This document shows, one piece after another, positions 1 to 42,564 of a DNA stretch of 42,564 nt. Position 1 is the stretch's first letter, and the number at the start of each line of letters is the position of its first letter. Under the pieces are notes generated by a model. It did not search any database. It saw only the letters and a program-made list of their open reading frames with translations, and had not been told where the DNA came from. The stretch is from a virus. Taxonomy: Duplodnaviria; Caudoviricetes. Position numbers and translations under genes: made by a program. The stretch lies in the IMG/VR virus record IMGVR_UViG_3300046382_000009, positions 1-42,564 of that record; one strand, given 5' to 3'.

Positions 1-139
1 GGTGAATGGCACTGGCGGCATCACCGGAATCTCCAGCACGATTGTTGGTCTGGTAGACGTTCCTCCAACGAATCCCCTCACGCAAGATTCCACTTCCGGA
101 GTTGGCGTTGGGGCTACTTTCAATGCCGACTTCATCGAG
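1..139. repeat. Terminal direct repeat (copy at 42426-42564); circular assembly overlap
   Basis: 1-139 matches 42426-42564 except C127/T42552 (synonymous GCC/GCT); the reading frame is continuous across the junction. Confidence 0.95.
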
Positions 140-1294
140 TCTGTTGGAGTGGTCGCTCAATATGCAGAGCCCGGTCAAAACTTCTGGACGTTTGTTGGCG
201 TGACGTTGACGGTAGGCGCTTTTGTATCGAAAACCTTTGCGCCTGTTGGGACGAACACCCATCAGTTCCCGATGATTAAGCCGACTACGTTCGACAATTA
301 CATCTGGCTACTCGATAACAAGGGAAATCTGTGGAACAGCGATGTTGGTACGACATTCATCTACAACGGCCTGAATTTCACCAATGCGTTCTCAAACTCC
401 ATCACCGATCCCATCGGCCTAGCGACTCACGCGGGGTATATCGTCGCGTTTGGCACGAATGAAGTTAGGTTCTTCACGGTAACAGGGGCCATCAATGGCT
501 CTGCCGCCTCGCCAGTGCTGGGTCTGAATGCTGGCGTTGGGTGTAGCTTTGCATTGAGCATCGCCCAACAGAACGAGTATGTTGGTTTTCTCGGCGCGCA
601 AGATTCTACCGGGATTCCAGCCTTCCTTTATGCGCCGAACACGCTGGTTCCTCAGCGCATCACCTACCCTTTGATCGACAAGATTTTCAGTGATTTGTCC
701 GCTGATTTCGTGGGCGCATCATTTATTCGTTTCCGTGGACATATCGCGTATTGCGTCACCTTTCTTTCTGTCGCTTACGTGTTCGATATTGTCGTCAAGA
801 AGTGGTATCTGTGGAATCCTCCGATCTATACCGCTGATGTCAGTAACGGTCTTGATCGGGTGGCTTACATCAATGAAGACATCGCTTATACGCTTGGGTA
901 TGACGGGCATTATTTCCTCAGCACTCTGGAGGCCCCGACCTATGCGGTAGGAGACAACTGGAGAACCGTTCCGGCGAGTGTTTATGTTCCTCTGGTAACG
1001 ACCCCTCCTGTCGACTTGGGTACGACTCGCAATAAGCAATACGAGTCCGCTGCGATGGTAGGCGATCAGGTTTACGGTTCTGCGCATCCCAATATTGCCG
1101 GGATCAGCTACAACGATAACGGCAACGATCCATCGAAATACTCCACGCCAAGAAGTGTGGACATGACTTCTCAGCATCCGATTGCCAGAAATCTTGGGCA
1201 GAGCCGCCGCCGTTCTTGGAGGGTTCAAATCCCGATTGACTGGGTGAATCGCTACGATGCCTTGGAAGTCACTTTCAGGGTGGGCGCGTCATGA
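2..1294 (+). CDS. C-terminal part of P22 gp10-like tail hub / DNA stabilization protein (begins at 41911; about 602 aa in total)
   Basis: In frame with ATG 41911 across the junction; beta-rich; C-terminal 'ARNLGQSRRRSWRV' resembles the gp10 family; follows the adaptor gene. Confidence 0.75.
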   Translation: MNGTGGITGISSTIVGLVDVPPTNPLTQDSTSGVGVGATFNADFIESVGVVAQYAEPGQNFWTFVGVTLTVGAFVSKTFAPVGTNTHQFPMIKPTTFDNYIWLLDNKGNLWNSDVGTTFIYNGLNFTNAFSNSITDPIGLATHAGYIVAFGTNEVRFFTVTGAINGSAASPVLGLNAGVGCSFALSIAQQNEYVGFLGAQDSTGIPAFLYAPNTLVPQRITYPLIDKIFSDLSADFVGASFIRFRGHIAYCVTFLSVAYVFDIVVKKWYLWNPPIYTADVSNGLDRVAYINEDIAYTLGYDGHYFLSTLEAPTYAVGDNWRTVPASVYVPLVTTPPVDLGTTRNKQYESAAMVGDQVYGSAHPNIAGISYNDNGNDPSKYSTPRSVDMTSQHPIARNLGQSRRRSWRVQIPIDWVNRYDALEVTFRVGAS

Positions 1295-1569
1295 ACAATC
1301 AACTTCCAATCGGATCAATCGCCGACCCGTTCACAGGATCGTCGTGGCAATCCCTGTTTATTGGACTGCAAAAGGCCCACAACACTGGAAACCTTTACCA
1401 GTCGTATCCTGCTGCCCAGCTTCCAAAAGGCATTCAGGAAGGGCAAACGGCATTCGCCACAAACGGCAGAAAGGTGGGTGAAACCGCCGGGAATGGAACA
1501 GGCGTTCCGGTCTATTATTCCAATGGGCAGTGGCGTGTTTATTCAACAGATGCACAGGTGACAACATGA
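1291..1569 (+). CDS. Small virion protein (tail needle/knob-like)
   Basis: ATGA overlap with the hub gene; 'NGRKVGETAGNGTGVPVYYSNGQWR' fibre-tip-like motif; occupies the position of P22 gp26. Confidence 0.55.
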   Translation: MNNQLPIGSIADPFTGSSWQSLFIGLQKAHNTGNLYQSYPAAQLPKGIQEGQTAFATNGRKVGETAGNGTGVPVYYSNGQWRVYSTDAQVTT

Positions 1570-2351
1570 GCGGCGGATGGCTTGGCGAACAGTTCAACAG
1601 AGTTCAGGGCGAGGCCGCTCGAATCGGCAATCAAGTCTACGATAACGGGCTTGGCTCTCTTGGTGGCTGGATGGGCGACCATGTCTTTGGCGACAAAGGT
1701 TTTCTGGCGGACTACACACGCGGGCTGAATACCATGTCAGCCGGTGGCGCCACAGGCACGGGCATTTTAGGCATGCTGGCCTCCCAGAAAAAAGGCTATG
1801 AGCAAGAAGGCGCCAGTTCTGGTCGCGCATTAGGAAAGGTTGGCACCATGCAAGGTGAATCCTTGCTTGCGATGCTCGCCGCGCTCGGCGGGGCGGCCTA
1901 CGGCGCTGGCTCTGCCGGAGCCTCATCTGGTCTTGGATCAGGCGGAACATTCTCGGGTGCTTTGGGCGAAAGCTCAGTAATGCCATCCTTTAGTGCTGCC
2001 GCGCCCTCTGTCGGTGGAACTGGCGTGTCTTCATTCTTTGGGTCTACGCCATCCATTGGCGGAACGGGAACGGCTGCTTTCAGTCTTGGCGGCGGAAGCA
2101 GTAGCAGTATGTTGAACGATCTGTTGAATCAGGCCATGAAACAGAAAGGCTCCAGTTCATCCAAGAGCGGACAGAGCGCGCAGAGCCTTCCAACGGGCGG
2201 CGACCAACAGGCCGCTCCTGTGGTTCTTAACGCAGCCACTTATGCCGGACAATTCTCACCATTTCCGTCTTACAATCTGTCCAATCCAACAGACTACCTG
2301 ACTTACGTGAACAATCTGTTGGGTTCTGATTCAACCAAGAGTGATGCCTGA
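1566..2351 (+). CDS. Gly/Ser-rich virion protein, probable internal/ejection protein
   Basis: ATGA-coupled start at 1566; low-complexity G/S/A composition; lies in the ejection module. Confidence 0.55.
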   Translation: MSGGWLGEQFNRVQGEAARIGNQVYDNGLGSLGGWMGDHVFGDKGFLADYTRGLNTMSAGGATGTGILGMLASQKKGYEQEGASSGRALGKVGTMQGESLLAMLAALGGAAYGAGSAGASSGLGSGGTFSGALGESSVMPSFSAAAPSVGGTGVSSFFGSTPSIGGTGTAAFSLGGGSSSSMLNDLLNQAMKQKGSSSSKSGQSAQSLPTGGDQQAAPVVLNAATYAGQFSPFPSYNLSNPTDYLTYVNNLLGSDSTKSDA

Positions 2352-2793
2352 AATGTCGATTCGTTTTCAAAAAGAAAGTTGGGTTCGGTGCTGGCCTGAA
2401 ATCAAGGTCACGGCACAGGATCACTACGCCGAAGTAGGCGAGACAGAAGGCGCTGTAAATGTTGAGGCGCTGTCCGCTCAAGAGAATTCTGGGAAGCTGG
2501 TTTGCTTCACGGTTCGGGATGGTGAAAAACTGGTCGGATACTGGTGGGGCCAGATGTTCAACAGTGAGCTTCTTGGAGGCAGTCTGTGCGCCTTTAATCA
2601 AGCGCTCTACGTGAATCAGGTTTTTCGTGGTACTGGCATTGGCAAAATGCTTAATGAATTCGTCGAAGCATCGCTGCGTCAAATGGGCGTTGTTCGTGTG
2701 TATGTCGGCTCGCGCTCACACAAGAGCATCGTGCCAATTCTGACTCACCTCGGCTATGAGGAATCAGAAGTGATTTTGGAGAAGAAACTATGA
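2344..2793 (+). CDS. GNAT-family acetyltransferase (virion morphogenesis; P22 gp14/T7 gp13 position)
   Basis: Acetyl-CoA motif 'LYVNQVFRGTGIGKML' and C-terminal 'ILTHLGYE'. Confidence 0.85.
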   Translation: MPEMSIRFQKESWVRCWPEIKVTAQDHYAEVGETEGAVNVEALSAQENSGKLVCFTVRDGEKLVGYWWGQMFNSELLGGSLCAFNQALYVNQVFRGTGIGKMLNEFVEASLRQMGVVRVYVGSRSHKSIVPILTHLGYEESEVILEKKL

Positions 2794-3353
2794 GCTTTGT
2801 CAGTGATATGTTTAGCGGCGGTGGCGGTGGCGCTCTAGGGGCCATCGGCGGCGGACTTGGCTCCATCTTGGGCGGTCAGCAGTCTTCACATGCCGCCCAG
2901 AAGGGTCAGAATGCAGCCGATCCATTTGCCTCTCAGCGCCCTCAGTATCAGGCGATGCTGTCGCAGTTGATGAGCAATCCTTCTTCGATCTACGACAACC
3001 CGGCCTATCAGGCGCAGTTGAGTCAAGGTTTGCAAGGAGTTCAAGGCAGTGCAGCGGCGCGCGGAATGTTGAATTCAGGAAACACGCTCTCCTCTCTGAT
3101 GAATTACGGACAGACCTCTGCCGCAAACTTCTATCAACAGCAAGAGCAAGACCTCGCTCAACTGTCGGGCGCAACGATTGGTTCTCCATCTGCGGCGGCC
3201 CAGTACGCGAGTGGCGGAAGTGCAGCCGCTTCTGGAGGCCTCACTTCTGGAATCGGCGGAATCTTGGGTGGCTTGGGCAGTTTGTTCGGCGGAAGCTCTG
3301 GCGGCGGATTCCTGTCGGGCCTATTCGGCGGCGGCAGTTCACTAATCGGGTGA
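2790..3353 (+). CDS. DNA transfer/pilot protein (P22 gp7-like)
   Basis: 'NPAYQAQLSQG...SAAARGMLNSGNTL...YGQ' signature; Gly-rich termini. Confidence 0.8.
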   Translation: MSFVSDMFSGGGGGALGAIGGGLGSILGGQQSSHAAQKGQNAADPFASQRPQYQAMLSQLMSNPSSIYDNPAYQAQLSQGLQGVQGSAAARGMLNSGNTLSSLMNYGQTSAANFYQQQEQDLAQLSGATIGSPSAAAQYASGGSAAASGGLTSGIGGILGGLGSLFGGSSGGGFLSGLFGGGSSLIG

Positions 3354-3356
3354 TTT

Positions 3357-4772
3357 ATGGCTGGAAATTTTATCGACAGCTTCATGCAGTCCTATACGCC
3401 AGCCCAGCCGTGGGTGAATCAGGTTGCCAACAATAAAGTTGACCTGCAAGCCAAGCAGCAACAGTTGCAGGACATGCAGCAGGCTCATGCGCTGAATGAA
3501 GTGGTTGGACAAAAGGCTGCTTATGATTTTGCCAAGCAAAAGAGAATCGACGGCATCTTGCAGCAGTTCCAGCAGCAAGGCCTACAGCAAGCCAAAGCCA
3601 TGCCAGACATTCTGGACATGCAAGCCGATGCCTTGATTGCAGGCGGCGATCCTCAGGGCGGGGCAAAGCTCAAGTCCGAGGCCGCTCAGGCCCGTAAAGC
3701 CAATCAGGAAGCCGCTGCATCGGCGCAGAAGCAACGCGAATCCACCCTGCGTTCTTTCTCAGGAATCTTCGACAAGATCAAGGATCAGGACTCCCTGAAT
3801 TCCGTGTGGCAGAACGCCGCTCCGGAGGATCAGGCGCAACTGGATGCCATTGGGTTCCCGAAAACTCTGGATCAGGCTGGTGTGCAGCGCTTGGGCCAAC
3901 TCAAGAACATGGCGCTGACTCAGCTTCAACAGGAAAAGCTAAAACAGACCGATCAGAGAATTGTCATCCAGCAGCAGCAGGCGGATACGCGCGAACGAAA
4001 TGCTGATTCCATCATTGCGGAGCGTGAACGTAAGGCGAAACTCGCCAAAGAAGGCGTGGACGCCAATGGCAAGGTCACGGCTGTCACAGAGCGACAGATC
4101 ACTGCGGCAGACGTAGCCACCCGCGAAGCAACCAAAGCCCTGAGAAACGTGGCTCACATTTACCAGAAGACGGGCTCTCCCGGCATGACGGGTATCTTTG
4201 CGCGCACCGGAAGCGGGGGCCTTTTCGGAAGTTCACAGGATTACTTTGGCGCCTCAATGAACACTGAGGAAGAAAAGCAATATGCCATCGCTATGGAGGG
4301 CCTTGCGCGCGCCGCTGGCGTACTTTCCAAGGGTGCTGGTGCATCCGTATCTCAGGGTGACTATAAGCATCTGGAAACGCAGATCACGGCGACTCAGGAC
4401 ATGAGCAAAGCCACGGCTGCACAGACACTTGCAGAAGCTCGCCAGATCGTTGAGCAGGGCATTCAAGGTCAGTTGGATCGTGCTGCATTGCAGAATCCAG
4501 CCTACTCCAAGACCCGAGCGAATATGGTTTCTGCACTCAAGCAGATTCATGAGGCCATTCCATTTACCGTGCAGGACACGACCGATTACGCCTTGTCCAA
4601 ATCCAAACTTGATTTCCCACAGTGGCTCAAGAAGGAAGGCCGCACTGGATATGATTCAGGCGACCGTATGGCCTCTGATTTTGAGGAAGGCGGCGGCGAA
4701 CCTGTTGCAAAGCCTGCCACTGGTAAGTCCATGTCGATGGATGATTATCTGAAACAACACGGAGGCCAGTAA
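3357..4772 (+). CDS. DNA transfer/ejection protein (P22 gp20-like position)
   Basis: Gln/Ala-rich helical protein directly after the gp7-like gene. Confidence 0.6.
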   Translation: MAGNFIDSFMQSYTPAQPWVNQVANNKVDLQAKQQQLQDMQQAHALNEVVGQKAAYDFAKQKRIDGILQQFQQQGLQQAKAMPDILDMQADALIAGGDPQGGAKLKSEAAQARKANQEAAASAQKQRESTLRSFSGIFDKIKDQDSLNSVWQNAAPEDQAQLDAIGFPKTLDQAGVQRLGQLKNMALTQLQQEKLKQTDQRIVIQQQQADTRERNADSIIAERERKAKLAKEGVDANGKVTAVTERQITAADVATREATKALRNVAHIYQKTGSPGMTGIFARTGSGGLFGSSQDYFGASMNTEEEKQYAIAMEGLARAAGVLSKGAGASVSQGDYKHLETQITATQDMSKATAAQTLAEARQIVEQGIQGQLDRAALQNPAYSKTRANMVSALKQIHEAIPFTVQDTTDYALSKSKLDFPQWLKKEGRTGYDSGDRMASDFEEGGGEPVAKPATGKSMSMDDYLKQHGGQ

Positions 4773-6424
4773 TGGCTGACGCAATGGTGGATGTCGAGTT
4801 GCCAGATGGCAACGTAATCCAGATGCCCTCGAATCCATCGAAGGATGATCTGGCGAAACTGCAACAGATTAAGTCCATTGCAGCACAGCGCTCGGCCGCC
4901 CCGCCGAAGGCTGCCCCATCAAAGACTCAGGACACCAGCGCTGACGAACTCGCTGCACAGTCAGCCAGTATGCGCGCGCCCGGTGGGTTAGGCCCCAATG
5001 CGGGAGCCGATGCCCTGCACGCAGTTGGAAAGTACCTGTTTGGTTCTCGTGAGAAGGTGGACAACCCTGAATTCGGGAAGAAGGCGGCGGTAGGCGCCCT
5101 TGTTGGCGCTGGCTTGCCGCTGGCGGCTCGCGGCTTAGGAATGCTGTCCATGGAGGCGGGGGCAATGTTCCCGCCCGCTGCGCCGGTTCTGGAGCCATTG
5201 GGCGCAGCCCTTATGGCTGGAGGAACTATCGCCAAGCTCATGGGCATCGGGGGTGCTGCCGGTGCTGCTGCTGGTCTTACAGAAGGTGTGAACGAAAAGC
5301 TCGGCACCTCACGCGCCACCTCTCTGGGAACGGAGATGTTGGCGGGCATGGGAGCGGAAGGTTTGATCAAGAATGCTGCACGCACCGGCAGCACGGCCCT
5401 GTACGCTGCAACCGGCAGACCGTGGCTGGCGATTGAAAAGGCCATGGGCAGAAGCCCGGAAGACAAGATCGCTGCTGCAACAACCCTGCAAGCCAAGCGC
5501 GCGGGCTCTCCAACGCCCGGATTTACCGCTACGGCCGAGAAGAATGCAGCCAGAGACTCGGTCAAGGCGGATTATGCCGCGCAAGACCCCGGCTTTGCTT
5601 CTGCGTTGAAGCAAGACCCCAAGCTGAAAGCCTCTGATCACTACATGGGCGAGATGAACCGAAACGTCAACATTGAGATGAACGCGGGCAACAAGTTCAG
5701 CGAGTCTCACGAGGCTCAGGATTTCGCTGCCAAGATCAATGTTCTGGAAGCCAAGGGCTATATCAGCAAGGCCGACGCAAAGGATTTATTCAAGAAAATC
5801 TCGACAGATCGAAGCACGAATCCGGAAGTGCGGAAAGACTACGCCACAGATATGTTCAATCTGGGCCGACAGTGGAAGGGCGACCTTACCAAAACAGGTC
5901 AATCTGCGATTGATGAGCATGTGGCTAAGCAGGTTCGAGACAGTCTGTTGGATTCCTTTAACGGATGGACGCAGCGTGTCGGTCTGGGCCGTGTAGAACG
6001 CCAGTATGCTGAGGCTTACGGCCGTGAAAAGCGCGCAGAAACCGTGGACACCATGAGCCGTATCGTTTCTCACTACGATGATCCGCTGAAAGATGACGTG
6101 CGCTCGCTTCAAACGCTGGTTCGCACAGACCCAAGCAGCAAGAAAGTCATTCAGGACTCCATTCGTGAGCATCTTGCCAACATCCCTGTGGATAAAATCC
6201 CCTCTCGCGTGGTTGCTCTCGACAAAATGTTGGTCGAAAACAAGATCATTCCTGAGTACGAATTGGCGCCTCTGCGTCAACTTGGCGTGGAAGTGAAGCG
6301 CGCCCTCAAGACTGGGCGTTCTCCCTTGGAAAAATCAGCGATGGTCAATCAGTATCTTCGCAACGCAAGCCGCGCAGGCGCAGTCTCTACTGTTGCCGGT
6401 GAGGGCGGCCGGGATAAAGAATGA
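4772..6424 (+). CDS. DNA transfer/ejection protein (P22 gp16-like position)
   Basis: N-terminal 'VELPDG' motif and a hydrophobic Gly/Ala segment; third ejection gene. Confidence 0.6.
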   Translation: MADAMVDVELPDGNVIQMPSNPSKDDLAKLQQIKSIAAQRSAAPPKAAPSKTQDTSADELAAQSASMRAPGGLGPNAGADALHAVGKYLFGSREKVDNPEFGKKAAVGALVGAGLPLAARGLGMLSMEAGAMFPPAAPVLEPLGAALMAGGTIAKLMGIGGAAGAAAGLTEGVNEKLGTSRATSLGTEMLAGMGAEGLIKNAARTGSTALYAATGRPWLAIEKAMGRSPEDKIAAATTLQAKRAGSPTPGFTATAEKNAARDSVKADYAAQDPGFASALKQDPKLKASDHYMGEMNRNVNIEMNAGNKFSESHEAQDFAAKINVLEAKGYISKADAKDLFKKISTDRSTNPEVRKDYATDMFNLGRQWKGDLTKTGQSAIDEHVAKQVRDSLLDSFNGWTQRVGLGRVERQYAEAYGREKRAETVDTMSRIVSHYDDPLKDDVRSLQTLVRTDPSSKKVIQDSIREHLANIPVDKIPSRVVALDKMLVENKIIPEYELAPLRQLGVEVKRALKTGRSPLEKSAMVNQYLRNASRAGAVSTVAGEGGRDKE

Positions 6425-8769
6425 AAATTCTGATCATTGACGATGGCGCCGAGGCACTGGATTTCTGCCTGCTTTGTAAGCGGTTCGGCCACGACATCAA
6501 GTGGTACGTCCCGCCAGACGGTAAGGACACTCTTGTCGGGAAAGGCTATCTCAAACGCGAAGCCGATTGGGAGAAGTGGATGGATTGGGCCGACCTGATC
6601 TTTCTCACCGACAACACCAAGATGCTTCGACAGTTGAGCAAGTACCGCAAACGCGGGTATCCGGTCTTTGGCCCCACATTCGAGGGCGCCCAACTGGAGC
6701 TTGACCGTGAGAAAGGACAGGAGATGTTCGAGAAACACGGCATCAAGATCATGCCGTTCGAGAAGTTCAGCGATACCGCAAAAGCTGAGAAATACGTTCT
6801 CGCCAACATGAAGCGATACGTCTGTAAGCCTTGTGGAGATGCGGCCAAGGAAATGTCTTACGTGAGCAAGTCTCCTGCGGACATGATTTTCATGCTCCGT
6901 CGCTGGAAGGAATTGGGCAAGATCAAAGGCGATTTCATTCTTCAAGAATTCGTGCCCGGCATCGAAATTGCTGTTGGCGGGTGGCTTGGCCCAATGGGCT
7001 TTGCCAATTACTTCTGCGAGAACTTCGAGCATAAAAAGCTCATGGATCAGGAGAAGGGCCCCAATACTGGAGAGATGGGGTGCTACTCTGATGATTCAGA
7101 AGTTCTGACAAAAAATGGCTGGAAGTTCTGGCCGGATGTCACGATAGCTGACGAAATTGCTTCCTTGGTAGACGGCAAGACTGTTTTCCAGAAGCCTTTG
7201 GCAGTTGTCGCGTATGACTATGTGGGCCCTATGGTTACTTGGAAGAACAGGGCCTTGGATGTCTGCGTCACTCCAAATCACAATATGTACGTCCGCTCAC
7301 AGTGGAATTTCAAGAATGACATCGACAGTTTTGAGTTTGTTCAAGCTGAAAATTGCACTCAATCACAATACGAAATTAAGCGTTCGGCAGGATGGGGTGG
7401 AGTTAGTCCGGAGTTTTATTCGATCCCTGAATATAGCTGTGGCAAAGGACTTGGCACTCAAGTGATGCCGCCCCTGCGCATTCCAATGGTTGCTTGGGCC
7501 AAGTTTCTGGGGGTTTACATCGCCGAGGGAAGTTGCGGAGCCAGCGCAAACATCGCCCAAAGTCACCCGGTTAAATCCAAAAAAGTAAGGGCCATTATTG
7601 AGGCTACAGGACTTCCATTCGCCGAGAAAGATAACGGATTTCTGATTCACCGCAAGCAGGTAGCGGCTCATCTAAAGCCACTTGGGGGATCTTGGGAAAA
7701 AAGTGTTCCTGATTACATCAAAAACGGCAGCAAGGAAATCATCGAGGCGTTTCTTGAGGGCTATGCATTAGGCGATGGCAATACGCAGGCTAATGGGTTC
7801 AGAATTTTCTATACAACTAGCAAGAAACTGTCCGACGATGTACAGGAACTACTGCTGAAAATAGGCCGAGTTGGAATGGTCAAATCCAGAGATAGGATCG
7901 GCAGGCAGAACATGCTGGCGTGCGGACGAACCATTACCTCCAGACGAATCTCTTACGAGGTGGTTGAGCGTGTCCAGAAAGTTTCTGGGTGGCTCGATAA
8001 ACGGGACAGATCAACGGAGATGTATGCAGGCAAGGTTTACTGCGCAGAAGTGCCCGGACACGTCATGTACGTCCGCCGCAATGGTAAACCGATGTGGTGC
8101 GGGAACACGGTCATCAAGTACGTTGAACTTGCACATTCCCAACTCGCCAAAGACCTCCTGATTCCGATGGAGCAAGACCTGATTAGCATGGGAATTACAG
8201 GATATGTGGACATCGCCTGTATCGTCGATGAGAAAGGTGATCCTCGCCCTCTGGAATTCACGGTGCGTCCGGGCTGGCCCACATTCAACATTCAATGCGC
8301 ACTGGTCGAGGGCGATCCTGCGGAGTGGATGCTGGATTTACTTAATGGCAAGGATTCTCACGATCCTTCAACAGACGTTGCAACAGGCGTGGTTCTGGCG
8401 ATCCCTGACTTTCCCTACGGCAAGCGATCTGACGAGGAGGTCTGCGGATTTCCCATTTATGGCCTTCCTGATCTGGACGAAAATGACTTCCATCTGTGTC
8501 AGGCGCGGCTTTGCGAGGCTCCTGCGATGAATGAAGACGAAACCAAAGTCATCACTGAGAATATTCCCTGCACTGCTGGAACCTATGTTCTCGTGACTAC
8601 CGGGCACGGCGAGACTGTTGAACAGTCCATTGAGCAAGCCTACGAAAACATTGATAAGATTGATGTGCCGAACAGCCCTTTTCATCGGACAGACATCGGC
8701 CAGCGCCTCAGACAGGATGTTCCCAAACTGCAATCCTATGGCTTTTGCGAGTCATGGACATTCGACTGA
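6421..8769 (+). CDS. PurD (GAR synthetase)-like ATP-grasp ligase interrupted by an intein (about 440 aa after splicing)
   Basis: 'MKILIID', 'LELDRE', 'YVCKP', 'FILQEFVPGIE', 'HKKLMDQEKGPNTGEMG' (compare PurD GPNTGGMG), 'LEFTVRPGWP'. Confidence 0.85.
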   Translation: MKILIIDDGAEALDFCLLCKRFGHDIKWYVPPDGKDTLVGKGYLKREADWEKWMDWADLIFLTDNTKMLRQLSKYRKRGYPVFGPTFEGAQLELDREKGQEMFEKHGIKIMPFEKFSDTAKAEKYVLANMKRYVCKPCGDAAKEMSYVSKSPADMIFMLRRWKELGKIKGDFILQEFVPGIEIAVGGWLGPMGFANYFCENFEHKKLMDQEKGPNTGEMGCYSDDSEVLTKNGWKFWPDVTIADEIASLVDGKTVFQKPLAVVAYDYVGPMVTWKNRALDVCVTPNHNMYVRSQWNFKNDIDSFEFVQAENCTQSQYEIKRSAGWGGVSPEFYSIPEYSCGKGLGTQVMPPLRIPMVAWAKFLGVYIAEGSCGASANIAQSHPVKSKKVRAIIEATGLPFAEKDNGFLIHRKQVAAHLKPLGGSWEKSVPDYIKNGSKEIIEAFLEGYALGDGNTQANGFRIFYTTSKKLSDDVQELLLKIGRVGMVKSRDRIGRQNMLACGRTITSRRISYEVVERVQKVSGWLDKRDRSTEMYAGKVYCAEVPGHVMYVRRNGKPMWCGNTVIKYVELAHSQLAKDLLIPMEQDLISMGITGYVDIACIVDEKGDPRPLEFTVRPGWPTFNIQCALVEGDPAEWMLDLLNGKDSHDPSTDVATGVVLAIPDFPYGKRSDEEVCGFPIYGLPDLDENDFHLCQARLCEAPAMNEDETKVITENIPCTAGTYVLVTTGHGETVEQSIEQAYENIDKIDVPNSPFHRTDIGQRLRQDVPKLQSYGFCESWTFD
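7081..8106 (+). mobile_element. Intein with LAGLIDADG homing endonuclease (342 aa)
   Basis: Starts 'CYSDDSEVLTKNGW'; block B 'VTPNHNMY'; LAGLIDADG motifs 'FLGVYIAEGS' and 'FLEGYALGDGN'; ends 'VYCAEVPGHVMYVRRNGKPMWCGN' followed by +1 Thr. Confidence 0.93.
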
Positions 8770-8777
8770 GATAAAGC

Positions 8778-10580
8778 ATGGCCTTTCCAAGCACTAATTT
8801 CGTTAATCAAGTCACGCTTGTTGTGGCGGACTGGCTCAATGCAGTCAACAACTTCTGTCGAGATGCAATGACGAATGGAGGTGCCGCGTTAATCGGCACC
8901 TCCAGTGGCAACAACGCTCAGGTCGAGTTGAATCTCAAGCCTACGAGTGTTCTCAATATTGCCACCTTGCGTGCGGCCACATCTAATTCATTGCCTGCCA
9001 GCGTAGTAGAGACATTAGCTTATTATTGGCCCGTCCTAGGCGGGAGTAGTAATTATGCCTACGATTCTTCTGACACGACTAGCGCAGACAATGGCGGTTC
9101 AATTATTGTTGATGCAAGCAATCGTCGGTGGAAACTTATCGTTGCTGCGGGTGAAATTAATGTTCGTCAGTTTGGTGCTAAAGGCGATGGAGTTGCAGAG
9201 GATTATGCCCCTATTCGCGCTGCGTATGTCGCGGCGGGGGCTTTCGGCGCACTTTATGCTCCCACCGGAAAATATAAACTCAGCACTAAATTAGTCGTAT
9301 CTAACGGGGTTGGCATTCGCGGAGATGGTATTTATGCCACGCAATTCCTGAATAACTGCGGCGTAGGTGTAGCAGCGATTGAGTTCAATCAAGGGGCCGT
9401 CCCATTCCCCGGCGTTCGCTATACCAAGCACCGTGATTTTGGCGTGTTTCCTTTCGGGGCATCTGGAATCGGGCGCGGTATTGAATTGAATTCAGCCGCG
9501 TGGGTGGCATTCGATAATGTCGGCGCACTAGGTCTTGATTATGGGTTCTATTTTGGCGATTCTAATATCGCTTGTCGATTCACGCGCTGCATTTCCAAGA
9601 ACAACACCACATGTTCCTTCTATGATGCAGTTCATGGCTCATCCTCGTTAGAAAATGTCGATCTGACCTTGCATGATTGCGATGCTGAACAGTCAATCAA
9701 CGGCATCATCATCAACTCGACGCAAATGGCAGTTGATCATTGCACCATAGAGTCCAATAGCGGAACAGATGTTATCGTCAATAAGCCTGCTCGGGTCACG
9801 AATAATTACATCGAAAAAACTGTTGGTGGTGTACTTGGTACTCCATTGAAGATGATGACGGTTGCATCAGGAGCATATGGGGCGCTGATTACCGGCAACC
9901 GCTTCTTGATGAACAACAACACTTACCTAGACGCATTGGACTATGCGGCGCACGGTAACTATCAAAATAACTTCTTTTTCAACATCAACACTGGCAATGG
10001 CGGTCGTTCCGTATTCTTCTCTGGTGGCGCATATACCGCTTCTCTGTTTGGCGGCAACAACGATCTTAGTGGTGCGAACTTCGGCATTGATAGACCGATT
10101 GGAGTCAGCACAACCCTCGGCATGGTTGTTGCCAATGGGGGTGAAGCCTATAACACAGCAGGAAATCCGGGCCTTACATTCTATCGTGATGAAATCACGT
10201 TCACGCCTGTTGCTGTAGGAAGCACAACCGCAGGAACCGGAACGTATACCTACCAAACTGGACGAGCTACCCGAATCGGGAAGCGTGTGTTCTTTGAGCT
10301 TTCTATCTTTTGGACAGCGCATACCGGAACTGGAAATGTTCTTATTGATGGATTGCCCTTCACTAGTGCTGCCGCAGCAACCCCGCTATCGGCTTTGTCG
10401 ATCTACTTCTCATCAATGGCGATGACAGCAGGCCGTCAGGGGATGGCCTACGTTAAAAATAACTCAACTCAGATTAGCGTCGAACAAGCAGACGTTACTG
10501 GCGCTGCATCAACAACGGGTGTTCCCCTCGAGAATGGCAACGTGATTATTTTCTTATCCGGCACTTATTCGGTTCCATAA
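8778..10580 (+). CDS. Tailspike / receptor-binding protein with pectate-lyase-like beta-helix
   Basis: 'VVADWLNAVN' anchor, 'DNGGSIIVD..RRWK', 'INVRQFGAKGDG..DY..IRAA'; Asn-rich beta-helix; C-terminal 'RIGKRVF...GLPF' domain. Confidence 0.88.
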   Translation: MAFPSTNFVNQVTLVVADWLNAVNNFCRDAMTNGGAALIGTSSGNNAQVELNLKPTSVLNIATLRAATSNSLPASVVETLAYYWPVLGGSSNYAYDSSDTTSADNGGSIIVDASNRRWKLIVAAGEINVRQFGAKGDGVAEDYAPIRAAYVAAGAFGALYAPTGKYKLSTKLVVSNGVGIRGDGIYATQFLNNCGVGVAAIEFNQGAVPFPGVRYTKHRDFGVFPFGASGIGRGIELNSAAWVAFDNVGALGLDYGFYFGDSNIACRFTRCISKNNTTCSFYDAVHGSSSLENVDLTLHDCDAEQSINGIIINSTQMAVDHCTIESNSGTDVIVNKPARVTNNYIEKTVGGVLGTPLKMMTVASGAYGALITGNRFLMNNNTYLDALDYAAHGNYQNNFFFNINTGNGGRSVFFSGGAYTASLFGGNNDLSGANFGIDRPIGVSTTLGMVVANGGEAYNTAGNPGLTFYRDEITFTPVAVGSTTAGTGTYTYQTGRATRIGKRVFFELSIFWTAHTGTGNVLIDGLPFTSAAAATPLSALSIYFSSMAMTAGRQGMAYVKNNSTQISVEQADVTGAASTTGVPLENGNVIIFLSGTYSVP

Positions 10581-10617
10581 TGAAATCCGCCACCATCACT
10601 AGCGGGCCTTCTGGAGA

Positions 10618-11046
10618 ATGAACATGGGTTATCGCTGCAAACATTTTGAGATTCGAGAACTGGTTTCTCCGGCCATTCACAAGGCCCGTGGAGATGCTGC
10701 TTGGGAACTTCTTAACCCCGCCGCTCTACGTATGTTGGATGCGCTGAGAGACAAGTTCGGCCCTGTGACAGTCAACAACTGGCATACCGGGGGTCAGTAT
10801 TCCGAGAGCGGCCTGCGAGATGCAGGAACTTCGACTGGCGCGGCCTTCTCCATGCACAAGTTTGGTGGCGCCTTCGATTGCAAGTTCAAGGATCACACTG
10901 TGCAAGAGGTTTATCAGCACATCGTCGCGCGCCCGCAGGATTTCCCTGAAATTACGACACTCGAAAACATCCAATTCACGAAAACTTGGCTGCACTTCGA
11001 CGTTCGCAACAACGACACCCCCGGAATCAGGATCGTAAACCCATGA
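10618..11046 (+). CDS. Endolysin, peptidase M15-like
   Basis: 'SGLR...SMHKFGGAFD...WLHFDVR' zinc-peptidase ligands; first gene of the lysis cassette. Confidence 0.82.
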   Translation: MNMGYRCKHFEIRELVSPAIHKARGDAAWELLNPAALRMLDALRDKFGPVTVNNWHTGGQYSESGLRDAGTSTGAAFSMHKFGGAFDCKFKDHTVQEVYQHIVARPQDFPEITTLENIQFTKTWLHFDVRNNDTPGIRIVNP

Positions 11047-11279
11047 TGGCACTGCTCAAACAACTGTTGACCGGTTTAGACGGTCAGACTTATGACTTCG
11101 CGCGCATCCTCGGGCTGCTTGGCGGCGTTGCGTTTATTATCATGGGATTTAAGTCGTGCTGGACGGCAACAGACGTTCACCCGTTCGACTTTCAAGGATT
11201 CGGCATCGGATTTGGTTCGATGGCTGCCGGTATCGGCACGCTGTTGAAATTGAAAGAGGCATCGGAGCCAAAAGCATGA
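11043..11279 (+). CDS. Holin-like membrane protein
   Basis: Two hydrophobic segments; 'LLTGLDGQTYD', 'FDFQGFGIGFG'; sits between endolysin and spanin. Confidence 0.65.
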   Translation: MMALLKQLLTGLDGQTYDFARILGLLGGVAFIIMGFKSCWTATDVHPFDFQGFGIGFGSMAAGIGTLLKLKEASEPKA

Positions 11280-11764
11280 CCAGCCTGATCCCGGCACCCT
11301 ACGCCATCTTCGCGCGGATTGCCCTGTATTTGCTCCTCCTGTGCGCTTACACGGGGTTTGTGTGGGTCAAGGCCACCACCCATCAGGAAAACGTTTATCT
11401 CGTCGCACAAGCGAAGCAGGAGGCTTCTGCGAGTCGGTACAATGACTCGCAGCGCGCCGCACAACGGAAAATTGCTCAAAGCTATCTGGAGGAAAAACAT
11501 CGTGTCGAAATTCAGCGTGACAATCTTGGCCGCTCTCTTGCCCATGCTCTCGGCATGTTCCACTCTCTGCAAGGAGCAGTTGCCGCCAACAGCGAGAGTG
11601 GCCCCGACGACAGACCCATCCCTTTTGGTGATCCCCGATCCGCCGCTATTGACGCCAGATTTAGTGCAGCAATACAACACGATTCACAGGCTTACGCCGG
11701 GTGCTACACCCAAATAGTTCATTTGGTCGCTTCCTGTAAGGCTGGCGGCTGCGACAAACCCTGA
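11276..11764 (+). CDS. Rz: i-spanin (Rz-like)
   Basis: N-terminal TM helix, Ala/Gln coiled coil, C-terminal Cys; contains the embedded lipoprotein gene. Confidence 0.75.
   Translation: MTSLIPAPYAIFARIALYLLLLCAYTGFVWVKATTHQENVYLVAQAKQEASASRYNDSQRAAQRKIAQSYLEEKHRVEIQRDNLGRSLAHALGMFHSLQGAVAANSESGPDDRPIPFGDPRSAAIDARFSAAIQHDSQAYAGCYTQIVHLVASCKAGGCDKP
11502..11717 (+). CDS. Rz1: o-spanin lipoprotein (Rz1-like) embedded in +1 frame of Rz
   Basis: GGAGG then GTG 11502; signal 'MSKFSVTILAALLPMLSAC' with LSAC lipobox; Pro-rich mature part. Confidence 0.82.
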   Translation: MSKFSVTILAALLPMLSACSTLCKEQLPPTARVAPTTDPSLLVIPDPPLLTPDLVQQYNTIHRLTPGATPK

Positions 11765-11776
11765 AAGAGATGGCCC

Positions 11777-12061
11777 GTGGAAAAGACTCGCACCGAATTA
11801 ATGGATACTTGGGTGGGCAAGACGCTGATCGGCGTTCTTGGGTCTACGTGCGCCTTGGCTGTTGTTATCGGCGGCGCTCTGTTGAGCAAGATGGATCAAC
11901 TTCACGATGATGTTGTCACGATCAAAACTCAAATGCCCTACATGGTTCGTGATATTTCCAATATCACCGACGCGCAGAAGCAAAATTACACGGATCATCT
12001 GTCATTTCAGGCTCAATTTTCTGATCTTCGAGAGATGAACTACAGGCACGGTTGGCGCTAA
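11777..12061 (+). CDS. Single-TM coiled-coil protein, possibly holin/lysis accessory
   Basis: One TM segment followed by a coiled coil; last gene of the late operon. Confidence 0.5.
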   Translation: MEKTRTELMDTWVGKTLIGVLGSTCALAVVIGGALLSKMDQLHDDVVTIKTQMPYMVRDISNITDAQKQNYTDHLSFQAQFSDLREMNYRHGWR

Positions 12062-12331
12062 CAGACCGACAGATAGATGCCGAATGAACTGGTCAGAATC
12101 TTCTTTACTTGCCCGCGTCTCGTTCACGAACAAGAAGCCATCCTCTCTGACAGTCCACGCCACCGGCTCATCACTGACTTGCGCCGCCTTTGCTTGTAGG
12201 CTGTCGAGAATGCGCAGGGCTTCATCAATCACGTTTAAGCTCGCATACCGTTGGTCATTAGCGCAGGCCGCGTGACCTAAGCGCAAAGCTGCGCGCACGT
12301 TGTCCAACTCACTCTTGCTGTTCTGTGTCAT
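12002..12331 (-). CDS. Hypothetical protein (EPVAW motif, Ead/Ea22-like)
   Basis: Coupled to the upstream gene; 'DEPVAW' motif common in lambdoid accessory proteins. Confidence 0.55.
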   Translation of the reverse strand: MTQNSKSELDNVRAALRLGHAACANDQRYASLNVIDEALRILDSLQAKAAQVSDEPVAWTVREDGFLFVNETRASKEDSDQFIRHLSVGLLAPTVPVVHLSKIRKLSLK

Positions 12332-12576
12332 GATTTTCTCTCCAAGATATTTTTACCGGCATCCTTCTGGAAGTCTGCCAACGCTTGATCCATCCTCTCA
12401 AGGCACTGCTGAGCGGCCGACAGAGGCGTTGGCAGACAGAACTCAGACCGGATGTTGAAAGTTGCACCCTGTGATGCGACGTGCATTTCGATTGATCCGT
12501 GCCATCCTTTCCCGGTATGAGAAACGCTCGGCTTTCCGTACTCACTCATGCGCTGGAGAATCTGCTCAAGATTCAT
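12328..12576 (-). CDS. Hypothetical protein
   Basis: Operon packing; SD present. Confidence 0.6.
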   Translation of the reverse strand: MNLEQILQRMSEYGKPSVSHTGKGWHGSIEMHVASQGATFNIRSEFCLPTPLSAAQQCLERMDQALADFQKDAGKNILERKS

Positions 12577-12578
12577 GT

Positions 12579-12920
12579 TTAATCTTCCACAACTAAAAAG
12601 TTATTGGGGTAAACACATATTTCGTCGCCGGGAAACGAGGGGCAATACAGGCCAAATTTCTGTAATTTCCACGACTCACTAATGACCCATCCGTCTGTTG
12701 TCTTGGTGGCGAATTTCTCAAACGGATAAGTGCCGTGATTGTCTGACGCTGCTGAAAAACAAAACCGCACGTAGCCGTCTATATTTCTGACGATAAAGGT
12801 GTTGGTTTTATCTCTAATGCTTTTCCTGTGACGTTCGGCCGCTGCAATGAGCAATGCCATCATCAAAAAAAGAAGTGCGATTACCCCTGCAAGGCAAATA
12901 AACCCAAAGGCCGAGTTCAT
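12579..12920 (-). CDS. Hypothetical membrane-anchored protein
   Basis: N-terminal TM segment; ATGA overlap; AT-richer sequence. Confidence 0.55.
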   Translation of the reverse strand: MNSAFGFICLAGVIALLFLMMALLIAAAERHRKSIRDKTNTFIVRNIDGYVRFCFSAASDNHGTYPFEKFATKTTDGWVISESWKLQKFGLYCPSFPGDEICVYPNNFLVVED

Positions 12921-13120
12921 TTCCGAGCCCGCGTCAGCCGATCAAGTGTTGCTGCATATCGTTGCGCAGCTTCAAACATACTCTTTCGCTGACGATCAAG
13001 TTCCCACCCCTTTAAATCGTGATTCCATCGCTCGACATATCTCAACAATTCCAAAGTGGCGTCCAAGTGACGACTCTTGGCGTTGGCAATCTTCTTTGCT
13101 GCTGTTATGCGGCATCTCAT
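12917..13120 (-). CDS. Hypothetical protein
   Basis: SD GAGGTG upstream of ATG 13120. Confidence 0.55.
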   Translation of the reverse strand: MRCRITAAKKIANAKSRHLDATLELLRYVERWNHDLKGWELDRQRKSMFEAAQRYAATLDRLTRARK

Positions 13121-13128
13121 GGATCACC

Positions 13129-13902
13129 TCAAAAGAATGACGAGTCGTAGCCGCGATCCAACTGCCAGTAACGCAGCAGGGAAGAGAACTTCTGGAATGC
13201 AACTTCATCGCCCTCGGCCCATCTGTGGACATACACAAGTCCGGGGATGCTGGTGCTGACAAACACATTCACCAGATCGCAGTCGGGGCTCACGCCTTGA
13301 GGAACCAATCCGTGACGGTATGCGGCCAACTGCATCAGATGCTCCGGCCAAGCGAGTTTGGCTTTCTTCACATCCTCAATGTCGAAAGCCTTGCACTTGA
13401 AGTCCGCAACGCAGATGTTGGAGTGAAGATCGACCTTGCCGCCATACCCGAGCTTGCTGGCAAAGGACTTCTCCGAACGCCAGCCAGTGCCCTTGTAGGG
13501 CTCCATGGAGGCGATAGCCGTCTCTACGTGTGGCTGATACTCCTGTGGATACCGCTCGCCATTCAGATGCTTCTCGATGGCGCCATGGATGGCGGAGCCA
13601 AGATCGCGTGCTTTGCTGGCCTGAGCCTGAGAATCTTCCATCACTCGCTTGGCGAATGTATCCGTTGCCTCGCCTTCGATACGCGGCAGAGTAAGGGCGG
13701 CTTCGAGCGTCTGCTGAATCTTCCAGCGCTCCAGTCCCGGTTTGGCTGCAACCTTGAGGATTTCTGTGACAGACGGAACCCACAGATTCTTGCGAGCGTC
13801 AGCCAATGTGGATGGCCGCATCTTGCCGTTTTTAGCCATCACTTCCCATTGCGAGGAGCCATCTCGACCATAAAAATGCGTACTTTCACTTGCGAAGGCC
13901 AT
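13129..13902 (-). CDS. Cas4-like / PD-(D/E)XK exonuclease
   Basis: Start MAFASE with AGGAG SD; 'PSVTEIL', 'GSAIH', 'YGGKVDL...DFK', 'QLAAY'. Confidence 0.85.
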   Translation of the reverse strand: MAFASESTHFYGRDGSSQWEVMAKNGKMRPSTLADARKNLWVPSVTEILKVAAKPGLERWKIQQTLEAALTLPRIEGEATDTFAKRVMEDSQAQASKARDLGSAIHGAIEKHLNGERYPQEYQPHVETAIASMEPYKGTGWRSEKSFASKLGYGGKVDLHSNICVADFKCKAFDIEDVKKAKLAWPEHLMQLAAYRHGLVPQGVSPDCDLVNVFVSTSIPGLVYVHRWAEGDEVAFQKFSSLLRYWQLDRGYDSSFF

Positions 13903-14560
13903 TTGGCTTTCTCCTGTTTTGACAGTTGATTTTGTGGGTAGTCCAGCGACAGTTATCCTTGGAATAGCCCTTGCTGTTGTCGATGCGATCCAACTCCATG
14001 CCGGGAGGCGGGTCGCCCATATCCTCGTAAAACCCCTTGAACGTGCGCCATTCGTCGGAAACGGTAATGCCGCGTGCGCCATACCACTTATAGGCCCAAG
14101 TATTTTCTCGGTAGCAGCGGTTTATCATCGCCTGCCATCGAAGATAGATTTTCGATCTAGTCTTCCCGTGCTTGCGAGGGACTTCCTTCCTTCTTTGCGC
14201 TGAGAAGCAGCCGCAACTCTTGGTGTGCCCCGTCCTGAGGTGACCGCCACAAACAATCACTTCCTTTCCGCATTCACACAGACATCGCCACTTAATTGGA
14301 GTTATCCCTACCTCGGTGGCCCTATCAATAACCTTGAGGAGCCCGTATAGATTCCCTTCCATGGCCATGTATGAGGCGCTAGGCCTCCCTTTACTCACAC
14401 AGCCGCAACTTCTGGATAATCCCCTTTTCAGGTTTCCGACGAAAACCTCCCGCTTATTTCCGCAGTCGCATTCGCATAGCCACTTCGACCATGCCGGTAA
14501 TTTTTCGATTACCACATACATGCCGAACCTTTGGCCAACGATGTTGATGCGCTTGGTCAC
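13886..14560 (-). CDS. HNH-type homing endonuclease with two CxCxCG/SCGC repeats
   Basis: 'WLCECDCG..SCGC' twice; 'YGARGITV', 'LDRIDNSKGYSKDNCRW'. Confidence 0.85.
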   Translation of the reverse strand: MTKRINIVGQRFGMYVVIEKLPAWSKWLCECDCGNKREVFVGNLKRGLSRSCGCVSKGRPSASYMAMEGNLYGLLKVIDRATEVGITPIKWRCLCECGKEVIVCGGHLRTGHTKSCGCFSAQRRKEVPRKHGKTRSKIYLRWQAMINRCYRENTWAYKWYGARGITVSDEWRTFKGFYEDMGDPPPGMELDRIDNSKGYSKDNCRWTTHKINCQNRRKPNGLRK

Positions 14561-14561
14561 T

Positions 14562-14804
14562 TCACTGCACCCGATAGCAGCGCCACTTCTTGCTTTTGGG
14601 ATCGCGCTGGACTGAGAACTTCTTGGAATGTCGACGGGCGTAGTGACACGCCGCTACGCGCACGCGCTGAATCTCAGCCTTGTCGACGCCGATCTGGAAG
14701 TTGCTGCCAACAGGCATGTCAGAAAACGGATATAGCTTCCACTCATGTCCCCCTGCCTTTCCCGGTGGAGGACTTCCATCCATCTTAATGTTATATTTCT
14801 TCAT
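14562..14804 (-). CDS. Small basic putative DNA-binding protein
   Basis: 'YPFSDMPVGSNF...RCYRV' conserved phage family pattern. Confidence 0.65.
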   Translation of the reverse strand: MKKYNIKMDGSPPPGKAGGHEWKLYPFSDMPVGSNFQIGVDKAEIQRVRVAACHYARRHSKKFSVQRDPKSKKWRCYRVQ

Positions 14805-14827
14805 ATTATTTATCCTTATTCGATAGA

Positions 14828-15151
14828 TCAGAACGGAATATCGTCGTCTTCAAACCCACCGGAATTGGCATCTTCTGGTGGCACGCGCTGTCTGTCGCCC
14901 CTTGGTTTCTGACGAGGCTCTCGGGCCTGCTTTTCTTCTTCCTTGGATTTCTTCTCGCGCGGAACCGTGATCGCCAGTGACATATAGGTTTCACCGCTGC
15001 CCGCAGTCTTCTCCCACGCAGCGATGTCCCATATCTCTCCGGCCATGCTGAACGTGCCTCGAAAATCAGGAGAGGATTCTCCCGGCTTCTTGAACTTGTT
15101 AAGGAACATGACGCCGCTCATGTCCTTTTGTTTGTATTCTTTTTTGCCCAT
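14828..15151 (-). CDS. Single-stranded DNA-binding protein-like
   Basis: 'PDFRG...IAAWEK...YMSL' OB-like core and acidic tail 'EDDDIPF'. Confidence 0.75.
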   Translation of the reverse strand: MGKKEYKQKDMSGVMFLNKFKKPGESSPDFRGTFSMAGEIWDIAAWEKTAGSGETYMSLAITVPREKKSKEEEKQAREPRQKPRGDRQRVPPEDANSGGFEDDDIPF

Positions 15152-15163
15152 GATCTTTCTCGG

Positions 15164-16189
15164 TTAGTCCTTCTGAATAGTGATAGCGCGCTCGTCACAG
15201 CGCTTGGCGAGGAATTCCTGCATGTCCTCTGGCATTTCCAGAGTCAGTTCGATGATCTTTTCCAGCCGATCCATCGTGTCGGCTTTTCTGATCTGATCCC
15301 AACAGTCGAGGAACTGAGCTTCGTGCGGACTGATGAGTTTTCCGCGTTCCTGATACAAAGCGCGTGCGCGGCCCTTCTCGGCCTCAGTCGGCAATCTTGC
15401 GGCCAGTGGCCCCGCCAGTTTCAGGTCAGCGATGGTGAAGGCTAGAGCAATTACCGCCTCTACCTCCTCAAACTTCGTTGGAGGCCCCTCAGATTGCGCT
15501 GGAGGCGTTTTAGGCTTGCTTGCAGAGGTCTGTGGCGCTGAGGTCTTTGAATGCGCTTCTGCGGCCTCCTGTAGAACCATGTCTTCAATGTCCTGCGTGA
15601 AGACCTCGGACAACCCGGCCAATCGGAGGGTGGCGTCGATGGCGGCGGACTTGGCAACCATCTTGAGGCACTTATTCAGATCGCCATAGTCCTTGTCCAG
15701 ACTGCGACCGCCCACGCCAGAGGCCACCACATGTTTTCGACTGTCGACAATCTCGCACCGGAGAATGATGTCTTGAATAGCGACACCGGAATAGGCAGCT
15801 TTCTCGTACTCCAGAAGGGACGGGAATGTGGCCGTTACGCCCATCATGCCGATGATCTTTTCGGAGCCGGGCTTCCACAGACTGGGCTTGGAGAAGTGCG
15901 ATGGGTCAGCACACCCACTGCGCGCGTCCTTGCAGTTCTTGGCTGTGTGAATTCTGCCGAAATCCACTCCCTCCACAAGACTGTCGCGCACCCACTCGAC
16001 CAGCGCCTTGCGGTTGTCTCCGCGACGACTTAAGCCCTGCTTGAACACTTCCACCGGCATATCCAGCGGGGAGCCGTACTCAGCTATCTGAGAGGGCTTG
16101 TCAGCAACGACCATGTCGCGCTCTCCGCTCATTTGCGGCGCTTCCTGCACCAACTCGCCCTCGATTGCTTCTTCCTTTCTCTTTGCCAT
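15164..16189 (-). CDS. Putative ssDNA annealing/recombination protein
   Basis: 'PSLWKPGSEKI', 'NKCLKMVAKSAAIDA...SEVFTQDIED'; lies upstream of SSB and exonuclease. Confidence 0.6.
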   Translation of the reverse strand: MAKRKEEAIEGELVQEAPQMSGERDMVVADKPSQIAEYGSPLDMPVEVFKQGLSRRGDNRKALVEWVRDSLVEGVDFGRIHTAKNCKDARSGCADPSHFSKPSLWKPGSEKIIGMMGVTATFPSLLEYEKAAYSGVAIQDIILRCEIVDSRKHVVASGVGGRSLDKDYGDLNKCLKMVAKSAAIDATLRLAGLSEVFTQDIEDMVLQEAAEAHSKTSAPQTSASKPKTPPAQSEGPPTKFEEVEAVIALAFTIADLKLAGPLAARLPTEAEKGRARALYQERGKLISPHEAQFLDCWDQIRKADTMDRLEKIIELTLEMPEDMQEFLAKRCDERAITIQKD

Positions 16190-16210
16190 GTCACCCTCCT
16201 GTCTGATTCG

Positions 16211-16238
16211 ATTATGACGCCTTATCGTAAATATTCAA
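16211..16238 (-). promoter_or_regulatory. Putative sigma70 promoter for recombination genes
   Basis: TTGAAT-16 nt-CATAAT on the minus strand in an AT-rich gap, upstream of SD AGGAGG. Confidence 0.45.
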
Positions 16239-16254
16239 GTCGTCAATATGTAAA

Positions 16255-16869
16255 TTATCTCTTAGCCCTGACGCGATCCAGAAACGATCCAACCTTCTGC
16301 TGCTGATCCTTGTGCGGCTGAGGGTCTGGCGTTGGCTCAACCACCTTGGCGGGAACAGACAAGATGTAGTCCAGTGTCTTCTGCCCGTACACCTCCAGAA
16401 CCTCCTCCTCGCCCAGCCTCTCCAGCAACAGACGCGCGCAAAGCTCATCACTCCGATGAGGCTTGAACGGAATCCCGTGATCCAGATACAGCCGAAGAAG
16501 CTCCTCGCCCTTAACTCGACTCCCCTGCACTGCGTAATGCCCGCCACACAGAGGACTCCCGCCGTTGGTTACGCTCCACAAGGCTGGGCATCGCTGTCCG
16601 TTCACCGTGAAGCTGCACTGCATGTCACGACTGCCGCCACCGTCCCCAGTCTTGTCCTCGCCGTGAATCCGTTTCATCACATCCGCAGGCATGGGCGCGA
16701 ACCGGCCGTATTTCATGTGAGCATCCAGAGCCCGACTCACATCCGACAGATACTCGTCTTTAAGGGCATCCCACCAGATGGCGAGCTCCTCGGGCGTAGT
16801 CGTCTTGCTATAAAACGACCGCGCCCGATGAACTTCCTTGAACAGCTTTTCTCTGTCTGTTGGAATCAT
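16255..16869 (-). CDS. Helicase loader/inhibitor-like replication protein (lambda P / G39P-like)
   Basis: 'WWDALKD...VSRALDAH...FAPMPADV' followed by a Cys/His cluster. Confidence 0.6.
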   Translation of the reverse strand: MIPTDREKLFKEVHRARSFYSKTTTPEELAIWWDALKDEYLSDVSRALDAHMKYGRFAPMPADVMKRIHGEDKTGDGGGSRDMQCSFTVNGQRCPALWSVTNGGSPLCGGHYAVQGSRVKGEELLRLYLDHGIPFKPHRSDELCARLLLERLGEEEVLEVYGQKTLDYILSVPAKVVEPTPDPQPHKDQQQKVGSFLDRVRAKR

Positions 16870-18020
16870 CAGAAGGGGATAAACGATTCAAGGCAGCGTT
16901 CTTGGAACCAATATCCCTTAATCAAATAAGGCATTTTTGTGCCAGACTCAATTCTCTCAATTAAAAACTCACGCCCAATCATTTGGGCCATTTTGCTTCT
17001 TTCCCGAGAAGAACTGTCCCAGTATTTAAATTCTTCTTCGTTTGGTTCAAGCACAACGACTGCATCGCCAACACTGAATTTCAGTTTTGGCTTGGCCTCC
17101 TCTACCAACTCCAGTTCGTTACGATAATAAACATCTTCCTTGTTAGTGGAGTCCCTGCCCCTGCCAAATCCATACTCATTGAGGTCAACTGCAACAATAG
17201 TCAGAACGTCTCCAACTTTATCGCTGTGGACTAGGAGAGCGCCGGGCATAATACGTACCTTGTCCCCAGCTTTTAGAGTGGGCTTTGCAGGCTTGGGCTC
17301 GACGCCATCTACGACAAGCTCGACCTCGTCTTTGAGATAAACATCGCCATCGCCGTCATCATCCAAGCGGACGGATATATCGCCATCTTCATCAACAGCT
17401 TCAACGATGAGAATATCTCCGGGCTTGTCTTTATCGCACAGACCTGCATCAGCCAGAATACGAACTCTGTCACCGACTTGGAATGGTCTTTCCTCTGGCT
17501 TAGGCATGAAGTCCGTAAGTTCGGCGTGATGGCCGGAAATCCACCAGATTGATGAGTCGCCAATCTTGGAGACGCCGAAATCATTGGAGCCAATCACTTT
17601 AACCACACAGTGGTCGCCAGTATTTAGGCGGGCTCCGTGCGGCTGGTTGACAGTGATGGTGATTAACTGCCCAATGCTGAACTTCTTTCCCTTATCGACT
17701 GACCGAGATTCGGTAACAGGGGCGCATTCGTCGATAAAAATAGCCGCTGCCTGCCTTCCGGAAATAGCATTTGCAAGTTCCACCTCATGTTGGAAGTAGC
17801 CCATTGCACCCGCCTTGATATGGTGGGCGCCACGGACGAAGCCATCTTCTCCAGAGACTTCCACAGCGACAAACACATCGCCGGGCTTATCCAGATTCTC
17901 TCCGGTCTGTGGGTGAACGCAGATGGATGCGTCAGGCTTAATCTTGACTGTGGCGCCACTGCGTAGGCCGGGACTGGTCATGTAAGGGGCAAGCCCGAAT
18001 GATGCTGTCGTGTCACTCAT
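16869..18020 (-). CDS. Protein with about five tandem KOW/SH3-like repeats
   Basis: Repeats beginning 'FxVGDxVxI', containing 'DKPGD' and ending 'EVELV'. Confidence 0.65.
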   Translation of the reverse strand: MSDTTASFGLAPYMTSPGLRSGATVKIKPDASICVHPQTGENLDKPGDVFVAVEVSGEDGFVRGAHHIKAGAMGYFQHEVELANAISGRQAAAIFIDECAPVTESRSVDKGKKFSIGQLITITVNQPHGARLNTGDHCVVKVIGSNDFGVSKIGDSSIWWISGHHAELTDFMPKPEERPFQVGDRVRILADAGLCDKDKPGDILIVEAVDEDGDISVRLDDDGDGDVYLKDEVELVVDGVEPKPAKPTLKAGDKVRIMPGALLVHSDKVGDVLTIVAVDLNEYGFGRGRDSTNKEDVYYRNELELVEEAKPKLKFSVGDAVVVLEPNEEEFKYWDSSSRERSKMAQMIGREFLIERIESGTKMPYLIKGYWFQERCLESFIPF

Positions 18021-18340
18021 GACTGCCCTTCCTTTTTCTTATACAGACCAAGCGCTGTGTGCGCCTTGGCGTGGAAGTTGATCTGCACAGCATTACGCAC
18101 AGAGGCGTAGCTGGCTTCCGGGTTTTCCTTCAAGCACTCGATGACCGACGCGCAGAAGATCATGGCGATGGAGCAAGGAAGAACAGCCTTCATGGCTGCG
18201 TCCTGCTCGCGCTTGGCCTGATCAATCGACTTGTTCATCATGTGGGCAACGTAAGTCACCAAGTCCTGATAGTTGTCGATCTTTTTGACGTTCTCGTAGG
18301 CTTCTTCAAAGATATGCGGAAATGCTTCTGAAAGATTCAT
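18017..18340 (-). CDS. Hypothetical protein
   Basis: Start MNLSEAF with GAGG SD. Confidence 0.6.
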   Translation of the reverse strand: MNLSEAFPHIFEEAYENVKKIDNYQDLVTYVAHMMNKSIDQAKREQDAAMKAVLPCSIAMIFCASVIECLKENPEASYASVRNAVQINFHAKAHTALGLYKKKEGQS

Positions 18341-18353
18341 GTCTGTTCCCTCG

Positions 18354-18671
18354 TTAATGTGTCTGTCTGATGCGCTCGCGATCAGCGATAGCTGCCTCTG
18401 CTTGCGCGAATACATCGTTACCATTCACCTCTTTACTCCAGCCCTTCTCTGCGTAAAACGTAGTCCAGCCTTGCTCTGTTGACGCGTCGATGATCTTGGT
18501 GATGTTCATCCCAAGCTCCAGAAACTCCACCAGCTTGTTTAGGGCTAACCGTTGAGCGCGGTCTGTGGTCGGGATGCGTTTCTCAAACCGCATCTCTAGC
18601 CAGCCATCCCAAGCCTCCGGGTCTACCCAATCAGGGAGCTGGATCGCCTTGGCCTTCGTCTTGACGGTCAT
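18354..18671 (-). CDS. Stand-alone C-terminal domain of a lambdoid replication initiator (O-like)
   Basis: 'LPDWVDPEAWDGWLEMR...TDRAQRLALNKL...IIDASTEQGWTTFY'. Confidence 0.7.
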   Translation of the reverse strand: MTVKTKAKAIQLPDWVDPEAWDGWLEMRFEKRIPTTDRAQRLALNKLVEFLELGMNITKIIDASTEQGWTTFYAEKGWSKEVNGNDVFAQAEAAIADRERIRQTH

Positions 18672-18886
18672 TGCTCGATCACCCGGTAAGCGACGATGTC
18701 CCAGTTGCTTTCATCCCTGCGCCAAAAACCGCTCGTTGCCGTTGCGCCGTGATTTCCTACTGATTTTTTATCCTCTTTCAAGGCTTTGCCAACGTAAAAC
18801 TCACCATTCCTATATTCGACTTCGACTGTCGTTCCTTCTGGAACCGGACAGTCACCGCCAAACCACTTGATAAATCCTTTCTGCAT
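18668..18886 (-). CDS. Conserved phage hypothetical protein
   Basis: 'WFGGDCPV...VEVEYRNG...DIVAYRV' pattern; SD AGGAGG. Confidence 0.75.
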   Translation of the reverse strand: MQKGFIKWFGGDCPVPEGTTVEVEYRNGEFYVGKALKEDKKSVGNHGATATSGFWRRDESNWDIVAYRVIEQ

Positions 18887-18899
18887 AACATCCTCCTAT

Positions 18900-19001
18900 C
18901 TATTCCAGCGCACTCTGTTCCATGTACCGCTGTAACCACTTGCAGAATCTCAGCCACGCCGTAGAGGGCTGTTCCTCTGCTTCCCACAGACGCTCATTCA
19001 C
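18900..19001 (-). CDS. 33-aa small ORF not in the ORF track (MNERLWEAEEQPSTAWLRFCKWLQRYMEQSALE)
   Basis: GTGA overlap with the stop of 18998-19315; fills the gap up to the next SD. Confidence 0.45.
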   Translation of the reverse strand: MNERLWEAEEQPSTAWLRFCKWLQRYMEQSALE

Positions 19002-19315
19002 GCCTTCGTCTTCCGGGGTTTCTCAACAACCTCGTCAGCGAACATCTGCTTCATGTCCTCGTCTGGTGGGATGCGGAGCAAGCAGCGAGTAGCGATGTAT
19101 TGGTTAGTTCCATTGGTAACTGGGGTTGGCCCCGTCAGGTTCATTAAATAAATCTCGCCTTCAGTGTCGCGGCGCAACAGTGGATCACTCAGAACATCGA
19201 CAACAAGACCGTTTTCGCTCTTGTTGGAGAACTTTCTGGTTCCCGATAAGTGAAATCGAACACCAACAATCATCGCCCTATCGCCCTTCATCGGTACTTG
19301 TCTCTTGTCTTTCAT
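18998..19315 (-). CDS. Hypothetical protein
   Basis: SD GGAG; 'GDRAMIV...LLRIPP' SH3-like phage family pattern. Confidence 0.6.
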   Translation of the reverse strand: MKDKRQVPMKGDRAMIVGVRFHLSGTRKFSNKSENGLVVDVLSDPLLRRDTEGEIYLMNLTGPTPVTNGTNQYIATRCLLRIPPDEDMKQMFADEVVEKPRKTKA

Positions 19316-19317
19316 GT

Positions 19318-19788
19318 CTATTCTCCTGACTTTTTAACGGCAGTGTTCCTGACCAACTCCGGCATGTCGCATCCCCGCGAGTGATTGCATGGCTTGCAGG
19401 CCAGTACCCGGTTGTTGGAATTGTCCAGACCTCCGCGAGCAAGTGGGATCAAATGCTCAATCGTGGAATTCTCCAGCGTGAGTGGGGCATTGCACCAATG
19501 GCAAAAGGCTTTTTTCTTAAGCATGGCGTACCGCTTCCCGTGCGAGTTCTTGCTCCGCCTGTCTCGAATCATTGCCATCTGTGGCTCGGAAAATGCCATC
19601 TCAACAGCCTGAGCAGGCGAGCAATTCTTCTTTCCGCGAACCGTCCCCGCTACATACGCTGTCCTGCTTTTTGACAGCGGGTAGTAATTGACCAAGAGCG
19701 CACCCTTGATCTGAAAATGACCGTTGCCGTGGCTGACGACCGTGGCGCCTTTCGCCTCAGCCAGCTTCACAAGATCGGAATTCATCAT
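19318..19788 (-). CDS. HNH endonuclease with N-terminal extra domain
   Basis: 'CHWC...TIEHLIPLARGGLD...NRVLACKPCN'; SD GGAGG. Confidence 0.88.
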   Translation of the reverse strand: MMNSDLVKLAEAKGATVVSHGNGHFQIKGALLVNYYPLSKSRTAYVAGTVRGKKNCSPAQAVEMAFSEPQMAMIRDRRSKNSHGKRYAMLKKKAFCHWCNAPLTLENSTIEHLIPLARGGLDNSNNRVLACKPCNHSRGCDMPELVRNTAVKKSGE

Positions 19789-19844
19789 CGACCTCCAGTA
19801 AGTAATTCAGACTGAAAAACCAGAAAATGGGAAAACAAACCGAA

Positions 19845-20102
19845 CCCCCCTACCCCCCGTAGGTAAACGGGAGGCAGCAGCTTCAAGGCTGCAAGGTTTA
19901 AAAAAGGGAAAAGAGAAAAAGCCGTTATCCTCATGGACGAGGACAAGAGCTTTTGCTCTACGCCCGCCAGACGACAAAAACCCTCAAGGGAGAGGCCAGC
20001 GGGTTGGCGGTCACAGGTAGAAAGTTCTGTGGTGCCAGCCCCTCTCTTGAGGGTTCGGCTTTCTACTTGTGGGAACCGCCAAGCTCCCGCTGGTTTTTCG
20101 TC
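19845..20102 (-). ncRNA. Structured cis-regulatory / c4-like antisense RNA element (core 20030-20093)
   Basis: CCAGC/GCUGG closing stem with ACCA 3' end and two internal hairpins; downstream complementary segments; alternative long stem followed by a U-run; further hairpins and a G6-UA-G6 tract. Confidence 0.65.
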
Positions 20103-20143
20103 CAGCGCGGCCATTCTCGTTCCTGCTTTTGCTGATGTCAACT

Positions 20144-20890
20144 TCATTTCGCTTCTCTCCACTTGCGCAGATTGTGAGAGCCGGGAAAATATCCAAGACG
20201 TTCAGCGGTTTCGTGGATCGTGTCGCTGCAAATAACTTCCAGCGTTTCGATCTTCACGTTGTCCGCAGTCCACGGCAGTGTCTTGTCCTTGCGCGTCATG
20301 CAGTATTTCTTCGCGCCTAAGCCATGTTCGGGCCATTTGCCGGATTCCTCCCAAACCTTCCACCAGTCCGCGAAATTCATCTGCCATACACCCTGTTCGA
20401 GGCGGTCAATGTTTCGCTTCTTTTCGATAAACGCTTTCTGAGGTGAAAACTTCCAATGGCTTCCGCGAAGTGCCTTCCATTGCTCTCTAGGCATCCCCGT
20501 CCGCTTAAGAAAGCGCGCATCGCGTTTGCTGCTCCATTCTTCCTTGCGCTTCTCTGAAACCACATGCTGGCCGCCGTCATTTCGGGTGATGCCAGACTTA
20601 ACAAGAATCTGCCGGATGCGTTCTCGGGTCACGCCGTGTTCTTGGCCTAAGTCCTCCAGCGTTCTACCGCTCTTGTAGGCCGCTATCAGTTCCGGTACAT
20701 TCCATCTGCTGGCCTTTCTCCCTGAGCCAGCCTTGATGTGGTCTTTTCCCCGAGACGCACACTCCTCCGATTTCCCCGGTTGCTCTGCTTCCGGGGATTT
20801 TTTATTACGGGCCACTGCTTTCAACTTCCGGCCTGCCGCAAATAACAGATTGGCGGCATCCAGCAGCACTTTAGATTCTTTCTCGTTCAT
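20144..20890 (-). CDS. Sigma70 region-4-like HTH fused to a degenerate HNH-like domain
   Basis: 'TLEDLGQEHGVTRERIRQIL'; C-terminal 'FADWWKVWEESGKW...YCMTRKDKTLPWTADNV'; AGGAG SD before ATG 20890. Confidence 0.7.
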   Translation of the reverse strand: MNEKESKVLLDAANLLFAAGRKLKAVARNKKSPEAEQPGKSEECASRGKDHIKAGSGRKASRWNVPELIAAYKSGRTLEDLGQEHGVTRERIRQILVKSGITRNDGGQHVVSEKRKEEWSSKRDARFLKRTGMPREQWKALRGSHWKFSPQKAFIEKKRNIDRLEQGVWQMNFADWWKVWEESGKWPEHGLGAKKYCMTRKDKTLPWTADNVKIETLEVICSDTIHETAERLGYFPGSHNLRKWREAK

Positions 20891-20898
20891 GGGAACTC

Positions 20899-21180
20899 CT
20901 AGTTCAAAATATCCGACAACAGCCACGCCTGAGTCTGGTCAGCGTAGACAGAAAACTCCTTGTCCGACAGACCGGAGGTGCCGTTAGGCTTGCGATACCA
21001 GACACCGTCGATCATCACTTCCTCGCTCCCGAGAAACTTGCAGGCCGCGATGAAATGCAGGCGATCAACGTCTGTTCCTGTAGCGACAGCGGCCTCCCGA
21101 AGCAGGGCCCAGTAACGAGCATTCGCCGCCTTGCTGCGCTTGGGCGTCTGTCCGCAGGTTGGGCATGTGGAGGACTTCAT
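20899..21180 (-). CDS. ninB: NinB-like recombination protein
   Basis: 'RSKAANARYWALL...TSGLSDKEFSVYADQTQAW'. Confidence 0.7.
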   Translation of the reverse strand: MKSSTCPTCGQTPKRSKAANARYWALLREAAVATGTDVDRLHFIAACKFLGSEEVMIDGVWYRKPNGTSGLSDKEFSVYADQTQAWLLSDILN

Positions 21181-21392
21181 GCGTGTACCTCGTAATCTTC
21201 GGATGGATCAGACTCTCCAGTTGTGCAGGAGAAACACATATCGCAATCGCCCCACACCCAAACAGGGCTATCACAGACACAGCAGGTGCCGCCTCTTGTT
21301 GCCAAGAGCCTCCATTCTTCTGCGGTATGGCGCCCGTTATCTGCGTCAATTTCTGCGGCTTGTTCTGGCGTGATGTACGTGAAGCCGCTCAT
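21177..21392 (-). CDS. Small Cys-rich hypothetical protein
   Basis: 'CCVC...MCFSCTTGESD'; ATGA overlaps on both sides. Confidence 0.6.
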   Translation of the reverse strand: MSGFTYITPEQAAEIDADNGRHTAEEWRLLATRGGTCCVCDSPVWVWGDCDMCFSCTTGESDPSEDYEVHA

Positions 21393-21769
21393 ATCGCCAC
21401 CTTCATCTGGAATCCAATCACCTTGGGCTCGATCAGGACATTCACACCCACCTTGCGATAGACGTAACTCGCTCCGAAGCCCGCCAGCACGTTCACAGGG
21501 CCGATAGAGGGCGCCTGAGCCCGCGTGTAGCCATGCGCCAGCCCTCCGATCACTCCCGCGCTGAATCCATGCGCGTGCAGCGGCGACCAAGAACACAACA
21601 GGTATTCTGTCGTGCGGCTCTGACTGTTGCGGTACTCGCCAAGATGCAGAGCAATATCACCCCGTTGAGCCTCAATGCCGAGGCCGGGATTAAACTGGTT
21701 CTGCCCGGTGTACTGGTAGTGAACAGACGCCAAGGTAGCGACGACATAAACCGTTGAGAATAGTCCCAT
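21389..21769 (-). CDS. PagP-like outer-membrane beta-barrel protein
   Basis: 'SVHY...NQFNPGLGIE...GEYRNS...GVIGGLAHGY'; amphipathic strands. Confidence 0.55.
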   Translation of the reverse strand: MGLFSTVYVVATLASVHYQYTGQNQFNPGLGIEAQRGDIALHLGEYRNSQSRTTEYLLCSWSPLHAHGFSAGVIGGLAHGYTRAQAPSIGPVNVLAGFGASYVYRKVGVNVLIEPKVIGFQMKVAI

Positions 21770-21770
21770 G

Positions 21771-22031
21771 TCACTGTCCTCCGTAAATCCAGAAATAGAC
21801 GAAAACCGAGACGATGTAAGCGACAACGCACATCACGATGAAGCCGACGAACAGATCACCCGCGATCCGCGCCAATTCAGACCAAGGCGAATGCTTGCGC
21901 GCAATCACATAGTCATGCCGCACCTTTGCCGGAGGGCCCATGCCGAACGGATTAAAGAACCCGACAACAAGGCCGACAGCGCCCACCGAAATCAGAGCGA
22001 TCAGGAAACAAACAACTTTCATACTAATCAT
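21771..22031 (-). CDS. Two-TM membrane protein
   Basis: Two hydrophobic segments; coupled to neighbouring genes. Confidence 0.55.
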   Translation of the reverse strand: MISMKVVCFLIALISVGAVGLVVGFFNPFGMGPPAKVRHDYVIARKHSPWSELARIAGDLFVGFIVMCVVAYIVSVFVYFWIYGGQ

Positions 22032-22288
22032 GGTTTCACCTTCTTTCTGCTGTAGTGATATTCGGCTACGCGCTTCTTGCGGCCCACTTCCTTGCTCGTG
22101 GCCGGGATGTTGTGCCCCAGTGCGCGAAGATCATAGATACGTGCCGACAGACGCAGGCAATCAAACAGGCGTAGAGCCGTCAGTTGCGTCAGCCGTCCAC
22201 CAGCCTTGAGATATTTCAGGATGGCTTTGTTCTGTGATTCGGTGTCTGGCTCAGAACAGCCGGAACTTGGGATGAAATTAATCTGCAT
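22028..22288 (-). CDS. Winged HTH DNA-binding protein
   Basis: 'SQNKAILKYL...LTQLTAL...CLRLSARIYDLR..GHNI'. Confidence 0.8.
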   Translation of the reverse strand: MQINFIPSSGCSEPDTESQNKAILKYLKAGGRLTQLTALRLFDCLRLSARIYDLRALGHNIPATSKEVGRKKRVAEYHYSRKKVKP

Positions 22289-22297
22289 GGAATTCTC

Positions 22298-22480
22298 CTA
22301 TCTAATCTTGAAACATCCAGCAGGGACATATCCGTTCCCGCGTTCTTCAATCCATACGCCGCTGACCGCTTCTGGATAGTCCGATCCTCCAGAGAAAACA
22401 TAGCGGTCGCCATGCTGTTTAATCATCTTCTCAAGCTTCTTGATTAAGTCTGATGCCTTTAATTCGCCTGTATTAATCAT
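22298..22480 (-). CDS. Hypothetical protein
   Basis: SD AGGAG; 'KASDLIKKLE...HGD' pattern. Confidence 0.6.
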   Translation of the reverse strand: MINTGELKASDLIKKLEKMIKQHGDRYVFSGGSDYPEAVSGVWIEERGNGYVPAGCFKIR

Positions 22481-22528
22481 GTTATTCTCCTAAAACAGAC
22501 GGGGATTTCTCCCCGCCAATGGTCGCCG

Positions 22529-22930
22529 TTAGTGGCCGCGTGCTTGCGCCACAACAGACATGATTTTCTCGCGCAACTGACCAACAGACGTGGGGTTATC
22601 GCAGGCTTCCATCACGTCACGCAGTAGCCCGTTCAGGCGAGCTACTTGTGCCTCGAATGAGGCCAGCGTTTCGCCGCCCGGCGCGTGAACCATTTTGTCG
22701 CCCACGGCTTCACGCAGCTTTGCAGCCAGTGCTTCGGCGTCTTGCTTTGAGTCGGCAGACAGAACGCTAAACACAGCGCCCATGTTCTCAACCTTGCCGG
22801 TCGCTTCGTTTAGAATGGCAATGTCGATCTTTGCCATCGGCTGAGAGAGTTTGTTGAGCGCCGATTCAACGGCGGCGCTGACGCTGTCGGCCTGTTCTTC
22901 AAAGCAGATGTTTACTTGAAATGTGGTCAT
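22529..22930 (-). CDS. Hypothetical protein
   Basis: ORF in the early operon. Confidence 0.6.
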   Translation of the reverse strand: MTTFQVNICFEEQADSVSAAVESALNKLSQPMAKIDIAILNEATGKVENMGAVFSVLSADSKQDAEALAAKLREAVGDKMVHAPGGETLASFEAQVARLNGLLRDVMEACDNPTSVGQLREKIMSVVAQARGH

Positions 22931-22934
22931 GGCT

Positions 22935-23288
22935 TTAAGCTCCGCGTTTGGCTTTGATCTTCACAAGCAGCGAGTACATCGCCAGACCGCGAGGGCCGAG
23001 CGCATCCGTAATGGCTGAGGCCATCATTCCTGCAATGGCCTTGTCGCCGTCATCCAAGCCGAGTGCGTCGAGTTTGGCCCCCATCTGACCGACCTTGGCG
23101 GTCGTCATAATCTCGTCTGGCGGCTGACCTGTTTTTGCCTGCTCTGTTACTTCGTCGTCAAGGCAAAGCGACTCGATTAGAAGAAATGCGCCCTTCATGC
23201 ACTGGGCGATGATCTTCTCCATTTCTCCAAGCTGCGGATCAACTTCTGGAGCGGGAGTATCTTTGCTGTTTCTAAACATTGCTTTCAT
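22935..23288 (-). CDS. Hypothetical protein
   Basis: ORF in the early operon with SD. Confidence 0.6.
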   Translation of the reverse strand: MKAMFRNSKDTPAPEVDPQLGEMEKIIAQCMKGAFLLIESLCLDDEVTEQAKTGQPPDEIMTTAKVGQMGAKLDALGLDDGDKAIAGMMASAITDALGPRGLAMYSLLVKIKAKRGA

Positions 23289-23369
23289 GTCTGTTGTCCT
23301 ATCTGTTCCGGGTCGGTGTTGGCCCGCAATAGCGGCCCGTTAGAGCCGCTATCACTGATCGCCTCCGTC

Positions 23370-23633
23370 TCAGTGTGTAGCGGGTTTTGTGTCGTAGCGC
23401 AGTGCCAGCACATACAGCGCAGCGGCAGAGAAAATCTTGCTCTGTTGCGAGTCCTTTCCGTAGGCGCGCTCGCCTTCCGTCAGGGCTCCGTGGAAGTCGG
23501 GAGAGTTCGGGTCGATCTTGTTGCCGAACAGAACGCCAGCCGTTACGGGATGTTCTCCGAGGTCATCAATGACGGCCTGAATCTGGTGATCTGGCAGCGG
23601 CGGCGCTGGCGGTGGAATGGTTTTGTTATTCAC
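23370..23633 (-). CDS. Hypothetical protein
   Basis: GTG start with AGGAG SD. Confidence 0.55.
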   Translation of the reverse strand: MNNKTIPPPAPPLPDHQIQAVIDDLGEHPVTAGVLFGNKIDPNSPDFHGALTEGERAYGKDSQQSKIFSAAALYVLALRYDTKPATH

Positions 23634-23692
23634 GTTTAACTCCTGTCTGTTGAAAATGGGGCGCTCTGACCGCCCCGGATTACTGGCCTGCT

Positions 23693-25126
23693 TTATGCAA
23701 CTTCGCGGTGAACGGCGTCGATCTTGTCGTTGGTCTTCGCCAGCGACTTGGCGACAATGCCCTGCATAACATCATGCAAGGTCGGTTCTTTCACGGCGTG
23801 TTCTTCTTCGGCGCACTTGCGCAACAGATTCACTTGCGCGCTCATGGTTTCCGCTGCGTCGATCAAGGCGTCTTCCGTGATTTCTTCAACGGCAGTTCCC
23901 GTCTTTTGCAGTGCCAACTGCGCGAGCTTGGCGCGTTTCACCACTTCCGCAATGACGGCCGGAATGTTACCGGCCAGCAATGCACCGGCTTTGCTCAGGT
24001 CAGCGCCTTCCGAGATGGTCTTGCCGCCGTACAGACGCAACAGACGTTCCACAGCCTTCTGATCTGGCGCCAGCACTTCAATCACTGCATCCAGACGGCC
24101 CGGACGCAACATGGCCGGATTAATGCTCGGCAGGTTGTTGGTGGTCAGCACGACAATGATGTTGGCGCTCTTGGTGTCGATACCGTCGATGATGTTGAGT
24201 ACGTCATCCATGGCAACAGAACGCTCACCCGAGGCGACACGGTCGATGTCTTCGCAGAACACCACACAAGCCGGGCTCTGATACTGTTTGGCGAATTCGA
24301 TAGCATCGCTCAACTCGTCAGCGCGGGGCACGTACACGTAAGTGATACCGGCGCGAACCGCGAGTTTGCTTGCCACCTTCGCCGCCAGCGTCTTACCCGT
24401 GCCGAACGTGCCGCCCAACAGCACGCCACGCTTAACCGGAATGTTGTTGGCAATGCAGTCATGCACGCGAGTGATCGGCGTAAACAGATTGGTATGAATC
24501 GCCCGCTGCACGGAGTCCGGATAGACCAACAGCGACTCGTCCACATCTTCCGTATTCAGGAAACGCGGCTCGGGCATCTGGAGCTTTTCGCCGCTCTCGT
24601 CACGAAAACGGATTTTGATCGCCTTGCCACGGTAGATCGAGTTCGTTTCCGTTTCCTTGCGCACGGCGTCAAACAGGTCTTTAATCGTGGCTTCATCCTT
24701 GCGCAAAATCTGTGCAATCACTTCAAACACGATACGGCCTTCGCGGTGCGTGTAGCTGGTCTTCACCACACCGGAAACATTCGGGAGGCCAAAATCACCC
24801 CATGCGATATTCTTCTTCACGCCGGGCGCCACTTCAATCGCCATAAGCTGCGGAGGCGTAGGGCCGAACATGCCGGGCGAGGCTTGTGCAGGGCTCCAGC
24901 CATATTTGCGGGTCAGCACAGCATCCAGAGCATGAGCCCCATCCCACGGAAACACATCGAACGATTCGCGCATAACCACCTTTTCGCCTTCATAGGCCTT
25001 GCGGCGCTGTAGGAGGTCAATCGCGGCATCAATCCCCATCCCGACAGGCAGTGTCACCTGTTCGCCGTGATAGACGATCTGTGCAACGCTGGCGGCCTTT
25101 ACTGCATCTTTTAACGTATTGGACAT
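23693..25126 (-). CDS. Classical-clade AAA+ ATPase (FtsH/proteasome-ATPase-like domain)
   Basis: Walker A 'GTFGTGKT', Walker B 'VVFCEDID', SRH 'TTN...NPAMLRPGRLD'. Confidence 0.9.
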   Translation of the reverse strand: MSNTLKDAVKAASVAQIVYHGEQVTLPVGMGIDAAIDLLQRRKAYEGEKVVMRESFDVFPWDGAHALDAVLTRKYGWSPAQASPGMFGPTPPQLMAIEVAPGVKKNIAWGDFGLPNVSGVVKTSYTHREGRIVFEVIAQILRKDEATIKDLFDAVRKETETNSIYRGKAIKIRFRDESGEKLQMPEPRFLNTEDVDESLLVYPDSVQRAIHTNLFTPITRVHDCIANNIPVKRGVLLGGTFGTGKTLAAKVASKLAVRAGITYVYVPRADELSDAIEFAKQYQSPACVVFCEDIDRVASGERSVAMDDVLNIIDGIDTKSANIIVVLTTNNLPSINPAMLRPGRLDAVIEVLAPDQKAVERLLRLYGGKTISEGADLSKAGALLAGNIPAVIAEVVKRAKLAQLALQKTGTAVEEITEDALIDAAETMSAQVNLLRKCAEEEHAVKEPTLHDVMQGIVAKSLAKTNDKIDAVHREVA

Positions 25127-25194
25127 AACTGATACTCCATTGCTACCGGGTGGAATTACCCGGCTTTAATAGACGGCCCATGTAGGGCCGCCCG

Positions 25195-26064
25195 TTAAAG
25201 CCTAGGCGGCCCCTCCTGTCCGGGGGCGAGGATGGCACCAGACAACCATTCACGCGCCTTATTGAGGTTTGCAGACTGCCAATTAGGTACTGTAATCAGA
25301 TGCTCGTTTGCACCGACAAGTCCATAGCTCAAAAGCTCTTTATTGGTCAGATGACGGGCATGGCCGTAGCCATCTGCAACAGGCTGTTTTGTATCGTCGG
25401 CGGTCTTGATGATCTTCATGAATCCAATCACCCGAAAGAACGCCGTCAGACACACAACAGACGACAATGAAGCTACGTCCATGGGTGATTGATAGTCCTT
25501 GATGGTCAGGAACTCAACGGAACTCATGGGCGCATTACGGCCAGCCTGATAACCGCTGATTTTGACGTTATACCCGGCCGCATTCAGGAGGTCAGCCAGC
25601 GCGAGGCAAGCGGCCCCGCGCAGCGACAGACAAGCCGCATCCATACTGCCGTTCTCGCAATAGTCCACGACCAGATGCACGTTGGGGCGCATGTTGATCA
25701 TGCGGCGCGAGGGCCTACGCCATGCAACATCCAACTGGCCGCCCCTCACCCTATCCATGCAAACCTCCTCGCCTTGGTCAGCCCACTGCGGACGGCGACG
25801 GATGCTATCCAGTAGCGGCACGGAAAGACCGTCCGCCATATCTCGCACCTTGTCCGCGCCCTCTTGATCGCCCTCCCGCATAACGCGGGAGAGGTCTTCA
25901 AAGGTGCCGGACATACCGTGCCAGTTCTTATGCAAGGTGCTCCCCTTTTCGGTTTGGGCTTGCACGGCGTTATGCGGGATATTGCATGGGAGCATGGCCT
26001 GTTCGACGAACTCAGAAACGGAGTCCAGCGAGGTAACGTAGGTTCCATCTTTGTGTTGGAACAT
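25195..26064 (-). CDS. vWA-like (CobT-like) partner protein
   Basis: Directly downstream of the CobS-like ATPase; 'GEEVCMDRV..G', degenerate MIDAS 'VVDYCENGS', 'AFFR'. Confidence 0.65.
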   Translation of the reverse strand: MFQHKDGTYVTSLDSVSEFVEQAMLPCNIPHNAVQAQTEKGSTLHKNWHGMSGTFEDLSRVMREGDQEGADKVRDMADGLSVPLLDSIRRRPQWADQGEEVCMDRVRGGQLDVAWRRPSRRMINMRPNVHLVVDYCENGSMDAACLSLRGAACLALADLLNAAGYNVKISGYQAGRNAPMSSVEFLTIKDYQSPMDVASLSSVVCLTAFFRVIGFMKIIKTADDTKQPVADGYGHARHLTNKELLSYGLVGANEHLITVPNWQSANLNKAREWLSGAILAPGQEGPPRL

Positions 26065-27275
26065 TACGCACCTACCTTGGCAAGCTCGTCCTTTGTCCAG
26101 CCGCTCAACAGATCGGTTTTGACTTCATCCCACGACAGACCGGCCGACAGTGCAGCGGCACCCTTCTGAACCATACGGGTAGAGATAACCCGGCGAAGTT
26201 TTGCGCGGCTTGCGCCTTCGCGGAGTTTCCATACGAACTGACAGACGTGAGAGGGGGCAAGCTCCTGTTCCAGTGCGCGGTCATAGTCGACGTTGACGAT
26301 GTACCAGCGGTCTAGGGTAGCTGCATCCAACTGGGCACGGCCTACGTACATCGCATCCGCACCATTGCCGAACGTGTTAGCAGAGCCGATTTGCACAGCC
26401 TCCGCATGACGGGTCAGACGCGAACCGGACACTGGGTTATCGAATCCGCCATTGGCGAGGGCGCTGTTAGTGGTGATGAGCATGTTTGCGTCAGCCGCAT
26501 CCAGTTCATCGTGAAGGAACACGGATGGAACCTGATAAAGCTCTGCAAAGCGGGAGGTTTGATATTCAAACTTCCCACCCTCGCCCGTAGGCAACAGACG
26601 GCCCAACAGCCACGACTCTGACGCTCCAGCGGAATAGCTCACACTGCCAAAGGGCCTGTTAAGGGCCTTGGCAACCTCGTGCGCAAGGTGCGTCTTGCCA
26701 CAGCCCGCAGGGCCGACGAGCAACACGTTGATCCCTTGGGCCGCAAGGCGCAGCACTTTCTCAAACGAGGGATGCTGACGTGCAGGGCTGTTGTAATCAG
26801 GCTTGTCCGCAATCTTCACCACAATTTCACGCGGCTTGATGCCTGAGACTGCCTCGTCGACGATACGTTTAACCGCCTCCTCGTCAATGCCCGGACGCGC
26901 GCCAGACATAAGCAAAGCCATGGCCTGTTGGATCATCGCGGCAGCATCGCCTGCGGCCGCAGGATTAGCCGCAGGGCGCGCAGAAGGCGCGGGCATAGGG
27001 GAAGGGGCAGACGGGGCTGGGGCGGGCTCCTGCGCGCTTGGGATGGGCTCGGCGTCGGTGATGTTCGCCATGAAATGCGCGATGGACGTGTTAATCATTG
27101 CCAGATTAACGGCGTAGTCGACGAGCTTGGGCTTTGTGTTGGTGCGCTCGTCGCGGTCAAGATCAAACGAACCAGCGGAGGCGAGTCCGTGCGAGTGACG
27201 GACAATGCCTTGGATGCGCTTGACGGGGAAGGACTCCAGCTTTGCGCGGATGGCTTCAAAATTGTGTTGTGTCAT
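26064..27275 (-). CDS. CobS/MoxR-like AAA+ ATPase
   Basis: 'VLLVGPAGCGKT', 'FLHDELDAAD', 'ANTFGNGA..YVGRAQLDAATLDRW'. Confidence 0.9.
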   Translation of the reverse strand: MTQHNFEAIRAKLESFPVKRIQGIVRHSHGLASAGSFDLDRDERTNTKPKLVDYAVNLAMINTSIAHFMANITDAEPIPSAQEPAPAPSAPSPMPAPSARPAANPAAAGDAAAMIQQAMALLMSGARPGIDEEAVKRIVDEAVSGIKPREIVVKIADKPDYNSPARQHPSFEKVLRLAAQGINVLLVGPAGCGKTHLAHEVAKALNRPFGSVSYSAGASESWLLGRLLPTGEGGKFEYQTSRFAELYQVPSVFLHDELDAADANMLITTNSALANGGFDNPVSGSRLTRHAEAVQIGSANTFGNGADAMYVGRAQLDAATLDRWYIVNVDYDRALEQELAPSHVCQFVWKLREGASRAKLRRVISTRMVQKGAAALSAGLSWDEVKTDLLSGWTKDELAKVGA

Positions 27276-27302
27276 TGGTTTAATTCCTATCTGTCTGTTG
27301 GG

Positions 27303-27728
27303 TTACTTGCTGGATTCATCAAGAATCGCGTAGGCGTCTTCCTGAAAGCCCTTTAACGCGAGCTCACAGTGCGGGTTATGCGAAAGCAGAATGTCAGCCG
27401 CGTAGCGCGCTATCTGTATGCGCTCAATCGTTTTGCGGGCTTTGTGGTCTACGTAGCTGGAGTCCTCAGCCATGGCGACAGCGCCGCGCAGGGCAGCCGC
27501 ACATTCAGCCTTAGAGCCATGTCCGACCATGCCTAGAGCATCGCTAGACGCGCCTGTACTGTTGGCAATGCGCGACACATTGACGCGCCCGCAAGAACTT
27601 TCAATGAAGTAGTGGCCGATTGAGGTTTGACGGGTAGCGCCTACGTAGTAGGTCAGTGGGGACTTGGTGGCCACGTTCAGACGATGAACGAGGGCTTCGA
27701 GTTCTGCATTAGTGGTGCGGGTAGACAT
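27303..27728 (-). CDS. Hypothetical early protein
   Basis: ORF in the early operon. Confidence 0.6.
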   Translation of the reverse strand: MSTRTTNAELEALVHRLNVATKSPLTYYVGATRQTSIGHYFIESSCGRVNVSRIANSTGASSDALGMVGHGSKAECAAALRGAVAMAEDSSYVDHKARKTIERIQIARYAADILLSHNPHCELALKGFQEDAYAILDESSK

Positions 27729-27731
27729 GGC

Positions 27732-28022
27732 TTAGGCCCCCAGTGCAGCGAGTTCGGATTGGAAACGCACGGCCGTATCCTGTTGGATGGAACCGCCGTA
27801 CAGGTCAGCCTGTGCCTGCCAGTACATGGCCTTTGCCAGTTTGCCGTCCTTGTGGTCGGCCATAGAGAGGCCAGTATCCAGCGCGTCTTGTGCATCGTCT
27901 GTGTAATAGGCGGTAGCCTCGCGGCCGTTGGCATAGTTCACGCGGATTTCATTGCCTAGGCCAGTCTTACGCAGCGTTATTCCACGCATGGCGAGGGCTG
28001 CTTTAATGAGAGTGATATTCAT
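27732..28022 (-). CDS. Hypothetical protein, first early gene
   Basis: Start MNITLIK with AAGGA SD; 'EIRVN...EATAYYTDDAQDAL.T' conserved phage pattern. Confidence 0.65.
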   Translation of the reverse strand: MNITLIKAALAMRGITLRKTGLGNEIRVNYANGREATAYYTDDAQDALDTGLSMADHKDGKLAKAMYWQAQADLYGGSIQQDTAVRFQSELAALGA

Positions 28023-28069
28023 GGTTGCTTGATCCTTTTGCTTGCACACTGCGGATTGCAGGTAGAGCC

Positions 28070-28097
28070 ATTGTAGGGGCACATAGGCACATATCAA
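28070..28097 (-). promoter_or_regulatory. Putative early leftward sigma70 promoter
   Basis: TTGATA-16 nt-TACAAT, with three AGGAAATA repeats (28099-28125) and AT-rich DNA upstream. Confidence 0.55.
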
Positions 28098-28439
28098 TAG
28101 GAAATAGTAAGGAAATAGGAAATACACTGTAACTACATGAAACAACAGTATTTATATGTAGTGTAAAGAATTGTAAAGCAATATAGACAGCACATGATCA
28201 AGGTCTAAATGCGCAGTTTCGGCATGAACCAATCGAGTGTGAAAGATGGATAGGAAGAATCTATTTCGACACAGAGCCACTTGGGAGCGCGTCTGTTGCG
28301 TTCTGACAGTCGCCGCACCTGAACTATGGCAAGCCCTGCTATCTCGTCACCAGCGTAAGTATTAGATAATTCATCACAGTTATGGCTGGTTAAAAAATAA
28401 CCAATCACTCCCCCGCGTATGCGCGTACACATGCGCACG

Positions 28440-28910
28440 CGATAACTACAGTAATACAGTAGTACTACAGTTCTACTGCCAGATAACTGTCTGTCTGTTA
28501 TCCCCTGCTAACCACCGTCCGGGCCAGCGCCAGCGCGCGCCCGGTCTGTAGTACTACAGGCTGTTAACCTACTGAATACCTCTGTTGTCTGTTATCTGTC
28601 TGTGTAGGATTACTACGGAATTACTGTTATTAGTACTGTTCACCTAACCCAATCCCGGTGATATACAACTGTATACCATCTGTTCATACGGATAACCGAA
28701 TGGTTAACTGTAGTACCTCAAGCTTATCGCTCACGCTGTTAGACAGTAATACCGCACAGGAGGGCCTGTAGTGCATTCTAGTCTGTGGGGTGCCATGGTG
28801 GTATTCGGACAGACACAGACAGGGCTTAGAACGCATCCTAGGGGCCATAGCGTCGATCTGGGAGGCAGGGGGAGGACGGGACAGACGGCCAGCGGGCGGG
28901 GAGGGGAAAT
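28440..28910. repeat. Non-coding region rich in CTGT/ACAG and TACTAC motifs, palindromes and a G-rich tract; candidate genome end/pac/origin
   Basis: Perfect palindrome CTGTAGTACTACAG at 28546-28559, second GTAGTACTACAG at 28459-28470; many CTGT units; G-runs 28860-28906. Confidence 0.55.
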
Positions 28911-29096
28911 GTTAATGGATTGTTTTATTAGCAGCACTCAATCCAACGGCCATATAATTTTAAAGTCTTGTTTCCTTGATCTGTCAGGAGTCCCGTGTTT
29001 TACAGGGGTACGGGGTCTATCTGTTCTGGCTGTGGGATACGTGGATGCTCTGCCGCGCGGATATATTTTTCTTAAAGCGATATTCGGTTCTTTGGA

Positions 29097-29125
29097 TTGC
29101 TGACGGTGGTTGCAGGCGCTATGCT
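29097..29125 (+). promoter_or_regulatory. Putative rightward sigma70 promoter
   Basis: TTGCTG-17 nt-TATGCT upstream of the tRNA-like gene. Confidence 0.45.
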
Positions 29126-29203
29126 TGGGGCGTGCGGAATACCCGACCGGCATCCTTATTGAGGCCCGGTGGCTAGCGTATCCGAGAGCGCCCGCACTGA
29201 TTT

Positions 29204-29278
29204 TGGCGTGTAGCTCAGAGGCAGAGCGGCGGATTGTTAATCCGTTGGTCGTTGGTTCGATTCCAGCAGGGCGCACCA
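29204..29278 (+). tRNA. tRNA-Asn(GTT)-like gene with mispaired acceptor stem (chimeric or pseudo-tRNA)
   Basis: D arm GCTC/GAGC; anticodon arm GCGGA-TTGTTAA-TCCGT; T arm GTTGG-TTCGATT-CCAGC; encoded CCA; acceptor strands TGGCGTG and AGGGCGC do not pair. Confidence 0.8.
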
Positions 29279-29297
29279 ATTCAGATAGGAGGTTCAG

Positions 29298-29489
29298 ATG
29301 GAAGATCGTAAAGATGTGAAACATCAGTTTGATTTATCCGGCATGTCTTTAGGTGAGTGGTTTCTGGGCTGTGAGAAGTGCTGGAATCAATACCCAAAGA
29401 ACGCGCTGGCAAAACCCTGTTGCGACCGATGCGGTTGCAGGATGAACCGCTATCAGATCAGGCAGTCCGATCTTGATGTTGCTGCATGA
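29298..29489 (+). CDS. Small zinc-ribbon protein
   Basis: CxxC...CxxCG; SD AGGAGG. Confidence 0.6.
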   Translation: MEDRKDVKHQFDLSGMSLGEWFLGCEKCWNQYPKNALAKPCCDRCGCRMNRYQIRQSDLDVAA

Positions 29490-29842
29490 TTCTTTCCGAT
29501 CATCTGGAAGGCCTCCGGCAAACCCCCTGCATGGCCTGTGGTTGTATCGGCGTTCAGCTTCACCATGCCGGTGGTGGGTCGATGAGGTATCGCGGGGTTC
29601 ACAAGGCTGCTGCGGCGAAGGTGAGTGACTGGTTGCAGATTCCTCTCTGTGAGAAGCATCACACCGGAGAGGAAGGGATTCATCGGATCGGCACAAGCAC
29701 TTGGGAGGAGAAGTTCGGCGGTCAGGCCGCTATGCTCGATAAGCTGTGTGTTAAAACCAATCTGGATTTATGGGCATTGGGTGGGCAGCCCTTGAAGCGG
29801 AACAAGTATCAACGCCCCCTGAAAATCAACGCTTGGAGATAG
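29486..29842 (+). CDS. ref: Ref-family (recombination enhancement) HNH-like nuclease
   Basis: 'PCMACG...LHH...IPLCEKHHTG..GIH...WEEKFG'. Confidence 0.75.
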   Translation: MILSDHLEGLRQTPCMACGCIGVQLHHAGGGSMRYRGVHKAAAAKVSDWLQIPLCEKHHTGEEGIHRIGTSTWEEKFGGQAAMLDKLCVKTNLDLWALGGQPLKRNKYQRPLKINAWR

Positions 29843-29844
29843 GC

Positions 29845-30024
29845 ATGCCATACGAGGTGATTAATCTTGGGAATCTCAAGGATTTCGATTCTGCTGAGTT
29901 TCTAACGGATGAGGAGTCTCGCGCAGCCTATCTTGCAGAATGGAAGAAAGACGGCGAAGAAGCCATCTCCAGAGCTGAGGAAGTTGTGTCCCGCTCTCGG
30001 CAAATATATCCGGAGAAGTCCTAA
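29845..30024 (+). CDS. HI1420-type addiction-module antitoxin N-terminal domain only
   Basis: 'FDSAEFLTDEESRAAYL...DG...ISRAEEVVSRSR'; no C-terminal HTH; GGAG SD. Confidence 0.6.
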   Translation: MPYEVINLGNLKDFDSAEFLTDEESRAAYLAEWKKDGEEAISRAEEVVSRSRQIYPEKS

Positions 30025-30416
30025 TGACCATTAAAGTAAACATCCAGACGATCCCGCACGACACCCACCGTTACGACACTGTTGGAGATTACTGGACTGA
30101 CCCCGATGGCACGGAGCAGGTTCGAGTCTCCGAGATGGGAGACTGGCGGTACGAACTTCTGATTGCGGTTCACGAGTTGGTTGAAAGCCATCTGTGCAAA
30201 CACCGCGGCATCTCAGAGCCCCAAATCATGAAGTTCGACAAGGCTTGGGAACTGGCAAAACTCGCCGGAGCCAAGACTGTCGAGGATGAGCCGGGTTTCG
30301 CCAAGGACGCCCCTTACATGCCGGAGCATCATTTCTCTACCGGAATCGAGATGTTGCTCGCCCAACAGTTGGATGTTCACTGGCCCACATACTGCGAACT
30401 GTTGAACAGACTGTAA
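30024..30416 (+). CDS. Conserved phage protein with HExxE motif
   Basis: 'RYDTVGDY', 'AVHELVE', 'EPG..APY..EH.F.TGIE'. Confidence 0.65.
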   Translation: MTIKVNIQTIPHDTHRYDTVGDYWTDPDGTEQVRVSEMGDWRYELLIAVHELVESHLCKHRGISEPQIMKFDKAWELAKLAGAKTVEDEPGFAKDAPYMPEHHFSTGIEMLLAQQLDVHWPTYCELLNRL

Positions 30417-30547
30417 TCTTCCTATACATTATCACTCACGCGCTGGTCTGCAATGAGCAGATCACTAAGGCAGGCCGTAGGCACACGAAGGCAGGGAGGC
30501 ATCCCTCAACCTGAATCGGCTCTGTCGTTTCTAAGATAGGAGACAGA

Positions 30548-30913
30548 GTGAAGCAAGCGAAACCATCTGTTCGCAGTAAAGGCGAGGAAGCCTTTGCCTT
30601 CCATGTCACTGCCTACGAACTCCCTGCCCCCATTCGGGAATACCGCTTCTGTCCTACCCGTCGATTCCGTTTCGACTTCGCTTGGCCCGACCAGAAGATT
30701 TACGTCGAGGTTGAAGGGGGCTTATGGAATGGCGGTCGACACACCCGCGCCGCCGGGTACGAAGCTGACCTCACCAAATATAACCTTGCCGCTTTGATGG
30801 GCTGGAGGGGACTTAGATTTTCTACCGAGATGGTGATTTCAGGAGAGGCCATCCAGCAGACTCAAGCCTTCCTCGCGGGCAAGCCTTATAACTTCCAGAG
30901 GCCCTTTGCATGA
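30548..30913 (+). CDS. Vsr/DUF559-like PD-(D/E)XK endonuclease
   Basis: 'EYRFCPTRRFRFDFAWP..KIYVEVEGG...GRH...KYNLA..GWR'. Confidence 0.85.
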   Translation: MKQAKPSVRSKGEEAFAFHVTAYELPAPIREYRFCPTRRFRFDFAWPDQKIYVEVEGGLWNGGRHTRAAGYEADLTKYNLAALMGWRGLRFSTEMVISGEAIQQTQAFLAGKPYNFQRPFA

Positions 30914-31440
30914 CCGAAGACGAAGAATTCGGCTCGCTACAGGAAATCCCTATTACTAAAGGGGAAAACGGACAGTGGTACACGCGGGAATTCAAGATTG
31001 AAGCAGCGGCGGCGTTTCTCTCTTACGGAGAGGAAAAACCCGTACTAGCCCTTTTCAACATCCCTCAACAGACGTTCAATCTGTGGACAAAGCAGCCATG
31101 GTGGGAAATCTGTATCGAGATTGCCCGATTCCGTCAGGGGCAATTGTTGGATTCCCGCCTCTCCAAGATCATCGAACTCTCCACTGCCGCCGTCATTGAC
31201 CGACTGGAAAACGGAGAGGAAGTGCTGATGAAGGACGGCTCCAGAGAAATGGTGCAGGTGAAAGCTCGTGACGCCATGCTGATGGCTGCGATTGCTACTG
31301 ACAAACGCCAGTTGATCCGGGGACAACCTACCAGTATTCGTCGGGATGAGAACCTTGGGAACCTTGCCAAGAAACTTCAACAGATTGGCGCCAGCGGCAA
31401 GAAAGGCGCTCTGATCGAACAAGAGCCAGACCCAGCATGA
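30910..31440 (+). CDS. terS: Terminase small subunit (putative)
   Basis: N-terminal HTH-like part; 'DRLENGE', 'DKRQLIRGQPTSI'; upstream of TerL. Confidence 0.7.
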   Translation: MTEDEEFGSLQEIPITKGENGQWYTREFKIEAAAAFLSYGEEKPVLALFNIPQQTFNLWTKQPWWEICIEIARFRQGQLLDSRLSKIIELSTAAVIDRLENGEEVLMKDGSREMVQVKARDAMLMAAIATDKRQLIRGQPTSIRRDENLGNLAKKLQQIGASGKKGALIEQEPDPA

Positions 31441-31646
31441 TCTTCGTAGAAACCCCAATGGCTGTGATTGATGCCGAGATTGCCGCTTGCAAACGCAAAC
31501 AAGCCCTTCTCGATACTGCCAGTTGTTACGACATGAGTGACCACATTCGCTCTGTTCAACTGGGTTCAGTGATTCAGACTTTAGAGTGGATCAAGGCTGG
31601 AATTGCCTTGGGCTCCCCCTCTGATCGGGTTATGAACGGCGAATGA
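31437..31646 (+). CDS. Hypothetical protein
   Basis: ATGA-coupled on both sides. Confidence 0.6.
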   Translation: MIFVETPMAVIDAEIAACKRKQALLDTASCYDMSDHIRSVQLGSVIQTLEWIKAGIALGSPSDRVMNGE

Positions 31647-33085
31647 AGCTCACCCCGGAACTAATCGAAGGGTTCGTTGAGGTGTTTTTGAAGCCTCGAT
31701 TCGATAATCCTGCGCCGATTCCGGAGTTTCATAGAACCCTGTGGGCCATTTGTTGTTCTGATTCAAAGAACTGCGCCATTGCCGCTCCCCGTGGTTTCGC
31801 CAAGTCCACCTCCATCACCCACTCTTACCTGCTCGCCGCCCTTCTGTTTGGGGACAGGAAGTTCGCCCTGATCGTCTCGGATACCGAAACTCAAGCGATT
31901 TCCTTCCTGAACGACATCAAAGTCGAGCTCAAAGAAAACGAGGAGTTGATTCGGGAGTTTGGCATTCACCCCAAATTCTTGAGAGATACTGAGTCCGACA
32001 TCTCTGTTGTGACCAAGGCTGGAAGATTCCGAATTGTCGCAAGAGGCACAGAACAGAAGGTTCGTGGTTTGAAATGGAGGGGAAAGCGTCCAGACCTCGT
32101 CATTTGCGACGACATGGAAAACGACGAGCAGGTGATGAACAAGGAGCGCCGCGAGAAGGTGCGAAACTGGTTCCTGAACGCCCTCCTTCCTGCCGGTGGC
32201 GACCACTGCATTTACAGGGTCGCCGGAACCATTCTGCACATGGATTCTCTGCTGGAACGTCTCCTTTCAGACGGTATGTGGGAATCCCGTCGATTCAAAG
32301 CTCATGGAGAGCATTTCCGCGATCTGTTGTGGCCCGAGAAGTTCCCCCGTGAACGCCTCATGCAGATTCGCTCCATGTATGTGTCTCAGGGAAATCTTGA
32401 AGGTTATTCTCAGGAATACCTGAACATGCCTGTAGCCGAGGAGAACGCCTACTTCAAGAAGGAATGGTTCGTTCCCATGGAATCAGGGGACTACATCCGC
32501 CATCAAAGAAAGCGCATGTCCTACTACATCTCCGCTGACTTGGCCGTCTCCAAGGCAGATCACGCGGACTACACCGCCATCATCGTTGTGGGCGTGGATG
32601 AGATGGACACGATCTGCGTAGTGGATTGTGTTGTTAAACGTCTTGATTCGATGGAAATCATCAACGAACTGTTCGATCTGTGGGTTAAGTACGATGCCTC
32701 CGTTCTGTTTCTGGAGAAAGGCGTGCTGGAGAAATCCATCGGCCCGATCCTGAATACGGAAATGCTCCGTCGACGGGTTTACATGAACATCGAAACCAAG
32801 TCTTCGACCAACGACAAGATCACCCGCGCGAGAAGTATTCAGGGCCGAATGAAAGCCCAGATGGTGAGGTTTGATCGTGAATCCGGATGGTTTGATGGGC
32901 TGTTGACAGAGATGACACAGTTCCCGCGAGGAAAGCACGATGATAGAGTGGACGCGATGTCTCTGTTAGGACAGATGCTCGATGAACTGATTTCTCCTCA
33001 AACTCAGGAGGAAGAAGACCTCGCTGAATATCAGGAAAGCAGACGCGGTTTAGCTGCTGGAAGGAGTGAAACCTGTGGATACTGA
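31643..33085 (+). CDS. terL: Terminase large subunit
   Basis: Walker A 'APRGFAKST', Walker B 'LVICDDME', nuclease 'ISADLA', 'FPRGKHDDRVDA'. Confidence 0.95.
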   Translation: MKLTPELIEGFVEVFLKPRFDNPAPIPEFHRTLWAICCSDSKNCAIAAPRGFAKSTSITHSYLLAALLFGDRKFALIVSDTETQAISFLNDIKVELKENEELIREFGIHPKFLRDTESDISVVTKAGRFRIVARGTEQKVRGLKWRGKRPDLVICDDMENDEQVMNKERREKVRNWFLNALLPAGGDHCIYRVAGTILHMDSLLERLLSDGMWESRRFKAHGEHFRDLLWPEKFPRERLMQIRSMYVSQGNLEGYSQEYLNMPVAEENAYFKKEWFVPMESGDYIRHQRKRMSYYISADLAVSKADHADYTAIIVVGVDEMDTICVVDCVVKRLDSMEIINELFDLWVKYDASVLFLEKGVLEKSIGPILNTEMLRRRVYMNIETKSSTNDKITRARSIQGRMKAQMVRFDRESGWFDGLLTEMTQFPRGKHDDRVDAMSLLGQMLDELISPQTQEEEDLAEYQESRRGLAAGRSETCGY

Positions 33086-35210
33086 ACGCGCGCCTCGCTT
33101 GGAACTGGAAGACCCTCTCAACCTCAAAGAGTTGGCGGATAAGCCCAATATCGCCGACATGCTTCCAGACGATTACCTAGCCACACTGGGTTCCGTCTGC
33201 GTGCAGGAGTATCAGGCTGATAAATCAACCCGATCCGATTGGGAAACCAAGACCAAAAAAGCTATGGAGTTAGCTCTCCAGATCGTTTCTGAAAAGACCT
33301 ATCCGTGGACAGGGGCATCGAACGTGAAATTCCCCCTGCTCACGATTGCTGCTCTCCAGTATCACGCCCGAGCCTATCCTGCGCTAATTTCACCCAATGA
33401 CATCGTTCGTTATCAGGTGTTTGGCCCTGATCCTGACGGGGCTCGGAATAAACAAGGCGCCAAGATCGCCGCCCACATGACCTACCAACTGACCGAAGAA
33501 GATTCGGCTTGGGAGGAAAACATGGACAAGGCCTTGATTGTTCAATGCATCGTCGGGTGTGCCTTCAAGAAAACCTACTACGACTCCCTGAGAGGTCATA
33601 ACGTCAGCGACATCGTCATGCCAGATGACTTGGTTGTGAGTTATTACACCAAATCACTTTCGGATGATACGCGAATCTCACATCTTATCCGTCTGTCGAG
33701 CAATCAGGTGTACGAGCGCAGAGTGAAGGGCCTTTTCCTCGATATAGACCTCGCTCCCGTCCCTTTGACCAGTGAAAACTCTCAGCTTCAACAGGCCAAA
33801 GACAAGAATCAGGGAATGCAGCCGCCTGCGAATACAGGAAGCGACACTGATCTTCCTCTGGAATTTATCGAACAGCACCGTTGCCTTGATCTTGACGGGG
33901 ATGGATACCGCGAGCCGTATGTTGTCACGGTTCATCTTGGAACCCAGAAAGTGGTTCGCGTGGTGGCTCGCTTCATCGACGCTGACATCGTCTGGATGGA
34001 CGAAGTGATGAAGGACAAGGTTCTTCGCATCAAGGCTGAAAATTACTTCGTGAAGTTCCCATTCATCCCCTCTCCGGATGGTGGTTTCTACGACATCGGT
34101 TTAGGTTCCCTGCTCTACCCGATCAATGAGTCCATCAACACCCTCGTCAACCAGTTGATTGACGCTGGAACCCTCTCGAACACCGGAGGAGGTTTCTTGG
34201 GCAAAGGAATCCGCTCGAAGTCTGGCGAGATGTATTTCCGACCGGGTGAGTGGAAGCGTATCGAGTCAACAGGTGATGATCTGTCCAAGAATATCGTTCC
34301 GCTGCCGATCCGTGAGCCCTCTGCCGTGCTGTTCAAACTCCTTGATCTGTTGATTGGCTACGGAGAGAGAATTGGAGGCGCCACAGACCTCAATGTAGGC
34401 GTGACTCCGGGGCAGAACACCCCCGCTGAAACCTCACGTAACGCAATGGAGTCAGGCCTTAAAGTGCTGAACGGCATCATCAAGAGAAACTATCGTTCTC
34501 TCAAGGATGAATTCCAGAAACTATATACCTTGAACAAGTATTTTCTTCCGGACGAGCCCACTGGGCCATTCCAGATGACCAACAAGGATTACTCGGCCGA
34601 TCCTTCTGGAATTCGCCCTGCTGCTGACCCGAATGTCATGTCTGATTCTCAGAGACTTGCGCGCGCTCAGACGGTTTTGACGATGGCAACGGCGTCACCG
34701 GGATTCAATATTTACGAGGCCAACCGCAGAGCCTTGGAAGCCCTGAAAGAACCGAACATTGATGCCCTTCTTCCCGATCCGAAGGGCCCGAACGCCATCC
34801 AGCCTCGCCCCGATCCCAAGTTGATGAAAGAGCAGACCGCTCAACAGAAGGTTGCGCTCCAAGCCCAACAGGGTCAGCAGAAAATGCAGGACAACAAGGT
34901 CAAGTTGGCGATGCAGGTTCTCGAAACACTGGAAGGAATCAAGGAAACCGAGTCCAAGATTGCGCTCAATATTGCGCAGGCTGGCGGAATCAAGAGCGGA
35001 CACGACATCGCGCTCTTGGAAATGGAGTTGTCCATCCGTAACAGACGTATGGATGACCTCAAAGACATGATGTCGTTAATGAACCAGTTAGGACAACAGC
35101 AACATGACAGAGCTATCGACATCGGCAACCTCGCTATCGACGCCAGCGGATTGGGCGCAGTGGAAGGCAATGCCGCAGACAAAGGAGCTGATTCAACTCC
35201 TGCAAAGTGA
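33066..35210 (+). CDS. Portal protein
   Basis: 714 aa following TerL; 'PWTGASNV', 'GCAFKKTYYD', 'NQLIDAGTLSN..GGF'; Gln-rich barrel. Confidence 0.9.
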   Translation: MKPVDTERAPRLELEDPLNLKELADKPNIADMLPDDYLATLGSVCVQEYQADKSTRSDWETKTKKAMELALQIVSEKTYPWTGASNVKFPLLTIAALQYHARAYPALISPNDIVRYQVFGPDPDGARNKQGAKIAAHMTYQLTEEDSAWEENMDKALIVQCIVGCAFKKTYYDSLRGHNVSDIVMPDDLVVSYYTKSLSDDTRISHLIRLSSNQVYERRVKGLFLDIDLAPVPLTSENSQLQQAKDKNQGMQPPANTGSDTDLPLEFIEQHRCLDLDGDGYREPYVVTVHLGTQKVVRVVARFIDADIVWMDEVMKDKVLRIKAENYFVKFPFIPSPDGGFYDIGLGSLLYPINESINTLVNQLIDAGTLSNTGGGFLGKGIRSKSGEMYFRPGEWKRIESTGDDLSKNIVPLPIREPSAVLFKLLDLLIGYGERIGGATDLNVGVTPGQNTPAETSRNAMESGLKVLNGIIKRNYRSLKDEFQKLYTLNKYFLPDEPTGPFQMTNKDYSADPSGIRPAADPNVMSDSQRLARAQTVLTMATASPGFNIYEANRRALEALKEPNIDALLPDPKGPNAIQPRPDPKLMKEQTAQQKVALQAQQGQQKMQDNKVKLAMQVLETLEGIKETESKIALNIAQAGGIKSGHDIALLEMELSIRNRRMDDLKDMMSLMNQLGQQQHDRAIDIGNLAIDASGLGAVEGNAADKGADSTPAK

Positions 35211-35343
35211 GTTGGACGAGGTCAAAAGCGAGTGGGCCAATGACAAGCTCATGGACAACCACAGCAACTCAAAGGCCATAGGGTCAGCCCTGACGTTGCG
35301 CAACACCATTGACCACATCGAATCACTAGGAGAGCAGGAATAA
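35104..35343 (+). CDS. Small post-portal protein
   Basis: 'WAQWKAMPQTK' pattern; overlaps the portal 3' end; coupled to GroES. Confidence 0.55.
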   Translation: MTELSTSATSLSTPADWAQWKAMPQTKELIQLLQSELDEVKSEWANDKLMDNHSNSKAIGSALTLRNTIDHIESLGEQE

Positions 35344-35705
35344 TGGATCAGAAAACAGGTTTGTCAGCATTGGGTCGCACGGTTCTGGTGGAGTTGCAGG
35401 AGGTTGAGGAAACCACCAAGTCAGGCATCGTTGTTTTCTCGGAATCTGAAAAGACCCGCGAGAGCATGGCGCAGGTAGAGGCGGTGATTCTTGATTTCGG
35501 TACGTCCTGCTGGGATGACCAGTCCGGCGCGTATTCAAACGTGAAGGTGGGTGATCGCGTGATTATCGCCAAGTACGCCGGGATGTTGATCGACAAGCGC
35601 ACAACCAAAGACGGTCGAAGCTGCTACCGATTGATCAACGACCTTGAAGTTAAATGCCTGATTGGCTGGAAGAATCAGGACGAACAGACGCAGAAAGCGG
35701 CCTAA
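35343..35705 (+). CDS. groES: GroES-like co-chaperonin
   Basis: 'LGRTVLV...EETTKSGIV', 'VKVGDRVIIAKYAG', 'YRLIND'. Confidence 0.9.
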   Translation: MDQKTGLSALGRTVLVELQEVEETTKSGIVVFSESEKTRESMAQVEAVILDFGTSCWDDQSGAYSNVKVGDRVIIAKYAGMLIDKRTTKDGRSCYRLINDLEVKCLIGWKNQDEQTQKAA

Positions 35706-35717
35706 CAGGAGAAAGAC

Positions 35718-36593
35718 ATGAGTGGAACCGAAGAAACCAATCTGGAAGTTGAGCTTGATACAGAGCTTGAACCCGGCGCCGAAGGCGAGCAGAAACAGAC
35801 AACTGGTGAAGATGAACATCAGGAAAACGAAGTAGAGGCCAAGGCCCGAAAGTTTGGCTGGCGTCCCAAGGAAGAATATCGTGGCAACCCAGATGAATGG
35901 CGCTCCGCTGAGGAATTCATCGACTATGGCGAGAAGACGAATCCCATTCTTCGGCAGAACATGAACCGCGTGGAGAAGGAGAACGCTCGCCTCCAGAAAG
36001 AATTGGAAGAAGTACGCAAGTCAGCCAAGGAGTTTGCAGAATTCCAAGGCGGTATCGAGCAGAGGGCTTATGAGAGAGCAGTTGCCGAACTTAAGGCTCG
36101 CCGCAAGCAGGCCATCGTGGATGCGGATGGCGATGCGCTGGAGCGTGCCGAGAATGATCTTGAGCAGTTGGCCCAACACAAGCCAAAACCTCGTGTCGAG
36201 CAGGAACAGCCGAAAATTGATCCGGTTGTAGCCCAGTGGAATCAGTCTCACCAGTGGTACGGTCAGGACGATGTCATGACGGCCGCCGCCAACGTGATTG
36301 CAACCAAGATGGCGAAGGAAAATCCAGAATCCGTTAAGGATAAGGATGCATTTTTGTCGGAAATGGTGAAGCGCGTGAAGAAAGAATTTCCTCACAAGTT
36401 CACCCCAACGCAGGTTCGTCGTGGCAACGCCGTCGAAGGTGCCAGCGCAGGCGGAAATAGTGGCGGTTCAGGCAACGGCAAGCGTACTTACGCAAACCTT
36501 CCTGCGGACGCTCAGAAACAGTGTGACACCTTCATCAAGCAGGGCTACATCAAGTCCCGCGAAGAATACGCCAAGCATTACCAGTGGGAATAA
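35718..36593 (+). CDS. Scaffolding protein (putative)
   Basis: Acidic N-terminus, 'ARKFGWRPKEE', coiled coil, helical C-terminal hook. Confidence 0.75.
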   Translation: MSGTEETNLEVELDTELEPGAEGEQKQTTGEDEHQENEVEAKARKFGWRPKEEYRGNPDEWRSAEEFIDYGEKTNPILRQNMNRVEKENARLQKELEEVRKSAKEFAEFQGGIEQRAYERAVAELKARRKQAIVDADGDALERAENDLEQLAQHKPKPRVEQEQPKIDPVVAQWNQSHQWYGQDDVMTAAANVIATKMAKENPESVKDKDAFLSEMVKRVKKEFPHKFTPTQVRRGNAVEGASAGGNSGGSGNGKRTYANLPADAQKQCDTFIKQGYIKSREEYAKHYQWE

Positions 36594-36605
36594 TGGAGCA
36601 ATAAC

Positions 36606-37178
36606 ATGAACGAAAATACCGAACAGACGAGCCGCAAAACCCTTTCTCCGGAACACATGGCGAAGCTACAGGATGCCCGCGAAAAGGCCGCATCCAGACG
36701 CCGAGACGAGAAACAGATGTCCCGTCAGCGCGCGGAAGCACCCGCTCGTCGGATTGATCCCGAGCAGATTCCGCGCGATGTGAAAGACCGCCCGGCCCGC
36801 GCCGAGCGTAGAGCATTTGGTGGTATGCAACTCAAACTTGCTGCGGCAGAACGTCCCGGCTATCACCGCTGCTGGATGAACGATGAAGGCAACACGTTGC
36901 AAGAAGCCGAAGCGGCGTGGTACAACTATGTCACCGAACACGAAAGTTCGACCGGAGAAGGGTCAAAAGTTCGGAAGCTAGTAGGTACGAAGGAAGGCGG
37001 TGCCCCGCTGTATGCCTATCTCATGGAAATCGAGCAAGATTTATGGGAGCAGGATCAGGCCATTATTGAAAAGCGTGCCCATGAGGTGAATGCATCCATC
37101 GGCAAGGTTTCTCAAGACGGCCTCCGTGCGGCAGACAGGGGTAATTTCTACGGCGATGTGAAAATCACTCGTCGTTAA
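36606..37178 (+). CDS. Conserved head-module protein
   Basis: 'RPGYHRCWMND...AYLMEI'; lies between scaffold and capsid genes. Confidence 0.6.
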   Translation: MNENTEQTSRKTLSPEHMAKLQDAREKAASRRRDEKQMSRQRAEAPARRIDPEQIPRDVKDRPARAERRAFGGMQLKLAAAERPGYHRCWMNDEGNTLQEAEAAWYNYVTEHESSTGEGSKVRKLVGTKEGGAPLYAYLMEIEQDLWEQDQAIIEKRAHEVNASIGKVSQDGLRAADRGNFYGDVKITRR

Positions 37179-37204
37179 ACCTTTTTCTACTTACTGGAGT
37201 TTTT

Positions 37205-37798
37205 ATGGCAAACCTCAATGCACCGCGTGGGCTTAGTCCCATCCGTCAGGGCAATGGCGTTGCTTGGAACGAACAGATCACCACTTATTGGATTCCGGCA
37301 GCGGACACCAATCAGTACAACATCGGTGACATCGTCAAGCCAATCGCCGGTTCCGACGCTATCGGTATTCCTCGCTGCACCAAATCTGCGTCAAGCGATG
37401 CCACCCCGGCTCGCGGCGTTATCGTTGGTATTGCTGCGAATCCCGGCGTCACCCTGAACGTCATCAACGCACCGGCCACCAAGTCTCAGGATTACTACCT
37501 GTACGTTGTGGACGATCCGACTGTTGTGTTTGAAATCACGGACGATGGCATCACGACCGCTAATCTGGTCGCTACCGCTGTTGGCAAAAACGCCGGTTAC
37601 ACGGTCGCCAACCCAACGGCTCCGTCACCTGTTTCGGCAACAGTGCTGTTGTCCAGCAGCATCGCAACCACCAATACCCTGCCGCTCAAGATCGTTGGTC
37701 TTAAGCTGACGCCGGGTAATTCCGCAGGCCCTTACGCAGCATGGCTTGTCCGATTCAACATCCACGACTTTGGCAACAACGCCACGGCCGGTCTGTAA
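37205..37798 (+). CDS. Capsid decoration/cement protein (putative)
   Basis: 'MANLNAPRGLSP...VVDDPTVVFEI'; directly upstream of the MCP. Confidence 0.65.
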   Translation: MANLNAPRGLSPIRQGNGVAWNEQITTYWIPAADTNQYNIGDIVKPIAGSDAIGIPRCTKSASSDATPARGVIVGIAANPGVTLNVINAPATKSQDYYLYVVDDPTVVFEITDDGITTANLVATAVGKNAGYTVANPTAPSPVSATVLLSSSIATTNTLPLKIVGLKLTPGNSAGPYAAWLVRFNIHDFGNNATAGL

Positions 37799-37810
37799 TA
37801 GGAGATAACC

Positions 37811-38725
37811 ATGGCTGGTATTATCACTACAGGCAGTCACCCCAAGCTCTTGTGGCCGGGTGTGAAAGCCATCTGGGGTCAGGTTTACGACGAGCATCAG
37901 GAAGAATTCCCTGCTCTGTTTGAAACCGACCGCTCGGAAAAGAACTACGAAGAAGACGTACAGGTCACTGGCTTTGGTCTGGCTCCGGTCAAGCCACAGG
38001 GTCAGGGCACGGCGTATGACTCGGAGCTTCAAGGCCCGATCCAGCGTTACACCCACGTAGCGTATGGCCTCGGCTATATCGTTACCTACGAAGAACTGCG
38101 CGACAACCTGTATATGGAAGTCTCGCGCCGCCGCGCCCGCGCTCTGGCAATGTCGTTCCGCCAGACCAAGGAAAACGTGGCTGCAAACGTGTACAACCTC
38201 GCGTTCTCCGGAACTCAGGTTCTTGCTGACGGCGTAAGCCTCATCAATACGGCGCACCCGAACACCTCGGGCGGCACGTACAGCAACCAGTTGGCAACCG
38301 CCGCGAATCTGTCGGAAGCTGCCTTGGAAGATATGTTGATCCAGATTGCGGGCGCTACCAGCGACCGTGGCCTGCTCATCAATCTCCAGTCGCAGAGCTT
38401 GCACATCCCGCGTCAGTTGTTCTTCACCGCAAATCGCATCGTCAAGAGCGTGTTCCAGACCGGCACCGCCAACAACGATGTGAACGTGGTCAGCGCGATC
38501 AATGCCTTCCCGAAGGGCATCCACATGAATCACTACTTCTCGTCCTCAACGGCATGGTTCATTCGAACCAACTGCCCGAACGGCATGAAGCACTACATTC
38601 GTGAGGAAGTCGACTTCGATCAGGACAACGATTTCGACACCAAGAACGCCAAGGCAAAGGGCTACGAGCGTTATTCGTTCGGCGCTACCGACCCTCGCGG
38701 CGTGTTTGGCTCACAGGGCTCGTAA
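37811..38725 (+). CDS. Major capsid protein
   Basis: 'LLWPGV', 'GFGLAPVK', 'DGVSLINTAHP', 'AWF', 'DFDTKNAKAKGYERYSFG.TDPRG'. Confidence 0.9.
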   Translation: MAGIITTGSHPKLLWPGVKAIWGQVYDEHQEEFPALFETDRSEKNYEEDVQVTGFGLAPVKPQGQGTAYDSELQGPIQRYTHVAYGLGYIVTYEELRDNLYMEVSRRRARALAMSFRQTKENVAANVYNLAFSGTQVLADGVSLINTAHPNTSGGTYSNQLATAANLSEAALEDMLIQIAGATSDRGLLINLQSQSLHIPRQLFFTANRIVKSVFQTGTANNDVNVVSAINAFPKGIHMNHYFSSSTAWFIRTNCPNGMKHYIREEVDFDQDNDFDTKNAKAKGYERYSFGATDPRGVFGSQGS

Positions 38726-38735
38726 GGAGAATCAC

Positions 38736-38945
38736 ATGGTCAGCAAAGAGCGCAAAGGTCAGACCGGCGTGCATGGTTCGGGTTCGATGGTGGATGGCTG
38801 GAAAGGCCAGAATCCTCCGATGCCCAAGATCACGCAGTTCAAGACCGAGAAAACCGACATCGTCAACGGGTGCAATCATTATCGCGGCGACAACCGCGTG
38901 ATGCTCCCCGGCGAAGGCGGCAAGCAGTCCAAACTGGGTAGCTAA
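38736..38945 (+). CDS. Small hypothetical protein
   Basis: TAAGGAG SD before ATG 38736. Confidence 0.6.
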   Translation: MVSKERKGQTGVHGSGSMVDGWKGQNPPMPKITQFKTEKTDIVNGCNHYRGDNRVMLPGEGGKQSKLGS

Positions 38946-38956
38946 TACCCGCAATC

Positions 38957-39003
38957 TCCGCGTAGCGCGGATAACGCGCCCCCGTAAAACGGGGCGCTAC
39001 TTT
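38957..39003 (+). terminator. Tandem hairpins / weak terminator after the capsid genes
   Basis: TCCGCG/CGCGGA and GCGCCCC(C)G/CGGGGCGC stems followed by a short TACTTT. Confidence 0.4.
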
Positions 39004-39013
39004 GGAGATTCAC

Positions 39014-39784
39014 ATGGCATCACCAAGACCTACTCGTTTTTATCCGGGCGTAACCAACAATCCGCCCACCCATCCCCTCGCAGGGATTTTCATTCCTGAT
39101 CCCAATAAGATGTCTGTGTTCTCCACGGATTTCTTCCAGTATGTGGCGGCCGATTGGACTTTGTCCGGCGCTGGCACTCCGACCTCCGCTTTAACCGCAG
39201 GCGGCAATGGTCTGTTGCTGCTGTCGACTACGGCTGTTGCATCAGATGCAGCTTTTATCCAGAAGACTCCCGGCAATCATGTTCTGGAAGCGAACAAGAG
39301 TTCGTGGATTCATGGCGAATTCTCCCTTGCCGATGTCACAACGCCATCCTTCACTTTTGGCCTGATTAATGCCGGAGCTACGGTTACGGCTCCAACAGAC
39401 GGCTTCTACTTCAACAATGCTGCTGGCGGCACGGTGTTCACGATGAACTATGCCGTGGGTAGCGCTGTTACAACGGTTGCTTTCCCGACGAACCTGCCTG
39501 CAACGTGGCCGTTCCCGAACCAGTTTGGCGCCCCGGCGTCGACCGTTTTCTCTCCAATCGTCAATGGCGGAAAGTTCTTCCTGAGCGCGCGCTATGACGG
39601 CGTGAGCAAGGTGGAGTTCTACTTCAACTTCATGCCAGTTGGGTCGATTGCAGTTGGAACGAATGGCGCTGCTTTGACAGCGGTAACGTTGGCTCCTGCT
39701 GTTGGCATCGTGAACGGCGGCGCGGCGATTAAAACCGCGACTGTTGATTTCCTGATGACCGCCAAAGAACGCACCCCGTACTAA
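39014..39784 (+). CDS. Virion structural protein (beta-sandwich, minor capsid-like)
   Basis: 'PTRF.PGVTN', 'DFFQYVAADWT', ends 'VDFLMTAKER'. Confidence 0.65.
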   Translation: MASPRPTRFYPGVTNNPPTHPLAGIFIPDPNKMSVFSTDFFQYVAADWTLSGAGTPTSALTAGGNGLLLLSTTAVASDAAFIQKTPGNHVLEANKSSWIHGEFSLADVTTPSFTFGLINAGATVTAPTDGFYFNNAAGGTVFTMNYAVGSAVTTVAFPTNLPATWPFPNQFGAPASTVFSPIVNGGKFFLSARYDGVSKVEFYFNFMPVGSIAVGTNGAALTAVTLAPAVGIVNGGAAIKTATVDFLMTAKERTPY

Positions 39785-39793
39785 GGAGTTGTC

Positions 39794-40207
39794 ATGGCTA
39801 ATTCTTCGGCGGTACAGAAGATCATCGACGGCCCCTTTAACGGGTGCTTCAAGCTGATCGGAACTCTGGACACCAGTGATCAGGCGTACACCATCGTTGT
39901 TGATCCGGCGACTCTGTCGTCCATCACCACTCAGGGCGACACCAAGGCCACGAAACTGCGCGTCATGTACATCGACGCCAACATCGAAGATGGCCTCACG
40001 GTGACGCTCTGGTGGGATGTGGATGGCACTCAGCCCAACGCAACCCGCATTGAGGATTTGAATGGTCGTCTGGTCATGCCTTATCGGCATTTCGGCGGCC
40101 TTCCAAACAATGCCGGTACGCCGAACGGCAAGATTGCGCTGTCAACGCAAGGTTGGTCGACGGGCACATTGTCGTACTCGATCATCCTTGAGACAGTGAA
40201 GTACTAA
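39794..40207 (+). CDS. Virion structural protein
   Basis: 'FGGLPNNAG..NGKIALST...YSIILE.VK' pattern; TAAGGAG SD. Confidence 0.65.
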   Translation: MANSSAVQKIIDGPFNGCFKLIGTLDTSDQAYTIVVDPATLSSITTQGDTKATKLRVMYIDANIEDGLTVTLWWDVDGTQPNATRIEDLNGRLVMPYRHFGGLPNNAGTPNGKIALSTQGWSTGTLSYSIILETVKY

Positions 40208-40219
40208 ACCAAGTCCGGC

Positions 40220-40819
40220 ATGGCACTGGAGGTGCTGAGTTCGGTTTGTTCCAAGTGTCGCGAGAATAAACCGCGCTCAGAGTTTTCCGTGGATAGAAGC
40301 AAAAGCCGTGGAATTACTTACCAATGCAAGTCATGCAGGGGCGTTAAGAACAAGATTTGGAGGGCCGGGAACAAGGCTCATTTAAATCTGTATTACATTC
40401 AAAATAAAAATAAATTCTCTGACAGAGACAAAGTTTACAAGGCGAAAAATCGGGAAAAATTAAACGCGCAGCAAAATGCGCGCAGGGAGAAAAATCCCGA
40501 TTTTTATAGGTTTCGCGTGAATTATTGGAGAGAACGAAATAAAGATTATGATGCCTTCCGTCAGCGGACTCGACGTGCGCTAAAGGAGTTCGCGATTCCA
40601 AAATGGGTCGATATGGAAAAAATATCTCGGTTTTATGCTGAGGCCAAGAGGCTGACGGCTGAAACCGGAATTCAGCACCATGTCGATCACATGGTTCCAC
40701 TCAAGTCGCCCTATGTCTGTGGCCTGCATGTGCATGACAATCTGAGGGTTGTGCCGTGGATTGAGAATCTGAAAAAGCGTAATCTATGGTGGCCGGATAT
40801 GCCGAGGATTGAGCAGTGA
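40220..40819 (+). CDS. HNH homing endonuclease
   Basis: 'CSKC...CKSC' zinc finger; 'HHVDHMVPL...VCGLHVHDNLRVV...N..KRN'; AT-richer than flanks. Confidence 0.88.
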   Translation: MALEVLSSVCSKCRENKPRSEFSVDRSKSRGITYQCKSCRGVKNKIWRAGNKAHLNLYYIQNKNKFSDRDKVYKAKNREKLNAQQNARREKNPDFYRFRVNYWRERNKDYDAFRQRTRRALKEFAIPKWVDMEKISRFYAEAKRLTAETGIQHHVDHMVPLKSPYVCGLHVHDNLRVVPWIENLKKRNLWWPDMPRIEQ

Positions 40820-41133
40820 AAGAAACTCCCAATTATTATGTTGGCGGCCAATGGAATGCGATCTGTGACAGATGTGGGTTCAAATTCAAGGCATCTGTAC
40901 TTCGTCTTGAATGGGACGGAATCTACGTCTGCGATAAGTGCTTCGAGTATCGTCAGCCTCAGGACTTTGTTCGGGCGGTTCCAGATGTTCAGGCGCCGCC
41001 TTGGACAAGGCCAGATCAGGAACCTGTGTTTGTTCCTACGGGTTCCGGCTGCACTGTTTATGGAAGCTCCGGCATTGCTGGCCTCGCCGTTGCAGGCTGC
41101 ATGGTCGCTGGAAGGTTCGTGCAGGTAAACTGA
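40816..41133 (+). CDS. Conserved Zn-finger virion-module protein
   Basis: 'ICDRCGFKF...EWDG.YVC..CFE.RQPQDFVR'. Confidence 0.7.
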   Translation: MKETPNYYVGGQWNAICDRCGFKFKASVLRLEWDGIYVCDKCFEYRQPQDFVRAVPDVQAPPWTRPDQEPVFVPTGSGCTVYGSSGIAGLAVAGCMVAGRFVQVN

Positions 41134-41194
41134 TTAAAGCGGTGATATGATCCGTTTAGATAGGTAGCGCCCTTCTTTTCAACCATGAAGAACC

Positions 41195-41911
41195 ATGACT
41201 ACCTCATTCACCGTAAACCGCGACCAAGTCATTAATTCAGCCCTTCGTTTGCAGGGCTGGCTGGATTACAACGCGACTGCCGACCCGGCTAAAATCACTG
41301 TAATGGCCGAAGCCCTGAATATCATGCTGAAAGCATGGTCTGCACAGGGAATGAAGATTTTTACTGTGCAGGAAATCATCCTGCCCTTGGTTCAGGGTCA
41401 AACCACTTATCGTATTGGCCCCTCCGGCGACCTCGTAACGGATCGACCACTCAAGATCGTCGAGTGCTTTCTTCGGCTGAATCAGGTTGCGCCGAACTTC
41501 AACGACATCCAGCTTCAACCGATGTCGCGCGAGGAATATACGATGTTGGGAAATAAGTCCTCTCAGGGTGTTCCAAACAGCTACTACTACGATGCACAGA
41601 TTCCCAACGGAGTGCTGTACATCTACCTCACGCCAGACCTTATCTCGGAGGGCTACACAGTTCATCTGTGGAGACAGCGTCTTGTCTCGGACATCAATGG
41701 CCCGACAGATAATTTTGACTTCCCGCAGGAGTGGTTCCAAGCCCTTCGCTGGGGTCTTGCCGCAGAGACTTCACTGGAAAACCAGTGCCCTCCAGCGACA
41801 ATTCAGTTTATCGAGGCCAAGGCTGAGAAATACATCAATGAGATGGTGGACTGGGATCAAGAGCCTACCTCTATCTTCTTCATGCCGGATGCGCGCCGAG
41901 GCCAGAGCTAA
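41195..41911 (+). CDS. Head-tail adaptor (P22 gp4 / tail tubular A-like)
   Basis: 'INSALR', 'ALNIMLKAW', 'NKSSQGVP..YYY', 'DFPQEWFQAL.WGLA'. Confidence 0.8.
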   Translation: MTTSFTVNRDQVINSALRLQGWLDYNATADPAKITVMAEALNIMLKAWSAQGMKIFTVQEIILPLVQGQTTYRIGPSGDLVTDRPLKIVECFLRLNQVAPNFNDIQLQPMSREEYTMLGNKSSQGVPNSYYYDAQIPNGVLYIYLTPDLISEGYTVHLWRQRLVSDINGPTDNFDFPQEWFQALRWGLAAETSLENQCPPATIQFIEAKAEKYINEMVDWDQEPTSIFFMPDARRGQS

Positions 41912-42564
41912 TGTCTTCGGTTTCGGACACCGTTGAGCAGCGCATCTCCTTCACTGAATCCTACGATCCTCAGTTTGGATTCATCACAGATGCGATAGTC
42001 GATCCAGAATTGGAAGGTGCGCGCACGCCCGTCATGGCGCGTCCAGCTATCGTGATGCAGAACGATCTTGGAACATTAACGGCCTCAACAGTTCCAGTGG
42101 CCCTCACGTTCTTCCGGGCGCTAACCAACTTTGGCGAGAAAGAATATGCCGTGGTGATGAACGCCAGCGGGCCCGGCGTCGACCGTTACCACATCAGCAT
42201 CTATAACCTGACCGATAATGTTCTCGTCGGAACCTTGGATGTTATTGGTGACACCACAACCATTCCTCTGAGCGGCACATTCACTCCGGCAGCAAACTCG
42301 GTCTGGTCGCTTTCAAGCATCGTTCCAGCGGCGCCGGGCACGGGGTATGTTGTCGGGGACATCGTCTACATCAACGGAATTGAATTCATCAACGGCGTGA
42401 TCGGGGAAGGCGTCACTGTGACATCGGTGAATGGCACTGGCGGCATCACCGGAATCTCCAGCACGATTGTTGGTCTGGTAGACGTTCCTCCAACGAATCC
42501 CCTCACGCAAGATTCCACTTCCGGAGTTGGCGTTGGGGCTACTTTCAATGCTGACTTCATCGAG
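41911..42564 (+). CDS. N-terminal part of gp10-like tail hub protein (continues at the window start)
   Basis: TAATG overlap; frame is open to the end of the window and matches ORF 2..1294. Confidence 0.8.
   Translation, partial: MSSVSDTVEQRISFTESYDPQFGFITDAIVDPELEGARTPVMARPAIVMQNDLGTLTASTVPVALTFFRALTNFGEKEYAVVMNASGPGVDRYHISIYNLTDNVLVGTLDVIGDTTTIPLSGTFTPAANSVWSLSSIVPAAPGTGYVVGDIVYINGIEFINGVIGEGVTVTSVNGTGGITGISSTIVGLVDVPPTNPLTQDSTSGVGVGATFNADFIE
42426..42564. repeat. Terminal direct repeat (copy of 1-139)
   Basis: 138 of 139 positions identical. Confidence 0.95.

What the first reader, a model, noticed from the sequence alone, without database searches (positions are those of the whole stretch)
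19966..20102. c4/CI-like RNA switch with tRNA-like 3' end, UUGGCG loop and mutually exclusive terminator, upstream of HNH and replication genes
Seen on the minus (sense) strand: 20093 to 20030 folds as CCAGC-[GGGAGC UUGGCG GUUCCC]-ACAAGUAGAAAGCCGAA-[CCCUC AAGA GAGGG]-GCUGG-C-ACCA. Just downstream are complements of its single-stranded parts (CUUUCUACCUGUG and ACCGCCAA, plus-strand 19996-20024). A segment at 19979-19995 pairs with the second hairpin region (20041-20055) and is followed by UUUUU. The two long pairings interleave (A-B-A'-B'), so they are either alternative folds or a pseudoknot. Established: phage P1 C4 and P4 CI RNAs are RNase P-processed antisense RNAs acting on complementary sites in their own transcript, and a UUGGCG loop drives the antisense/pseudoknot control of IncI-type rep translation. 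Inference: this is an RNA-only attenuation or immunity switch over the downstream HNH and replication operon, in a phage with no recognisable CI repressor.
Basis: partly seen in the sequence, partly recalled or inferred. Interest (0 to 1): 0.8.

Follow-up and report, generated by a model that had tools for sequence, protein, structure and literature searches.

The report
Terminator-fused antisense switch before phage replication

Summary
The UUGGCG hairpin (20088-20071) and GUAGAAAG (20066-20059) sit where P1's a1/b1 targets sit. The C4/CI-like partner is the downstream hairpin 20056-19976: 22-bp stem, loop and bulge complementary to those sites, then U5 (-39.7 kcal/mol, z -5.6). The proposed 64-nt ACCA-ended fold has probability 0.006. 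No C4, c4-a1b1 or isrK match, while P1 and P4 controls match. 11 of 38 viral pattern hits share the design; stems covary (20 of 25 pairs) and each loop pairs with its own leader (0 of 10^6 shuffles as good). 8 of the first 9 precede a replication initiator. No integrase in 13 carrier records, 8 near-complete. Likely mechanism: pairing in cis blocks the terminator; terminated RNA binds new leaders in trans and restores it. No transcript was seen. The scan noted this design before on other DNA. New variant of a known kind; interest 0.55.

The parts
20113..20141 (-). Sigma-70-like promoter, TTGACA-17-GAGAAT; start site inferred near 20106
   Evidence: 10 of 12 matches. A TTG..A..T promoter-like site lies within 50 nt of the first box in 7 of 9 relatives against 11 of 94 other pattern hits.
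20089..20106 (-). Leader hairpin 1 (5 bp, A-rich loop); same position as the first hairpin of the P1 and P4 leaders
   Evidence: its 5' arm can also pair with 19975-19962 in read-through RNA.
20071..20088 (-). Leader hairpin 2 showing target box a1 (UUGGCGGU, 20082-20075)
   Evidence: A stem of 3 bp or more closes the box in 8 of 9 relatives against 9 of 94 other hits.
20059..20066 (-). Target box b1 (GUAGAAAG), single-stranded, just before the long stem; the variable, phage-specific box
   Evidence: 8 Watson-Crick pairs with 20024-20017; differs in every relative and keeps its own partner.
19976..20056 (-). Antisense partner and predicted intrinsic terminator in one: 22-bp stem, inner hairpin, bulge, U5; 81 nt
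   Evidence: -39.7 kcal/mol, z -5.62; best hit in the window of a model built without it, 24 bits, E 0.0013.
20012..20031 (-). Inner hairpin whose 10-nt loop holds b' (CUUUCUAC, 20024-20017)
   Evidence: same place as the b' loop of P1 C4.
20001..20011 (-). 11-nt bulge holding a' (ACCGCCAA, 20011-20004)
   Evidence: same place as the a' bulge of P1 C4.
19956..19969 (-). Possible weak second target pair (UGGCGG, GUAGAG), like P1 a2/b2; weakly supported
   Evidence: 6+6 pairs; one of 9 such sites on this strand; no gain in co-folding; no equivalent seen in 9 relatives.
19900..19964 (-). Second long hairpin followed by U6; possible second terminator
   Evidence: z -5.44, 0 of 200 shuffles; terminator-like core 19946-19925; no homologue to test.
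19785..20147 (-). 120-codon frame across the whole cassette, with GGAGAG before it and ATGA overlaps at both ends; candidate eta-like bypass frame
   Evidence: Open in 42 of 3000 shuffles for the frame, 119 of 3000 for any frame; no PHROG match; a spanning frame with an upstream start in 3 of 14 cassettes.
19318..19788 (-). First downstream gene: HNH endonuclease
   Evidence: PHROGs and Pfam HNH_5; 181 relatives.
18354..18671 (-). Replication-initiator O-like protein (C-terminal domain only) in the downstream operon
   Evidence: phrog_678, E 6.7e-16, profile positions 210-290.
16255..16869 (-). Helicase-loader-like gene, further down the same strand (SSB-like gene at 14828-15151)
   Evidence: phrog_2289, E 2.4e-4; phrog_18154.

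Best explanation
The region is likely a compact, same-strand antisense attenuator in which the antisense RNA is predicted to be its own terminator. Shown by sequence and comparison: a promoter, two leader hairpins, boxes a1 and b1, then a long hairpin that displays a' and b' unpaired and ends in a U run, upstream of replication genes. Inferred steps: (1) in a newly infected cell a1 and b1 pair in cis with a' and b' as these emerge, before the 3' arm of the long stem exists, so the terminator cannot form and RNA polymerase reads into the HNH and replication operon; (2) transcripts that do terminate fold into the long hairpin with a' and b' exposed; (3) probably after loss of the leader, this 77-85 nt RNA binds a1/b1 on new transcripts in trans, blocks the cis pairing and so restores termination; (4) the result would be a self-limiting burst of initiator expression and shut-off of later-arriving phage with the same b box. 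In this genome a coupled reading frame across the cassette may let upstream transcripts bypass the switch, as eta does in P4.
For: Order and spacing match P1's annotated promoter, a1, b1, c4. Folding: cis-paired form -61.4 against -58.6 for the terminator form in the window; in 9 relatives the terminator form is the best full-length fold by a wide margin, while a1:a' pairs in the nascent RNA of 7 of 9. Family: 11 of 38 viral hits. Stem: 85.5% of cells paired, 20 of 25 pairs changed on both sides. b/b' was not in any search pattern, yet the cognate assignment is the single best of 362,880 (9 sequences) and 0 of 10^6 random assignments equal it with 11; the two members found later each pair best with their own leader. 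A pattern without a1 gave 7 true hairpins of 24 hits and all 7 carry a1 upstream (the same contigs as before). a/a' changes together in L249, L012, L007, L251. Replication initiator first or second downstream in 8 of 9. One copy per genome in 10 of 12 records. P4 CI blocks replication genes by termination (PMC4825925, passage); a GGCG/CGCC pair switched in cis and trans controls ColIb-P9 rep (PMC4705826, passages).
Against: No transcript, end or processing was observed. Covariation cannot tell pairing in cis from pairing in trans. Co-folding gave only -5.3 kcal/mol for the hairpin with the leader and needed refolding (nested folding cannot model kissing). The cognate b pair is strictly best in only 5 of 9 rows by energy and 3 of 9 by run length. 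The window scores only 24 bits on the family model, and lacks the small side hairpin of the 9 training-type members; a three-sequence alignment of its subtype was out of register and gave a covariation term of 0. No close homologue of this exact locus was found. The window's initiator gene lies four genes downstream and is only a C-terminal domain; L039 and L056 have no initiator next to them. The U run is 5 long and is followed by a second candidate terminator.
Confidence: 0.55

Rival explanations
1. A cis-only kinetic attenuator: a1/b1 pairing with a'/b' sets a fixed read-through fraction, or one tuned by transcription speed, a ribosome or a phage protein; the terminated RNA does nothing in trans because it folds back on its own leader as a pseudoknot.
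For: All covariation is explained by cis pairing. a1, b1, a' and b' are all unpaired in the terminator form, so a pseudoknot within one molecule is open. No CCA-type end follows the stem in 9 relatives. Weak computed binding in trans.
Against: Two separate exposed boxes, one constant and one phage-specific, on a 77-85 nt stem is the layout of C4 and CI, which act in trans. A plain antiterminator needs only to overlap the stem.
Confidence: 0.27
2. A maintenance system for a non-integrating carrier or plasmid-like state: the RNA is the copy-number and incompatibility control, as CI is for P4 and Inc RNA for ColIb-P9. Same molecular steps as the best explanation, different purpose; not exclusive of it.
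For: No tyrosine integrase in 13 records, no serine recombinase, no S24 repressor domain in 11; 0 of 66 hits in prokaryote genomes carry the design; direct link to initiators.
Against: No ParA in 12 records. HTH_3 genes occur in 6 of 11 records and a repressor-like gene precedes L249, so protein control is not excluded. Lifestyle is unknown for all carriers; five DNA queries found no cultured carrier.
Confidence: 0.2
3. One reading: a 64-nt ACCA-ended RNA (20093-20030) cut out by RNase P acts on complementary sites downstream.
For: The letters allow the drawing, and the ACCA is there. P1 C4 ends in CACC after its stem.
Against: Fold probability 0.006, outer stem 5%; ACCA between the boxes in 1 of 9 relatives; in P1 the hairpin at this position is the annotated target; L061's leader gives a weak isrK (seqA-type target) match, 23.4 bits, E 0.39.
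Confidence: 0.05
4. A DNA-level structure (origin or primase signal on single-stranded DNA) or an ordinary terminator beside a chance inverted repeat.
For: Lies before replication genes; a further G-rich hairpin follows at 19871-19846.
Against: G-U pairs on the sense strand are kept, one in 9 of 10 sequences; promoter, U run and ribosome-binding site are all on one strand; chance is excluded.
Confidence: 0.08

Closest known systems
Phage P1/P7 C4 antisense RNA with a1/b1 and a2/b2 (Rfam RF01695, RF03163; clan CL00128)
   Same: Promoter, A-rich-loop hairpin, hairpin with a1, b1 7-9 nt later, then a 77-81 nt long-stem RNA with a loop and a bulge complementary to the boxes, all on one strand.
   Different: No model match. 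No small hairpin before the loop hairpin; 2-10 nt between b1 and the stem instead of about 66; stem ends in a U run, not CACC; downstream targets weak or absent; controls replication genes, not icd-ant translation.
Satellite phage P4 CI RNA with seqA (isrK family, RF01394) and seqC; eta bypass
   Same: Same-strand RNA pairing with an upstream leader to cause early termination before replication genes (PMC4825925); a coupled frame across the cassette (PMC10111431).
   Different: P4 matches C4 and isrK models, this does not; CI lies about 200 nt from seqA inside a Bro/ASH gene, here the antisense part is the terminator itself; carriers have no integrase.
IncI-alpha plasmid ColIb-P9 rep control (Inc RNA, GGCG/CGCC pseudoknot)
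   Same: UUGGCG loop that pairs in cis with a downstream CGCCAA to switch an initiator on and could be blocked in trans by an RNA showing the same CGCC (PMC4705826, passages).
   Different: Inc RNA is an opposite-strand transcript and control is translational with a leader peptide; here no opposite-strand promoter was found and the output is a terminator.
Rfam c4-2 motif (Weinberg 2017)
   Same: Described as a likely distant homologue of an earlier RNA (PMC5737381, passage).
   Different: No match in scans against all 4227 families. Its drawing is in a supplement that could not be read, so the structures were not compared.

Membership tests
C4 antisense RNA (RF01695) | Match to the covariance model | tested here: not met
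   No match at E<=10; P1 68.8 and P4 74.9 bits.
C4 antisense RNA (RF01695) | Long closing stem around two hairpins (P2, P3) and a bulge | tested here: not met
   Long stem, one hairpin and bulge; P2 absent. Nine relatives have a second hairpin on the other side of the bulge.
C4 antisense RNA (RF01695) | Loop and bulge complementary to two boxes in the same transcript's leader | tested here: met
   8+8 pairs in the window; covariation in relatives.
C4 antisense RNA (RF01695) | Second target pair downstream (a2/b2, seqC) | tested here: inconclusive
   6+6 match at 19969-19956, chance level; not seen in 9 relatives.
C4 antisense RNA (RF01695) | RNase P maturation at the base of the stem | not testable with these tools
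   No RNA data; stems end in U runs, not a CCA-like tail.
c4-a1b1 (RF03163) / isrK-seqA (RF01394) | Match to the covariance models | tested here: not met
   None in the window; one relative 23.4 bits to isrK, below the cut-off of 50.
c4-a1b1 (RF03163) / isrK-seqA (RF01394) | Two promoter-proximal hairpins, the second showing a target box | tested here: met
P4-type RNA immunity | Temperate element whose lysogenic state is kept by the RNA | tested here: inconclusive
   No integrase, recombinase, S24 repressor or ParA; lifestyle unknown.
IncI-type rep control | Opposite-strand antisense RNA and leader-peptide-coupled translation | tested here: not met
   Both promoter-like sites in 19000-21000 are on the minus strand; no conserved leader frame.
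   Best hit in 42.5 kb, 24 bits, E 0.0013, window not in training; same subtype as L038 and L056.

The most novel reading that the evidence does not exclude
A widespread class of integrase-less, CI-less phages controls its replication initiator with one 100-140 nt leader that is target, antisense RNA and terminator at once, giving plasmid-style copy control and sequence-specific exclusion between phages (the b box as the incompatibility code) and so a protein-free carrier state.
Probability: 0.25. Interest if true: 0.82.

Novelty: new variant of a known kind. Interest (0 to 1): 0.55.

Why it matters
C4, CI and the N15 equivalent are known from a few temperate enterobacterial elements. This design puts the same two-box logic into a single terminator in front of replication initiators of phages that lack integrase and CI-type repressor. 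If it works as inferred it shows how such phages limit initiator expression or exclude kin without a protein, and it offers a natural set of orthogonal, about 110-nt RNA attenuators. It is cheap to test with a reporter. The score is held down because the logic is known, no RNA has been seen, and this scan has already noted the design in at least five other genomes.

Tried and rejected
Direct homologues of this locus: exact 18-mer in viral contigs 0; blastn against cultured phages 3 short chance hits; single-protein anchors 0 loci; look-alike stretches in the scan 0. One search gave 2 hits: L001 looks like chance, L002 is unclear (15.8 bits on its terminator only); neither was counted. HNH-anchored loci: of 88 scanned, two distinct ones (L007 = L087, L012) have a similar cassette, and neither matches model R1, so the cassette does not travel with the HNH. 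Initiator-anchored loci: 78 of 80 scanned, 8 hairpins passed, 2 (L249, L251) show leader pairing, so most DUF1376 phages lack it. Prokaryote genomes: 0 of 66 (26 read in full, 40 as energies; one fragment at E 0.73). Four relatives as blastn queries found no cultured carrier; the two nearest virion relatives have no model match. Sequencing runs: no RNA holder listed; contigs of two DNA runs gave no variants, and the second run does not cover the element. Rfam hits at E<=10 are microRNA hairpin models far below their cut-offs. An HicA-like fold for the HNH's N-terminal part was an idea from memory and was not tested. In one search L068 was read on a wrong match (its hairpin is seen), and L038 and L056 were still among the 94 non-members, on the other strand. 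Literature: ten searches found no description of this compact family; the library lacks most subscription papers, and the descriptive supplements of PMC2864571 (S1, S3) and PMC5737381 could not be read and may bear on novelty.

Full report
Setting. The window is a soil phage genome with terminase, portal, capsid, ejection, tail and lysis genes on the plus strand and an early/replication arm on the minus strand. Its ends share a 139-nt repeat (138 identical) with one frame running across, so it is probably whole despite a completeness estimate of 59%. It has no tyrosine integrase, serine recombinase, S24 repressor domain, HTH_3 or ParA match. The finding lies between a helix-turn-helix gene (20926-20144) and an HNH gene (19788-19318), upstream of O-like, loader-like and SSB-like genes.

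Observation. The letters are as reported. Both long pairings are far beyond shuffles (z -8.35 and -5.62). The 64-nt three-way fold is not favoured: probability 0.006, outer stem 5%. A promoter-like site ends at 20113, followed by two hairpins.

Roles. I fetched P4 and P1. In P1 the -10 box is followed by an A-rich-loop hairpin, a hairpin with a1 in its loop, b1 seven bases later, and then C4: a long stem, a small hairpin, a hairpin whose loop matches b, and a bulge that matches a. The window has the same order: hairpin 20106-20089, a1 hairpin 20088-20071, b1 20066-20059, and a long stem 20056-19976 with a loop matching b1 and a bulge matching a1, lacking only the small hairpin and ending in U5. 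The c4-a1b1 target alignment shows the same two-hairpin leader (PMC2864571, supplement passages). Rfam does not see it, while P1 and P4 match C4, c4-a1b1 and isrK.

Relatives. A pattern asking only for a1, a' and a U run gave 38 viral loci. Nine, picked by eye from their folds, share promoter, a1 hairpin, long stem, inner hairpin, bulge, a small side hairpin and U run; none of the 38 has an Rfam match at the element. They are 43-69% identical apart from two related pairs (75% and 95%). On a MAFFT alignment of their hairpins plus L249, with a structure I drew from these sequences, 20 of 25 pairs change on both sides and sliding the partners halves the pairing (kinship and my choice of structure inflate this). 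A model from that alignment, without the window, finds 19974-20057 as the best hit in the window (24 bits, E 0.0013), does not hit P1 or P4, and finds two more members on the opposite strand of dropped hits, L038 and L056. These lack the side hairpin, like the window. That makes 11 of 38; 27 were dropped as chance.

The second box was in no pattern. Each loop pairs with the 25 nt behind its own a1: the true assignment is the single best of 362,880 for 9 sequences (L068 left out as a near copy), and none of 10^6 random assignments equals it for 11, though single rows are often tied or beaten (5 of 9 strictly best by energy). A pattern without a1 returned 7 true hairpins among 24 hits, the same contigs, all with a1 upstream. 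Loci reached through proteins add cassettes with other a boxes whose partners change in step (L249, L012, L007, L251). Eight of the first nine have a replication initiator as first or second gene; L038 has a DnaD-like second gene, L056 a homing endonuclease. No integrase was found in 13 records, 8 of them at least 90% complete; none of 66 prokaryote-genome hits has the design. HTH_3 genes occur in 6 of 11 records.

Mechanism. In the relatives the terminator form is the most stable full-length fold, but a1:a' pairs in the nascent RNA of 7 of 9 before the 3' arm exists; in the window the cis-paired form wins even at full length, -61.4 to -58.6, and leaves only a weak hairpin before the U run. 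This points to cis pairing as antiterminator (inferred). The terminated RNA shows a' and b' unpaired, which is what action in trans would need (inferred, not shown; one search gives only weak nested binding). P4 CI pairs with seqA and seqC to terminate before replication genes (PMC4825925; PMC3632133; passages), and ColIb-P9 uses one GGCG/CGCC pair in cis to switch on and in trans to switch off (PMC4705826, passages). C4 size, structure and RNase P processing are from PMC5320573 and PMC12197685 (passages). The primary P1 and P4 papers were not seen. I put the cis-plus-trans model at 0.55 and cis-only at 0.27.

The overlapping frame. 20147-19785 has a GGAGAG, overlaps the upstream stop and the HNH start by ATGA, and is open more often than expected (42 of 3000 shuffles for the frame, 119 for any). 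It has no family and only 3 of 14 cassettes have such a frame, so it does not explain the conservation. It fits P4 eta, whose translation lets an upstream promoter read through (PMC10111431, passage); this is a lead.

Verdict. A real, uncatalogued variant of the C4/CI kind, not a member of any Rfam family by model or full structure. Five earlier notes of this scan describe the same design on other genomes; I saw them after my comparisons and they agree, but they are not independent evidence. No published description was found in ten searches, with the gaps listed under Tried and rejected. Interest 0.55.

Noticed in passing
window 1-139 and 42426-42564: 139-nt direct repeat (138 identical) with one frame running across: the record is probably a whole circular genome although listed as linear and 59% complete.
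   Followed up: yes
window 20062-20050 and 19851-19839 (minus strand): A 13-bp possible long-range pairing (-23.3 kcal/mol) between the start of the long stem and a G-rich stretch before the HNH start; could be a further alternative fold.
   Followed up: partly
L004, L009, L011, L012, 160-300 nt before the HNH gene; window 19871-19838: 4 of 96 HNH loci share a non-coding leader with two purine-rich direct repeats, a GUCGGYU near the start codon and a complementary CCGAC upstream; the window has a faint echo. May be a second structured RNA or an origin.
   Followed up: partly
window 18354-18671: The O-like initiator match covers only the C-terminal domain; no N-terminal DNA-binding part was found nearby. 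Some DUF1376 initiators are fused to HNH domains (P0125, P0174, P0228).
   Followed up: no
window 19318-19788: The HNH has a conserved N-terminal part of about 65 residues with no family match; an RNA-binding fold is a recalled guess, untested.
   Followed up: no
window 23693-27275: Cluster of two AAA ATPases (one CobS/porphyrin-biosynthesis-like) and a DUF7192 gene at the start of the early arm.
   Followed up: no
window 29204-29274, 35343-35705: A tRNA-Asn gene and a GroES-like gene in the head module, shared with Alcaligenes phage vB_Af_QDWS535 and MW202796.
   Followed up: no
L032 356-1366; L058 1183-1413: Frames that start upstream of the promoter and cross the cassette: in frame with the initiator in L032, ATGA-coupled to the next gene in L058.
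   Followed up: partly
L043, L052, L068 upstream genes; window 22028-22288: A winged-helix gene of phrog_4973 lies just before the cassette in L043 and L052 (a similar frame in L068) and 1.9 kb upstream in the window.
   Followed up: no
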